DNA from: Saccharolobus solfataricus P2 | GTDB taxonomy: Archaea; Thermoproteota; Thermoprotei_A; Sulfolobales; Sulfolobaceae | Reading direction: 5' to 3' (one strand) | DNA length: 64,000 nt | NCBI RefSeq assembly: GCF_000007005.1 | Contig: NC_002754.1 | Shown: positions 1-64,000 of the stretch, piece by piece | Layout of the letters: each line of letters starts with the position of its first letter | Numbering within the stretch: the stretch's first letter is position 1 | Notes under the pieces: generated by a model | Seen by the model: the letters and a program-made list of their open reading frames with translations, nothing else | Told to the model about the DNA's origin: nothing | Database searches by the model: none | Made by a program: the position numbers and the translations under genes

Positions 1-1159
1 TTATTTTGGCTTTTAATTTTTTATTTACTTCTGATATGGCTAAATTTAGATTATCATATTTTCCTAATCTGTTTTTCATAGCATTCCTCACAGTTTCTCT
101 AATGTGCCAATTTCCAACTGGTGCAAAATATTCTTCGGTTATCTCCCTAATGATTATAATCCCTGATTGTCTTTTTATTTGCTCTAAATGTTCTAGCACT
201 GCTAATCTAGCAGCCATGTAACCTCCATCTAAATATTCATACTCTCCCCAGAAGTTCTCTTTCAATTCCGAAATCGTGAGTTCTTGAGACCATAAACTAA
301 GCGGATGCCATATTTCTATCCATGTTGAATTAAACTTCGATGGGTAAAGTATAACATAAAAGTAGTTGCCTAAATACGAGCTGTGGTAAACTTCTATCTC
401 ATTTATCTCATTATAGTTTATTATTTTATTATATAGAAATTTGCCAACTATACTGTCAACTGCAGTTATTGCCCATCTAGTTGGTACAAATCGTCTATTC
501 TTTTTCCTGCCTAAAAGTCCAAACGATAATGCGTGAATTATCTTATAATAATCCACATTATATCTATATAGTTCTAAGATTGCTTCAGTAGATTTTGCAT
601 CATCAAAGATCAGTTTATCTAATTTAGTTGGGACTTTAGGATTATCCAAAACTTTTATCTGCTCTGCGATTCCACTTGGTCCTCTTGGTAAAATTACTCC
701 ATCAAACTTTAATTTTGCCTCTAATGTTTTCAATTTGGCTTCAGTTACTATTGGATTATCTGAAATTATAGCTAGTGGAATTTCCGTATCATAATATTCA
801 GTAGCTTTTTCGACTTTAACTGTAGTTATACTCGAGATTAAAGAGGATCTTAACTTTATTATATCCCCTAAATTTATCCTTCCCCACCACTCCTTAACGT
901 TCTCATATTTTCTGGCATCTTCCCCATATACTGAGGGCGGAATATTTACAATTAGTGAAACTTTAGGATACCCTTTCTCTCCAACTATTCCACTAGGAGG
1001 AGTAGAGCCTTCAACCAGTTTAAATGAGGTATCTATTTCAATCTTCTGAAGACTACTAACCATACCTCTAAATCTCTCCATTATTGGGCAATACGGTAAT
1101 CCACAAAGATTCTTGTGGCTCTTACACTTGATGCATAGTTCTGCTGGAATTTTGTGCAT
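1..1159 (-). CDS. nreA: Nre-family DNA repair protein; 3' end runs off the window; absent from the ORF track
   Basis: Manual translation from ATG 1159: [30 protein letters not shown]...[17 protein letters not shown]. The Cys cluster and GSTPPS/GYPKV motifs are typical of Nre. No stop seen at the window edge. Confidence 0.85.
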
Positions 1160-1781
1160 TTCTTATTTTCCTCTCAATATACCATTGTAAAATGGAAAAT
1201 TTAGCTCTAAATGATAATCCGTTGATTATATTTCTTATTTTCCCTCTCCTTAAATTATCTAGAATATCGTCCAAATTAAACTCTATTATCTCGTATAAAT
1301 CATTATATGCGGAACCTATAGCTTGAATTACATGAGCATCACTATTTGAGACCCCCGGTAAATTCAACCTTATGGATGCCTCTTTAGCCTTATTATTAGC
1401 CATTTTAGGAGCCTTAGAGTTATAAATTTCAATTAAATCGAATTTATAACGAAATGTCTTATCACCTATTCCTTTTCTAAAAATATCGAAAGGATGTGAG
1501 GGAAATACCACACAAGAGTTCTCCTTAGCGTAGTCTACTAATTCAGCTATTCTGTTAGGTGGAGATGGTGGAAAATTGCATAATATCACAACATGTCCAT
1601 ATTCAGTAGTGACTTCTTGTCCAGGGATCACTTTCTCTTCTTTAACCGTATTTAAACCTAAAGAAGTATCGTGATCTGTAATTGCTACGTGTATATGTTT
1701 AGCCTTGGCATAGGCTATAATATCCTTAGGAAGATACTTTCCATCACTGTATCTAGAATGTACATGAAGATCAAAAAACAT
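1122..1781 (-). CDS. PHP-domain metal-dependent phosphoesterase
   Basis: DLHVHS, AITDHD, SHPF and SNSDAH motifs. Confidence 0.9.
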
Positions 1782-2833
1782 TAGAAATAACCTAATTCTT
1801 TCATGACCTCTAGGGTTAAAATCGTTATTCCAGCAGCTCCTCTTACTAGATTGTCACCAAGGACAACTAATCGTAACACATTTCCTTCAAATTTTACTCT
1901 GCCCACTGTTACTGCCATTCCATCATAATATTGTAAGTCTCTAGCTGGTTGGGGTCTATCCTCATCCTTAAATACAATAATTGGTTTATTTGGTGCAGTA
2001 GGTAAGTTCTTATGCTGAGGTAATGACGCAAAACTATCTAACGCTTTTTGAACTTCTTTTTCATCTACATTATCATCAGTTACAATATTAATTACACCCA
2101 TATGCCCAACTTTTACAGGAACTCTGGTAGTGGTTGGATGAATTTCTAAGCTGGAAGATTTTAGCTTTCCGGCTTCGAATTTTCCTAACATTTTATTTAT
2201 TTCCTTAGGAATTTTCTCTTCTTCCCCTTTAATCCAAGGTACTACATTCCCATCTATTGCCATAAACGGTAAACCACTATAACCAGCTCCGCTTACTGCT
2301 TGTAAAGTTACTATATACGTAGCATTAATTTTGATTAATCTTTCTAAGGGTTTAATTGGCATGGAAAGTATTGCCGCAGTACAGTTAGGATTTTTGACTA
2401 ATAGACCGTTCCAGTTTTTACTGCTTTTTTGATATTTTAATAACTCTAAATGCTCCCAATTTACTTCTGGATTGATTAGTGGTACATCTGGATCCATTCT
2501 AAATGGTGAGGCATTAGATACAACTATTTTTCCCTGTTTTACTAACTTTAATTCAACATCTTCTGCTAATTCATTAGGTAGTGCTGAAAGGACAACATCG
2601 ACATCCTTATGATCTTCGTACTCGGTGGAGACTATTGGTAATTCAGCCACATTTTCAGGAATATCCCCAGGTTCTATCCATTTTACGGCGTCTTTGTATT
2701 TTTTACCAATCTTTTGAGGTGACGCACTTACTTTCACTAATTCTATATAGGGATGTTTTGAAAGCATCCTTACCATTTTTTGCCCTACCATTCCGGTAGA
2801 GCCTAGTAACGAAACTTTTATCTTATCAGCCAC
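1781..2833 (-). CDS. asd: Aspartate-semialdehyde dehydrogenase
   Basis: [11 protein letters not shown]-binding motif, NPNCT catalytic Cys, DNLVRGAAG. Confidence 0.97.
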
Positions 2834-4166
2834 TTACGATCACCTTATGCAACTCTTTTGCTAATTTTTCTCCTTCATCCTTATTAACTATAAAGGTCAT
2901 GCTTACGTTAGATATTCCCCTAGAAATCGCTAACGGATCATAACTTGAGGCTATTGAAAGAACCTTGGTAGAGATCTCCTTCTTCTTTATTCCGCACCCT
3001 ACTATACCTACGATATTAATATCATTAACCTCAATATCTTTAACTAAAGTCCCCCTTATCTCTTCCAATTTCGATAACAGTCTGTTCGCAGAAAGTGAGT
3101 CAACAACGAGTTGTATTGTAGTCTCGCTAGCTGGTTGAGAAATTGATATTATGTTAACTCCAGCTTCCTTTGCTTCATTTGTTATTCTTGCAGCAGATCC
3201 TATTTTTCCAACAATTTTCGTACTCTCAACTGTTATTAATTTCGCATTATCTAGGAGTGAAATCCCTTTAAGCCCATCATTATTTTGGCATTCTCCATTA
3301 ATTATGGTAAATCCGTCTTCATACAGCGACTCAACTATTACCTTCATATCACTTCCAAAGACTGGATCAAAAGTTCTAGGATGCAGCCTTTTAGCTCCTA
3401 ACTGTGAGAGTTCAATAGCCTCTTCCAACGAGAGTCTAGATATCGTTTTAGCATTTTCGAATTTTTTAGGATCTCCAGTCATTATCCCGGGGACTTCGGT
3501 AACTAGTCTAACTTCTCTCACTCCAACTAGTTTACCTAGCAAAGTTGCTGTATAGTCACTACCACCCCTTCCCAAAGTAGTATATCTTCCCTCTCTAGTT
3601 CTCCCTATAAATCCTGGAAGGACTATTACATTAGCTTTCGCATTCTCTAATATGTTGGCGATTTCATTTTTAGATAGATCCTCAATTACGTTAGCCTCAC
3701 CGTAATTCTCATCAGTTAAAAATGGAGGAGTAATTATGCCTTCAGCTTCAATCCCGTTACTTCTTAATATTGCTGAAAGGAGTAGGGTAGCCATTCTCTC
3801 TCCAAATGAAAGTATGTAGTCTCTAACTCTAGGGGTCACTTCGTCTAATACCCTTATAGACCAAGCTACTCTGAACAATTCATCGCTAAGCCTAGATATA
3901 TCTTTAAACGAATTCTCGAATTCCTTACCGTCTGCTAACTTAGATAATAGTTTTATGTGTCTCTCGTAGATTTCAGTCACAATATTTGGAGAATTATCAG
4001 TATTCGAAGTTGCGCTTATTAACTCATTAGTAACGTTTTTAATGGCTGATGTTACTACTATAATCTTATCTGATTTCTTTGAAAAATCTTGTATCTTCTT
4101 TACGATAAGTTCATAATCTTTTTCATCTTTTTGTATAGATCCGCCTATTTTAACTATTAGAGCCAT
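2826..4166 (-). CDS. lysC: Aspartate kinase
   Basis: [24 protein letters not shown]-terminal ACT domains. Confidence 0.96.
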
Positions 4167-5340
4167 TTATCTCACCTAGGATAATTTTTTCCATATGTAA
4201 AGGATTAACTAATATTCTTTTAGCCTCAGCTTTTGTCATACTATCGGGATCCTTTAACGAATGTCCTGTTAGGATTAAAACTGTTTTTTCATCTTTATCT
4301 ACCACCTTTTCATTTATTGCCTTAATATAACCAGCTAAGGCAGCTGCTGAAGCAGGCTCAGCTCCTATGCCCTCTTTTCTAGCTAGGGTCTTCTGTGCGT
4401 CTAATATCTCGGAATCAGATACAGCTATTGCGGTTCCATTAGATTCCCTTATTGCTTTCATCGCTTTTTGCCAATTAACTGGTTTCCCTATCCTTATTGC
4501 TGTTGCTACAGTATCTGGATTTTCTATGAAATCTGGAGAATCTTTTCCTTTTATTATTGCGGTAACTATTGGTGATGCGCCCTCAGCTTGGATTCCAATC
4601 ATTCTAGGAATAGTATTAATAACTCCAGTTTTAACTAGCTCATTAAATCCTTTCCATATGGCGTAGATATTGCCTGCATTGCCTACCGGGACTATCACGT
4701 TGTCAGGAACTCCTAGTTCTTCTGCTATCTCAAATGCGATTGTCTTTTGTCCTTCTAATCTCCATGGATTAAAGGAATTTAATGGATATACTACTTTTAA
4801 ATCCTTATATAATCTCATTACTGCATCCATAGCAACGTCAAAACTTCCATCAACTTCTAAAATAACTGAGCCATAAAGTATTGATTGAGCTAATTTACCT
4901 AATGCTACCTTACCTTTAGGTAAGACGATAAAGCTCTTTATACCAGCTCTTGCAGCATAAGCAGCTGCAGAAGCTGCAGTATTTCCAGTGGATGCGGCTA
5001 TTACAGTTTTGTAATTCAAGCTTACCGCAGAACTAACTGCCACTGTCATTCCTCTATCCTTAAAACTACCAGTTGGATTAAGCCCTTCAAATTTAAAATA
5101 AAGATTATCATTTATATTTGAGGATCTAATTAGTGGGGTATTTCCCTCATTTATGCTTACAATATTTTTGTATCTGCCTGCTATTAATTCTTTATATCTC
5201 CAAACTCCTCTTCCTCTCAATTTACTGAAAGAGAAGTCCTTTGGTGGTTCTAGTATAATTTCTAATAGTCCTCCACATCTTGGACATAATATCTGACTTT
5301 GATCTATTTCCGTTTCATATCCACAATTCAAGCACTTCAT
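4150..5340 (-). CDS. thrC: Threonine synthase
   Basis: [13 protein letters not shown] lysine motif, ASTGNT, PVGNAGN; N-terminal CxxC pairs. Confidence 0.96.
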
Positions 5341-5433
5341 TATTCCGCTTAGGCTGTTTCCAACAACATTTCACCAGCTGTTTAAAGTGGTTTGTTCTGC
5401 AAAATATAAGCTTTGTTGAAGTATAGTAATCAT

Positions 5434-6879
5434 ATGGCGTTTAAAGATCTCAGAGAATATATCGAATTTATGAAAAAGAAAGGTAAATTAATTGAAGTAG
5501 ATGATGAAGTAAGCGTTGATTTAGAAATAGCTGAAATAACGAGAAAAGCAACTTATGCTCATTTACCCCCTCTTTTATTCAAGAGAGTTAAAAATTATGA
5601 GAATTGGAAAATAGTTTCCAATATTTTTTACTCAATTGAAAGCTTGTACGAGATTTTTGGAACGAATAAACTAGAATCAATATCCGAAGGATTTTTATCA
5701 AATTTATCCAATATGCCTATCACATTTTTTGATAAAATAAAATCACTTAGAGAAATTTTGGGATTAGGAAAAGTAATGCCTAAAGCTAAGTCACCTAGTT
5801 TTAAAGAGGAAAAGAACTTAGATCTGACTAAGATTCCTGCAATAAAAACTTGGCCTAAAGATGCCGGAAGATACCTTACTTTTTCCATAACAATAACAAA
5901 GGACCCAGAGACAGATGTACATAATCTCAGCGTTTATAGGGTTCAAATTCTAAACGAGAAGGAGGCAATAATTCATTGGCAAGCATTTAAAAGGGGTGCG
6001 CTTACTGCTAAAAAATATTTAGAAAAAGGTATTAGTAAGATACCTATTGCCGTAGTAACCGGAGTAGATCCTGCCATAGCATTTACAGCGGCTTCTCCAG
6101 TCCCTCATGGAATCGATAAGTATATGTTCGCGGGAATCTTGAGAGGTGAGGGTATTGACGTAGCTGAATTAGATAATCAATTACTAGTACCAAGCCATTC
6201 AGAAGTAGTTTTAACTGGTTATGTTGACTTGAATGATATGCGTCTAGAGGGTCCCTTTGGAGATCATATGGGTTATTATACACCTGCAGATTACTATCCA
6301 GTTTTCAAATTGGAAAGAGTATATATTAGAGAAGATCCTATATTTCATGTAACATCAGTTGGCAAACCACCACTTGAGGATGCTTGGATAGGTAAGGCTG
6401 TAGAAAGAATATTCTTACCTTTTGCCAAGATGTTAGTTCCAGAACTTATTGACATGAACCTACCAGAATATGGATTGTTTACCGGGATTGGGATCTTCTC
6501 TATAAAGAAGTATTACCCCGGCCAGGCCAAGAGAGTTATGATGGCTTTATGGGGTACCGGCCAACTAAGCCTTTTAAAAATAATAATAGTTGTTGATCAA
6601 GATATAGATGTTCATGATATTAATCAAGTTATTTATGCTATTGCAGCTAATGTAGATCCTAAACGCGATGTTTGGGTAATAGAAAATGCACTTACTGACT
6701 CATTAGACCCTAGTGTTCCATTTCCACCATTAGGTAGCAAACTAGGTATAGATGCTACTAGGAAATTTAAAGAAGAAATGGGGAAAGAATGGCCAGAAGA
6801 GGTTAGATCAGATGAGGTAGTAGCTAAAAAAGCGGACCAAATATTGAATAAAATTATAAAGAGATATCAAACCTCCTAA
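5434..6879 (+). CDS. ubiD: UbiD-family prFMN-dependent decarboxylase (start taken at ATG 5434 rather than TTG 5413)
   Basis: FKDLREYI start, [23 protein letters not shown]. Confidence 0.92.
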
Positions 6880-7135
6880 CCATCATTGTGTCTCTATATA
6901 TTATTGAAATCTCACTTATATCCTCCAGCCTAGTTTCTATTTCTAATGACTCATTTTTCCTTAATTCTTTATTCACCTTTACACTATCTGTAATCGCCTT
7001 AAGGCCAACTTTATCGTCTATCATATTTACCGTGACATTATATTTTAGAATTATTTCCAGAACGCGTACCGGGTATTCTAAATTACTAGTTATTTTAAGG
7101 ATTCTCCCTGTTAATTTCACTACAAAAGGATTCAT
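6854..7135 (-). CDS. Hypothetical 93-aa protein, divergent from cdvB2
   Basis: ATG-started ORF filling the gap between ubiD and cdvB2, with typical composition. The + strand ORF 6888..7235 looks like its shadow. Confidence 0.7.
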
Positions 7136-7156
7136 GATTATGAATATAGTTTTCCG

Positions 7157-7163
7157 AGTATTA
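7157..7163 (+). promoter_or_regulatory. AGTATTA box upstream of cdvB2 (candidate aCcr1-type RHH site)
   Basis: Exact AGTATTA 54 nt before the cdvB2 start; the same heptamer occurs twice at cdvA. Confidence 0.45.
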
Positions 7164-7216
7164 TGCCTTATCGTAGTTAAAAAGCGTAGACTAACAAGAA
7201 CAAGATTAGAGCCGAA

Positions 7217-7882
7217 ATGGCCTCAAGTAAAGTAGAAGATTTCGTAAAGAATTGGGGAGGTAAACAAGAGCCAAGCATTGGTGAAAGAATAAAGAATGCA
7301 TTCAAGCCACAGCAACCACTAAGGTACAGACTAGTAATGGCAAACTACAGACTAAGGACGATGGTAAGTCGTCTTGACGTTTATATTTCAAGATTACAAG
7401 AGAGGGATAGGACTCTATTCGAAAAGGTTGTAGAATCACAAATGTCAAAGGATACAGCTAGAGCAGCTATGTATGCTAATGAGATAGCTGAGATTAGAAA
7501 GATTTCCAGGCAGTTAATTACGACACAGATTGCTCTAGAGCAAGTGCAACTCAGACTAGAGACGATAACTGAGCTTGGAGATGTATTTAATAGTCTAATA
7601 CCAGTACTTGGAGTTATAAAGGAGTTAAGAAATGCAATGAAAGGAGTTATGCCAGAAATAAGTCTAGAGTTGGCAGAACTAGAGGAGGGACTACAAGAGG
7701 TAGTAATAGAGGCAGGAGACTTTACTGGTGCACCGGCCAATTATGGTGCTTCAAGCCCAGAGGCAAGGAAGATATTGGAAGAAGCATCTGTTGTTGCTGA
7801 ACAGAGAATGAAGGAGAAGTTCCCAGAATTGCCAAGCTTCGTCACCTCCACTCAGAAAGTATCTAACCAAGAACAGAAATAA
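7217..7882 (+). CDS. cdvB2: ESCRT-III/Snf7-like cell division protein, CdvB2-type paralogue
   Basis: Snf7-like helical core ([25 protein letters not shown]), MIM2-like FPELPS near the C-terminus, no winged-helix extension. Confidence 0.88.
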
Positions 7883-7956
7883 TATCTGATTCATAGATTT
7901 TTTCCTAAGATTTATACGGTAAAATAGTTTTTTAAGGTTTGGATTGATAATATGTA

Positions 7957-10356
7957 TTGGGGAGTTTCCTTTTGGTTGAGGCAATTAGTAGTGAAGAAGA
8001 TCTTATTCTCGACGTAAGTCAAGTCACTAAGGATATGGTACAATTAGCTGGAGGCAAAGGTGCAAACCTTGGGGAGTTAACCAGCATTGGAGTTAGAGTA
8101 CCTCCAGCCTTTATACTTACTTCTAAAGCTTTTAAATATTTTCTTGAATACAACAATCTTTTTGACAAAATTAGAGACACTTTAAGTAGTTCTGAAACCT
8201 CAGAGGAAGCTAGTGAAAAAATAAAACAGTTGATAAAGAATGCTAAGATGCCAGATAAATTAAGTAGCATGATTTATCAAGCTTATGATGAATTAAGTAA
8301 AAAGGTTGGAAAGGAAATCTTAGTAGCTGTAAGGTCTTCGGCTACTGCAGAGGATATTGAGACAGCAAGTTTCGCTGGACAGCAAGATACTTATCTTAAT
8401 GTTACTAAGGATGAACTTATTGACAGGATTAAGGATGTATGGGCTAGTCTCTATAACGCAAGGGCTATGGAATATAGAAAGAGTAAAGGTATAGACGACT
8501 TATCAATACTTATAGCAGTAGTTGTTCAAAAAATGGTTAATTCGAGATCTGCTGGAGTAATGTTTACTCTCCATCCAGTTACTGGAGATGAAAAGTATAT
8601 CATGATAGAATCTAATTGGGGTTTAGGAGAAAGTGTAGTCGGTGGTAAGGTTACCCCAGATGAGGTCTTAATAGAAAAATCTACCTTAAGAATTGTGGAA
8701 AAAAAGGTTTCTAATAAGAATATTAAAATCGTATATGATAAACAACTTAAGAAGAATGTTACTATTACTTTAGATGAGAAGGAATCCAGATTAATGAGCA
8801 TAACAGACGAAGAGGCAATAGAACTAGCAAAATTAGCACTTAAGATCGAAGAACATTATAAGAGGCCAATGGACATTGAGTGGGCTATCGATAATGATCT
8901 AAGTTTCCCTGAGAATATCTTCATAGTTCAAGCTAGGCCAGAAACTTTCTGGTCTTCTAAAAGGAAAGAAAATAAGAACATTGCGGAAAAGAGTGCTCCT
9001 ATAGGTGGTAAAGTACTAGTCAGAGGGCTTGCAGCTTCTCCAGGTATCGCCTTTGGTAAGGCAAAAATCATACTTGACATTAAAGATCCTAAAGTTCATG
9101 AGTTTCAGAAGGGTGAAATCCTAGTCACGAAAATGACAGATCCAGATTGGGTACCATTAATGAAGATAGCTGGGGCAATAATAACAGATGAGGGAGGAAT
9201 GACAAGTCACGCGGCTATTGTATCCAGAGAATTGGGAATTCCAGCTATAGTTGGAAGTAGAGAAGCGACTAAGATAATACGAGATAATCAAGAGATCACT
9301 GTAGATGCAATTAGGGGTATTGTGTATGAGGGTAAGGTATTACAAACAAGTGAGACTGTATCTCAACAAGCTCAACCATCTATCGGAATTCAAGGAATAA
9401 GTAGGGAAGTTCTATTAAGTCTTTATCCGGTTACTGCAACTAAAATTTACATGAATTTAGGTGAACCCGATGTTATAGATAAATATTTGGATCTTCCCTT
9501 TGACGGAATAGGGCTCATGAGAATTGAATTTATTGTAAGCGAATGGGTTAGATATCATCCGCTTTACCTAATAAAAATAGGCAATGCTGAATTATTTGTG
9601 GATAAGTTAGCGGAGGGAATAGCTAAAGTAGCAAGTGCAATATACCCTAGACCAGTTGTTGTTAGATTTTCAGATTTCAAAACTAACGAATATAAGAAAT
9701 TGATTGGTGGAGAGGAGTTTGAGCCAGATGAGAGGAATCCAATGATAGGTTGGAGAGGGGTTTCCAGATATGTAAGTAAAGAGTATGAGCCTGCATTTAG
9801 GCTAGAGGCTAAAGCTATACGCAAAGTTAGGGAAGAGATGGGACTTAAGAACGTATGGGTAATGTTTCCCTTTGTCAGAACTACATGGGAGCTAGAGAAG
9901 GCAATAAAAATAATGGAGGAGGAAGGTTTAAGAAGAGATTCTGATTTCAAGGTCTGGATAATGGCTGAAGTTCCCTCAGTAGTTGTTCTTGCGGAAGAGT
10001 TTGCGAAGATAGTTGATGGATTCAGTGTAGGTAGTAACGATTTAGCACAATTAACTTTAGGTGTTGACAGGGATTCCGAGTTACTAGCGAGGATGGGATA
10101 TTATGATGAGAGGGATCCAGCTGTTTTAGAATCCATAAGAAAGCTAATCAAAGCTGCCCATAAGTATGGCAAAACAGTCTCAATATGTGGACAAGCACCT
10201 AGTGTTTATCCAGCAGTTGTTGAATATTTAGTCAAAGCTGGAATAGATAGCATTAGTGTAAATCCAGATGCGGTTATTAATGTTAGGAGGCAAGTAGCTT
10301 CGATCGAGCAACAAATTATACTTAGAAACCTTAATGGAAAAAGGAAGAACAAGTAG
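7957..10356 (+). CDS. ppsA: Phosphoenolpyruvate synthase (start may be TTG 7972, after GGGAG)
   Basis: [36 protein letters not shown] phospho-His, GSNDL, CGQAP. Confidence 0.97.
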
Positions 10357-10364
10357 ACAATTTT

Positions 10365-10622
10365 TTAATTATTTTTTATATTATAACAATTTTTGCATAT
10401 TCTTCTAGCACCGTCGAAATACGCTGTGCATTCTTCACAAATTGTATTTCCGCAGATCTCACATGATCCTATTGCCAAGTGTTTTTGACAAATTTTGCAT
10501 AAGCTCATATCACAAATTTTACAGATTCCTTTATCCATAATGTAATCGTTATTACACACTTGTCTTCCGCACAAACTGCACGTGAAAAACGAGATATTCT
10601 CTTCGCAGATTTCACATTTCAA
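10365..10622 (-). CDS. Small Cys-rich tandem zinc-finger protein (likely TTG start at 10622)
   Basis: Seven CxxC plus one CxxD in about 85 aa. GGTGG SD-like sequence upstream of TTG 10622; overlaps the ino1 stop. Confidence 0.8.
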
Positions 10623-11691
10623 TGAACTCTTTAAACCACCTATAGGCTTCTTCGTCGTCTTTAGCCTGAATTGGTGGGTGTTTAAAGTAAAATGCAGATA
10701 CTTTTTCAAGTGGACCACCTATCTTCCTATCCAATGCAACCTTAACTGCCCTTATAACATCTACTAATACTGCTGCACAATTAGCTTTATCATCAACCTC
10801 TAAGGAAGCTTCTACTTTAATTGGCATGCCTGCAAATGCACTTCCTTTTACGTAAATGTAAGCTACTTTTGTATTTCCTAAAAATGGAACATAATCGCTA
10901 GGTCCTATCCTTATTTTGCCCTCACTTTTTATTACCTCTCCGTTATCTAGTGTACTAGTTACTGCCTCTGTTTTGCTTATTCTTTTAGATATTAACCTTT
11001 CTTCTGTCTTCATGTTTAGAAAGTCTGTATTCCCGCCTACATTTAATTGATAAGTTTCCTCAACTTTTACTCCCCGCAGTCTAAAGAGCGAAGTAATTGA
11101 CCTATGGAATATTGTAGCCCCTAATTGACTCTTTATGTCATCACCGGCTAATGGTAAGTTTTTCTCTTTGAATTTATTAGGAAAGTAGCCTGAAGGATCA
11201 CTAGCAATAAATACGGGTATTGCGTTTATAAATGCAGTTCCTGCCATTAGTGCTATATTTGCGTACGTTCTCGTAGCGTTTTCACTTCCAACAGGCAATA
11301 AATTAACTAGAATTTCTGCTTTACTAGATTTTAATTCATCTAACGCTTTTTCCAATGTGCCATCATAGGTAGGATTAAAAACGTTAGTCATATGTTGCGC
11401 TACGCCATCAAGAACGGGTCCTGCACTTACCTTAACGCCTTTCTTTTCCATATTCACTATCTTTGGTGTAATATTTGGAGGTTGAAATACGGCCTCTGCA
11501 AGGTCCTTTCCTATTTTATTTTTTGACACGTCGAATGCTGCTACAACTTCTATATCGGTAATTTTATAACCACCAATTACGGGGGTAATTAATCCCTCAT
11601 AATAATTATCGCCTTTTGATTTATAATATTCTATTCCTTGAATTAACATTGATGCACAATTACCTAAGCCAGCTATTGCTACTCTAATCAT
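10612..11691 (-). CDS. ino1: myo-inositol-1-phosphate synthase
   Basis: [39 protein letters not shown]. Confidence 0.95.
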
Positions 11692-11723
11692 CAACTTTAA
11701 GTTAAATAACTAGATAAAATATG

Positions 11724-11775
11724 TTGTGATGAAAGGGAAAGATCAGATCTGTGAAGAAGTGGAGCGACACTGAGG
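11724..11775 (+). ncRNA. Candidate box C/D guide sRNA upstream of and overlapping acyP
   Basis: C GTGATGA 11726-32, 11-nt guide, D' CAGA 11744-47, C' GTGAAGA 11751-57, 12-nt guide, D CTGA 11770-73; canonical archaeal spacing. Confidence 0.75.
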
Positions 11776-11783
11776 TGTTTGAA

Positions 11784-12056
11784 ATGCTAAAGCGTATGTA
11801 TGCTCGCGTATATGGGTTAGTTCAAGGTGTAGGTTTTAGAAAATTTGTCCAAATTCATGCTATAAGGTTAGGTATAAAGGGTTATGCTAAGAATTTACCA
11901 GATGGTTCAGTAGAAGTAGTCGCAGAGGGTTATGAGGAAGCGTTAAGTAAACTATTGGAACGTATTAAACAAGGCCCACCAGCAGCTGAGGTAGAGAAGG
12001 TAGATTACTCATTTAGCGAATATAAGGGAGAATTTGAGGATTTTGAAACATACTAA
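11784..12056 (+). CDS. acyP: Acylphosphatase (ORF-track start GTG 11751; ATG 11784 has the SD GAGGTG)
   Basis: GLVQGVGFR and [12 protein letters not shown] signatures. Confidence 0.95.
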
Positions 12057-12107
12057 AAATTTATAAGGTAAAAACATTTATAGTGTATCGGTGCTTTTGA
12101 TGTACCA

Positions 12108-13385
12108 ATGGTAAAAGAAGACGAGATTTTGCCTAAATATTGGTACAATATAATCCCTGATCTACCTAAACCCTTGCCTCCACCAAGGGATCCACAAGGT
12201 GCCTATTTCTCGAGAATCGATTTATTAAGAAGTATACTACCCAAGGAGGTATTAAGACAACAATTCACAATAGAAAGGTATATAAAGATCCCTGAGGAAG
12301 TAAGAGATAGATATTTATCGATAGGAAGACCAACTCCATTATTTAGGGCTAAAAGGTTAGAAGAGTACTTAAAGACACCAGCAAGAATTTACTTTAAATA
12401 TGAAGGTGCTACACCTACTGGATCTCATAAGATAAATACAGCAATTCCTCAAGCGTATTTTGCAAAAGAAGAGGGAATTGAACACGTAGTTACTGAAACT
12501 GGAGCTGGTCAATGGGGAACTGCAGTCGCACTTGCAGCTAGTATGTATAATATGAAAAGTACTATATTCATGGTAAAGGTAAGTTATGAACAAAAACCGA
12601 TGAGAAGGAGTATAATGCAATTATATGGGGCTAATGTTTACGCAAGCCCCACAAACTTAACTGAATACGGTAGGAAGATATTAGAGACAAACCCACAGCA
12701 TCCAGGATCATTAGGTATAGCAATGAGCGAGGCAATAGAGTATGCTCTTAAGAACGAATTTAGATATTTAGTAGGTAGCGTTTTAGATGTAGTACTTTTG
12801 CATCAGAGTGTTATTGGTCAAGAGACTATTACTCAATTGGATTTGTTAGGAGAAGACGCTGATATCCTAATTGGATGTGTAGGAGGTGGGAGCAATTTTG
12901 GCGGTTTCACATACCCCTTTATCGGAAATAAGAAAGGCAAGCGTTATATTGCAGTAAGTTCTGCAGAAATTCCAAAGTTTAGTAAAGGTGAATATAAATA
13001 CGATTTTCCAGACTCTGCTGGATTATTACCTTTAGTGAAAATGATAACTTTAGGTAAAGATTACGTTCCGCCACCAATATACGCAGGCGGGTTAAGATAT
13101 CATGGTGTAGCACCAACATTAAGTTTGTTAACAAAGGAGGGTATTGTGGAATGGAGAGAATACAATGAAAGGGAGATTTTCGAAGCTGCTAAGATATTTA
13201 TCGAGAACCAAGGTATTGTACCAGCCCCAGAATCAGCTCATGCAATAAGGGCAGTAGTTGATGAAGCTATAGAGGCAAGAAAGAATAATGAGCGAAAGGT
13301 CATCGTCTTTAATCTAAGTGGACATGGATTGTTAGATCTGTCAAATTACGAATCCATGATGAAAAGGTTGAATGGAAATGGGTAA
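12108..13385 (+). CDS. trpB: Tryptophan synthase beta chain, TrpB2 type
   Basis: [11 protein letters not shown] Lys, [22 protein letters not shown]. Confidence 0.96.
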
Positions 13386-14109
13386 GATGCTTGTAGTCTA
13401 TATGACGTTAGGTTATCCAAATGTTCAAAGTTTTAAGGATTTTATTATTGGGGCAGTTGAAAATGGAGCTGATATATTAGAGCTTGGAATCCCCCCTAAG
13501 TATGCTAAGTATGATGGTCCAGTTATAAGGAAGAGTTATGATAAAGTAAAAGGGCTAGATATTTGGCCCTTAATAGAAGATATTAGGAAAGATGTGGGTG
13601 TTCCCATAATTGCACTTACTTATTTAGAAGATTGGGTTGATCAGCTAGAGAATTTTCTAAATATGATAAAAGACGTCAAACTGGACGGAATTCTATTTCC
13701 AGATTTACTTATTGATTATATAGATGATTTGGATAAAATTGATGGGATAATAAAAAATAAAGGATTAAAAAACGTTATTTTTACATCTCCTTCAGTACCA
13801 GATCTTCTAATCCACAAAGTCTCTAAGATTAGCGATTTATTCTTATATTATGGTGTCAGACCAACTACTGGCGTACCTATACCAGTATCAGTTAAGCAAT
13901 TGATTAATAGAGTTAGAAATCTAGTTGAGAATAAGCTAATAGTAGGATTTGGCTTATCAAGCGAGTCAGATTTAAGAGATGCTCTAAGTGCTGGTGCTGA
14001 CGGAATAGCAATTGGAACTGTGTTCATAGAGGAAATTGAGAGGAATGGTGTAAAATCTGCAATAAATTTAGTTAAAAAATTTAGGGCGATATTAGATGAA
14101 TATAAATGA
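13372..14109 (+). CDS. trpA: Tryptophan synthase alpha chain
   Basis: [30 protein letters not shown]. Confidence 0.94.
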
Positions 14110-15133
14110 GATTCTTAAAAAACTCATAAATAAATCAGATTTAGAAATTAATGAGGCTGAAGAATTAGCTAAAGCTATAATTAGAGGAGAAGTTCCAGAG
14201 ATTTTAGTATCAGCAATTTTAGTAGCATTAAGAATGAAAGGTGAAAGTAAAAATGAAATAGTAGGTTTTGCTAGAGCAATGAGAGAATTAGCGATCAAAA
14301 TAGACGTGCCCAACGCAATAGACACAGCTGGTACAGGTGGCGACGGATTAGGGACAGTAAACGTTAGTACCGCATCAGCTATCTTATTGAGTTTAGTTAA
14401 TCCAGTTGCCAAACATGGTAATAGGGCAGTAAGTGGTAAAAGCGGTAGCGCTGATGTTCTTGAGGCTTTAGGCTATAATATTATAGTTCCTCCAGAAAGG
14501 GCAAAAGAACTAGTCAATAAAACGAATTTCGTTTTCCTCTTTGCACAATACTATCATCCTGCAATGAAGAACGTTGCCAATGTAAGAAAAACTTTGGGGA
14601 TCAGGACTATTTTCAATATTCTAGGTCCATTGACTAATCCAGCTAATGCGAAGTATCAGTTAATGGGAGTATTTTCGAAAGATCACTTAGATTTACTGTC
14701 AAAAAGTGCATATGAATTAGATTTCAATAAAATAATTTTGGTATATGGAGAGCCGGGTATAGATGAGGTAAGTCCAATAGGAAATACTTTCATGAAAATA
14801 GTAAGTAAGCGCGGTATAGAGGAAGTCAAGTTAAATGTAACTGATTTCGGCATATCACCGATTCCAATAGAAAAGTTAATAGTAAATTCTGCGGAGGATT
14901 CCGCAATAAAAATAGTTAGAGCATTTCTGGGTAAAGATGAACACGTGGCTGAATTCATTAAAATTAACACAGCAGTTGCGCTTTTTGCATTAGATAGAGT
15001 AGGCGATTTTAGAGAAGGTTATGAGTATGCTGATCATTTGATAGAAAAATCCTTGGATAAATTAAATGAGATAATCTCAATGAATGGTGATGTAACTAAA
15101 CTGAAAACGATAGTGGTGAAAAGTAGTGGTTAA
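14096..15133 (+). CDS. trpD: Anthranilate phosphoribosyltransferase
   Basis: [34 protein letters not shown]. Confidence 0.97.
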
Positions 15134-15740
15134 ACTAAAAATTTGTGGTAACGCAACGTTATCAGATATTATAGAGTTCTCAAAACTTGATGTAGATTAT
15201 CTAGGAATAATAACCGATGTCGTAAGTCAAAGATTCGTAAAAAGCGAGTTCCTAACTTTTGTTAAAAGATATGTTGAAAAACCAATAGTTAATGTGAAAG
15301 TCAATGTCCAAATTAGTGAAATAGAGAGAGAATTATTAGTATCAGATTATTTTCAGATACATAGAGTATTAGACGATTCAGAATTAGAATTGCTTAAATC
15401 ATATGATTTTAGAAAAAGAATTATATTATATGTGCCAGCCTCCTTCGAGTATAAGAAATACCTAGAAAGGGCCATAGATACTGTAGATATGGTGTTAGTA
15501 GACTCTGTAAAGAAAGGGGTAGGCGTCGATTATAATGTTGTATCGAGTTTCCTTAAGGATTACCCTTACCTAGGTGTAGGTGGAAAAATAAGTATAGATA
15601 ATATTTCTAACTTTATTGACTTAAATCCTGCATGGCTTGATATTTCCAGTAGTATAGAGATCTATCCTGGTAAAAAAGATATTAACATGGTGAAAAAAAT
15701 AGTCGAGGTGGTAAAATATGGAAGTTCATCCAATAAGTGA
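15126..15740 (+). CDS. trpF: Phosphoribosylanthranilate isomerase
   Basis: KICG start, QIH, DISSSIE; operon position. Confidence 0.9.
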
Positions 15741-16983
15741 ATTTGCCTCACCATTCGAAGTATTTAAGTGTATAGAGAGAGACTTTAAAGTAGCTGGATT
15801 ACTAGAGAGCATAGGTGGCCCTCAATATAAGGCGAGATATAGTGTGATAGCTTGGTCAACTAATGGGTATCTGAAAATTCATGACGACCCTGTAAATATT
15901 CTTAATGGTTATTTGAAAGATTTGAAATTAGCAGATATACCGGGGTTATTCAAAGGAGGTATGATAGGATACATAAGTTACGATGCAGTAAGATTTTGGG
16001 AGAAAATAAGAGACTTAAAGCCAGCAGCTGAAGATTGGCCTTATGCGGAATTCTTTACTCCAGATAACATCATAATCTATGATCATAATGAGGGCAAAGT
16101 ATACGTTAATGCTGATTTAAGCTCTGTAGGGGGATGTGGTGATATAGGGGAGTTTAAAGTAAGCTTTTACGATGAGTCTCTTAATAAGAACAGTTATGAG
16201 AGGATTGTTTCCGAATCATTAGAGTATATAAGATCTGGTTACATATTTCAAGTTGTATTGTCTAGATTTTACAGATATATATTTAGTGGAGATCCATTAA
16301 GAATATATTATAATCTAAGGAGAATAAATCCATCCCCTTACATGTTTTATCTCAAATTTGATGAAAAATACTTAATAGGATCTAGTCCGGAATTACTGTT
16401 CAGAGTTCAAGATAATATAGTTGAAACCTATCCCATAGCTGGCACTAGACCTAGGGGCGCTGATCAAGAGGAAGATCTTAAATTGGAATTGGAATTAATG
16501 AACTCAGAAAAGGATAAAGCTGAGCACTTAATGCTGGTTGATTTGGCTAGAAATGATCTAGGTAAAGTATGCGTTCCAGGGACTGTAAAAGTACCAGAAT
16601 TAATGTATGTCGAGAAGTATAGCCATGTCCAACACATAGTATCAAAAGTGATTGGGACCTTAAAGAAGAAGTATAACGCGTTAAACGTTTTATCGGCTAC
16701 ATTCCCAGCAGGTACAGTAAGCGGAGCACCTAAACCAATGGCAATGAATATAATTGAAACGTTAGAGGAGTATAAAAGGGGTCCTTATGCAGGTGCTGTA
16801 GGTTTTATCTCAGCTGATGGTAACGCAGAGTTCGCAATAGCGATAAGAACTGCATTTCTAAACAAAGAGTTATTACGAATACATGCCGGTGCTGGTATAG
16901 TATATGACTCTAATCCAGAATCTGAATATTTCGAAACTGAACATAAACTAAAAGCACTAAAAACAGCAATAGGGGTGAGGTAA
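15718..16983 (+). CDS. trpE: Anthranilate synthase component I
   Basis: [44 protein letters not shown]. Confidence 0.97.
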
Positions 16984-17571
16984 ATGGATCTGACCTTGAT
17001 AATAGACAACTACGATAGTTTTGTTTACAATATAGCCCAAATAGTAGGAGAACTAGGGAGTTATCCAATAGTTATCAGAAATGACGAAATAAGCATAAAG
17101 GGAATAGAGAGAATAGACCCAGATAGGATTATAATCTCACCAGGACCAGGGACACCAGAAAAACGAGAAGACATAGGAGTATCATTGGATGTGATTAAAT
17201 ACCTAGGCAAAAGGACTCCAATATTAGGAGTTTGTCTAGGTCACCAAGCTATAGGTTATGCATTTGGAGCTAAGATAAGAAGAGCTAGGAAAGTATTTCA
17301 TGGAAAAATAAGTAACATAATTCTAGTAAACAACTCTCCGCTTTCACTATATTACGGCATTGCTAAGGAGTTTAAAGCTACCAGATATCATAGTCTTGTT
17401 GTAGATGAGGTTCATAGACCTCTAATTGTCGACGCAATATCCGCTGAAGATAATGAAATAATGGCTATACATCATGAAGAATATCCAATATATGGTGTCC
17501 AATTTCATCCAGAGAGTGTTGGAACCTCATTGGGCTATAAGATACTTTATAATTTCTTGAATAGAGTATAA
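16984..17571 (+). CDS. trpG: Anthranilate synthase component II (glutamine amidotransferase)
   Basis: [27 protein letters not shown]. Confidence 0.97.
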
Positions 17572-18321
<750 letters not shown>

Positions 18322-18339
18322 CGTTCTTCATATACACTT

Positions 18340-19548
18340 GTGGTCTCGCTACTAGACTTTAACGGAAATATGTCACAAGTTACTGGAGAGACTACCTTAT
18401 TGTATAAGGAAATTGCTAGAAACGTAGAAAAGACTAAGAAGATTAAAATTATCGACTTTGGGATAGGACAACCAGATTTACCTACATTTAAACGTATAAG
18501 AGATGCCGCAAAGGAGGCGCTAGATCAAGGTTTTACTTTCTACACTTCGGCATTCGGTATTGATGAATTAAGGGAAAAAATAGCTCAATACCTAAATACT
18601 AGATACGGTACTGACGTAAAGAAGGAGGAAGTGATAGTAACACCTGGTGCTAAGCCTGCGCTTTTCTTAGTCTTTATATTATATATTAATCCAAGTGACG
18701 AGGTAATACTCCCAGATCCCTCCTTCTATTCTTACGCTGAGGTTGTTAAGTTACTAGGAGGAAAGCCAATATATGCCAATTTAAAGTGGAGCAGAGAAGA
18801 AGGGTTCTCAATAGATGTAGACGACCTACAATCTAAAATATCGAAAAGAACCAAAATGATAGTATTCAATAATCCTCATAATCCGACTGGTACTCTATTC
18901 TCTCCTAATGATGTTAAGAAAATTGTGGATATAAGTAGGGATAATAAAATTATCTTACTATCTGACGAGATTTATGATAATTTTGTATATGAAGGTAAGA
19001 TGAGAAGTACTCTTGAAGACTCAGATTGGAGAGATTTCTTAATTTACGTTAATGGATTTAGTAAAACTTTCTCGATGACTGGATGGAGATTAGGTTATAT
19101 TGTAGCGAAGCGTGAAATTATCCAGAAAATGGGAATTTTGGCTGCTAACGTATACACTGCTCCTACAAGTTTTGTACAAAAAGCCGCAGTAAAGGCCTTT
19201 GATACTTTCGACGAAGTTAACCAAATGGTCAGCCTATTTAAGAAGAGGAGAGACGTAATGTATGATGAACTTACTAAGGTCAAAGGAGTTGAAGTATCTA
19301 AACCAAATGGAGCATTCTATATGTTCCCAAATGTTAGTAAGATACTTAAAACAAGTGGATTTGACGTCAAGTCACTTGCCATAAAGCTAATTGAAGAAAA
19401 AGGCGTAGTTACAATACCTGGTGAAGTTTTCCCATTAAATATAGGTAAGGAGTTTTTAAGATTAAGTTTTGCTGTGAACGAAGAAGTTATTAAAGAGGGC
19501 ATACAAAAAATTAGAGAGTTCGCGGAACAGATGATGAATTCCCGATAG
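18340..19548 (+). CDS. aspC: Aspartate aminotransferase (class I/II PLP enzyme)
   Basis: [27 protein letters not shown]. Confidence 0.93.
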
Positions 19549-19584
19549 TACGATTGATGAGCTAAACTCCCATGGACTGATTAG
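19528..19584 (+). ncRNA. sR1: Box C/D sRNA, sR1 type (16S rRNA Um33/Um52 guide)
   Basis: C ATGATGA 19531-37, D' ACGA 19550-53, C' TGATGA 19555-60, D CTGA 19577-80. Guides TTCCCGATAGT and ACTCCCATGG are complementary to the Sulfolobus 16S 5' segments GCUAUCGGGG and CCAUGGGAGU (rRNA sequence recalled, not in window). Confidence 0.92.
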
Positions 19585-22012
19585 CAGTTTTAATTTCCAC
19601 TTTTTCTTCATTCGATTCTATTAGTTCAAGATTAGTTACCTTTAATGTCTTCATTACGTCATCTTTCACTTCATTAATTAATTCAATAACTTGCTTAGAA
19701 GCGTACAATTTTACACTAACTGGAGTATTCATTGATAATCTATTCTTTATCTTCTCTGATCTTATGAGCGAGTTCGTTTTCTTTATTACTTCTCCAAGTT
19801 CATCTATTCTTTTATTCTCCTCAATATCATCTACTTTTGGTAATTCTTCTAGGAGAACACTCTTCTTGTGGCCAAATAGCCTTGAGTAAATTTCCTCTGT
19901 TATATGAGGTGCGATAGGATGAAGCAATATGATTATATCTCTTATTATTCTCTGTATAGTATATTTTGCAGAGTTATCGTCATCAAATAACCTATGCTTT
20001 ATCATTTCCAAATACTCGTCAGCTACGATCTCCCAGAAATAGTTATATAGCTCTTGAAGTACTAAATAAAAGTCGTAATTCTCATATGCATTTATTGCTT
20101 TAGTTACGAATTTCTTATGTTCTTGTAAGATCCATTTGTCTACTATATGTAGGCTTTTAGGTTTATCAAGTCTTTGTTTTGCTATGAAAGGGTAGACTAG
20201 TCTACTTGCATTCCATAATTTTTGCAATAACATCTTCTTTCCTTTCACTATATCCCATTTAAATGGAAAATCGTCACCAATACTTGCGTCTAGAAGAGCC
20301 ATTCTAATCGCATCTGCTCCAAAATCATTAACTCTATCTAATGGTGATACTACATTTCCCTTACTTTTACTCATTCTAGTTCCATCTGGTCCAAGGACTT
20401 GACCATTAACAAGAACTGTAGTAAAAGGTACATTATTAGCTAACATTAAAGTCCTAAAGAAGGTATAGAATAACCAAGTTCTAATTATATCAGTACCTTG
20501 AAGTCTAAGTGATGCTGGGAAAGTCCTATTGAAAACGTTTTTATCTTCATAGAACTTGGTTAGGTAAAGGACTGTTACGCTAGAGTCTATCCACACGTCT
20601 GCAACATCGGTAACTGGTTTAAGTTCTGATCCGCATAATGGACATTTCTCTAATGGCGGGCTAGTTTTGATAGGATCTATTGGCAAGTCCTCTTCTTTAG
20701 CTGGTACTAAATGCCCATTTTCGCAGTACCAAAACGGTAATGGCGTACCATAAATCCTTTGCCTAGTTATATTCCAATCCCACTCTATACTCTTTATCCA
20801 ATCCTCGAGATAATAGGACATTCTAGCCGGTTTAAATTTCATCTTTTTATATTCTTCTAATAATTTTTGCTTCTTATCTAAAACTTTAATGTATATTTGC
20901 TTTTTAACTAAGAATTCTACTGGAGATAGACAATCACTTCTCTCAACGTGTGATAGTACATTGTGCTTTATCTTCTCTACTTTAACAAGGTATCCTTTAG
21001 TCTTTAGGAGTTCTATCATTTTATTTCTAGCTTGTTCAATTTTCAATCCATCAAGTATTCCATTTGTATTTATTATCCTTCCTTTTTCGTCAACTATAAC
21101 CTTAATCGGTAAGTTGTATTTCAATTGCCACTTTATATCTTGGGGATCGCCATAAGTACTTATCATTACTGCTCCGGTTCCGAATTCCTTTTCCACATCC
21201 GCGTCAGATATTATTTTGACCTCGATATTAAATATTGGTACCAATGCTATTTTTCCTACTAAATTCTTATATCTTTCATCCATTGGATTTACGGCGATAG
21301 CTTGTGTAGCAGCTAGTAATTCAGGTCTGGTAGTCGCTATTACTATTTCTCCTCCTTCTTTTAATGGAAATTTTATATAGGCAAGAATTCCCTCCTTCTC
21401 TAAGTAACCTACTTCACTTTGTGCTAATGCAGTCTCACACTTAGGGCACCAAATTACTGGGCCTTCTCTCATCTCAATTAAATTCATTTTATACATGTCA
21501 ATAAGACTTTTCTGGATAATTTTTCTATATTTTGGCTCATATGTCTTATATTCAAATCTTTCCCATTCTGGCCTATAACCTAGTCTAATCATTGCCTCCT
21601 TCATTTTCTTAATCATTTCTTCTGTCCATTCTATACATTTCTGGAGAAATAGTTGCCTATTATCTTTCGGGATTCCTAACTTATATTGCACTTTTAGTTC
21701 AGTAGGTAAACCTTGTGTGTCCCATCCTTGAGGTAATAGTACATTATATCCTTCTAATCTCTTAAACCTACCTATAGTATCAGCTATTGTAACCCAATAC
21801 GCGTGCCCCATATGAAGTTCTCCGCTAGTAAAAGGGGGAGGAGTATCAATAACAAATCTTGGTGCTTTATCGTCCTCATCTCTGAATCTAAATACGTCTC
21901 TCCAATATTCCTCACTTAGCCATATCTTTTGCCATTTTTCCTCAATTTCCTTAGGGTTATAGTGTTTTGGCCACTCTTCCATCTTCTTTAAAATTTCATC
22001 TTGGTTTAACAA
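19562..22012 (-). CDS. valS: Valyl-tRNA synthetase (start taken at TTG 22012 after GGTGG; track start 22090 overlaps the next gene)
   Basis: [30 protein letters not shown]. Confidence 0.97.
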
Positions 22013-22077
22013 TAATTGACCACCTATACAGACGTTTTTATATAAATATAAATTCGAATAGCTTATAAAATTTCGTA

Positions 22078-23073
22078 ATGAGAATAGCAATTCTGGGAGG
22101 GGGAGTCGCAGGTTCTACGTTAGCGTACTTACTCTCAAGGATTAACTATGAAGTCACAATCTTTGATATTAATCAACATTACGTTAAACCGTGTGGAGAT
22201 ATAGTCCCAAACATCTATACTCCTCCCTTTAATTGGAAGGAAACTTTTGGTATAAGGAGATTCTCCTTTTATATAGATGGCGAAAAAATTTATGACGTTG
22301 AATATAGACATACTAAGTGGCTAGTTATTGATAAATGGAAGTGGATAAACGATATGCGAAAAAGTTCAAAAGTAATAGTAACCCATGATAATAACGCTAA
22401 AGAATTTGATTACGTAATAGATAGTAGAGGGCCTTATCCAATGGATAGAGAGGTAGTTTATACTACTAGAGCTATAATAGAAACTGAGGAGTTTGACGAT
22501 GAGGCTATATTGGAATTTAATACCCGTTATACCGGTTTTTATTGGATATTTCCTAGCAAAGAAAACGAATATAATATCGGAGCTGGTTTTTTGGAATACA
22601 AGAATTCGAAAGAATTGCTTAATTATTATTTAAGGAAGAGGTTTAAGAATTTCGAAGTTAAGGATATCAGAGGAGCCCCTATTAGTATTGGGAGTGTTAA
22701 AAATAAGAAGTTAAGGATAGGGGAGGCAAGAGGACTTGTCTTCCCACTGAGCGGTGAGGGAATAAGGCCATCAGCTATCTCAGCTGAGTATGCCTTTGAG
22801 GCTATACATAAAGAAAAAGATCTGGATGGGTTTCTTAACGAGAAGCTCAGTATTATAGAGAAAAGAATTAAAATTCAAAAAATGCTACTAGATTTATACA
22901 GATATTCTAGTTTAAATTTAAGAAAGACTTTTATGAGAATATTCTTTAAGAATGAAGTTCTCATAGATACATACTTAGAGGATAAGATGGATTTGAATGG
23001 AATAATTGAGTCCTTAAAGAGTGTGAGAGCGAATGGAGGTATTATTAGAAAATTCGAAGAGCAAGAAAGGTAA
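22078..23073 (+). CDS. FAD-dependent oxidoreductase, geranylgeranyl reductase family
   Basis: GGGVAG Rossmann motif, [25 protein letters not shown]. Confidence 0.85.
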
Positions 23074-23422
23074 GCACGTAGTAAGAACCTTTTTATTCAA
23101 GGTAGACTCAAATGGATCAATACAACAGATAGAATTGCCAGGGAAACCAGTAAGACCCACATATAAGGTAGGTGAGGCAAAGATTGTAAACATCCCAAAT
23201 AAAGGTGTCTACGTTTATCTTTTTCTTTTAAGGAATATATATGGACGTGTAATGGGTAGGATAATTGTAATTAATGATGGGAAAACGGTACTAGTAATGA
23301 AGTATAGAAAGTTAAAGTTAAAGCTAATAGATGGTGATGATAAACACGTAGTAATTGTAAAAAGAATTTTCGAACAACTTAAAATTCCGGTTAAGAAAAT
23401 AAATATTAACAAGAAGAAGTGA
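23033..23422 (+). CDS. Hypothetical basic 129-aa protein
   Basis: Lys-rich ORF overlapping both neighbours in operon fashion. Confidence 0.75.
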
Positions 23423-23742
23423 GAAAAATGTTTGAAGTAGGATTTAAGGTTTTAGCTGAAGATCCTTTTAGAATAAAATACTTGTCACAATCTATTAATG
23501 ACGTATTTAAGGATTTGTGTGAGCCGGTAAAAATAGGAGCGTCATACATTTGCGCTCCCAATCAAGATACTCTACTCTTGATCTACTTCAGTTCTCAGCT
23601 TTCAAAAGATATGAATGCGTCACTTAAGATAATGTCGAACAATGCAACATATGTTGTTGAGATTATGAGAGAAGTTAATAGTAGATTAAGGTCACAAGGT
23701 TTTTATATAACCATCTCGGAAACCTCTAGTACTTCATTATAA
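23419..23742 (+). CDS. Hypothetical 107-aa protein
   Basis: GTGA start/stop overlap with the upstream gene. Confidence 0.7.
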   Translation: MRKMFEVGFKVLAEDPFRIKYLSQSINDVFKDLCEPVKIGASYICAPNQDTLLLIYFSSQLSKDMNASLKIMSNNATYVVEIMREVNSRLRSQGFYITISETSSTSL

Positions 23743-24017
23743 AGGTTTAGAAGCAAATCCTCATATATATTCTTAGTAGTAATTTCAACTATCGCATTAC
23801 AAATATAGGATGAAATTTTAGTGTTACATATTATTAATTTTCTCAATATTCCATTCTTTATCTCCTTATTTACATCCATATATATTACTCTTTCTTCATC
23901 TTTTGCACGTTTATTTACCTTTATCTCCTTATTTACATCCATATATATAATTACTCTTTCATTCTCATAAATTACAGAAAAATTTAGACCATTTATGTTG
24001 TAATTTGTTACTATCAT
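23703..24017 (-). CDS. Hypothetical 104-aa protein with an internal duplication
   Basis: ATGA overlap with the upstream zinc-ribbon gene; ERVI(I)YMDVNKEIK occurs twice. Confidence 0.7.
   Translation of the reverse strand: MIVTNYNINGLNFSVIYENERVIIYMDVNKEIKVNKRAKDEERVIYMDVNKEIKNGILRKLIICNTKISSYICNAIVEITTKNIYEDLLLNLYNEVLEVSEMVI
23856..23960. repeat. Direct repeat, 39 nt (23856-23894) and 42 nt (23919-23960)
   Basis: CTTTATCTCCTTATTTACATCCATATATA(TAA)TTACTCTTTC-type unit twice, 63 nt apart, differing by a 3-nt indel. Confidence 0.95.
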
Positions 24018-24232
24018 AAAATTGGTACCAACTCAGTTCCACAGTATGGGCATTTCCCCTTTAATCCTCTCTTATCTGCTTCGCAGAAATAAGCTGAATA
24101 CTTCTTTTCACATTTTGGACATTTGTAGAGGATGTCTGTGCCTATTATTAGTTTCCTATTGCATATTCTGCAATATACTGTTAGCCATCCTAAATGTCCA
24201 TACGCGTTTGAGCCTCTATTTTTAATACTCAT
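24014..24232 (-). CDS. Small zinc-ribbon protein
   Basis: CRIC, CPKC, CEAD, CPYCG. Confidence 0.8.
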   Translation of the reverse strand: MSIKNRGSNAYGHLGWLTVYCRICNRKLIIGTDILYKCPKCEKKYSAYFCEADKRGLKGKCPYCGTELVPIL

Positions 24233-24341
24233 CTTACATCCATTACCACTTCATACAAATTAACTTAAATTTTTATTCTCGACGTTATACCTTTGTCTAC
24301 TTTAAAAGACTTTATAGTCTAAGAAGAGGTGTATTTATTAG

Positions 24342-24863
24342 ATGAACTTAGCATCGTATTATAAGCTAGAACCTTTAAAAATAAACGATATAGTTGTACT
24401 TTATACTTTACGGAAGACCAAGGAAGCTGAGATTATAGACGGTATTCGTGATTTAGAATCAATAATTCCCGATGAGTCTAACGACGTTGTAATAATTGAG
24501 GGTGATAATGAGAAATATATCAATGGTAAATTCAAGTTAGACTTTCAATTCTCTCGCCCCTTAAATGTAATTTCTATAGGCGTTCCTCAAGTTGTAAATG
24601 GAGATCAGATTCAGATTACTTCAATAGACGTAAATATGGGCAATATCATTGGTGGAGTTCTGGTTAAAAGAGATTTAGCGTTCCTGATGTTCTATACCTA
24701 TGATGGTACTAAGATAATATCGATGTCAGATATTAATCCACCTATTCCTGAAAAGAAGGAAAGTGTAAAGAGGGTTAAAAAGAAGAGAAAGAGGAGTAAA
24801 AAGCGTGCTAAGAAGTCTAGTTCAAAATCCAAAAGTAAGAGCAAGAGTTCTGGAAAGAGTTGA
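24342..24863 (+). CDS. Hypothetical protein with a Lys/Arg/Ser-rich C-terminal tail
   Basis: GAGGTG SD upstream; tail [31 protein letters not shown]. Confidence 0.8.
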
Positions 24864-25428
24864 TGAATTTAGGTTAAATAATCTATCAAATGAGGAAGTA
24901 TGGTTTAGAGAACTCACGCTATGCTTGTTAACTGCCAACTCGTCTTTCATTTCGGCCTATCAAGCCCTAAACTGTTTGGGGCAAAAAATCTATTATGCCA
25001 ATGAGGAGGAAATCAGAAACATTCTTAAATCGTGTAAGTATAGATTTTATAATTTAAAAGCAAAATATATTATTATGGCTAGAGAGAAGGTTTATGGAAG
25101 GTTAAAAGAGGAGATAAAGCCTTTAGCGGATGAAGACCAACAATTGGCTAGGGAAAGGCTGCTAAATATAAAAGGAATAGGAATGAAAGAAGCCAGTCAT
25201 TTTCTTAGAAATGTTGGATATTTCGATCTTGCAATTATTGATAGACATATAATAGATTTTATGAGGAGAATAGGCGCAATAGGAGAAACTAACGTTAAAC
25301 AATTATCAAAAAGCCTCTATATATCTTTTGAGAATATTTTGAAAAGTATCGCTTCTAATTTAAATATGAGCGTCGGTATATTGGATTTGTTTATATGGTA
25401 CAAGGAGACCAATACTATAGTTAAGTAG
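24805..25428 (+). CDS. ogg: 8-oxoguanine DNA glycosylase/AP lyase (OGG2 family)
   Basis: [12 protein letters not shown], helix-hairpin-helix [29 protein letters not shown]. Confidence 0.95.
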
Positions 25429-25621
25429 CAATAAAAAATATAAACCAGTAATTAGACTTTGATATGACTCATCATGCAAAATACTGGTACACTGAAAGGG
25501 GAGTCTGAATTTACTCAATTTTTAAGTAAATTTTATCTTATTATTATTTTATTCTTTTCATCTTTCTCAAGCTCATTCTCATCATCATGTTAAACTAGAA
25601 TCACATTCTTGAAAGTTCTGG

Positions 25622-26602
25622 GTGATAAGTATGGAGACTATACAAGGTGTAAACTCTATAGGCAAATTAGATTTCAAAGTATTAATAACTGATCCAGTAG
25701 ATCAATATATGATAAGAACTTTACAAAATAATGGACTAATTGTCGATTATAAGCCCGAAATCACAAGAGAGGAATTACTAAAGATAATAGACCAGTACCA
25801 AGTTTTAATAGTAAGAAGCAGAACTAAGGTAGACAAGGAGATAATCCGTTATGGTGTTAATCTTAAGATTATAGCCAGAGCTGGGATAGGACTAGACAAT
25901 ATAGATACAGAGGAGGCGTCTAAGAGAAATATAAAAATTGTGTATGCGCCCGGGGCTTCTACAGATTCTGCAGCAGAACTTACTATAGGATTACTTATCG
26001 CCGCAGCTAGAAAACTATATGATTCCATGAATATGGCAAAGGGTGGCATATTCAAGAAGATAGAGGGAATTGAATTAGCAGGGAAGACAATAGGTATTGT
26101 TGGATTCGGTAGAATAGGTACCAAAGTAGCTAAGGTATGTAAGGCATTAGATATGAACGTAATTGCATATGACGTTATTAATATAAAGGAAAAGGCGAAT
26201 ATAGTTGGAGTCAGAGTAGCTGAAAGTTTAGAAGAATTACTAAAGAACTCAGATGTGATAACCTTTCATGTTACAGTAGGTAAAGATGCTAAGCCAATCC
26301 TTAACAAAGATACATTTAATTACATTAAAGATAATGCAATCATAATCAACACCAGTAGAGCTGTAGTGATAGATGGGAAAGCATTACTAGAATATATTGA
26401 TAAAAAACACTTAACTTACGCTACAGATGTTTTGTGGAATGAACCACCTAAAGAAGATTGGGAGATTAAATTATTAAGACACGAGAGAGTGATAGTAACT
26501 ACTCACATTGGTGCCCAAACTAAAGAAGCACAGCATAGAGTTGCGGTAGTTACAACAGATAATCTCATTACTGCTTTAAAGGAAATCGGTGTTCTCAAAT
26601 GA
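25622..26602 (+). CDS. serA: D-3-phosphoglycerate dehydrogenase (exact start uncertain)
   Basis: [32 protein letters not shown]. Confidence 0.88.
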
Positions 26603-27720
26603 TGTTAATTCCCGGTCCAGTTAATGTGCCGTATAGTGTTTTACAAGCCTCTCTTAATTTAGTGAATCATAGATCGGAGAAATTTAGAGAAACAGTAAAA
26701 ACATTGGAGTTTTTAATGAATAAACACTTTGGATCTACTCGTGTAGCGCTACTAAGCGGCTCCGGCACTTTAGCAGTAGAGTCTATGGTCTATTCGTTAG
26801 TGAAAAGAGAGGAGAAAGTAATAACATTTCCTTATGGTGAATTTGGACATAGATTAGAAGAATCGCTAATTAGACGTGGAGCAAAAGTAATTAGTTATCA
26901 GAAAAAATTGGGAGAATCCTTCACTGTTGAGGAAATAAAAAAGGCTATTGAGGAAAATAAAGATGCTACCACAGTAGCGTTAGTTCACAATGAAACTAGT
27001 ACTGGTATAGCATTTAGAGACCTTAAAAAGATAGCTGATGTTGTAAAAGGCGTAGGGTTAAAGCTTCTTGTCGATTCAGTATCAGGGTTTGCAGCTTATC
27101 CGCTTTATGTTAATCAATGGAAAATTGATTGTGTAGTAACTGGCAGCCAGAAGGCTTTAGCAAGTATACCCGGGGTCGGATTTGCTGCGTTGTCTGAGGA
27201 GGGTGTGAATGAACTGGTAGAGTCAGATTTACCTAGTTATCTCGATTTATCATTTCACTTGAAGTTTCAGGATAAGGGAGAAACGCCATTTACTCCTACT
27301 GTGGGTGCGTTTTTTGCTTCTCGAAGGGCTGCTGAATTGCTGGATAAGGAAGGAATAGAAAATAGATGGAAGAGACATGAAGCTTGTGCAAGGTATTTAA
27401 GGGAAGTGATGTTGGAGATGGGATTTAAACTGTTAGGAAATGATACTAACTTTTCTAATACGGTAGTTGCGGCGTTTCCTCCTATCCCTCTAGATACATT
27501 TATGTCAGAGTTAAAAAAGAGAAACATAGAGATTTCTAAGGGTATGGGGGAGTTAAGGGATAAAATAGTAAGAATAGGAATTTTAGGTGTAGTTGACGAT
27601 AGGGCAATTAGAAGATTAGTTGGTAGTATGGGTGAAATACTTAAAAAGAATGTTGAATTTGAGGTTCCAAGAGAATGTAAGTTGCCGGAAGAGTTAAAAG
27701 TTGAAGTTTTATGGGATTAG
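26599..27720 (+). CDS. Class V PLP aminotransferase (serine-pyruvate/phosphoserine type)
   Basis: [29 protein letters not shown]. Confidence 0.9.
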
Positions 27721-27998
27721 AGAGGGATGAAATTTTGTCCCAAGATTTACATTTTAATGAAGTTTTTATTTCCTTATGGCAGAATAGACTAACTAGATAC
27801 GAGATTGCCAGAGTAATAAGTGCTAGAGCATTACAATTAGCCATGGGTGCACCAGCATTAATTGATATAAATAACTTAAGTTCGACTGATGTTATAAGTA
27901 TAGCTGAGGAGGAGTTTAGGAGAGGAGTTCTTCCAATAACTATTAGAAGAAGATTACCAAATGGAAAAATAATTTTATTATCTCTTAGAAAGAGTTAA
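27711..27998 (+). CDS. rpoK: RNA polymerase subunit Rpo6/K (alternative start TTG 27735)
   Basis: [22 protein letters not shown]. Confidence 0.96.
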
Positions 27999-28003
27999 AT
28001 AAG

Positions 28004-30010
28004 ATGAATTTATGTAATGTAAACAACTATTACCTTATAATTGCAGAAAAATCAAAAGCTGCTAAAAAAATCGCAGAAGCTCTTTCAGAGAAGCCTATTT
28101 TGTGTAGAAAATATAACGTTAGTTATTGGATAATAAAAGATCACAATAGCAGCAAATATGTTATAGTTCCTGCAGCAGGACATCTTTTTGGGTTAAAAGG
28201 CGAGAGCGGTTTTCCGGTATATGATGCGGACTGGAAACCTCTATGGGAAATTGATAAGAATAGTTACTATACAAAAAGGTACTATCAACTTATCTCATCT
28301 CTTAGCAAGTATGCTTTAGGTTTTATCAATGCTTGTGATTACGATATAGAAGGTTCTGTAATCGGCTATTTAATAATCAAAAATCTAGGCGATATTAAGA
28401 AGGCTAAACGAATGAAATTTTCAGCACTGACTAAAAGTGATATATTATCTGCATTTAGAAACATTTCTGCATTAGATTACGATATGATAAACGCTGGAAT
28501 AGCCAGACATAAAATTGACTGGCTATGGGGAATTAACGTTAGTAGGGCTCTTATGATCTCTCTACAAGATTTCGCAAAGAAAAGAGTGATATTAAGTGCG
28601 GGTAGGGTTCAAAGTCCAACTCTAGTTCAAGTTGTCAACTCGGAAATTGAAAGAAACCTATTTATTCCCCTACCTAAATTTACCGTTTCAATTATCGTGA
28701 AAATTAAAGATTATTCATTAAACATTAAGGTAAATAAGGAATTCGAAAAAATTACCGAAGCAAAGGAATTCTTAAACAAACTAATAAATAAAACAGTAAA
28801 AGTTGTTGAAGTTGAAAATAGGGTTAGGTTATTAGAAAGACCCTCTCCATTTAATCTTACTGATCTCCAAATAGAAGCTGGCAGAATATATGGTATATCC
28901 CCATATAACGTAGAACGTATAGCAGAAGATCTTTATTTGGACGGTCTAATAAGTTACCCAAGAACTAACAGTCAAAAAATTCCATCAACTATCAGCATTT
29001 ATAATATAATCAAAGGCTTAGAGAACAGTTCGTATAGGAAACTAGTTGATTTAGTAAGGAAAATCACTGGGGGGAAATATGTAGTTAAGCAGGGCATTAA
29101 GGATGATCCTGCACACCCCGCAATCCACCCTACTGGTGAAGCTCCCAAAAACTTACCTAATAGCAAATTCAAGATATATGACTTAATAGCAAGAAGATTT
29201 TTGGGGTCAGTATCTGCTGATGCTAAATTATCTAATACTATTTACACCTTGAAAGTTAGTGATTTCCCATTAGAGTTTACGGTCTCATATACAAAAATAC
29301 TAGAAAGAAATTGGCTAGATATATATCACTTTCATAATGTAAAAGAAGATAAACCAATATTTCTCTCAAAAGGTGATGAGGGTAAAATAGTAGATGGAAA
29401 AGTAAATATTAGTTTAAGCAAGCCCACTTCTAGGTATACAAAGGTTTCATTACTCAAATGGATGGAGTCTTCTAATTTGGGTACAGAAGCCACTAGAGGA
29501 AGAATAATCGAGATCTTAGTAAAGAGAAAATATTTAACTAACAATGGGCGATACATAATTCCTACAAAATTGGGATTCTATATTGCTGAAATATTAAACA
29601 AATTTTTCCCAGATATAGTTGATGTTAGGATGACTGCAGATATGGAAAGTAAATTAGAAATGATAAAGACTGGCAAAGTTTTGGAAAGCAAAGTGATTAA
29701 AGAAAACATAGAAAAATTAAATAAATTCATAGAGGAATACAAGGTAAATAAGGATAAAGTAGGAGAGTCATTAGCTAAAGCGTTAGGTCTTATAAAAATT
29801 GTTAAGTGTAAGTATTGTGATCTGGAGCAGTATAAGGATGGATTATGTAAATATCACTATGAAGCCAAAGTAAGGCTTTTAGATGCTGTGGAAATTTGGA
29901 AAGAAAGGACAAAATATGATCATAAAAAGATTTTAAAGAGAATTAGTAGTAGTAAATCAACGGGTAAATACGTAAAAGATATAGTAACTTATATGCTAAG
30001 CAGTGAATGA
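28004..30010 (+). CDS. topA: Type IA DNA topoisomerase
   Basis: [34 protein letters not shown] catalytic Tyr, GTEATR. Confidence 0.96.
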
Positions 30011-30061
30011 TGAAAGTCATGCCAATCCGAAAAGATGAGGTAAACTCTGGGGTAACTGAGT
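30005..30061 (+). ncRNA. Candidate box C/D sRNA at the topA 3' end
   Basis: C ATGATGA 30007-13 (contains the topA stop), D' CCGA 30027-30, C' GATGAGG 30034-40, D CTGA 30056-59. Confidence 0.8.
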
Positions 30062-30063
30062 TT

Positions 30064-31182
30064 CTATAATGCCTTAAATTTCTCTGTCCAAGCCTCATAA
30101 GCTTTTATTAATTCTGGATTAACGCTTGGCATTCTTACTTTTAATATATCCTTAAAGTCTTGGAGCGTAATTGTTCTTGGTTCACCTAAATTATTCTTAA
30201 ACATTTCTTTAACGACTTTTATATGTGCAGCCTGAACTATATCCCTAATATCACTGGCGGTATATCCTTCAGTTAATTTAGCCAACTCTTCAAGGCTTAC
30301 TTCAGTATCTAATTTAATCTTCGAGGTATAATATTTGAATAATGATAGTCTTTGTTCGTAATCTGGTAATGGTACATATATTCTCTTCTGGAATCTTCTT
30401 AAGAAGGCTTCGTCTAACCTCCAAGGCTTATTCGTGGCACCTATAACATATACTTTATAGTTTTCAGATTTGTCCAAAAGTCCATCCATTTCCTTTAGAA
30501 ATTGGTTTCTTACTCTTGCTTCTCCTCCTACCTCCGTAGAGTAAACTCCTAGCAATGCGTCTAACTCATCTATAAATATTATTGCGGGCTTGTTTTGCTT
30601 TTTAGATTCTTCCCTAGCCATTTTGAATACGTTTGCTACATTCTTCTCTGCTTCTCCTAACCACTTTGACATCACTGAGGCAGCATCTAATTGCATGAAA
30701 ATTGAGTCTATCTCGTTTGCTACAGCTGCAGCTATCATAGTTTTACCACAACCGGGAGGACCATACAATAAGATTCCTCTTGGCCAGCCTAATGGGAATA
30801 GGTCTGGTCTCTTAGTTGGATATATTATTGCTTCTCTTAATGCCTCTTTTACATCATCTAAACCCACTATGTCCTTAAATGAGACCTTTGGCTTCTCTGT
30901 AATTACTACTTCCTCTGGCGGACTTGTATTGTCTCCACTACCATCACTAGATGCTGGCAAGACCTTTTCCAAGTAACTTATTCTTTTCTTATATTCATTA
31001 ATCATCTGCTCATACGCAGTTCTTGCCACTGATTCTGGATAGAGGACTATGATTTGACTTAAAACTTCTATAGCCTTCTTATAATACGTTATTGCATCCT
31101 CTACCTTACCCTCCTTATCAGCCTTTACTGCAAGAATAGCATATTTTCTAGCCATATCTTCTAACATTACTTGTGCACTCAT
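30064..31182 (-). CDS. cdvC: Vps4-like AAA ATPase CdvC
   Basis: N-terminal MIT domain, [23 protein letters not shown]. Confidence 0.96.
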
Positions 31183-31197
31183 CTATGTACCCTCTTA

Positions 31198-31983
<786 letters not shown>

Positions 31984-31995
31984 TCACTAATTTAG

Positions 31996-32823
<828 letters not shown>

Positions 32824-32889
32824 CAGGAAATATTATGTGACCAAGCTTAAAAAGCATAGTGAACATTAATTAATATTTCGAGTAGAGTT

Positions 32890-33141
32890 ATGTCAATTCA
32901 AGCTCTTAGTAATGTATCTTCGCAGTTTTCTCATCTACTGAGCAACATAAACATAGAACCAATAAGCTATATATTAGTTATTATAGGCTTTGCTCTTTTG
33001 TTAATTATTATAATAGGTAGTGTAATTTACGGCTTAACGAAGGCAGCTAGAGCTGTTCCATCAATGTCAACGAAGGAGTTCATATTGTTCTTACTGGGGA
33101 TAGCAATTTTCCTCGTGATCTTAGGCATATTATTACCTTAA
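32890..33141 (+). CDS. Small membrane protein with two TM segments, divergent from cdvA
   Basis: Two long hydrophobic stretches in 83 aa. Confidence 0.75.
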
Positions 33142-34397
33142 AGATAAAAATATTTTCCTTCGTATTCTAATCCAAATTTATTTTCTATTTCTAATAGCTT
33201 ATTATATTTGCTAGTTCTCTCTCCTCTCGCCGGTGCACCAACCTTTATGAAATCTGACTCAATTCCCACCGCAAAGTCTGCTATGAAATTGTCCTCAGTC
33301 TCTCCACTTCTATGACTTGTTATTAACTTCATTGAGTTTCTCCTAGCCAAATTAGTAAATTCAAACGTCTCAGATATTGTACCGACTTGATTAGGCTTAA
33401 CTATAACACCCTTAGTCGATCTCTTTTCTATACCTATTTTTAGATATTTTATATTTGTAGTATATAGGTCATCTCCAGTAATTATTGTTGAACTCAGCTT
33501 ATTTTGTAGTTGGCTAAACATATCAAAAGAGTTCTCTTCAAACGGATCTTCCAAGTACACTATGGGATATTGTTTAACTAAGTCAAGATAAAATTCAAGT
33601 AATTGATTAGGATCCAATTCTCTACCATCAATTATATATTTCTCTTTTTTACTATCGTAGAAATCGCTCCCTGCAGCATCCATTCCCATATATATTTTTC
33701 CTTCATAACCTGCATTATTTATGGAAGTATATATTAGATCCAAGGCCTCTCTAGTATCTTCTAAAGGTGGAGAGAATCCCCCTTCATCTCCAACTGCTGT
33801 GTAAATTTTACCATACCTCTCCGTTATTAACCCTTTTAGGGTTCTATAAACGTCTATCGCAGCGAAAAGAGCTTCTTTAAAAGTATTGAACTTAATTGGC
33901 ACTATAATGAATTCTTGTATTTTTAGCTTATTTCCAGCATGTAAACCGCCATTTATTATATTAAGTAAAGGTATTGGGATTTTAGGTAATCTAGGCCCAG
34001 ATATGTATTTAAAAACCTCTAGACCTAAGGCCTTAGAAGCAGTCTTTAATGCAGCTATTGATGTTGCAATTATTGTGTTTCCTCCTAATTTAGACTTATT
34101 CTCAGTGGAGTCTATATCTTTTAGTAATTTGTCGATTATCCCTTGTTCTCTTACATCAATTCCATGTAATGCAGGATCTATTATGTAATTTACAATGTCT
34201 ACTGCCCTCTTTACTGTAAGCCCATTTTCATCCCTAACTTCTACCGCCTCTCTTGTCCCTTTAGAAGCCCCTGCTGGTGCGTCTCCAAAGGATTCGACAC
34301 CATCACTAGTTCTTATGAAAACTCTTATAGTGGGATTACCTCTAGAATCTACGATTTCTAATCCCTTAACCTTCTCTATGGAAAAACGGTTAATCAT
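33138..34397 (-). CDS. eno: Enolase
   Basis: [36 protein letters not shown]. Confidence 0.98.
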
Positions 34398-34427
34398 ATT
34401 TACTGTTGATGAACTACCAATAATTAA

Positions 34428-34736
34428 ATGTTAGCCCCTAGTATGGCCTCAATAGTATTTTTAGCATATGGTTTACTTTCTCCTATTTACTCTAGATTTT
34501 TCAAAGATAAGATAAGTAATGAAAGGCTATTTCTAGTTGCATGGTCTTTGGCTCCTCATCTGGTGGGTTTAATATACTCACCTTCTTTTTTTATTGCACT
34601 ATTAGTCTTGATATCTTTATGCGTTACTTTATTTATTGTTTATAAAGGGAAGTTTAGAATTATATACTCAGGAATTATATTCTTATTTATGGCAGTAATT
34701 ATACAGATATTTATTAATCCTTTAACGAGATTATAG
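34428..34736 (+). CDS. Hypothetical membrane protein
   Basis: About four hydrophobic segments; first gene of a likely operon with the Cren7-like gene and signal peptidase. Confidence 0.7.
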
Positions 34737-34741
34737 AACTG

Positions 34742-35071
34742 ATGCCAAAAAAGAAACAAATTGATCCATACGTTTGTCCAAATTGTGGGACAAAGGCAGA
34801 GAAAGCACAGAAAACATGGCAGCTAGTTTCACCTCTTCCAGATTCTTACGGCAGAATTACAATAACAGTTATGGGTTCTTTTGTTTGTCCGAATTGCGGT
34901 CATAAATGGAAATCTGTGGTATCTAAGATAAAGGCGGGAGGTTCCTCGGTAGAGATTGAAGGTAAGAAGGGCGTTAAGAAAATAGAATCTAAGGACTCTG
35001 AGGAAAAAGCTAATGAAGGGGAGGTTATAGAATTAGACTTAAGTGATTTAGATGAAGATGAAGAAGAGTGA
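34742..35071 (+). CDS. Zn-ribbon/Cren7-like protein with an acidic C-terminal tail
   Basis: CPNCG twice; KTWQLVSP...GSFVCPNCGHKW resembles the Cren7 KVWALAP...GLFKDPETGKYF pattern; tail DLSDLDEDEEE. Confidence 0.7.
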   Translation: MPKKKQIDPYVCPNCGTKAEKAQKTWQLVSPLPDSYGRITITVMGSFVCPNCGHKWKSVVSKIKAGGSSVEIEGKKGVKKIESKDSEEKANEGEVIELDLSDLDEDEEE

Positions 35072-35469
35072 TATAATCATTATCTTATTTATTGCATTAA
35101 TTTACATTCTAATGTTTTCTAACATTGTGCAAAGTGCGAGTGTAGAAGGAGTTTCAATGTATCCAATATTTCAAAACGGTGCGCTGACTTTTTACGTTAA
35201 GCCAATATCCATTAATGAAGGTAACGTGATAATATATAAATCTCCGTATTTCAACAATTACGTAATTCATAGAGTTATAGCTACAGATAACGGTTATTAC
35301 ATTACTCAAGGAGTAGATAAAATAACTAACCCAATACCAGATAATAGGATCGGACTAGAGCCAGCTAGTGGGATCCCAAAAAATTTAGTTGTGGGGAAGA
35401 TAGTAGAGTTTGGTAACTTTACATTTTCAATACCTTATCTTGGTTACATATCTATACTTTTCTCATCTA

Positions 35470-35477
<8 letters not shown>
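35052..35477 (+). CDS. Signal peptidase I (Sec11/S26 type)
   Basis: N-terminal TM, GVSMYP catalytic Ser, IHRV, TQGVD..NP. Confidence 0.9.
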
Positions 35478-36979
<1,502 letters not shown>

Positions 36980-36996
<17 letters not shown>

Positions 36997-38347
36997 TTTT
37001 TATCGCCTCTTGTATCGTTGATACTAATAGATCTATTGACTTTTTATCATGAACCTCTGTTACACAAAAGAGAGATGTATGAATAGACAATTTTAATCCA
37101 CCTTGTAGTTTTCTTTCTTTCAATTTGTCATTTATTATATTATATTCTATAGGGAATTTAATTACAAATTCTTCGAAAAAGTCTGAAGTAAATGGCATAA
37201 TTACGTTATCTATTTCAGTTAGCCTTTTAGCAGCATAGTGACTTCTGAAGTAAATCTCCTCTGCAAGTTCTCTTATTCCCTCTTTTCCTAATAAGCTTAA
37301 ATAGACAGCATTAGCTAACGCTAACAAGGCTTCATTTGTAGTTATATTAGAGGTTGCCTTTTCCCTCTTGATGAATTGTTCTCTAGTTTGAAGAATCAGC
37401 GTAAATCCCATATTGTTATTTACGTCTCTTGTAATTCCCACTATCCTACCTGGCATTTGCCTTACCAATCCCATATCCCATCTTACTGCAAATATCCCCA
37501 TTAAAGGTCCTCCAAAATTTAACGGAAGTCCTAGTTCTTGACCATCACCTACAACTATGTCAGCTTCATAGCTTCCCGGTGGTTTTATTAGACCAAGTGA
37601 AAGCGGATTAACTCCAATAATACTTAAAGCTTTTTTATGCTTAGCAACGTCAATAATATGTTCAATGTTACTTTCAAAAATCCCAAAGAAATTTGGTTGT
37701 TGTACATATATTGCAGATACATCATTACTACTAGATTTCTTCTCCAGATCCTCTATATCAACTTCGCCGGAATTCTTATCATACTTAACTTCCTCTATTT
37801 TTATTCCCTTTCCTTGTATCCATGTTCTCATTACTTCTTTATGAAATGGGTTAGCATTTTCAGGTACTAGGACAGTCTTTTTTCCATTTATTCTATTAGC
37901 CATTAATACGGCCTCAGCTAGTGCAGAACCCCAATCATACATTGAAGCGTTGACTACATCCATCTCTAGTAGTTCAGCCATTAAACTTTGATATTCAAAC
38001 AATGCTTGTAATATGCCTTGAGAAATTTCTGGCTGATACGGAGTATAGGATGTATAAAATTCTGATCTGCCTATGATAAATTTTACGGCATTAGGGATGT
38101 AATGGGGGCAAATACCAGCCCCAATGAAAGGTGGTGCTTCAAGTTCTACGTTCTTCTTCACTTTTTCATAAATTTCTTTTTCAATTTCATATTCTGATAG
38201 TGGTTTGTCTTTTGCTACTTTTAATAATCTATTTATTTTGATTTCAGCCGGTATATCATTGAATAAGTCGTCAAGGGAGTTTACTCCTATCTCTTTCAAC
38301 ATCTCATCTGTTAGGTCTAGGTTTGGAAGCCAAGGATGCTTATACAT
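36980..38347 (-). CDS. gcvPA: Glycine dehydrogenase subunit 1
   Basis: YTSYTPYQPEISQG, NASMYD, FGGP, REKATSNI. Confidence 0.96.
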
Positions 38348-38381
38348 AAGCCTTAATACAACTTTAATGCATTTTTAATAT

Positions 38382-39422
38382 ATGTTTGTTTCACCTTTTC
38401 ATGACGTTGAGGAAAAGTTGGGAGCAAATTTTGGAGAGTTTGCTGGTTGGGAAATGCCAATGAGCTTCACCAGTTATGCAGAAGAGCATATGTGTGTGAG
38501 AAATTCAGTAGCGTTTTTTAACTTATCTCATATGGGCAGACTAAGGGTTAAAGGCAATCCAAGGGAGTTTGAGATGTTAGTAGCTAAGGAAGTTAATAAG
38601 GCGAATTCTGGAATTATGATAGGACCTACTGCATTTTTGAATGATAAAGCTGGTTTTAAAGATGATGTCATGGTTTATAAAGTATCTGAGAATGAATGGT
38701 TAATTGTAACAAATGCAATAAATAGAGAAAAAATTGTAAATTGGATAAAATCAAATTCAAATTTGGATGTGGAAGATCTAACATTCAAATATGGTATGAT
38801 TGCCATACAAGGTAGGAAATTAGAGGAGATTTTGGGTAAAAATGAATTAAAGCAATTAGAATTTAAGCTTAATACTAGATTTATGGGATATGACGTTTTT
38901 TTAATAAGTAGATCTGGCTGGACAGGCGAAAATGGGTTAGAAGTTTGGGTTACATTAGATGTTGGTAGACAACTAATGATGGATTTAGTGAAAATCGGAA
39001 TAAAGCCTGCCGGTTTGATTGCAAGAGATAGTTTAAGGCAAGAGATGGGCTTTGTCCTTTACGGGGAGGATATTGATGAGACCATTACTCCAGTTGAGGC
39101 CAGATATTGGGTTTTCTCGTTAGAAAAGGATTTTATAGGAAAGGATAGTTTAGTTGAACGTATAAGGAGTGGTATTGATAAAGTTAGGATAGGCTTTAAG
39201 ATGAGAAAAGGTGAGAGAACTATACCTAGGCATCAATCTAAAATATACTCAATTGGAAATGAAGTAGGTTATGTGACGAGTAGTACTTTTTCCCCTTACT
39301 TAAATAGAGTTATAGGTATGGGTTATGTAAACCCCAAGTACTTCTACCTCGGCTATAGTTTAACTGGCGAAATTAGGGGTAAACAGTATGATATAAAAAT
39401 CGATGAGTTTCCATTTATCTAG
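38382..39422 (+). CDS. gcvT: Glycine cleavage aminomethyltransferase T
   Basis: [29 protein letters not shown]. Confidence 0.95.
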
Positions 39423-39433
39423 GTGAATATTAT

Positions 39434-39847
39434 ATGAATGAAATGAAAGTAGGTAGATACGTAGTTCTGACAGATAGATTATACACAGAGACTGACGAAT
39501 GGGTGGTGCTTTCTAATGATAACGTGGCAGTAATTGGAATAACTGATTACGCACAAAAGAAGTTAAGAGATATAGTAGGAATTGAATTACCTCAACTGCA
39601 GAAGGAAGTGAAAGCTGGAGAATCTGTAGGAGTTATAGAATCTGTTAAAGCTGCTGCAGATATTTTCTCTCCATTAAGTGGGATAATAGTTGAGGTAAAC
39701 AATAAATTACTTGAGCATCCAGAGATAATAAATAAGGATCCGTATGGTGAAGGCTGGATTTTCAAGTTAAAGGCGTCTAAGTTATCTGAAGAAAAAGAAA
39801 AACTACTTAGCCCGGAAAAGTATATTGAAAAAATAAAGGGTGGGTAG
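39434..39847 (+). CDS. gcvH: Glycine cleavage H protein
   Basis: GITDYAQ, ESVKAA lipoyl Lys, DPYGEGW. Confidence 0.96.
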
Positions 39848-40595
39848 ATTGAGCGAGGTATTTGAAGTTAGGGAAAGATATGTTCCCCAGATAGGTAGAC
39901 CCTCATATTTATTAGTGAGCTTACCAGATGCCGGATTAGTAGGTAGTATATCTGGAGAATTTCTGATTAATTACTTAAATTTGAGAGAGTATGGAGAAAT
40001 TTATTCAAATAAACATTTGCCTCCCATTTCTCATGTAGTTAACGGAGTAGCTAAGTCACCTATACGTTTATATCACTATGATAATTTCCTTTTACTTCAC
40101 TCTTGGATCGCAATTCCAGCAAATAGTATAAACCATTTAGCAAATTTAGTTGTTAGTTATGCCGAAAAATATGGCATACAGACAATAATATCTATAACTG
40201 GAGTTCCAGTGCCTAATAGATTAGATCTGGAAAAACCAACTCCCTATTGGGTGGCAAGTTCTGAGGATTTTGCTAAAGAATTAGATAGTTTGAATTTAAT
40301 GAAGAAATTTGTAGAGGGTTACGTAAGCGGACCATATGCTCCTATTTTGTTCCAATCCGCTAAAAAACTAATTAGAAACTTGCTTATAGTAGTTGAATCA
40401 TTCCTAGACTTACCTGATCCGGAAGCCGCTGCAGTAGCCTTAGACATATTATCTAAGATGTTAGGATTTAAAGTGGACACTTCCTCCTTACTTAAAGAAG
40501 CCGAGGAAATTAGGGAGAGAATAAAAGGTTTAATGCAACAGACAAGGCAAGAACTACCAAACTATTCTGGATTGCGTCCATCTACATATGCGTGA
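39840..40595 (+). CDS. PAC2-family proteasome assembly chaperone-like protein
   Basis: [22 protein letters not shown]-terminal Tyr (TYA). Confidence 0.85.
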
Positions 40596-40601
40596 CCTCC
40601 A

Positions 40602-40970
40602 ATGCCAGCATACAAAGACTTATATGACATGGTAAAGTCGATGATAGAAAAGGAAATAAATAGAATGGAGAAAGAGTTTCGGAGGATAGAGAGTGAAATT
40701 AAAGAGGAAATTGAAAAATATAATGTTCCCTTGTATACTTTTTATGAATCTGAGGATTTCTATTACTACTTGATCGATGTTCCTAATGTAGATACATCTA
40801 CATTATATGTGAAAGTGAAAAACGACAGTCTGAGAATCAGTTGTAAAGATAAGAGTAATAAGGAATATGTTCTAAATATAAAGGTACCAGAAGACGCTGA
40901 TATTGATAGTTTATCTGTTACAAGAGTAAAATGGTTAGTTAAAATAACTGTAAAACGAAGAAAAGATTAA
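40602..40970 (+). CDS. Small Hsp20/alpha-crystallin-like protein
   Basis: N-terminal helix followed by a YLIDVPNVD...LRISC...IKVPEDAD beta-sandwich pattern. Confidence 0.65.
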   Translation: MPAYKDLYDMVKSMIEKEINRMEKEFRRIESEIKEEIEKYNVPLYTFYESEDFYYYLIDVPNVDTSTLYVKVKNDSLRISCKDKSNKEYVLNIKVPEDADIDSLSVTRVKWLVKITVKRRKD

Positions 40971-41042
40971 GTATTAGCTTTTCTAAGAGTTTGAAAGACT
41001 TTTATAAACACTGTTTAAGAAAATAATATAGAGGGACTATTT

Positions 41043-42044
41043 TTGAGTGAGGAAAAAATAGCAAGGGATATAGAGACTAGAAAAGTCCAGAAACTAGGTT
41101 CTTCATCATTATTTATCACACTCCCGAAAAAATGGATAAATAAATGGAGCATAAAGCCAGGCGATAAGGTAATTCTTGAGGCCTTAGATGACGGTAGCTT
41201 AAGGTTAATAGCAGAAAAGGCTAAGACTAATGCGGGGAGGAAGACAATATTAGTCGATGTAGACTCACTAAAACAACCACTAATTAATATAATCCCTTGT
41301 CTATATATTTTGGGATTCGATGAAATAGTTTTCGAAACTAAGAAAGATTTCAATAAAAAAGATTTCGAAGAAGTTCTCTACATCTCTAAACATCTAGTTG
41401 GAGCGGAGGTTGTTGAGAGTTCAGAGAAAAAAATCAAATTGGAGTGCTTACTAGATACAGAGAAAGTCGGAGTTGAATCCTTACTGAGACGTATATTAAA
41501 TATCATTTCAAAGAGAATTGATGAATTATCTAAGTTTTTAACTAATTCTCATACAATTCATCAAAGTGGTATATCTAATAGTGATGATTTAAGGAAAATA
41601 TATCTGATGTTACTTAGGAGAATAATAGGAAATAAGTATCAGTCCAGTAGTACGGAATATTATAGAAATTCGCTTATTTTACTTAATATATCTATTTTGA
41701 TAAATATAGATTATATAGTATCAAAAATTTATCAGATTAAAGACAACTTTGAGGTTAGTCCGAGCCAGACGGATATGTTAAAATCGATCTTCACTAGCAT
41801 AAATGATGTATTGGATGAAATCGTGATGAGCGCTCTATTCCCTAGTGTAAAAAGAATATCAAATGGATTCAATCTAATATTGCAAATAAAGCAAAATTTA
41901 TTGAAAATTAAGGATTCTTTGCCTAACTCATTTAATTTGTATTTAGAAGATTTAGTAAATCTATTAGAAAATGCTCTAAATAATTCCATGTGTGGAATTT
42001 TCTTAGAGGACTTACCTTGGATAGAAAAAGATTTAACAGCATAA
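41043..42044 (+). CDS. AbrB/PhoU-domain transcriptional regulator
   Basis: RKVQKLGSSSLFITLPKKW AbrB N-terminus followed by helical PhoU-like repeats. Confidence 0.88.
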   Translation: MSEEKIARDIETRKVQKLGSSSLFITLPKKWINKWSIKPGDKVILEALDDGSLRLIAEKAKTNAGRKTILVDVDSLKQPLINIIPCLYILGFDEIVFETKKDFNKKDFEEVLYISKHLVGAEVVESSEKKIKLECLLDTEKVGVESLLRRILNIISKRIDELSKFLTNSHTIHQSGISNSDDLRKIYLMLLRRIIGNKYQSSSTEYYRNSLILLNISILINIDYIVSKIYQIKDNFEVSPSQTDMLKSIFTSINDVLDEIVMSALFPSVKRISNGFNLILQIKQNLLKIKDSLPNSFNLYLEDLVNLLENALNNSMCGIFLEDLPWIEKDLTA

Positions 42045-42060
42045 AAGGAGAGGATAGAGT

Positions 42061-42808
42061 ATGGTAACATTAAAAATAGAAGATTTACATGTAGAAGTTG
42101 AAGGCAAAGAAATACTTAGGGGTATAAATCTCGAAGTTAGGAGCGGAGAAATACATGCATTAATGGGTCCGAATGGGAGCGGTAAGACTTCATTGTCCTT
42201 AGCAATAATGGGGCATCCCAAATATAAGATTACAAAGGGAAGGATAGTATTGGATGGCGAGGATATAACTAATTTAGAACCTCATGAGAAAGCAAAAAAG
42301 GGTATTTTCTTAGCCTTTCAAAACCCTATAGAAATAGCGGGGGTTAGATTATCAACACTCTTGGTTGCGGAATATAATAAGGTAAGCGATAGTAGCGCTT
42401 CAGTAATGGAGGTAATATCAAAAGTTAAAAATATTAGCAAAGAAGTTGGAATAGCAGATTCTCTGTTAAATAGAGGAGTATTTGAAGGCTTTAGTTGGAG
42501 GCGAAAAGAAGAGAGTAGAGATCTTACAAATGCTTCTATTAAAGCCTAAGATCGCTATTTTAGATGAGCCAGATTCAGGTGTTGACGTTGATGGACTTAG
42601 AATGATTTCGTATTTTATAAATAAACTTAGAAATGAATTAAATGTAGGCTATTTAATAATAACCCATTATAGAAGAATTTTAGATCATATAAGTGCAGAT
42701 AAAGTTCACGTATTATATAAGGGGAAGATCATAGCAGAAGGAGGAATGGAACTAGCCAAATTAATCGATGAAAAAGGATATGAAGCGGTTCTAGAGAGGA
42801 ATTCATAA
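42061..42808 (+). pseudogene. sufC: SufC ABC ATPase split by a 1-nt insertion at about 42496 (authentic frameshift or sequence error)
   Basis: Walker A GPNGSGKT in frame 1. The signature reads TTT AGT T GGA GGC GAA, and removing one T restores FSGGEKKRVE...ILDEPDSG (248 aa). Confidence 0.92.
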
Positions 42809-42820
42809 GTTAATTTTTTA

Positions 42821-42860
42821 TTAAAGATAGACTTATATTCATCTTTAACAGAGTTAAAGA
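42821..42860. promoter_or_regulatory. Three interlocking inverted-repeat arms between sufC and sufB
   Basis: TTAAAGAT 42821-28 pairs with ATCTTTAA 42841-48; TCTTTAAC 42842-49 pairs with GTTAAAGA 42853-60. Confidence 0.55.
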
Positions 42861-42873
42861 ATAGGTTATAAGT

Positions 42874-44313
42874 ATGCAAGAAGATAAAATATCATTAGAT
42901 CTACATGAGATAATAAACGCTACCATAGATGCCAAGTACAATAAGCTTAATCAGCTAGAATTTCACAGAAGAATAGTAGAATCCGGACTAAGTAGATCTA
43001 CAATTGAGGAAATTTCTAGAATAAAAAAAGAACCAGAATGGATGTTAAAATTAAGATTAAAGGGCTTAGAATTATTTGAAAAATTACCCACACCAAATTG
43101 GTTACCAGATGTTTTATCGAGTTTAGACATTTCAGCGTTAGAACTTTACGTTAAACCTGGTGTTGATAAAGCCCAAAGCTGGGAAGAACTACCACCAGAA
43201 ATAAGAAAATATTACGATGAGTTAGGTATACCTGAAAGTGAGAAAAAGTTCCTAGGAGGTCTCGTGGCAGTATTAGAGTCAGAACCAATCTATTCTAATG
43301 TTAAAATTGAGCTAATGAAAAAAGGAGTAGTAATGCTTCCAATAGATGAGGCTGTGAGCAAATATCCAGATCTTATGAAGGAGTACTTTATGAAAATATT
43401 TCCAGCCTCTGATCACAAATTTGCGGCTTTACATGGTGCATTATGGAGTGGAGGCGTATTTGTCTACGTTCCGAAGAATGTAAAGATAACAACACCAGTT
43501 GAAGGATTCTTCGTAATAGGATCAGAGCTTGAAGGACAATTTGAGCACACTCTATTAATAGCCGATGAGGGATCATATATTCACTTTATTGAGGGCTGTA
43601 CAGCGCCACAACTCAAAAAGTACTCATTCCATGATGGTATGGTAGAATTATACGCCAAAAAGAACGCTTACATAAAGTTCACTACAATACAGAACTGGAG
43701 CAAAAACGTGATTAATTTCAATAATAAGAGAGCATGGGCTGATGAAAATTCAACCGTGGAATGGGTTGAAGGATCATTAGGTTCTAAGTACAGCTTTGTG
43801 TACCCATCAACTATCCTTAGAGGAAAGAACGCTTCATCAACAAGCTTAGTGGTCACAATGACTAGTGGAGAAGGGGAGTGGAAAGATAGTGGTTCAAAAA
43901 TGATTCACGCAGCACCTTATACTAAGAGCAAAGTAGTAAACAAAAACATAGGTTTTAACGGCGGTGTGAATGTTTATAGAGGATTAGTTAAAGTGAATAA
44001 AGGAGCAGTAGGTTCTAAGGCATTTGTGAAATGTGATTCCCTAATGCTCGATGACAAAACTAAGGCCTATACATATCCACACAATCAAGTATTGGAAGAA
44101 GATGCAGATGTAGGGCATGAAGCCCACACATTCAGAATGAACGAGGATCAGCTCTTCTATCTAATGACAAGGGGTATAGACGAGAAAGAGGCCACCTCAA
44201 TGCTAGTATTAGGGTTCATAGACGAAATCATGAAAGAGCTACCATTTGAGTACGCTACCATGCTAAATAAGGTTATAAAGTTGGAATTAGATAAGCTAGG
44301 TGCAGTGGCTTAA
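42874..44313 (+). CDS. sufB: Fe-S cluster assembly scaffold SufB
   Basis: ALHGALWSGG, GQFEHTL, IEGCTAP, CDSL, HEA, GFIDE. Confidence 0.96.
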   Translation: MQEDKISLDLHEIINATIDAKYNKLNQLEFHRRIVESGLSRSTIEEISRIKKEPEWMLKLRLKGLELFEKLPTPNWLPDVLSSLDISALELYVKPGVDKAQSWEELPPEIRKYYDELGIPESEKKFLGGLVAVLESEPIYSNVKIELMKKGVVMLPIDEAVSKYPDLMKEYFMKIFPASDHKFAALHGALWSGGVFVYVPKNVKITTPVEGFFVIGSELEGQFEHTLLIADEGSYIHFIEGCTAPQLKKYSFHDGMVELYAKKNAYIKFTTIQNWSKNVINFNNKRAWADENSTVEWVEGSLGSKYSFVYPSTILRGKNASSTSLVVTMTSGEGEWKDSGSKMIHAAPYTKSKVVNKNIGFNGGVNVYRGLVKVNKGAVGSKAFVKCDSLMLDDKTKAYTYPHNQVLEEDADVGHEAHTFRMNEDQLFYLMTRGIDEKEATSMLVLGFIDEIMKELPFEYATMLNKVIKLELDKLGAVA

Positions 44314-45469
44314 GTTGGGAGTAGTCGATATACAGTTAGCAAAAAAAGTAATTAATGAAAATTTTACACAAGATAAAGGAGAGAGGGAAAAAGCATTTTC
44401 CTTGTACCTTTCTAAGCCATACCAACTAATACATGATTCGCCAACTATCAAACATTATACTGAATGGGACTTGTACGACTCCCTAAATCTTACTAATATT
44501 TCTAGACAAGAAGTAAAATATAACGATACCGCAAATGTAATTGAAATTATAGACGATACTATAAAAATTCCTAAAAATGATATACAAATAGATGACTTAT
44601 TAAACGATAGTATTATTAGTAGTGATGAGCATAAATTAGTCTCACTTGCCTATTCTTTATCTAGAAGGATAACAATAAACAATGAGGGAGAGTATTATGT
44701 TAAGCATGTCCTTAATAAAGACAAGTATTTTTCTCCTTCGCATCTAATAATTAACGTACCTAACGATAAGCAAATTAAGGTGGTTTATGAAGTCCTAAAC
44801 CTTAGCGAAAGTTCCTTAATAACACCTATTATATCTGTTAATATAGAAGATAACTCTAGTTTAGATTTCCAATTTGTGAACTTCTCTAGCGATAACAGTC
44901 TCCTTTTCTCGTACATTAAGGCTAACATAAAGGGTACGATGCACTCATCTATATTTGTAAACGGTAATAAGATGGGTCATGTTCAATTTAGTACTAGATT
45001 AGAGGAGAGTAGCGTAAGTGAATTTTCGTCAAGAGCTTTTGGAACGCATAGCAATAAGATAGATGTAGTTAATAATGTAATTCATCTAGGCCAGAAGAGT
45101 GTAAGTAATGGCTTTATGAAGGCAATCTCTAACGATCAAGCGTTTACTGTGGTGAGGGGTGTTGCAACTATAGATGAGACTGCGATCAATTCTTCCACGT
45201 CTATTATTGGTAGATCATTAGTCTTAGGAAAAGACGCTAAAGCAGTAGTTTCTCCCATGCTTGAAGTAAAGACTGGTAGGGTAGTTATGGCTAAACATTC
45301 AGCTGCAGTAAGTAAAATAGATGAAAATCAAATCTTCTATCTACAAACTAGAGGACTAAGTAGAAGAGAAGCAGAAGGGATTATAATAAGGGGTTTTATA
45401 ATTGAAGAGCAGGATCCAGAAACACTTAAGGATAGGATAGAGGAAATACTAAAGTCTTTAGGATATTAG
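44300..45469 (+). CDS. sufD: SufD (start uncertain; TTG 44315 possible)
   Basis: beta-helix repeats, SPMLEV, AKHSAAV, FYLQTRGL. Confidence 0.9.
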   Translation: MQWLKLGVVDIQLAKKVINENFTQDKGEREKAFSLYLSKPYQLIHDSPTIKHYTEWDLYDSLNLTNISRQEVKYNDTANVIEIIDDTIKIPKNDIQIDDLLNDSIISSDEHKLVSLAYSLSRRITINNEGEYYVKHVLNKDKYFSPSHLIINVPNDKQIKVVYEVLNLSESSLITPIISVNIEDNSSLDFQFVNFSSDNSLLFSYIKANIKGTMHSSIFVNGNKMGHVQFSTRLEESSVSEFSSRAFGTHSNKIDVVNNVIHLGQKSVSNGFMKAISNDQAFTVVRGVATIDETAINSSTSIIGRSLVLGKDAKAVVSPMLEVKTGRVVMAKHSAAVSKIDENQIFYLQTRGLSRREAEGIIIRGFIIEEQDPETLKDRIEEILKSLGY

Positions 45470-45676
45470 TTTCGCTCAACTCCCTCTCTATTTGCTTATA
45501 ATAGAAATTTTCCTATAATATACTACTTAACCGATTTATAAAAGAGGAAAGTTGGTTAGAGTAATCACTTTTAAAGCAGAGGAGGAGCTTTTGATAAAAC
45601 TGGATCTCTTTGCATTAAATAATAGAATGAGCAGAAGTGAAGTAATTAGAATGGCTATAGAAAAATATTTAGAAGA

Positions 45677-45767
<91 letters not shown>

Positions 45768-45936
45768 TTAAGAAAACTATCATAATAATAAGATTTAAAG
45801 CTTATTGCACTAAAAGGACGAGTAAGTTTTTCCTACTTCTTGTTTATTCTTCTTGTCTCTTCTATCTAGGCTAGATTATATGTTTCTTATCTAAAGTGGT
45901 AATAAACTTTTAAGTAGTGTACTATTATTTAAATAC

Positions 45937-46009
45937 AGCCGGGTAGTCTAGTGGTCAAGGATCCAGGGCTCTGGCCCCTGGGACCAGGGTTCGAATCCCT
46001 GCCCGGCTA
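45937..46009 (+). tRNA. tRNA-Gln(CUG), intronless, A1-U72
   Basis: AGCCGGG/CCCGGCT+A, anticodon loop CTCTGGC in stem CAGGG/CCCTG, TTCGAAT; TATA-like TTTTAAGT 45908-15. Confidence 0.96.
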
Positions 46010-46122
46010 CCTAGCTAGTAAATATATCGATTGTTGCTCAGAACAACTATAATTCAATTATTTTATAGTATCTTTTAGATTTTAATTTCTGAAAGCTAGA
46101 TATTATCTTTTTGAAACATGAT

Positions 46123-46137
46123 ATGGTAATACTCCTC
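46123..46137. promoter_or_regulatory. 15-bp element upstream of nrdJ, identical to 32711-32725 at cdvA; contains an AGTATTA box (minus strand)
   Basis: ATGGTAATACTCCTC at both positions. Confidence 0.55.
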
Positions 46138-46180
46138 TCTTTACAACATAAAGTTAAATTGATACAAGTCATAATAATTC

Positions 46181-48706
46181 TTGAAGGAAATGGAGCAGCT
46201 ATTATACTCTACATCTTTAAGAAAGATTAAAGTAATCAAACGAGACGGTAAGGTTGATGAGTTCAAATTAGAAAAGATACTATCTAAACTTTCTTCCGTC
46301 CCAGATGAGGTAACAGATGGCATAGTCAATGATGTACAAGCTAATGTAAAAGATAATGCTATAGATACTAGGGTAATTGCGGATATAGTTGAAAGAAACC
46401 TCATAGAGAACTCACTAAAGTATCCTTTCTTAATGGAATTAGCAAAACGATATGTCTTAGCTAGAATTTACAATCATGTTTTCGGTAAAGGGAAATGGAA
46501 AGATTTCGATGAGAAGGATTTGCTTCTCTCTTACAACGCATTAAAAGTATTGGAAGCTAGATACTTATTGAAAGATCCTAATACTTTGCGTTATATTGAG
46601 ACACCACAGATGTTATTCAGAAGAGTAGCTAGATTTCTCGCATCAGTTGAGAGAAAATATGGTAAATCTGAGGCTGAAGTTAAACAGCTAGAAGATAAGT
46701 TTTACGAAATGATAAGTGACTTGAAGTTTGTACCCAATTCGCCAACACTGATGAATAGTGAAACTAGACTAGGCATCTTATCAGCATGTTTTGTAATTCC
46801 AGTTAAAGACGCTATGACTACGCCAGAGGGAGATGGAATATATGACGCGTTAAGAGCTACTGCCCTTGTTCACCAACAAGGTGGAGGGACTGGTTTCGAT
46901 TTCTCAGAATTAAGACCTAAGGGAGACGTAGTAGCTTCAACTGCGGGTGTGGCGTCTGGTCCGGTTTCATTTATGAAAGTATTTGATGCCTCTACTGATG
47001 TTATAAAGCAAGGTGGAAAGAGAAGAGGAGCTAACATGGGAGTGATGCACGCATGGCACGCTGATATTGAAGATTTCATTCGTGCTAAGACTGGTCAGCT
47101 AAAAGATGTTCAGTTACAGAATTTCAATATTTCTGTAGGTGCTTATGACTACTTTATGGATGCTGTTGTGAAAGGCGAGAGTGTACCTTTAATTAACCCT
47201 AGAAAGACCAAGATAGCAGGGAGAGATCATGAATATTATATTACAAAGGCTAGGGGTTATATGAGTGAGGAGTGGATTCAAGAGGTCATACTATCAGAGT
47301 TAGAGGAAAAAGGTGGAGTAGTTTCTCTAGATGAGAGTAAGATTATTACGGTTGACGAAGCACTAGTAATAGCCTCAAAGGAGGGGGCTGTTGTCAAGTA
47401 TGTTAATGCAAAATCATTATTCGATGAAATAGTGAAGGGGGCATGGGATAGTGGTGACCCTGGCCTTCTCTTTATCGATACTATTAATAGGAGACATCCT
47501 GTTTGGTATTTAGGTAAGATTAATGCTACAAATCCATGTGGTGAAGAGCCACTATTACCTTGGGAGAGTTGTAATTTAGGCTCTATAAATCTAGAGAAAT
47601 TTGTTATAGAAAGAGATGGCAAAGCGGCGATAGATTGGGATGGATTAGCCGAAATTATTAGGTACGGGGTAAGGTTTCTGGATAACGTGATTGATGCTAA
47701 TCGTTATCCGTTAAAGCAAATTGAAGATGCAACCAAGAGAACTAGGAAAGTAGGTTTAGGTGTTATGGGACTAGCTAGAATGTTTATTAAATTAGGTATT
47801 GCTTATGATAGTGTAGACGCAATATACTTGTCATACCAATTAGCCAAGTTCATATTTTACCATGCGTATAAGGCATCTATTGAGATAGCTAAGGAGAAGG
47901 GTACATTTCCTACATATGATGCGAGGCTGTATAGGGATATTTGGGAGAGTGCATTGGACTTCGATTCATTGCTACAAACTGCTGAAATTAGTGATAAACC
48001 CTCAGATTACGTTAAAAAGTTAACTAGTGTGGTGGATAAGTTAGATTTTGATTTGCTAAAAGGTGAGAGATTAAAATATGGTTTAAGGAATTCCACTGTA
48101 GTTTCTATAGCCCCAACGGGTACTATCTCAATAATAGCTGGGACATCATCTTCAATAGAACCACTATTTGCATTAGCGTTTGTTAGAAATGTCGCAGTTG
48201 GGAAGTTCATCGAAATTGATCCGCTTTTCCTAGAATATCTAAGAAAATATGAGTTAGATGACCCAGAGGTTATTCAGAAAATAGCTGAAAGCGGGATAAT
48301 TGGGGATAACGTATTTATGCCAAGATCATTAAGGAAATTGTTTAGAACTGCTCATGAGGTTCCACCAATTTATCACGTCATGCATCAAGCAGCTTGGCAA
48401 CAGTGGAATGATTCCGGGACTTCCAAGACTATTAACTTAAGATCAGAGGAGCCACCGGAGACTGTAGAGAAGGTCTATTTATTAGCGTGGAAACTTGGAA
48501 TAAAAGGTATAACTGTCTATAGGGATAAGAGTAAGCAACAGCAAGTGATCTATTTCGGCGTTAAGAAAGAAAGGGAGGAATATGAGAAGAAAAAGGAAGA
48601 GGTGGAAAAGAAAACGCAATTACTTCCTTCTAGTTTAAGGATGGAGAAGAAATTTGTTGAAGTTTCAGAGACATATGCAGGTGGATGTAAGACGTGTGAA
48701 CTATAA
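46181..48706 (+). CDS. nrdJ: Class II (B12-dependent) ribonucleotide reductase with an N-terminal ATP cone
   Basis: VIKRDG ATP cone, [33 protein letters not shown]-terminal CKTC; no intein at TNPCGE. Confidence 0.96.
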
Positions 48707-48760
48707 AAACATTTTTATTTATCTGTTTTTTATATTATATTGGACTGAAGTGTATTAACC

Positions 48761-49129
48761 ATGTCATTACAATTACCATGTGAATTTTCAGTAAGGGAGA
48801 TTTTACCAGCAGTTAGAAGTATAGTAGCTCAAAAATTAATAAAAGAGAGGAATTTATCTGAATATAAAGCAGCTAATTTAATGGGCTTAACACCGGCTGC
48901 TGTTTCAAATTATCTTAAGTCTAGAAGAGGTAGTAATTTAAGATCTCTTCTAGAGAAAGATGAAAAATTTATGGATCTTGTAAATGAGGTTACGGAAAGG
49001 ATTCTAAACTCAAATTCTAATCTTTCTGTGTATTATTGTATTTTGTGTTCTGAGGGTAAAAAAGTTCTTACAAAGCATGGGTATGCCCTAAGCCCATGTT
49101 TATATGAGACTATAGTTGAACCTAAATAG
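48761..49129 (+). CDS. HTH transcriptional regulator (ThiR N-terminal-like/COG2522 type)
   Basis: PCE...ILPAVRSIVA, HTH AANLMGLTPAAVSNYL. Confidence 0.8.
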   Translation: MSLQLPCEFSVREILPAVRSIVAQKLIKERNLSEYKAANLMGLTPAAVSNYLKSRRGSNLRSLLEKDEKFMDLVNEVTERILNSNSNLSVYYCILCSEGKKVLTKHGYALSPCLYETIVEPK

Positions 49130-50162
49130 CCTTTCTTTTAAGTAATAGATCTGGTAATTTTTTTATTTCTAATTCCAAATTAATAATCCCCCATCTTCTA
49201 ATTGGAATTTTAACTCTATCATATTCCGTTGTCAATGTATTATTCGGTTTTAATATTTTAGTTATTCTTGCCGAGATATATACTGTGGCTATAACCGGTT
49301 TATCGCTGAAATTTTCTAACACAATTTGCAGTATGTTGGTTTTCTCGTCAAACTTCATGTATAATGGAATTATAGAGGAAGGCTCTATTCGATATAATGA
49401 GAGAGGGAATTGCGGATTACACTCTATCTCTATTACATCGTTAGTCATATCCCATAATAATCTATGGAGTTTAGATTCAGTAAAAGTCCTCGTCTTCGAA
49501 ACTAAAATTTTTCCATTAGCTTCTACACTAATCTTTCCTAGCTCGAATTCTAAGTCCATAAGAGAATTGCTTACAAAGGAATACGCCTCTGTGAGTTCTA
49601 AACTTGCAGCAAATGTGTTACGTATTGGATTGTAACTGCTTTCTATGTAATAAGGATTCATATAGAAGAATTTGGGATTTACGAATCTTGTATTTATGCT
49701 TATTTGGTTTTCCGTTAGTTTTATATTTTCTAAACTAACATTTCTGCCATTCCCAATCTCACCCTCTTTTAATTCTATAATTCTATTTTGCATAAAGTAA
49801 TATCTTGGCCAAGGAGATATGTTAAAAAGGGAAATTCCTTCTTTACAAGGTATTAAATATTCTACCAGCTTTTTTAATGAGTCAGTGTCCAATCGGGTAA
49901 AGATCCAAGGAATTGAAACCTTGTGTAAGGGTGTTCTAATTATCAACTCCTCTTCATTTTCTGTCCCTTCAGTTAATATTGTAGATAGATCTGGACCAAG
50001 AATTTTTGCCTTATATTTCCATTTTACTCTCTTAACTCCGCCAATAGTTAATAATTGTGGTAGTTGTTCTATACTAAGCATGTCATCTTGTAGCTCTATA
50101 TTTTCACTAAGAGTTTTAAATGGATACTCAGCGGCTACCTTTATTATATCATCTAGCTTCAT
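49122..50162 (-). CDS. Hypothetical 346-aa protein downstream of gatE
   Basis: Long ORF with typical codon usage; no motif recognised with confidence. Confidence 0.85.
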   Translation of the reverse strand: MKLDDIIKVAAEYPFKTLSENIELQDDMLSIEQLPQLLTIGGVKRVKWKYKAKILGPDLSTILTEGTENEEELIIRTPLHKVSIPWIFTRLDTDSLKKLVEYLIPCKEGISLFNISPWPRYYFMQNRIIELKEGEIGNGRNVSLENIKLTENQISINTRFVNPKFFYMNPYYIESSYNPIRNTFAASLELTEAYSFVSNSLMDLEFELGKISVEANGKILVSKTRTFTESKLHRLLWDMTNDVIEIECNPQFPLSLYRIEPSSIIPLYMKFDEKTNILQIVLENFSDKPVIATVYISARITKILKPNNTLTTEYDRVKIPIRRWGIINLELEIKKLPDLLLKRKAI

Positions 50163-50238
50163 AAGTGGTCAAGCTCATCATTTAAATCCGACAAATGCCT
50201 TGTCTTCATCATTAATCTGCCCGAGGGTAATTCTTCAC
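50159..50238 (-). ncRNA. Box C/D sRNA locus with three C-guide-D modules; the last guide fits tRNA-Gln G18 (sR11-like)
   Basis: GTGAAGA-ATTACCCTCGGG-CAGA-tta-ATGATGA-AGACAAGGCATTTGT-CGGA-tttaa-ATGATGA-GCTTGACCACTT-ATGA; CTTGACCACT is the exact complement of AGTGGTCAAG at 45950-59. Confidence 0.85.
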
Positions 50239-52136
50239 TCTATAACATTTTTGAGTCTTGACCTTATTAATTCTAATACAATTTTCCCATCGGCTCTTCC
50301 TTTAACTTTACTCATTACTTTTGACATTATTAGGTTAACTGCTTTATCTTTTCTTTTCCTTATCTCATCTAGGTTAGAATTAATTATATCATCTATTATC
50401 TTTTCTAACTCTTCAATTGGTAATACCTCGTATTTACGTATTATATCCTTTAATTCCACGTTTTTACTAGTAGTATATTCTACCAGTATTTCTGAAATAG
50501 AATCCTTACTTATTCTGCTCTCATAAATGCTTTTTATTAACTCTTCTATGTCCTCCTCATTAATCTTTGATATATCACCGCCTTTTGATTTAACATACTT
50601 TAGTGTGTTTGTGATCGTACTGGCTATTACAACCGGAGGAACCCTTGGTGAATATTTGTTAACTAACTCTTCAAATAAGTCAAGTCTGGGATCTCTAATT
50701 ATCTCCTTGGCAAGTTCTTCGCTTAAACCTAGCACGATATATCTTTTCATTTTAGACTCTGGCGATTCTGGAACCAGTTTTTTAGCATCCTCAAGTAGTT
50801 TTTCATCTATTCTTCTCGGCGGAATATCGGTTTCTGGATACATTCTAGCTGATCCTGGCTGTGGTCTTAGGAATTTCGTAGTTCCATCATCTAGTGCTCC
50901 TCTAGTTTCCTTAGGAATGCCATCAAATGCCAGTAATATTCTGTCCTTTATTACTTCTACAGCTTTATCTAGCCTCTCTCTTTCGCCAACAATTAGAATT
51001 AGAGCATCTTCAGTTGTCGCATTAAGGGCTTCTCTAACTTTGTTTATCTCCTCTTCGGTTATTCCATAATTAGGTAATTCATCAGAGTGAAATAGTCCAC
51101 CTAATCCTGCAAGTGCTCTAACGTAGTCCGCAATTTCTGTTCCAAATCTTCTCTTTTTTGGTATTAATTCCCAACCCAATACTCCCTTCAACTTATATGC
51201 TCTTATTCCATATACTAATCCTCCCTTTTCTATTCCATTTTTGATGATTTTACTATTAGTATTTTTAAAAAGTTCTGTGACATCTTTTACAACAAAATTG
51301 GACAAAACTAGCTCTTTGGTCAATCCTCTTCTATAAAGTTCTTCCTTTATCTTCAGTAAGTTAAACTGTCTTATTGCTTCATATCTAACTATATCAGGTA
51401 TTAATTCTAGTTTTTGCACCCCCTTAATTTCTATCTTTGTACCGCCTTTTATAGAGATATTTAGATCTTGTCTTATTGTACCTATACCTCTCTTTACCTT
51501 ACCAGTCATTCTAAGTAACTGACCAATCTTTAAGGCAACTCTTTCAGCTTGTTCTGGGCTCCTTATATCTGGTCCAGTTGAAATTTCTATTAACGGTATC
51601 CCTAATCTATCGAGTGAATAAGTTACTTGATCAGTCCCTTCATCTATCTTCCTAGCAGCGTCCTCCTCAACTGCAATACTTTGTATTGAAACTTCCTCAT
51701 CCTTTAGCATTCCACCAAGTGCTATTATTGCGGTTCTTTGGAATCCAGTGGTGTTTGAACCATCTATTACAATTTTTCTCATAACATAGATTTCATCTAC
51801 TATGTTACTGTTTAGTGCCATTGCAATGGCTAAGGCTATTTTTAATGCTTCTTCATTTATTGCATGTGGAGGTTCTTCATCAGCTTCTACAAGACAACTT
51901 GTGGTAATAGGTATTCTATATACGTATTTTTTACCTTTTTTCCACTCAAACAATGCTGCGACATCGACTTCTCCTAATTCACTTAACGCAGGTCTTAAAT
52001 ATCTCTCTAAGGTTAGCTTATATTCTTCTTCCAAATTAGTACTGCAGTTGCAGAATAATTTATGAGGAGTGTTAAGCTGTTGATGAATCTCTAATCCTAC
52101 TTTTAACCCCAATTCTTCATAATTCAACTCACTCAT
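50235..52136 (-). CDS. gatE: Glu-tRNA(Gln) amidotransferase subunit E
   Basis: [42 protein letters not shown]. Confidence 0.97.
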
Positions 52137-53463
52137 ATGACCACCTTGGGAAGAGATCTAAAGTGTGACGAGGATTTATTTCTCCCACGAGATTTGTTAT
52201 CATTAAATTTTGTATTTTTTCTAAATCTTGCTCATGTGCAAGTACCCACATGAGTTTTACTAATGCTACCTCTGGTAGCATATCTTCCAATGGGGTGACA
52301 CCAGCATCGAGTAACTGTCTTCCAGTAGTATATACATTCATATTAACTCTTCCAAATAGACACTGTGTTGTCATTCCTATAAATATACCATCTTTAGTAG
52401 CCTTTCTGAATAATTCTATGTGATCTGAAGAAGTATGTCCTAATCCAGTACCAGCTATGATTATACCTCTTATTTTAGTATTAGTTAACATTTGTTCTAA
52501 GAAGTCTCTATCTAATCCTGGATAATAGTATAACAAAAATACTCTATTATCGAATTTAGCGTCAAGCAACGTTTCGTCTTTTTTGCTTATATACTTCTCG
52601 TTAAGCATTACTAGTTTCCTTTCCTTCCAAAGAACTTTAGCTAAAGGTTTATCGTTCACTGACTGAAAAGCATCTCTTCTACTGCTGTGCATTTTTCTAA
52701 CCTTTACTCCTCTATGTACTAATGCGTAAGTATCTGAGGATTCGGCATGCATATTTACTACTACTTCTCCAAACGGTGCATATTTAGCCGTGATAACTGC
52801 AGATAAGAGGTTTATTGCTGAATCGCTACTAGGTCTATCACTACTTCTCTGTGACCCCACTAGTACTACAGGTCCTTGTAACGATCTTAGAGAGAAGGCT
52901 AAGGCTGAGGCTGTATATGCCATAGTGTCCGTACCATGGGCAATAACTATACCAGTGTTTCCTTCATCAAAGGCCTTCTTTACTGATTCAGCTATCTTAA
53001 CCCAGAATTCGGGTTTCATGTTTTCACTTAATATAGAGAAAAGTACCTCAGCATCCACTTTTGCTATTTCGTTTATTTCTGGTAAAAATTGTATTATTTC
53101 TTCAGTGGTTAATGCAGGCCTGACTGCACCAGTTTCATATTCAACCCTACTTACTATTGTGCCCCCTGTGCTAATTATCTTTATTTCGCTCTTAGCACCA
53201 TTATGAACTTCTCTTCTTTCACTCTCCCGATCTTTACTTGATTTTTTTTCGATTGGTTTTATCTCAGTTATATTATCTATAGATATTCCTATATTATAAC
53301 CATTATCTAATTTTATTACGAATATTCTATCATCTTTAGAGTAACTTGGTAACAATATACCTCTTATTCTTAAGTCTCCTTTCTTAATTTCTATAAGATC
53401 TCCTTCCTCTATATTTAGATTTTTCAAAATATCATAGGCCTTTCCTTTATAATTTTCTTGCAC
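52129..53463 (-). CDS. gatD: Glu-tRNA(Gln) amidotransferase subunit D
   Basis: [33 protein letters not shown]. Confidence 0.97.
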
Positions 53464-53496
53464 AGAAAAAGATTAGGTAATAGCAAAAATAGTTTA

Positions 53497-53655
53497 TTAT
53501 CTAGCAGGAGCTTGTTGTCTGGCTTTTACTACTCTCTTTTCATATTCCTTTCTATTTCTTACTCTTGGTACCTCTTTATGTTTTTCTTTAGGCTGTATTT
53601 TTGGTGTCTGACTTCTAACTTTTCCCGCTTTGGTTAACGAACCGTGTGAAGGCAT
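53497..53655 (-). CDS. rps30e: 30S ribosomal protein S30e (52 aa); absent from the ORF track
   Basis: Manual translation [52 protein letters not shown]. Confidence 0.96.
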
Positions 53656-53720
53656 ATCTACTCTTATTACAACTTGAGCATTTAAACTTAAAAATTTGTC
53701 AGATAGGTTTGTAGTGAGAG

Positions 53721-54959
53721 ATGATGAAAATATACCTAATTGAGCATGTTATTGGAGCAGTTGCTTACGATGAAAATGGAAATATTGTAGACTATATTAC
53801 AAATCCAAGAGATTTGGGAAAAATAACTGAGGAACTATTAAATAATGAAAAGGGTATCCCATTCAGCGCAACAGTTGAGTTATTAAAGAAAGTTAATCCA
53901 CAAGAGGTAGTAGTTGAGAACGAAGCTGAAGTTCCTAAATTACAAGCATTAGGTTATAGGGTTTCATATGAGCCATATAGCAAGGTTTCGAGAATATTTA
54001 GGGAATCATTACCTAAAGTGGCAATAGATATAAAATTTGCAAGCAATGAAGAGGATTATTATAATTTCCTTCATGAACTTTCACTAGAATATACCAGAAG
54101 AAAGCTGAGGTCTGCGGCACAAAAGAGAGACCTTTTAGCTATTCAAGCGGTTAGAGCAATGGATGATATAGATAAGACCATAAATCTTTTCTCAGAAAGA
54201 TTAAGAGAATGGTATAGTATTCACTTCCCAGAATTAGATAAGCTTATTGAGGATCACGAGGAATATGCAACTATAGTATCTAGGTTTGGTGATAGGGGGT
54301 TTTTAACTATTGATAGTTTAAAGGAATTGGGTTTCAACGAGCAAAGGATAAATAGGATCCTTGATGCAGCAAAGAAAAGTATAGGTGCAGATATTTCAGA
54401 AGACGACTTATCTGCAATGAGGATGATTGCGAACACTATTTTAGACTTGTATAATATTAGGAGAAATCTTAATAATTATCTAGAAGGTGTAATGAAAGAA
54501 GTTGCTCCAAATGTAACAGCCTTAGTGGGTCCAGCATTAGGTGCTAGATTATTGAGTATAGCAGGGAGTTTAGATGAATTAGCTAAAATGCCAGCTAGTA
54601 CTATCCAAGTATTGGGAGCGGAAAAGGCCTTATTTAGGGCGTTAAGAAGTGGCGGAAGGCCACCCAAACATGGTATAATATTCCAGTACCCTGCTATTCA
54701 TACATCACCTAGATGGCAAAGGGGTAAGATTGCCAGAGCTTTAGCAGCTAAATTAGCAATAGCTGCCAGAGTAGATGCTTTTAGTGGTAGATTTATAGGC
54801 GATCAACTAAATGAACAGTTAAAGAAGAGGATAGATGAAATTAAAGAGAAATTTGCGCAACCACCACCTAAAAAGCCGCAACAACAAAAGCCACAGCAAC
54901 CACAAAAACAGCAAGCAAAAGGTAAAAAAGGTGGAAAGAGAAGAGGTAAAAGAAAGTGA
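53721..54959 (+). CDS. nop5: C/D RNP core protein Nop5 (Nop56/58)
   Basis: [44 protein letters not shown]. Confidence 0.97.
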
Positions 54960-54965
54960 TAAAAA

Positions 54966-55664
54966 ATGTCTGAAGTAATTACCGTAAAACAAACCAATAT
55001 GGAAAATATTTATGAATGTGAGTTTAACGATGGTAGTTTTCGATTATGTACAAGAAACCTAGTACCGAATTTTAACGTTTACGGCGAAAGGCTGATCAAG
55101 TATGAGGGTGTTGAATACAGGGAGTGGAACGCATTTAGAAGTAAATTAGCGGGCGCAATACTTAAAGGTCTTAAGACTAATCCGATTAGAAAAGGTACTA
55201 AGGTCTTATATTTAGGTGCTGCTTCTGGAACTACAATAAGCCATGTATCTGATATTATAGAGCTAAACGGCAAGGCTTATGGAGTGGAATTTTCTCCTAG
55301 AGTTGTAAGAGAATTATTACTAGTAGCTCAAAGGAGGCCTAATATCTTTCCACTATTGGCTGATGCAAGATTTCCTCAGAGTTATAAGTCAGTAGTGGAG
55401 AACGTTGACGTACTTTATGTTGATATTGCCCAACCGGATCAGACGGATATTGCAATATACAATGCCAAATTCTTCCTCAAAGTAAATGGAGATATGCTTC
55501 TAGTAATTAAAGCGAGGAGTATTGACGTCACCAAAGACCCTAAGGAAATATATAAGACCGAAGTAGAGAAATTAGAGAATTCTAACTTCGAGACGATTCA
55601 AATTATTAATCTAGACCCATATGATAAAGATCATGCAATAGTTCTTAGCAAATATAAAGGGTAG
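54966..55664 (+). CDS. flpA: Fibrillarin-like 2'-O-methyltransferase
   Basis: [36 protein letters not shown]. Confidence 0.97.
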
Positions 55665-55668
55665 GAGT

Positions 55669-56085
55669 TTGATAGATAAGATTTTTGAGATTGGACTTAA
55701 AGATATATTCTCTTCTTCTCCCGCTGAGTATGTAACTATTAAAGATGCATTAGATGGTAAATTAAAAATTAGATTAAATAACAATTTTTATCATGAAATC
55801 AAAAAGGACGAAGTAGAAAAACTCTCCAGTAGGATTCCGCTTTACTTGTGGTCACTAGTAAAAATTCCCTTTATATTTATTAAGTCGTCTGAAATTGGTG
55901 AATATTTCGTCAGTGGAGAGCAATGGAACAAAAAGGCAATTTCAATTTTACTTGGGAGAGAAATATCTAATGTAATATTAAATGTGGATGTCGAGAAGCT
56001 ATTGAGGGAATATACATCATTAATATTTATAATTCTTAGTCCTACTAGAAGTTATACAGAAGAAACAGAATTAAGTGAGATGTAA
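55669..56085 (+). CDS. DUF61-family protein
   Basis: Position after fibrillarin and the LWSLVKIPFI pattern. Confidence 0.6.
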   Translation: MIDKIFEIGLKDIFSSSPAEYVTIKDALDGKLKIRLNNNFYHEIKKDEVEKLSSRIPLYLWSLVKIPFIFIKSSEIGEYFVSGEQWNKKAISILLGREISNVILNVDVEKLLREYTSLIFIILSPTRSYTEETELSEM

Positions 56086-56088
56086 GAC

Positions 56089-57021
56089 ATGAGCAAAAAA
56101 ATCATCGATGAAGTTATAGACATATTAGAGGATAAAAAATATACTTATACGATGATTGAATATCCAGAACATAATAGAAAATCTGTTGACATCGTTCTTA
56201 ACTCCAAGGAACCCACTCTAATTAGAGTTTCTGAAGATAAGATCACCAAAGAGGAAATTTCTGACTTGAAGAAAATAGCGGTATCAACGTTAACTGCGTC
56301 ATTAGTTGTTACTAATGAAGAAGAAGAGGATATCGTTTCAGTTAAGGCTGATAACGTTTTTGCAATTTCACCAGAAGGATTCAAGAAAGTGATTAACGGC
56401 GAGAAAATTTTCCTTTATAGAACTAGGGGAGGTATATTCATAAAGATTAGGAATTACATATTAAAACATAAGAGAGAGGAAATGGGATATAGTATAGGAG
56501 ATGTGGCAAAATTTCTTGGTGTTTCTAGAAAGGCTATTTACGATTACGAGAAGGGGGATTCCGACGTATCGCTTGAAGTTGCCGAGAAGTTAATAGATTT
56601 GTTTGGAGATGATATAATAGGCGATGTAATATGGGATTCTATAAAAAGCAAAAAAGAAATCCTTGAAGAGGGCGTAGCAGAGTTTTCTCCAGAGAATTTC
56701 AAAGCAAAGTTGATATATAAATTGAAAGAAAGTGGGTTAAACGCCTTATCATTAAAATTAACTGCAGCAGATTTGATAGTTAAGGATAGCGATAATAACA
56801 GATATTTAGTTACAATAGAGAACAAGGATTATAATAAGTCAATGAAGAAATTTTATGAAGCTAAAAAACTGGCGTCATACACGAAATCTGAATTAGTAAT
56901 AATCATAAGGACTTCAAAGATGTTAAAAGAATGTGAAGATCTAGGATATAAAACTTATGAAGAAAATGATATACATTCTTTAATAGATGAAATTAAAGGA
57001 AGTAACGGAAGGCAAGGTTAG
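56089..57021 (+). CDS. Archaeal HTH transcriptional regulator (COG1395 type)
   Basis: [10 protein letters not shown] followed by Cro/C1 [23 protein letters not shown]. Confidence 0.85.
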
Positions 57022-58123
57022 AATATTCGTACCAGATCCTACAGGATATATGGTAGAAGGAAAATTTGATCCATCATGGGCTCCAGTATTCTATAATCCT
57101 AAAATGACTTTCAATAGAGATCTCAGCGTAATTGTGGTTAGCATATTAAAACCTAAGATAATAGTAGACGCGTTAAGCGCAACGGGCATAAGAGGAATTA
57201 GATACTACGTTGAATCGTGGAAAAGCGAACAACTAATTCTAAATGATAAAAATCCAAATGCCACTTCTTTAATTCAAATAAATGCGAAAAATAATGGGAT
57301 TGAAAATGCTAAAATTTATAATAAAGACGCGAACGCTTTACTCTACGAAGTAAAAAGTGACTACATCGATATAGATCCTTTTGGTTCTCCTGCACCTTTT
57401 ATTCTTTCATCCTTAAACGCCGCAACAAGAAATGGAATCGTAGCATTTACAGCAACTGACCTATCTCCGCTTGAGGGATCCTCACCAACATCATGTAGAC
57501 GAAAATATGACGCAATTAATCACAAACTTTCCTCATCCAAGGAACTTGGATTAAGAGTACTTATTGGCAAGATAATTAGAGAAGCCGCGATATTAGAAAA
57601 GACAGTATATCCGCTATTCTCTTTTTATGCAGATTATTATTATAGACTATTTGTAAGAGTGGAGAATGGTGCTAGAAAGGCAGACGATAATATTAATAAG
57701 CATCTTAAATATTTTGGAGAATGCCCCCGCTGTGGATTTCAGACATTCGTAGAGGAGAATTGTAAGACTAAGTGCCCCGTATGTGGCGAGATTTTTAGTA
57801 TTATTGGTCCTTTGTATATTGGTCCTCTTTATAGTATGGAGTTTTTAAAAAGAATAATGGATTTATATAGTAATTTTAACTACTTGACCTCTTTTAATAG
57901 AATACAAAAGTTACTTAATGTAATAGAAAAGGAGGCAAGATTTAAAAATGTATTCTATAATATCAGTAAGCTCGCATCCAAATTAAAAATTTCAGCTATT
58001 CCTCCTATTGAATCTATTTTAGAATGTCTAGGTGATGCTTCCAGAACTCATTTTGCTCCTACTGGGATAAGGACCGATAAGGAATATGAAGAAATAACAA
58101 AGTGTATTAAGAGCTTAAGATAA
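56987..58123 (+). CDS. trm1: tRNA G26 N2,N2-dimethyltransferase
   Basis: [36 protein letters not shown]. Confidence 0.96.
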
Positions 58124-58492
58124 AGCTTTTTCTATGATCCAGCCAGATAATTTACTGCAAGTTTGTGGACTTACATGTATTCCATTTCCACATTTGGTTA
58201 AGCTTTTACAACTTAAGCAAGGAATTTCATCTAAACCATTAAGATTTATATAAATGTTTATATTATAATTATTATCAACAGCAAATAGTTTTACTATATT
58301 TTTCCCATTTTCTTTCACTGCTTTTTTAATAATTAGTTTCTTCTCGACTAATCTTTTTATAATACTACTAATTTCTCTTATAGGCAAACCAACGGATCTA
58401 GCAAGTTCCTGTTGTGAAATCCCCTTTTCTCCCATTTCTTTTATCTTTTTATGTACTATTGCTTCATAATTACTTGTTGAATCTGATTCCAT
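58115..58492 (-). CDS. tfeB: TFE beta subunit (RPC34/RPC39-like; winged helix plus 4Fe-4S cluster)
   Basis: GISQQEL winged helix; [12 protein letters not shown]...PQTC Fe-S motif. Confidence 0.88.
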
Positions 58493-58674
58493 CTTCTACA
58501 CCCGTGTTGGCTAAAATATATATATGTATTCCACGCTTATTTATTTTACTGTTTTTAATGAGTACGTTAAACACTCCTTACTGATGATTGATCACTTTTT
58601 AATACTTTTACTTATAATTAACATTTAAAACAAATAAATTCTTCTTATAACAATTTTATTTAATTCGGCAAAAA

Positions 58675-59556
58675 TCATAATGTAACTACAATGTCAAAAT
58701 TATCCACGATATCTTTATATCTATTCCTTATAGTTACTTCGGTAATATCTAATGAATCTGCAACTTCTTTCTGCGTCTTTTTTATATCCATTAATGCTGA
58801 TATTAAGTAAACGGAAGCTGCGCTCAAAGATAAGTATCCTTTACCACTTGTTAACCCTTGCTTATGCATAAGGTCTACTAATTCAGATGCCTTTGTTCCT
58901 ATAATTGGAGGTAAATTTAGTTTATATAATATCTTCGGTATATATTCTGCTGGTTTTATTTTAGGACGAAAGCCTGGTATTGAATTTGCAACATATTGGA
59001 CTCTTTTCAACGCGCTCCAAAATTCACTAGAAGATATGGAATATCTAACTTTAAATTCTTGGAGATGTCTCGGTATGTTGTTTACTTGGCAAGAATAGTA
59101 TAAGGCGGCTACTATTAACGTATACTGATCAATCCTTTTAGTTAGTCCAGTTTCTACCATTTTCCTTATTATTAAGGATGCAGTCTCTTTGACATGTTCT
59201 GGCAATTCTAACTTTGAGCTCTCATCATTTAAAATTGAAAGTAAGGTGACTAGCTTTTTATCCTTAGGCGATACACGTATTTTATTTTGCATTCTTTGCA
59301 TTTTCAATGTTTTTAGTCTATCTTTAGCCCTACCGTACCCTATTATAGTATGAAATCCCCAGTCATGTACTTTTGGAGTGCTTGGACTACCTACTCTTTC
59401 TTTTTCATTTCTGTCTTTTGCGTTATAGGCTCTCCAATCTGGACCAGGATCTACTGCACTATCCTCTATTACGCTGGCACAATTTGTACAAACGTACATT
59501 CCTTTTTCCACATCATAAGTTATTGCATTATCTGTTTTACAATATGGGCATTTCAT
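58675..59556 (-). CDS. tfb2: Transcription factor B paralogue (TFB2 type)
   Basis: Zn ribbon CPYC/CTNC, B-reader DPGPDWRAY, two cyclin folds, TEVTIRNRY. Confidence 0.9.
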
Positions 59557-59825
59557 TTTCTTGACCTCCTCTCGCTGTGGTTTACAAATATTTTTTCAGT
59601 TTCCGAAATTTCTAAATCTTTATCTAACATAGCTAGAGCATATGGTTCTTTTACGTTTCCTAACACGTCTAAGATTTTTCCTATTTTCTGCCCATTTCTA
59701 TTGTATATAGCTTTTCCTATTATGTTATGTCTCGTAAAGTCTATATTACTCCTTAATTTTATTAAAATCTTATCTTTTAAAACGTTCTTTGTAAATGTGC
59801 CAATTTCATTAAAATCGTTTTTCAT
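59553..59825 (-). CDS. gar1: H/ACA RNP subunit Gar1
   Basis: [17 protein letters not shown]. Confidence 0.85.
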
Positions 59826-59979
59826 CTCATTTTTATGTTACGCGTATATAGGTTTATTATTAATTGTTGATAATACCTATGTATTCATATTAGTTGGTTA
59901 AGGACATTTTTAGGACTTGCTGAAGGTTATTATGTGGGAAATAGTTATTTATACGTATTCGCTACTAAAATAGACAAGA

Positions 59980-60876
59980 ATGTCATCCATATCAGCGGAC
60001 ACAGACGAATTATATAAGAAGATATCTGAGCTCAAAGAGAATATAGTTAGACTAAAGCAACTCAAGTTAGAACTTATTGAAAAGGTCAAAAAAATGAGAG
60101 AGAAAAGGAGGGAAAAAATAGCCAAAGTAAAAGAGTTGACGCAGCAAATTAACGTAGTAAGGCAAGAGTATAAAATGAAATTAGAGGAATTTAACCAGCT
60201 TAAAGAGAGGAGAAAAAATCTGATTGAAATAATTCAGCAAATTAGAAAAGATTTCGAAGAAGTTAAAAAACTTTCTTCTAATAACCTAGGTAATCCAGAT
60301 TCGATAGAGAGGAAAATAAGGGAGCTAGAATGGAAATTACAAACCAGTTCTCTTACATTAGAGGAAGAGAAAAAAGTTATACAGAGAATTGCTGAACTAG
60401 AGAAGAAATTACAAGATGCTAAAAAGATTATGAAAATAAAGGAGAAGAGAACTGAAGAAAAAGCCGAATTACTAGCTAAAAAGGTTGAGCTGAATACAAT
60501 TAGGGAAAGGATTAAGACACTTATAAATGAGATAACAGAAAAGAAGAATATTATAAAGAAACTAGTTGAAGAGAGAAATAAATTAAGAGATGAGATAAAT
60601 GGTTTAAACAATGAAATAGAAAATATTTCCAAGCAGATAGAAGAGTTAAATGTAGAAATTAAAAACAAGAGTAATGAGCTAAATGAGGCCCAGAGGGCAT
60701 TAAAAAGCCTTCAAGAAAATCCAGTACAAGTCAATACTACTGAGTTCATTGAGAAAAAGAAGAAGAGTATAGAGGAGAAGCTTAAGCAGAATAAGAGGTT
60801 ATCTTTTGAAGAATTTTTAATACTTTATGGGGAAGTAGATAATAAGGATGGTAAAGACAATAGTAATATACGTTGA
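59980..60876 (+). CDS. Archaeal coiled-coil protein (COG1340 type)
   Basis: Continuous heptad E/K pattern; LEWKLQTSSLTLEEEKKVIQRIAEL; RLSFEEF. Confidence 0.85.
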   Translation: MSSISADTDELYKKISELKENIVRLKQLKLELIEKVKKMREKRREKIAKVKELTQQINVVRQEYKMKLEEFNQLKERRKNLIEIIQQIRKDFEEVKKLSSNNLGNPDSIERKIRELEWKLQTSSLTLEEEKKVIQRIAELEKKLQDAKKIMKIKEKRTEEKAELLAKKVELNTIRERIKTLINEITEKKNIIKKLVEERNKLRDEINGLNNEIENISKQIEELNVEIKNKSNELNEAQRALKSLQENPVQVNTTEFIEKKKKSIEEKLKQNKRLSFEEFLILYGEVDNKDGKDNSNIR

Positions 60877-61915
60877 TATTGATGATGATATAGGAGATTT
60901 AGGGTTTTCTACACCAATTATAGGAGAGGAGAAATGTAAGCTAACACTTGATAAAGCAGCGTATTTTATGCCGACAGATTCTGATTTTAATTCGATGGTA
61001 GTAGCATTCAATATTTATACTGATCTAAAAAGAAAAGGGGAAGACACTGAGATAGTTTTCATATCGGGGTCAAAAAAGGGTGGTACTGAGTCACAGTTAG
61101 AATTTTCAAAAAAATTAGACAAAGTAATTGAGGAGTTATCGCCAGAATATGCGGTAGTAGTCTATGATAGTCCAGATGATGCTCGCGCGATACCTATAAT
61201 TCAATCCAGATTAAAGATTTCTGCGGTTCAGCAAGTAATCGTAGAGCAGTATAGGGGAGTAGAGGAGACATATATGCTCCTTGCAAAATATATAAGAAAA
61301 GCCGTAACGGAAAAGAGATATGCAAGAGTTTTCTTAGGTGTACCTGGCATAATATTAGCATTAGCTGGAATATTAGCTGCTCTGAATTTGTCAGTTTACA
61401 TAGAACCGACAATATTAATTATACTAGGAGTCGCAATGGTTATAAAAGGTCTCAAAATAGACGATCTTATAGAGAGTTGGTGGGAGAATTCCACAATAAT
61501 GGTGATAACGGCTACAGTATCTATTATCTCTCTTTTAATAGGTGTGATTAACCTTTATATACAACTTCAGATAGTTAGGGGACTAAGTAGTATACAAGAA
61601 TTTGCTTTTATAATTCTTCAAATTTTACCATATGCTTCATTTTCCGCCATAATCTTGTTTGGTGGTAAGGCTATCTCGAAGGGATTAAATAGAGATATTA
61701 GGGTATGGCATGATATAATTAAAATCATAAATATCGTTATAATTTATTTCATATTATTTACTGTTGTGAAAGACATTATAGATAATACTTATATTCTAAC
61801 TTTTCAATCATTATATACTCTAATATTGGCTTCTATAGTTATCATTTCAATATATATTACCTTAACGGCATTAGAAAAATATGGAATTCTGGAGAAACTC
61901 ATAAAAAGAATCTAG
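60848..61915 (+). CDS. DUF373-family membrane protein
   Basis: YVDIDDDIG, DSDFNS, SPDD, VIVEQ, RVFLGVPG followed by multiple TM helices. Confidence 0.85.
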   Translation: MVKTIVIYVDIDDDIGDLGFSTPIIGEEKCKLTLDKAAYFMPTDSDFNSMVVAFNIYTDLKRKGEDTEIVFISGSKKGGTESQLEFSKKLDKVIEELSPEYAVVVYDSPDDARAIPIIQSRLKISAVQQVIVEQYRGVEETYMLLAKYIRKAVTEKRYARVFLGVPGIILALAGILAALNLSVYIEPTILIILGVAMVIKGLKIDDLIESWWENSTIMVITATVSIISLLIGVINLYIQLQIVRGLSSIQEFAFIILQILPYASFSAIILFGGKAISKGLNRDIRVWHDIIKIINIVIIYFILFTVVKDIIDNTYILTFQSLYTLILASIVIISIYITLTALEKYGILEKLIKRI

Positions 61916-62108
61916 TTAATTTATCTTTAACTTCTATTGGTAGATTATCCATCTTTATTACTATAGCGTTCTTAGGTCTATTCTTACTTACATGACTGGT
62001 TAGAACATATTTTTCAACTGAGTTATCGTCCCTTGATTTTAGTATCCTTACTTTAACGTATTTGCCATTATTTAGATCTATATAAACGTACTTGCCATGT
62101 TTGAGCAT
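61899..62108 (-). CDS. Small basic crenarchaeal protein (DUF5622-like)
   Basis: KHGKYVYIDL..GKYVKVRILK pattern; GGTGA SD 5' of ATG. Confidence 0.75.
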   Translation of the reverse strand: MLKHGKYVYIDLNNGKYVKVRILKSRDDNSVEKYVLTSHVSKNRPKNAIVIKMDNLPIEVKDKLTRFFL

Positions 62109-62138
62109 TTCTTGTCACCAAAGTTTTAATGTTGTTTA

Positions 62139-62987
62139 GTGTTTATATCGTTTGTGGAATATCTATTAATAGATGCTGGTGGTACATCTACTAAAGTTTT
62201 CGTCCATGACGGTGAAAAAATAGTAAGGCAGTACAAATACGAACCAGCAAGTGTAGATAAAGTGGGTCCCTATAAGTCGGTTCTAAGGCTAAGTAATATA
62301 GTCTCAATATTCAATAAGAAATTTGATAGAATTGCAATATCTTTAGCCGGGATCGACAGCGAGGTTATGGCAAAAGAGGTAAAAGGTCAATTATATCCGC
62401 GCTTAAGTAAATATGCAGATAAGGTAATTATAGAACACGACGCTCATGTTGTACTTATGTCTAATGCAGATAAGGGATGTATAACTATTGCAGGGACTGG
62501 TAGTATAGTATATGGTTTTGATGGAAGTCAAAGGATAATAAAGGGCGATAGAGGATGGCTAGTTGGCGATATATGTTCCGGATTCTGGCTAGGTAGAGAG
62601 TTTTTACATGAGTTATTAAGAGAGTTTCAAGGGCTCTCCAATGATAGAAGTTTAACTCAATTCTCTACTTTCAAAACTGAAGAGGACTTAGTGAGATTCC
62701 TTTATAAAAACTCTTGTAATCCAGCTAAAATAGCCCAATTTTCAGTTAATTTGTTAAACGCTATAAGGCAAAATAACATAAAGGCAATTAGAATTTTGAA
62801 CAACTGCATGTCAGAATTCTCTACTTTAGTGCAAATGGTATGTAAAGCTGTAAACTCTAATGTGGTATACTATTTTGGTGGAATGTATGAATCGCCAGTT
62901 TATGTATCCTTTTTCAAGAGAGAACTAGAGAAGAAGGGAATAAAAAGCGTTAAAAGTAGAAGTGTAATAAACGGTTTGCTTAGGCTT

Positions 62988-62999
<12 letters not shown>
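62139..62999 (+). CDS. BadF/BadG/N-acetylglucosamine kinase-like ATPase (ASKHA fold)
   Basis: [36 protein letters not shown]. Confidence 0.88.
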
Positions 63000-63584
<585 letters not shown>

Positions 63585-63633
63585 AAAAGATCACCTTAAA
63601 AACTTTTTGATTCTGCATTTATAAATCCCTCTT

Positions 63634-64000
63634 TTAAATAAGTACGTTTTTAATTAAGCCTAATTCTGGGAACTCCATGATGCCTTCTCCCTCAATTATA
63701 ATATAAGGTTTCGCTTTTTCTAATATGGTATGTTCTTTTATCAAATTACTCATGTAGTTTGAATGTATTAATGATATGTCATTCCCTGCTTGATATATTC
63801 CAATTGCAGGCAATACTATAACTTGAGAGTTTTCCCTTTCTTTTATTGGAATTGATAGAAAGCATTGCAATTTCCTAGAGAAACCCAACTTATCTCTTAT
63901 GGATATTCTCGGATGTTCATGACCTATAATGTAAGTCGTATTATTTCTCGGTTCCACTACTTTATGTCCATGAGTTATGAGGATTTCTCCAAGATCTAAC
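63634..64000 (-). CDS. C-terminal part of a calcineurin-like metallophosphoesterase (COG1407 type); 5' end outside the window
   Basis: Frame stays open to the window edge: ...ILITHGH...IIGHEHP...CFL...VLPA. Confidence 0.8.

Follow-up and report, generated by a model that had tools for sequence, protein, structure and literature searches.

The pre-tRNA-Trp of Euryarchaeota encodes, within its intron, a C/D guide for Cm34/Um39. [quoted passage not shown] Sac-sR126 was detected by RNA-seq (3193 reads) and has no rRNA target; Sac-sR125 was also detected by RNA-seq, and the 23S targets of Sac-sR125 and of Ignicoccus IHOsR109 have been mapped (PMC4644070, supplement). The tRNA-Gln(UUG) of S. acidocaldarius is reported to carry Gm18, together with an unassigned monomethyl-U72 whose methyl group is not localised to the ribose (PMC7668247). 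The C/D-guided formation of Gm18 in tRNA-Gln is attributed to Ziesche 2004 and snoRNAdb, as cited in PMC7668247, and Gm18 as the target of the sR11 D' guide is already established. The bacterial protein-only enzyme TrmH/SpoU likewise produces Gm18, by which the D-loop/T-loop contact is stabilised (PMC6313347), but it is a stand-alone enzyme that acts on many tRNAs, whereas the guide RNA of sR11 restricts the modification to tRNA-Gln.

We analysed a 64-kb stretch of the Saccharolobus solfataricus P2 genome (the window), in which a first-pass annotation had grouped a tRNA-Gln gene, gatD-gatE, a guide RNA for G18 of tRNA-Gln, nop5-fibrillarin, and trm1, and had suggested that D-loop methylation is co-regulated with transamidation. 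Loci for comparison were obtained from a GatE profile scan of genome contigs, which yielded few Sulfolobales, and from homologous proteins and the contigs that encode them; the look-up of an encoding contig for one Sulfuracidifex protein (P0053) returned nothing.

The gatDE block and its neighbours

The genes gatD (52129..53463, minus strand; NCBIfam NF003217, 609 bits, cut-off 310) and gatE (50235..52136, minus strand; NF003107, 900 bits, cut-off 456), which encode subunits D and E of the amidotransferase that converts Glu-tRNA(Gln) to Gln-tRNA(Gln), are present, as the first-pass annotation would have it; they are full length and co-oriented, overlap by 8 nt, and both exceed their equivalog cut-offs. 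They are preceded by an open reading frame of 52 aa for ribosomal protein eS30 (53497..53655, minus strand), the first gene of the S30e-gatD-gatE string, which was assigned through the Pfam Ribosomal_S30 domain found on the syntenic gene in the relatives L081–L083 and L204–L206. Divergent from this string are nop5 (53721..54959, plus strand) and fibrillarin (54966..55664, plus strand), which encode core proteins of the C/D sRNP and were identified by NCBIfam equivalogs and synteny; the pair lies next to gatD in the same divergent arrangement in most of the loci examined for linkage between gatE and a guide. Judged from gene order, Thermoprotei have kept this region as one block, with fibrillarin and nop5 divergent from S30e-gatD-gatE.

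The gene for trm1, a tRNA (guanine26-N2)-dimethyltransferase (56987..58123, plus strand; NF003331, 732 bits), is syntenic. It is a neighbour, as are nop5 and fibrillarin, and all of them pass their equivalog cut-offs, but a role for Trm1 as a methyltransferase of this tRNA is not supported: position 26 of tRNA-Gln(CUG) is C, so the enzyme would find no G26 substrate there.

The tRNA-Gln(CUG) gene itself is present at 45937..46011 on the plus strand (ARAGORN; Rfam tRNA model, 59.9 bits; sequence and pairing table). [quoted passage not shown] The D-loop is AGUGGUCAA, residue 17 is absent, the 3' trailer is CCUAGC, and CCA is not encoded. However, the gene is not a constant part of the gatDE neighbourhood. 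Of 13 Sulfolobales loci, only three (the window, L083, and L029) have a tRNA-Gln gene at a distance of up to 10 kb from gatE; the first two belong to a Saccharolobus-like lineage, the third is strain HS-7, in which the gene lies on the other side of gatDE, and the remaining loci have a tRNA-Arg gene or no tRNA gene at this place. A metagenome scan with the tRNA 3' end GGTTCRAATCCNNNNNNGGCTA as the query gave, among the matches listed, mostly bacterial tRNA-Glu and tRNA-Gln of mesophilic archaea, with no Sulfolobales or Desulfurococcales tRNA-Gln among them; in these matches the AGCC...GGCUA ends are widespread in archaeal tRNA-Gln and the trailers are variable.

Two C/D box sRNAs behind gatE

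The guide RNA had been placed directly behind gatE. A guide of the sR11 family does follow gatE, but a second C/D box sRNA lies between the two and overlaps the gatE stop codon. This sRNA (about 50187..50240, minus strand) was recognised by its conservation after gatE and by the identity of its guides, and matches no Rfam family. The gatE stop codon falls within its C box, GUGAAGA; the D' guide AUUACCCUCGGG is followed by CAGA, the C' box is AUGAUGA, and the D guide, ending in AAGGCAUUUGU, is followed by CGGA rather than CUGA, the second box position being variable among the relatives. Both guides, ..UUACCC(C/U)CG.. and AAGGCAUUUGU, are identical to those of Sac-sR125 and IHOsR109, and the position in S. 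acidocaldarius is also the same. From these guides we predict that the sRNA is a double guide for the H69-H71 region of 23S rRNA, a target different from the tRNA-Gln of sR11.

The second sRNA (50127..50185, minus strand) scores 50.3 bits over the full RF01150 model, whose gathering score is 39. A C box of the RUGAUGA type near the 5' end (AUGAUGA, 50175-50181) is followed by the D' guide (50163-50174), the D' box AUGA (50159-50162) after a spacer of 12 nt, in line with the canonical length, the C' box UAGAUGA (50149-50155), the D spacer (50132-50148), whose box-proximal part AAAGGUAGCCG is the guide, and a D box CUGA (50128-50131) near the 3' end. Copies in S. acidocaldarius, S. tokodaii, and a Saccharolobus metagenome-assembled genome score 41-54 bits and lie in the same place after gatE; the sRNA of the window is an sR11 orthologue with no difference in kind. 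In the Desulfurococcales loci, the E-value mode of Rfam did not recover sR11, but our own model R1, built on Sulfolobales copies alone, recovers four relatives; the Desulfurococcales members score below the Rfam threshold and were assigned by guide identity, synteny, and this model. Both guides are kept in 19 family members of the two orders.

The synteny check that the first-pass annotation had called for turned out in its favour: an sR11-family guide lies 87-540 nt past the gatE stop codon in 17 of the 35 Thermoprotei loci, which belong to the Sulfolobales and Desulfurococcales, and across both orders the order gatE-sR125-sR11 and the divergent nop5-fibrillarin pair are kept. The gap between the two sRNAs is 1-20 nt. 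The sR125-family sRNA follows gatE in 28 of the 35. Because gatDE and the sRNAs are on the same strand, leave no intergenic room for a promoter, and keep their order (17 loci for sR11, 28 for sR125), it is most likely, as far as gene arrangement can tell, that the gatDE transcript runs on into both sRNAs; alternatively, they may be transcribed from a promoter inside the gatE coding sequence.

Co-location alone does not show co-regulation with transamidation, because the rRNA guide lies there too and is the better conserved of the two; the 3' flank of gatE evidently hosts guides unrelated to glutamine. The link may be only positional: this flank would accept C/D sRNA genes of any kind, carried along on an expressed mRNA near nop5-fibrillarin, and the tRNA-Gln target would be coincidental and of no consequence for transamidation. 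We hold this to be slightly on the probable side. It agrees with the wider presence of sR125 on the same flank (28/35 versus 17/35 loci), with the absence of sR11 from the site in Acidianus, Metallosphaera, L002, and Pyrolobus, with its displacement by 4-9 kb from the flank in L011 and L012, and with the general finding that archaeal sRNA genes commonly overlap the ends of protein genes and are co-transcribed with them (PMC6009581). Acidianus, Metallosphaera, and Pyrolobus retain gatDE without a tRNA-Gln guide at the site, so the linkage is dispensable. Against this reading, although each genome has dozens of sRNAs, the one retained behind gatE in both orders hits both elements read by GatDE; this match is suggestive but was noticed after the fact, and is compatible with coincidence.

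Two guides that match one tRNA precursor

The D' guide of sR11, GCUUGACCACUU, forms 10 contiguous base pairs with A14-G22 of tRNA-Gln, placing G18 at N+5, in keeping with the G18 target first proposed for this guide. A pairing as good is found for about 6 in 100,000 random 12-mers (6e-5 per random guide). Where the tRNA of the window has U16 opposite A of the guide, the tRNAs of L083 and L029 have C16 opposite G, a compensatory change; C16 also faces a guide G in S. acidocaldarius, for which the mass-spectrometry fragment UCUAG+C[Gm]G has been described.

The D guide forms 9 bp with the 3' acceptor strand, the discriminator, and the trailer (C68-C75 and trailer) and places U72 at N+5; the chance of such a pairing is 4e-4 per random guide. 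In the relatives, 8 and 11 bp are formed. Both guides match a single pre-tRNA of 85 nt, over 10 and 9 bp, lengths expected of archaeal C/D guides (about 9-12 bp), and in each duplex the nucleotide five positions upstream of the D' or D box is in a Watson-Crick pair; neither guide has another such site in the 64-kb window. A 9-mer complementarity search of the window for additional tRNA-Gln guides gave only chance matches without boxes. Guide and target tRNA were seen together in only three genomes (the window, L083, and L029). From these pairings, sR11 is predicted to be a double guide for tRNA-Gln. We infer that its D guide directs 2'-O-methylation of U72, a new assignment that fits the monomethyl-U72 of S. 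acidocaldarius tRNA-Gln(UUG); among the papers searched, none connects gatE with sR11 or assigns U72. Because the D guide pairs with genomic trailer nucleotides, the sRNP would seem to act on pre-tRNA-Gln.

Several features count against the Um72 assignment. The D-guide duplex is short, with 7 invariant base pairs and 8-11 when the flanks are included. To pair, the D guide must invade an acceptor stem rich in G-C pairs. Most Sulfolobales copies have a D spacer of 17 nt, compared with 12-15 nt in HS-7 and the Desulfurococcales and a canonical length of 12.

The D guide could also be an orphan, with only Gm18 being made, its conservation reflecting either a box-proximal structure or the overlapping N-terminus (K-V-A-A/S-E/D) of orf346, a Sulfolobales-specific protein (49122..50162, minus strand; defined by its open reading frame, sequence, and homologues). 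In the Sulfolobales, the D' box is the AUG of orf346, and the D guide and D box make up its codons 8-12 (K-V-A-A-E); the invariant complementarity to the tRNA is only 7 bp, and in Pyrobaculum most guides lying over a gene's 5' end are orphans (PMC6009581). We nevertheless consider this reading unlikely. Of the 19 family members, 18 share the D-guide core GGUAGCC without change. In the Sulfolobales this core fixes the synonymous positions of the Val-Ala codons, and the third positions (GUA, GCC) never vary; together with CUGA it also occurs in nine Desulfurococcales loci with neither an orf346 homologue nor an overlying long open reading frame. The one exception, HS-7, has AGUAGCC, and the changes in its D guide AGGCAGUAGCCA are precisely those that fit the trailer of its own tRNA-Gln(UUG), giving an 11-bp pairing that includes the 6-nt trailer CUGCCU. 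Finally, a methylated U72 does exist in the tRNA-Gln of S. acidocaldarius.

We also considered orf346 as a partner of the tRNA-Gln system and rejected it: it matches no Pfam or NCBIfam family, and its confident AlphaFold2 model (pLDDT 90) is a predicted beta-sandwich that resembles only the C-terminal domains of GH38 mannosidases.

Another possibility, which we regard as rather improbable, is that the sRNA acts mainly without methylating, either as a chaperone that, while pre-tRNA-Gln folds or has its 3' end processed, keeps its D-arm away from its 3' acceptor strand, or as an L7Ae-bound k-turn that controls translation of orf346. Two guide sites 54 nt apart on one tRNA, trailer nucleotides included, would suit a chaperone, a function proposed for double guides (PMC4644070), and the start codon of orf346 inside the D' box would suit translational control. 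However, both N+5 positions are nucleotides found to be methylated in S. acidocaldarius by mass spectrometry, and the sRNA family persists where orf346 is absent.

A working model and its relation to known systems

Taken together, we consider it probable, although well short of certain, that the whole explanation holds, from the conserved block and its co-transcription to sR125 on 23S rRNA, sR11 as a double guide for Gm18 and Um72, and action on the pre-tRNA. The gatDE transcript would continue into two C/D box guide RNAs, which would be excised from it and form sRNPs with L7Ae, Nop5, and fibrillarin. The one nearer to gatE, of the sR125 family, would methylate 23S rRNA; the other, of the sR11/Sac-sR126 family, would direct Gm18 through its D' guide and Um72 through its D guide, acting on pre-tRNA-Gln whose 3' end has yet to be trimmed and given its CCA. 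Neither the tRNA-Gln gene nearby nor trm1 would belong to this functional unit.

A stronger proposal is that the guide RNA carried at the gatDE operon's 3' end acts on the precursor to 2'-O-methylate precisely the two GatDE recognition elements (G18, and U72 of A1-U72), thereby coupling production of the amidotransferase to the marking of its substrate, the methyl groups tuning recognition by GatDE or ND-GluRS, or how stable the acceptor end is under hot conditions. This we put forward as a long shot.

If the D guide directs Um72, an orphan modification of S. acidocaldarius tRNA-Gln (PMC7668247) would be explained, and the case would provide a rare RNA-guided methylation in an acceptor stem, evidence for a C/D sRNP acting on a tRNA precursor that still bears its 3' trailer, and a modified nucleotide within the first base pair, which GatDE uses as an identity element. 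Um72, taken with the guide's conserved location after gatDE, would then constitute a testable link between tRNA modification and the archaeal indirect route to Gln-tRNA(Gln). If it does not, the locus is an ordinary case of a housekeeping operon with sRNA genes attached to its 3' end.

Relative to the described family, the sR11 RNA of the window is a member of a known sRNA family, set in a conserved, operon-like context, with Um72 as one plausible new target. What is new is the interpretation of the D guide as a guide for U72, the conserved position behind gatE, and the relatives in the Desulfurococcales, which lie beyond the reach of the Rfam model. It is common for crenarchaeal C/D sRNAs to have tRNA targets: in Pyrobaculum, about one third of the families target tRNAs, and tRNA-Gln is a recurrent substrate; sR27 targets its U34, whereas sR11 targets other positions (PMC6009581). 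The text of that paper holds no acceptor-stem or trailer target and no linkage to gatDE ('acceptor' and 'Gln' have 0 occurrences). Like sR11, the guide of pre-tRNA-Trp is a double C/D guide for two sites of one tRNA precursor, acting before processing ends. It lies inside its own substrate, acts in cis or trans, and is directed to the anticodon arm, whereas sR11 is an RNA of its own, encoded after a protein operon, with targets in the D-loop and at the acceptor end.

Genes and guide RNAs around gatDE

The first-pass annotation had described a tRNA-Gln with an A1-U72 pair, gatD-gatE, a guide RNA, nop5-fibrillarin, and trm1, and these identities are correct, because they are recovered by ARAGORN, Rfam, and NCBIfam. 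The tRNA-Gln(CUG) gene lies at 45937-46011 (+; ARAGORN and Rfam). Because it starts with AGCCGGG and finishes with CCCGGCU-A, the A1-U72 pair is present, and its 3' trailer reads CCUAGC rather than CCA. NCBIfam equivalog models, far over their cut-offs, identify gatE (50235-52136, -), gatD (52129-53463, -), nop5 (53721-54959, +), fibrillarin (54966-55664, +), and trm1 (56987-58123, +), and the guide RNA is the C/D box sRNA sR11 (RF01150; 50127-50185, -), which reaches 50.3 bits in Rfam (gathering score, 39). The interval from the tRNA to gatE contains a class II ribonucleotide reductase gene, a 122-aa ORF, and a 346-aa ORF (orf346) that matched no family, and the gene for ribosomal protein eS30 (52 aa) is located upstream of gatD. 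Two further RNA genes were seen in the window: an intron-containing tRNA at 45677-45766 (-; Rfam 62.7 bits, not called by ARAGORN), with a UGU anticodon by eye (tRNA-Thr) and, following position 37, an intron of roughly 16-17 nt. Its counterpart also adjoins tRNA-Gln in a Saccharolobus MAG (L083, 16758-16846). The other is a C/D box sRNA of the Rfam family sR2 (RF01139; 11722-11775, +; 59.6 bits).

The guide had been placed directly behind gatE. It does lie behind gatE, but a second C/D box sRNA intervenes, occupying the 50 nt that separate the gatE stop from sR11. This sRNA (50187-50240, -), which has no Rfam family, is arranged as GUGAAGA / AUUACCCUCGGG / CAGA / AUGAUGA / ..AAGGCAUUUGU / CGGA, and its C box includes the gatE stop codon. 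The D box is CGGA in the window, and its second letter varies in relatives (CUGA, CCGA, CAGA, CGGA). Both guides are identical to those of Sac-sR125 of S. acidocaldarius and IHOsR109 of Ignicoccus, which were seen by RNA-seq and have predicted targets in the H69-H71 region of 23S rRNA (PMC4644070 supplements). It is an orthologue of Sac-sR125/IHOsR109 and a predicted double guide for 23S rRNA H69-H71. Every Sulfolobales locus examined, and many from the Desulfurococcales, has this same element 3' of gatE. In the supplement table of PMC4644070, Sac-sR126 is listed 57 nt beyond Sac-sR125; it represents sR11 in S. acidocaldarius. Both sRNAs are expressed in that species (PMC4644070 supplements), and they are probably processed out of a gatDE read-through transcript.

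Two guides of sR11 and their complementarity to tRNA-Gln

We collected 19 sR11 family members from the Sulfolobales (the window, L083, L204, L001, L004, S. acidocaldarius [L081], Sulfurisphaera tokodaii [L082], and strain HS-7 [L029]) and the Desulfurococcales (L006-L012, L016, L023, L024, and L038). A sequence-only model trained on the eight copies from the Sulfolobales finds L011 (E = 2e-6), L012, L038, and L023; the Rfam sR11 model did not reach the Desulfurococcales copies.

The D' guide GCUUGACCACUU, ending at the D' box AUGA, forms 10 contiguous base pairs with A14-G22 of tRNA-Gln, and G18 lies opposite the guide nucleotide five positions upstream of the box. This target is already known: PMC7668247 cites Ziesche 2004 and snoRNAdb for a C/D RNA that guides G18 methylation of Sulfolobus tRNA-Gln, and its mass-spectrometry data show Gm18 in the fragment UCUAG+C[Gm]G from the tRNA-Gln(UUG) of S. 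acidocaldarius. The form (C/U)UUG(A/G)(C/U)C(G/A)C is kept in all 19 members, and guide and tRNA covary, with guide A facing U16 in the window and guide G facing C16 in L083, HS-7, and S. acidocaldarius. The S. acidocaldarius tRNA also has Gm23 and Cm26 (fragment GmAUCmCAG) and Um34 (PMC7668247 supplement); the window yielded no guide for either position 23 or position 26 of tRNA-Gln.

The D guide ..AAAGGUAGCCG, ending at CUGA, forms nine contiguous base pairs with CGGCUACCU, which spans C68-U72 and A73 and runs three nucleotides into the trailer of tRNA-Gln, and U72 stands opposite the fifth position. When random 12-mers are compared with the 85-nt tRNA-Gln precursor, with the N+5 position paired, at least 10 bp occur at a frequency of 6e-5 and at least 9 bp at 4e-4, and strings complementary to either guide have no other occurrence within the 64-kb window. 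S. acidocaldarius tRNA-Gln(UUG) carries "an undetermined monomethylated U72 (indicated as Um)", and such residues are classed as orphans lacking an assigned guide or enzyme (PMC7668247). No assignment of methyl-U72 was found in the literature searched, and therefore its assignment to the sR11 D guide is our own: judged by complementarity, this guide would direct Um72 of tRNA-Gln, a new candidate assignment.

All 19 members likewise keep a D guide of the form NGGUAGCC(N) ahead of the D box; its core, GGUAGCC, is complementary to G69-C75. The base before the core is mostly U in the Desulfurococcales, giving CGGCUACCA, which corresponds to the CCA end. In HS-7, the D guide AGGCAGUAGCCA forms 11 bp with G69-A73 and the trailer CUGCCU of the tRNA-Gln(UUG) at the same locus, whereas only 6 bp are possible with a CCA end. 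Once the core sets the register, six trailer bases would match by chance with a probability of about 2e-4. This pairing points to precursor tRNA-Gln as the substrate on which the sR11 sRNP would work.

Neither the 16S nor the 23S sequence of S. acidocaldarius, as aligned in PMC4644070, contains the core string GGCUACC, and Sac-sR126 is listed there without an rRNA target. The D guide AAGGUAGCCG (50132-50141, -) is identical, not complementary, to a universally conserved 16S rRNA stretch near the 3' end (..ACAAGGUAGCCGU..; PMC4644070 supplement alignment), so that the 3' end and trailer of tRNA-Gln are complementary to that stretch. The match is probably due to chance, because the Desulfurococcales guides read AUGGUAGCCG.

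Overlap of sR11 with orf346

In the Sulfolobales, orf346 (49122-50162, -) starts at the D' box of sR11, which supplies its AUG, and its first codons run through the D guide; this coding overlap could in principle explain the conservation of the D guide. Two observations speak against this: in the Desulfurococcales, no long ORF covers the copies and orf346 has no homologue, and synonymous positions in the D guide never change. As the start codon is the D' box, excision of the sRNA and translation of orf346 would be mutually exclusive for each transcript. The Sulfolobales-only protein is always encoded downstream of gatE, and its confident AlphaFold2 model (pLDDT 90) is a beta-sandwich resembling only the non-catalytic domains of GH38 alpha-mannosidases. 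The short gap between the two sRNAs (50181-50190, -) holds an A/T-rich, TATA-like GGAUUUAAA in the window and AUUAUUUA, GAUUUAG, or AUAUAUA in relatives. Located about 20 nt upstream of the AUG, this motif could be a promoter of a leaderless orf346 mRNA without the 5' half of sR11.

Conservation of the locus and its relation to GatDE

On the gatE side, we compared 35 Thermoprotei loci. An sR125-like sRNA ends 26-174 nt past the gatE stop in 28 of them, and sR11 ends 87-540 nt past it in 17, being displaced by 4-9 kb in two more. The synteny of the guide with gatE thus extends over two orders, and the order gatE-sR125-sR11 is conserved. In Acidianus (L003, L206), Metallosphaera (L005), L002, and Pyrolobus (L205), the sR125-like sRNA is present and no sR11 was found within 10 kb. 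Beside S30e-gatD, the nop5-fibrillarin pair runs divergently in the Sulfolobales, as it does in many loci of the Desulfurococcales and of other Thermoprotei; this arrangement is absent from the Bathyarchaeia, Nitrososphaeria, and Euryarchaeota loci.

The tRNA-Gln gene, which had been counted as part of the neighbourhood, does not keep its location in relatives. Only the window and L083 have it between the reductase and suf genes; HS-7 carries a tRNA-Gln(UUG) on the nop5 side, adjoining SAM synthetase; and the remaining Sulfolobales have tRNA-Arg, often beside ArgRS, or no tRNA at that position. This tRNA-Arg directly adjoins the arginyl-tRNA synthetase gene in L082 (16102-18066), L204 (16901-18854), and L206 (17427-19372), just past the ribonucleotide reductase, in the slot of tRNA-Gln and tRNA-Thr in the window, a further case of a tRNA adjoining an enzyme that acts on it. 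Trm1 has no G26 to modify in this tRNA-Gln, because position 26 is C. Its gene mostly lies a few genes beyond the nop5-fibrillarin pair. Past trm1, the conserved block extends (L081-L083, L204, and L206, ~2000-5200; the side beyond 58123 in the window) through an Rpc34-like gene, TFB, and a gene for a Gar1-like H/ACA protein, and the wider region is rich in RNA-processing and transcription genes.

We consider this structural and mechanistic description of the locus likely to be right. For the idea that methylation is co-regulated with transamidation, or matters for it, shared position alone is weak evidence, because an rRNA guide occupies the same flank and some lineages have lost sR11 there. 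We regard functional coupling with GatDE as a rather unlikely explanation for the linkage. Still, both predicted methylation sites, G18 and U72, fall within exactly the two tRNA elements that GatDE reads, the D-loop and the first base pair (PMC2811023, PMC2943598), and the idea of coupling therefore merits direct experiment.

The sRNA in the window is an orthologue of the described sR11 family, and its neighbouring genes are ordinary housekeeping genes. New beyond the known family are the presence of sR11 relatives in the Desulfurococcales, the candidate link of the orphan methyl-U72 to the D guide, and the retention of the guide embedded behind gatDE across two orders.
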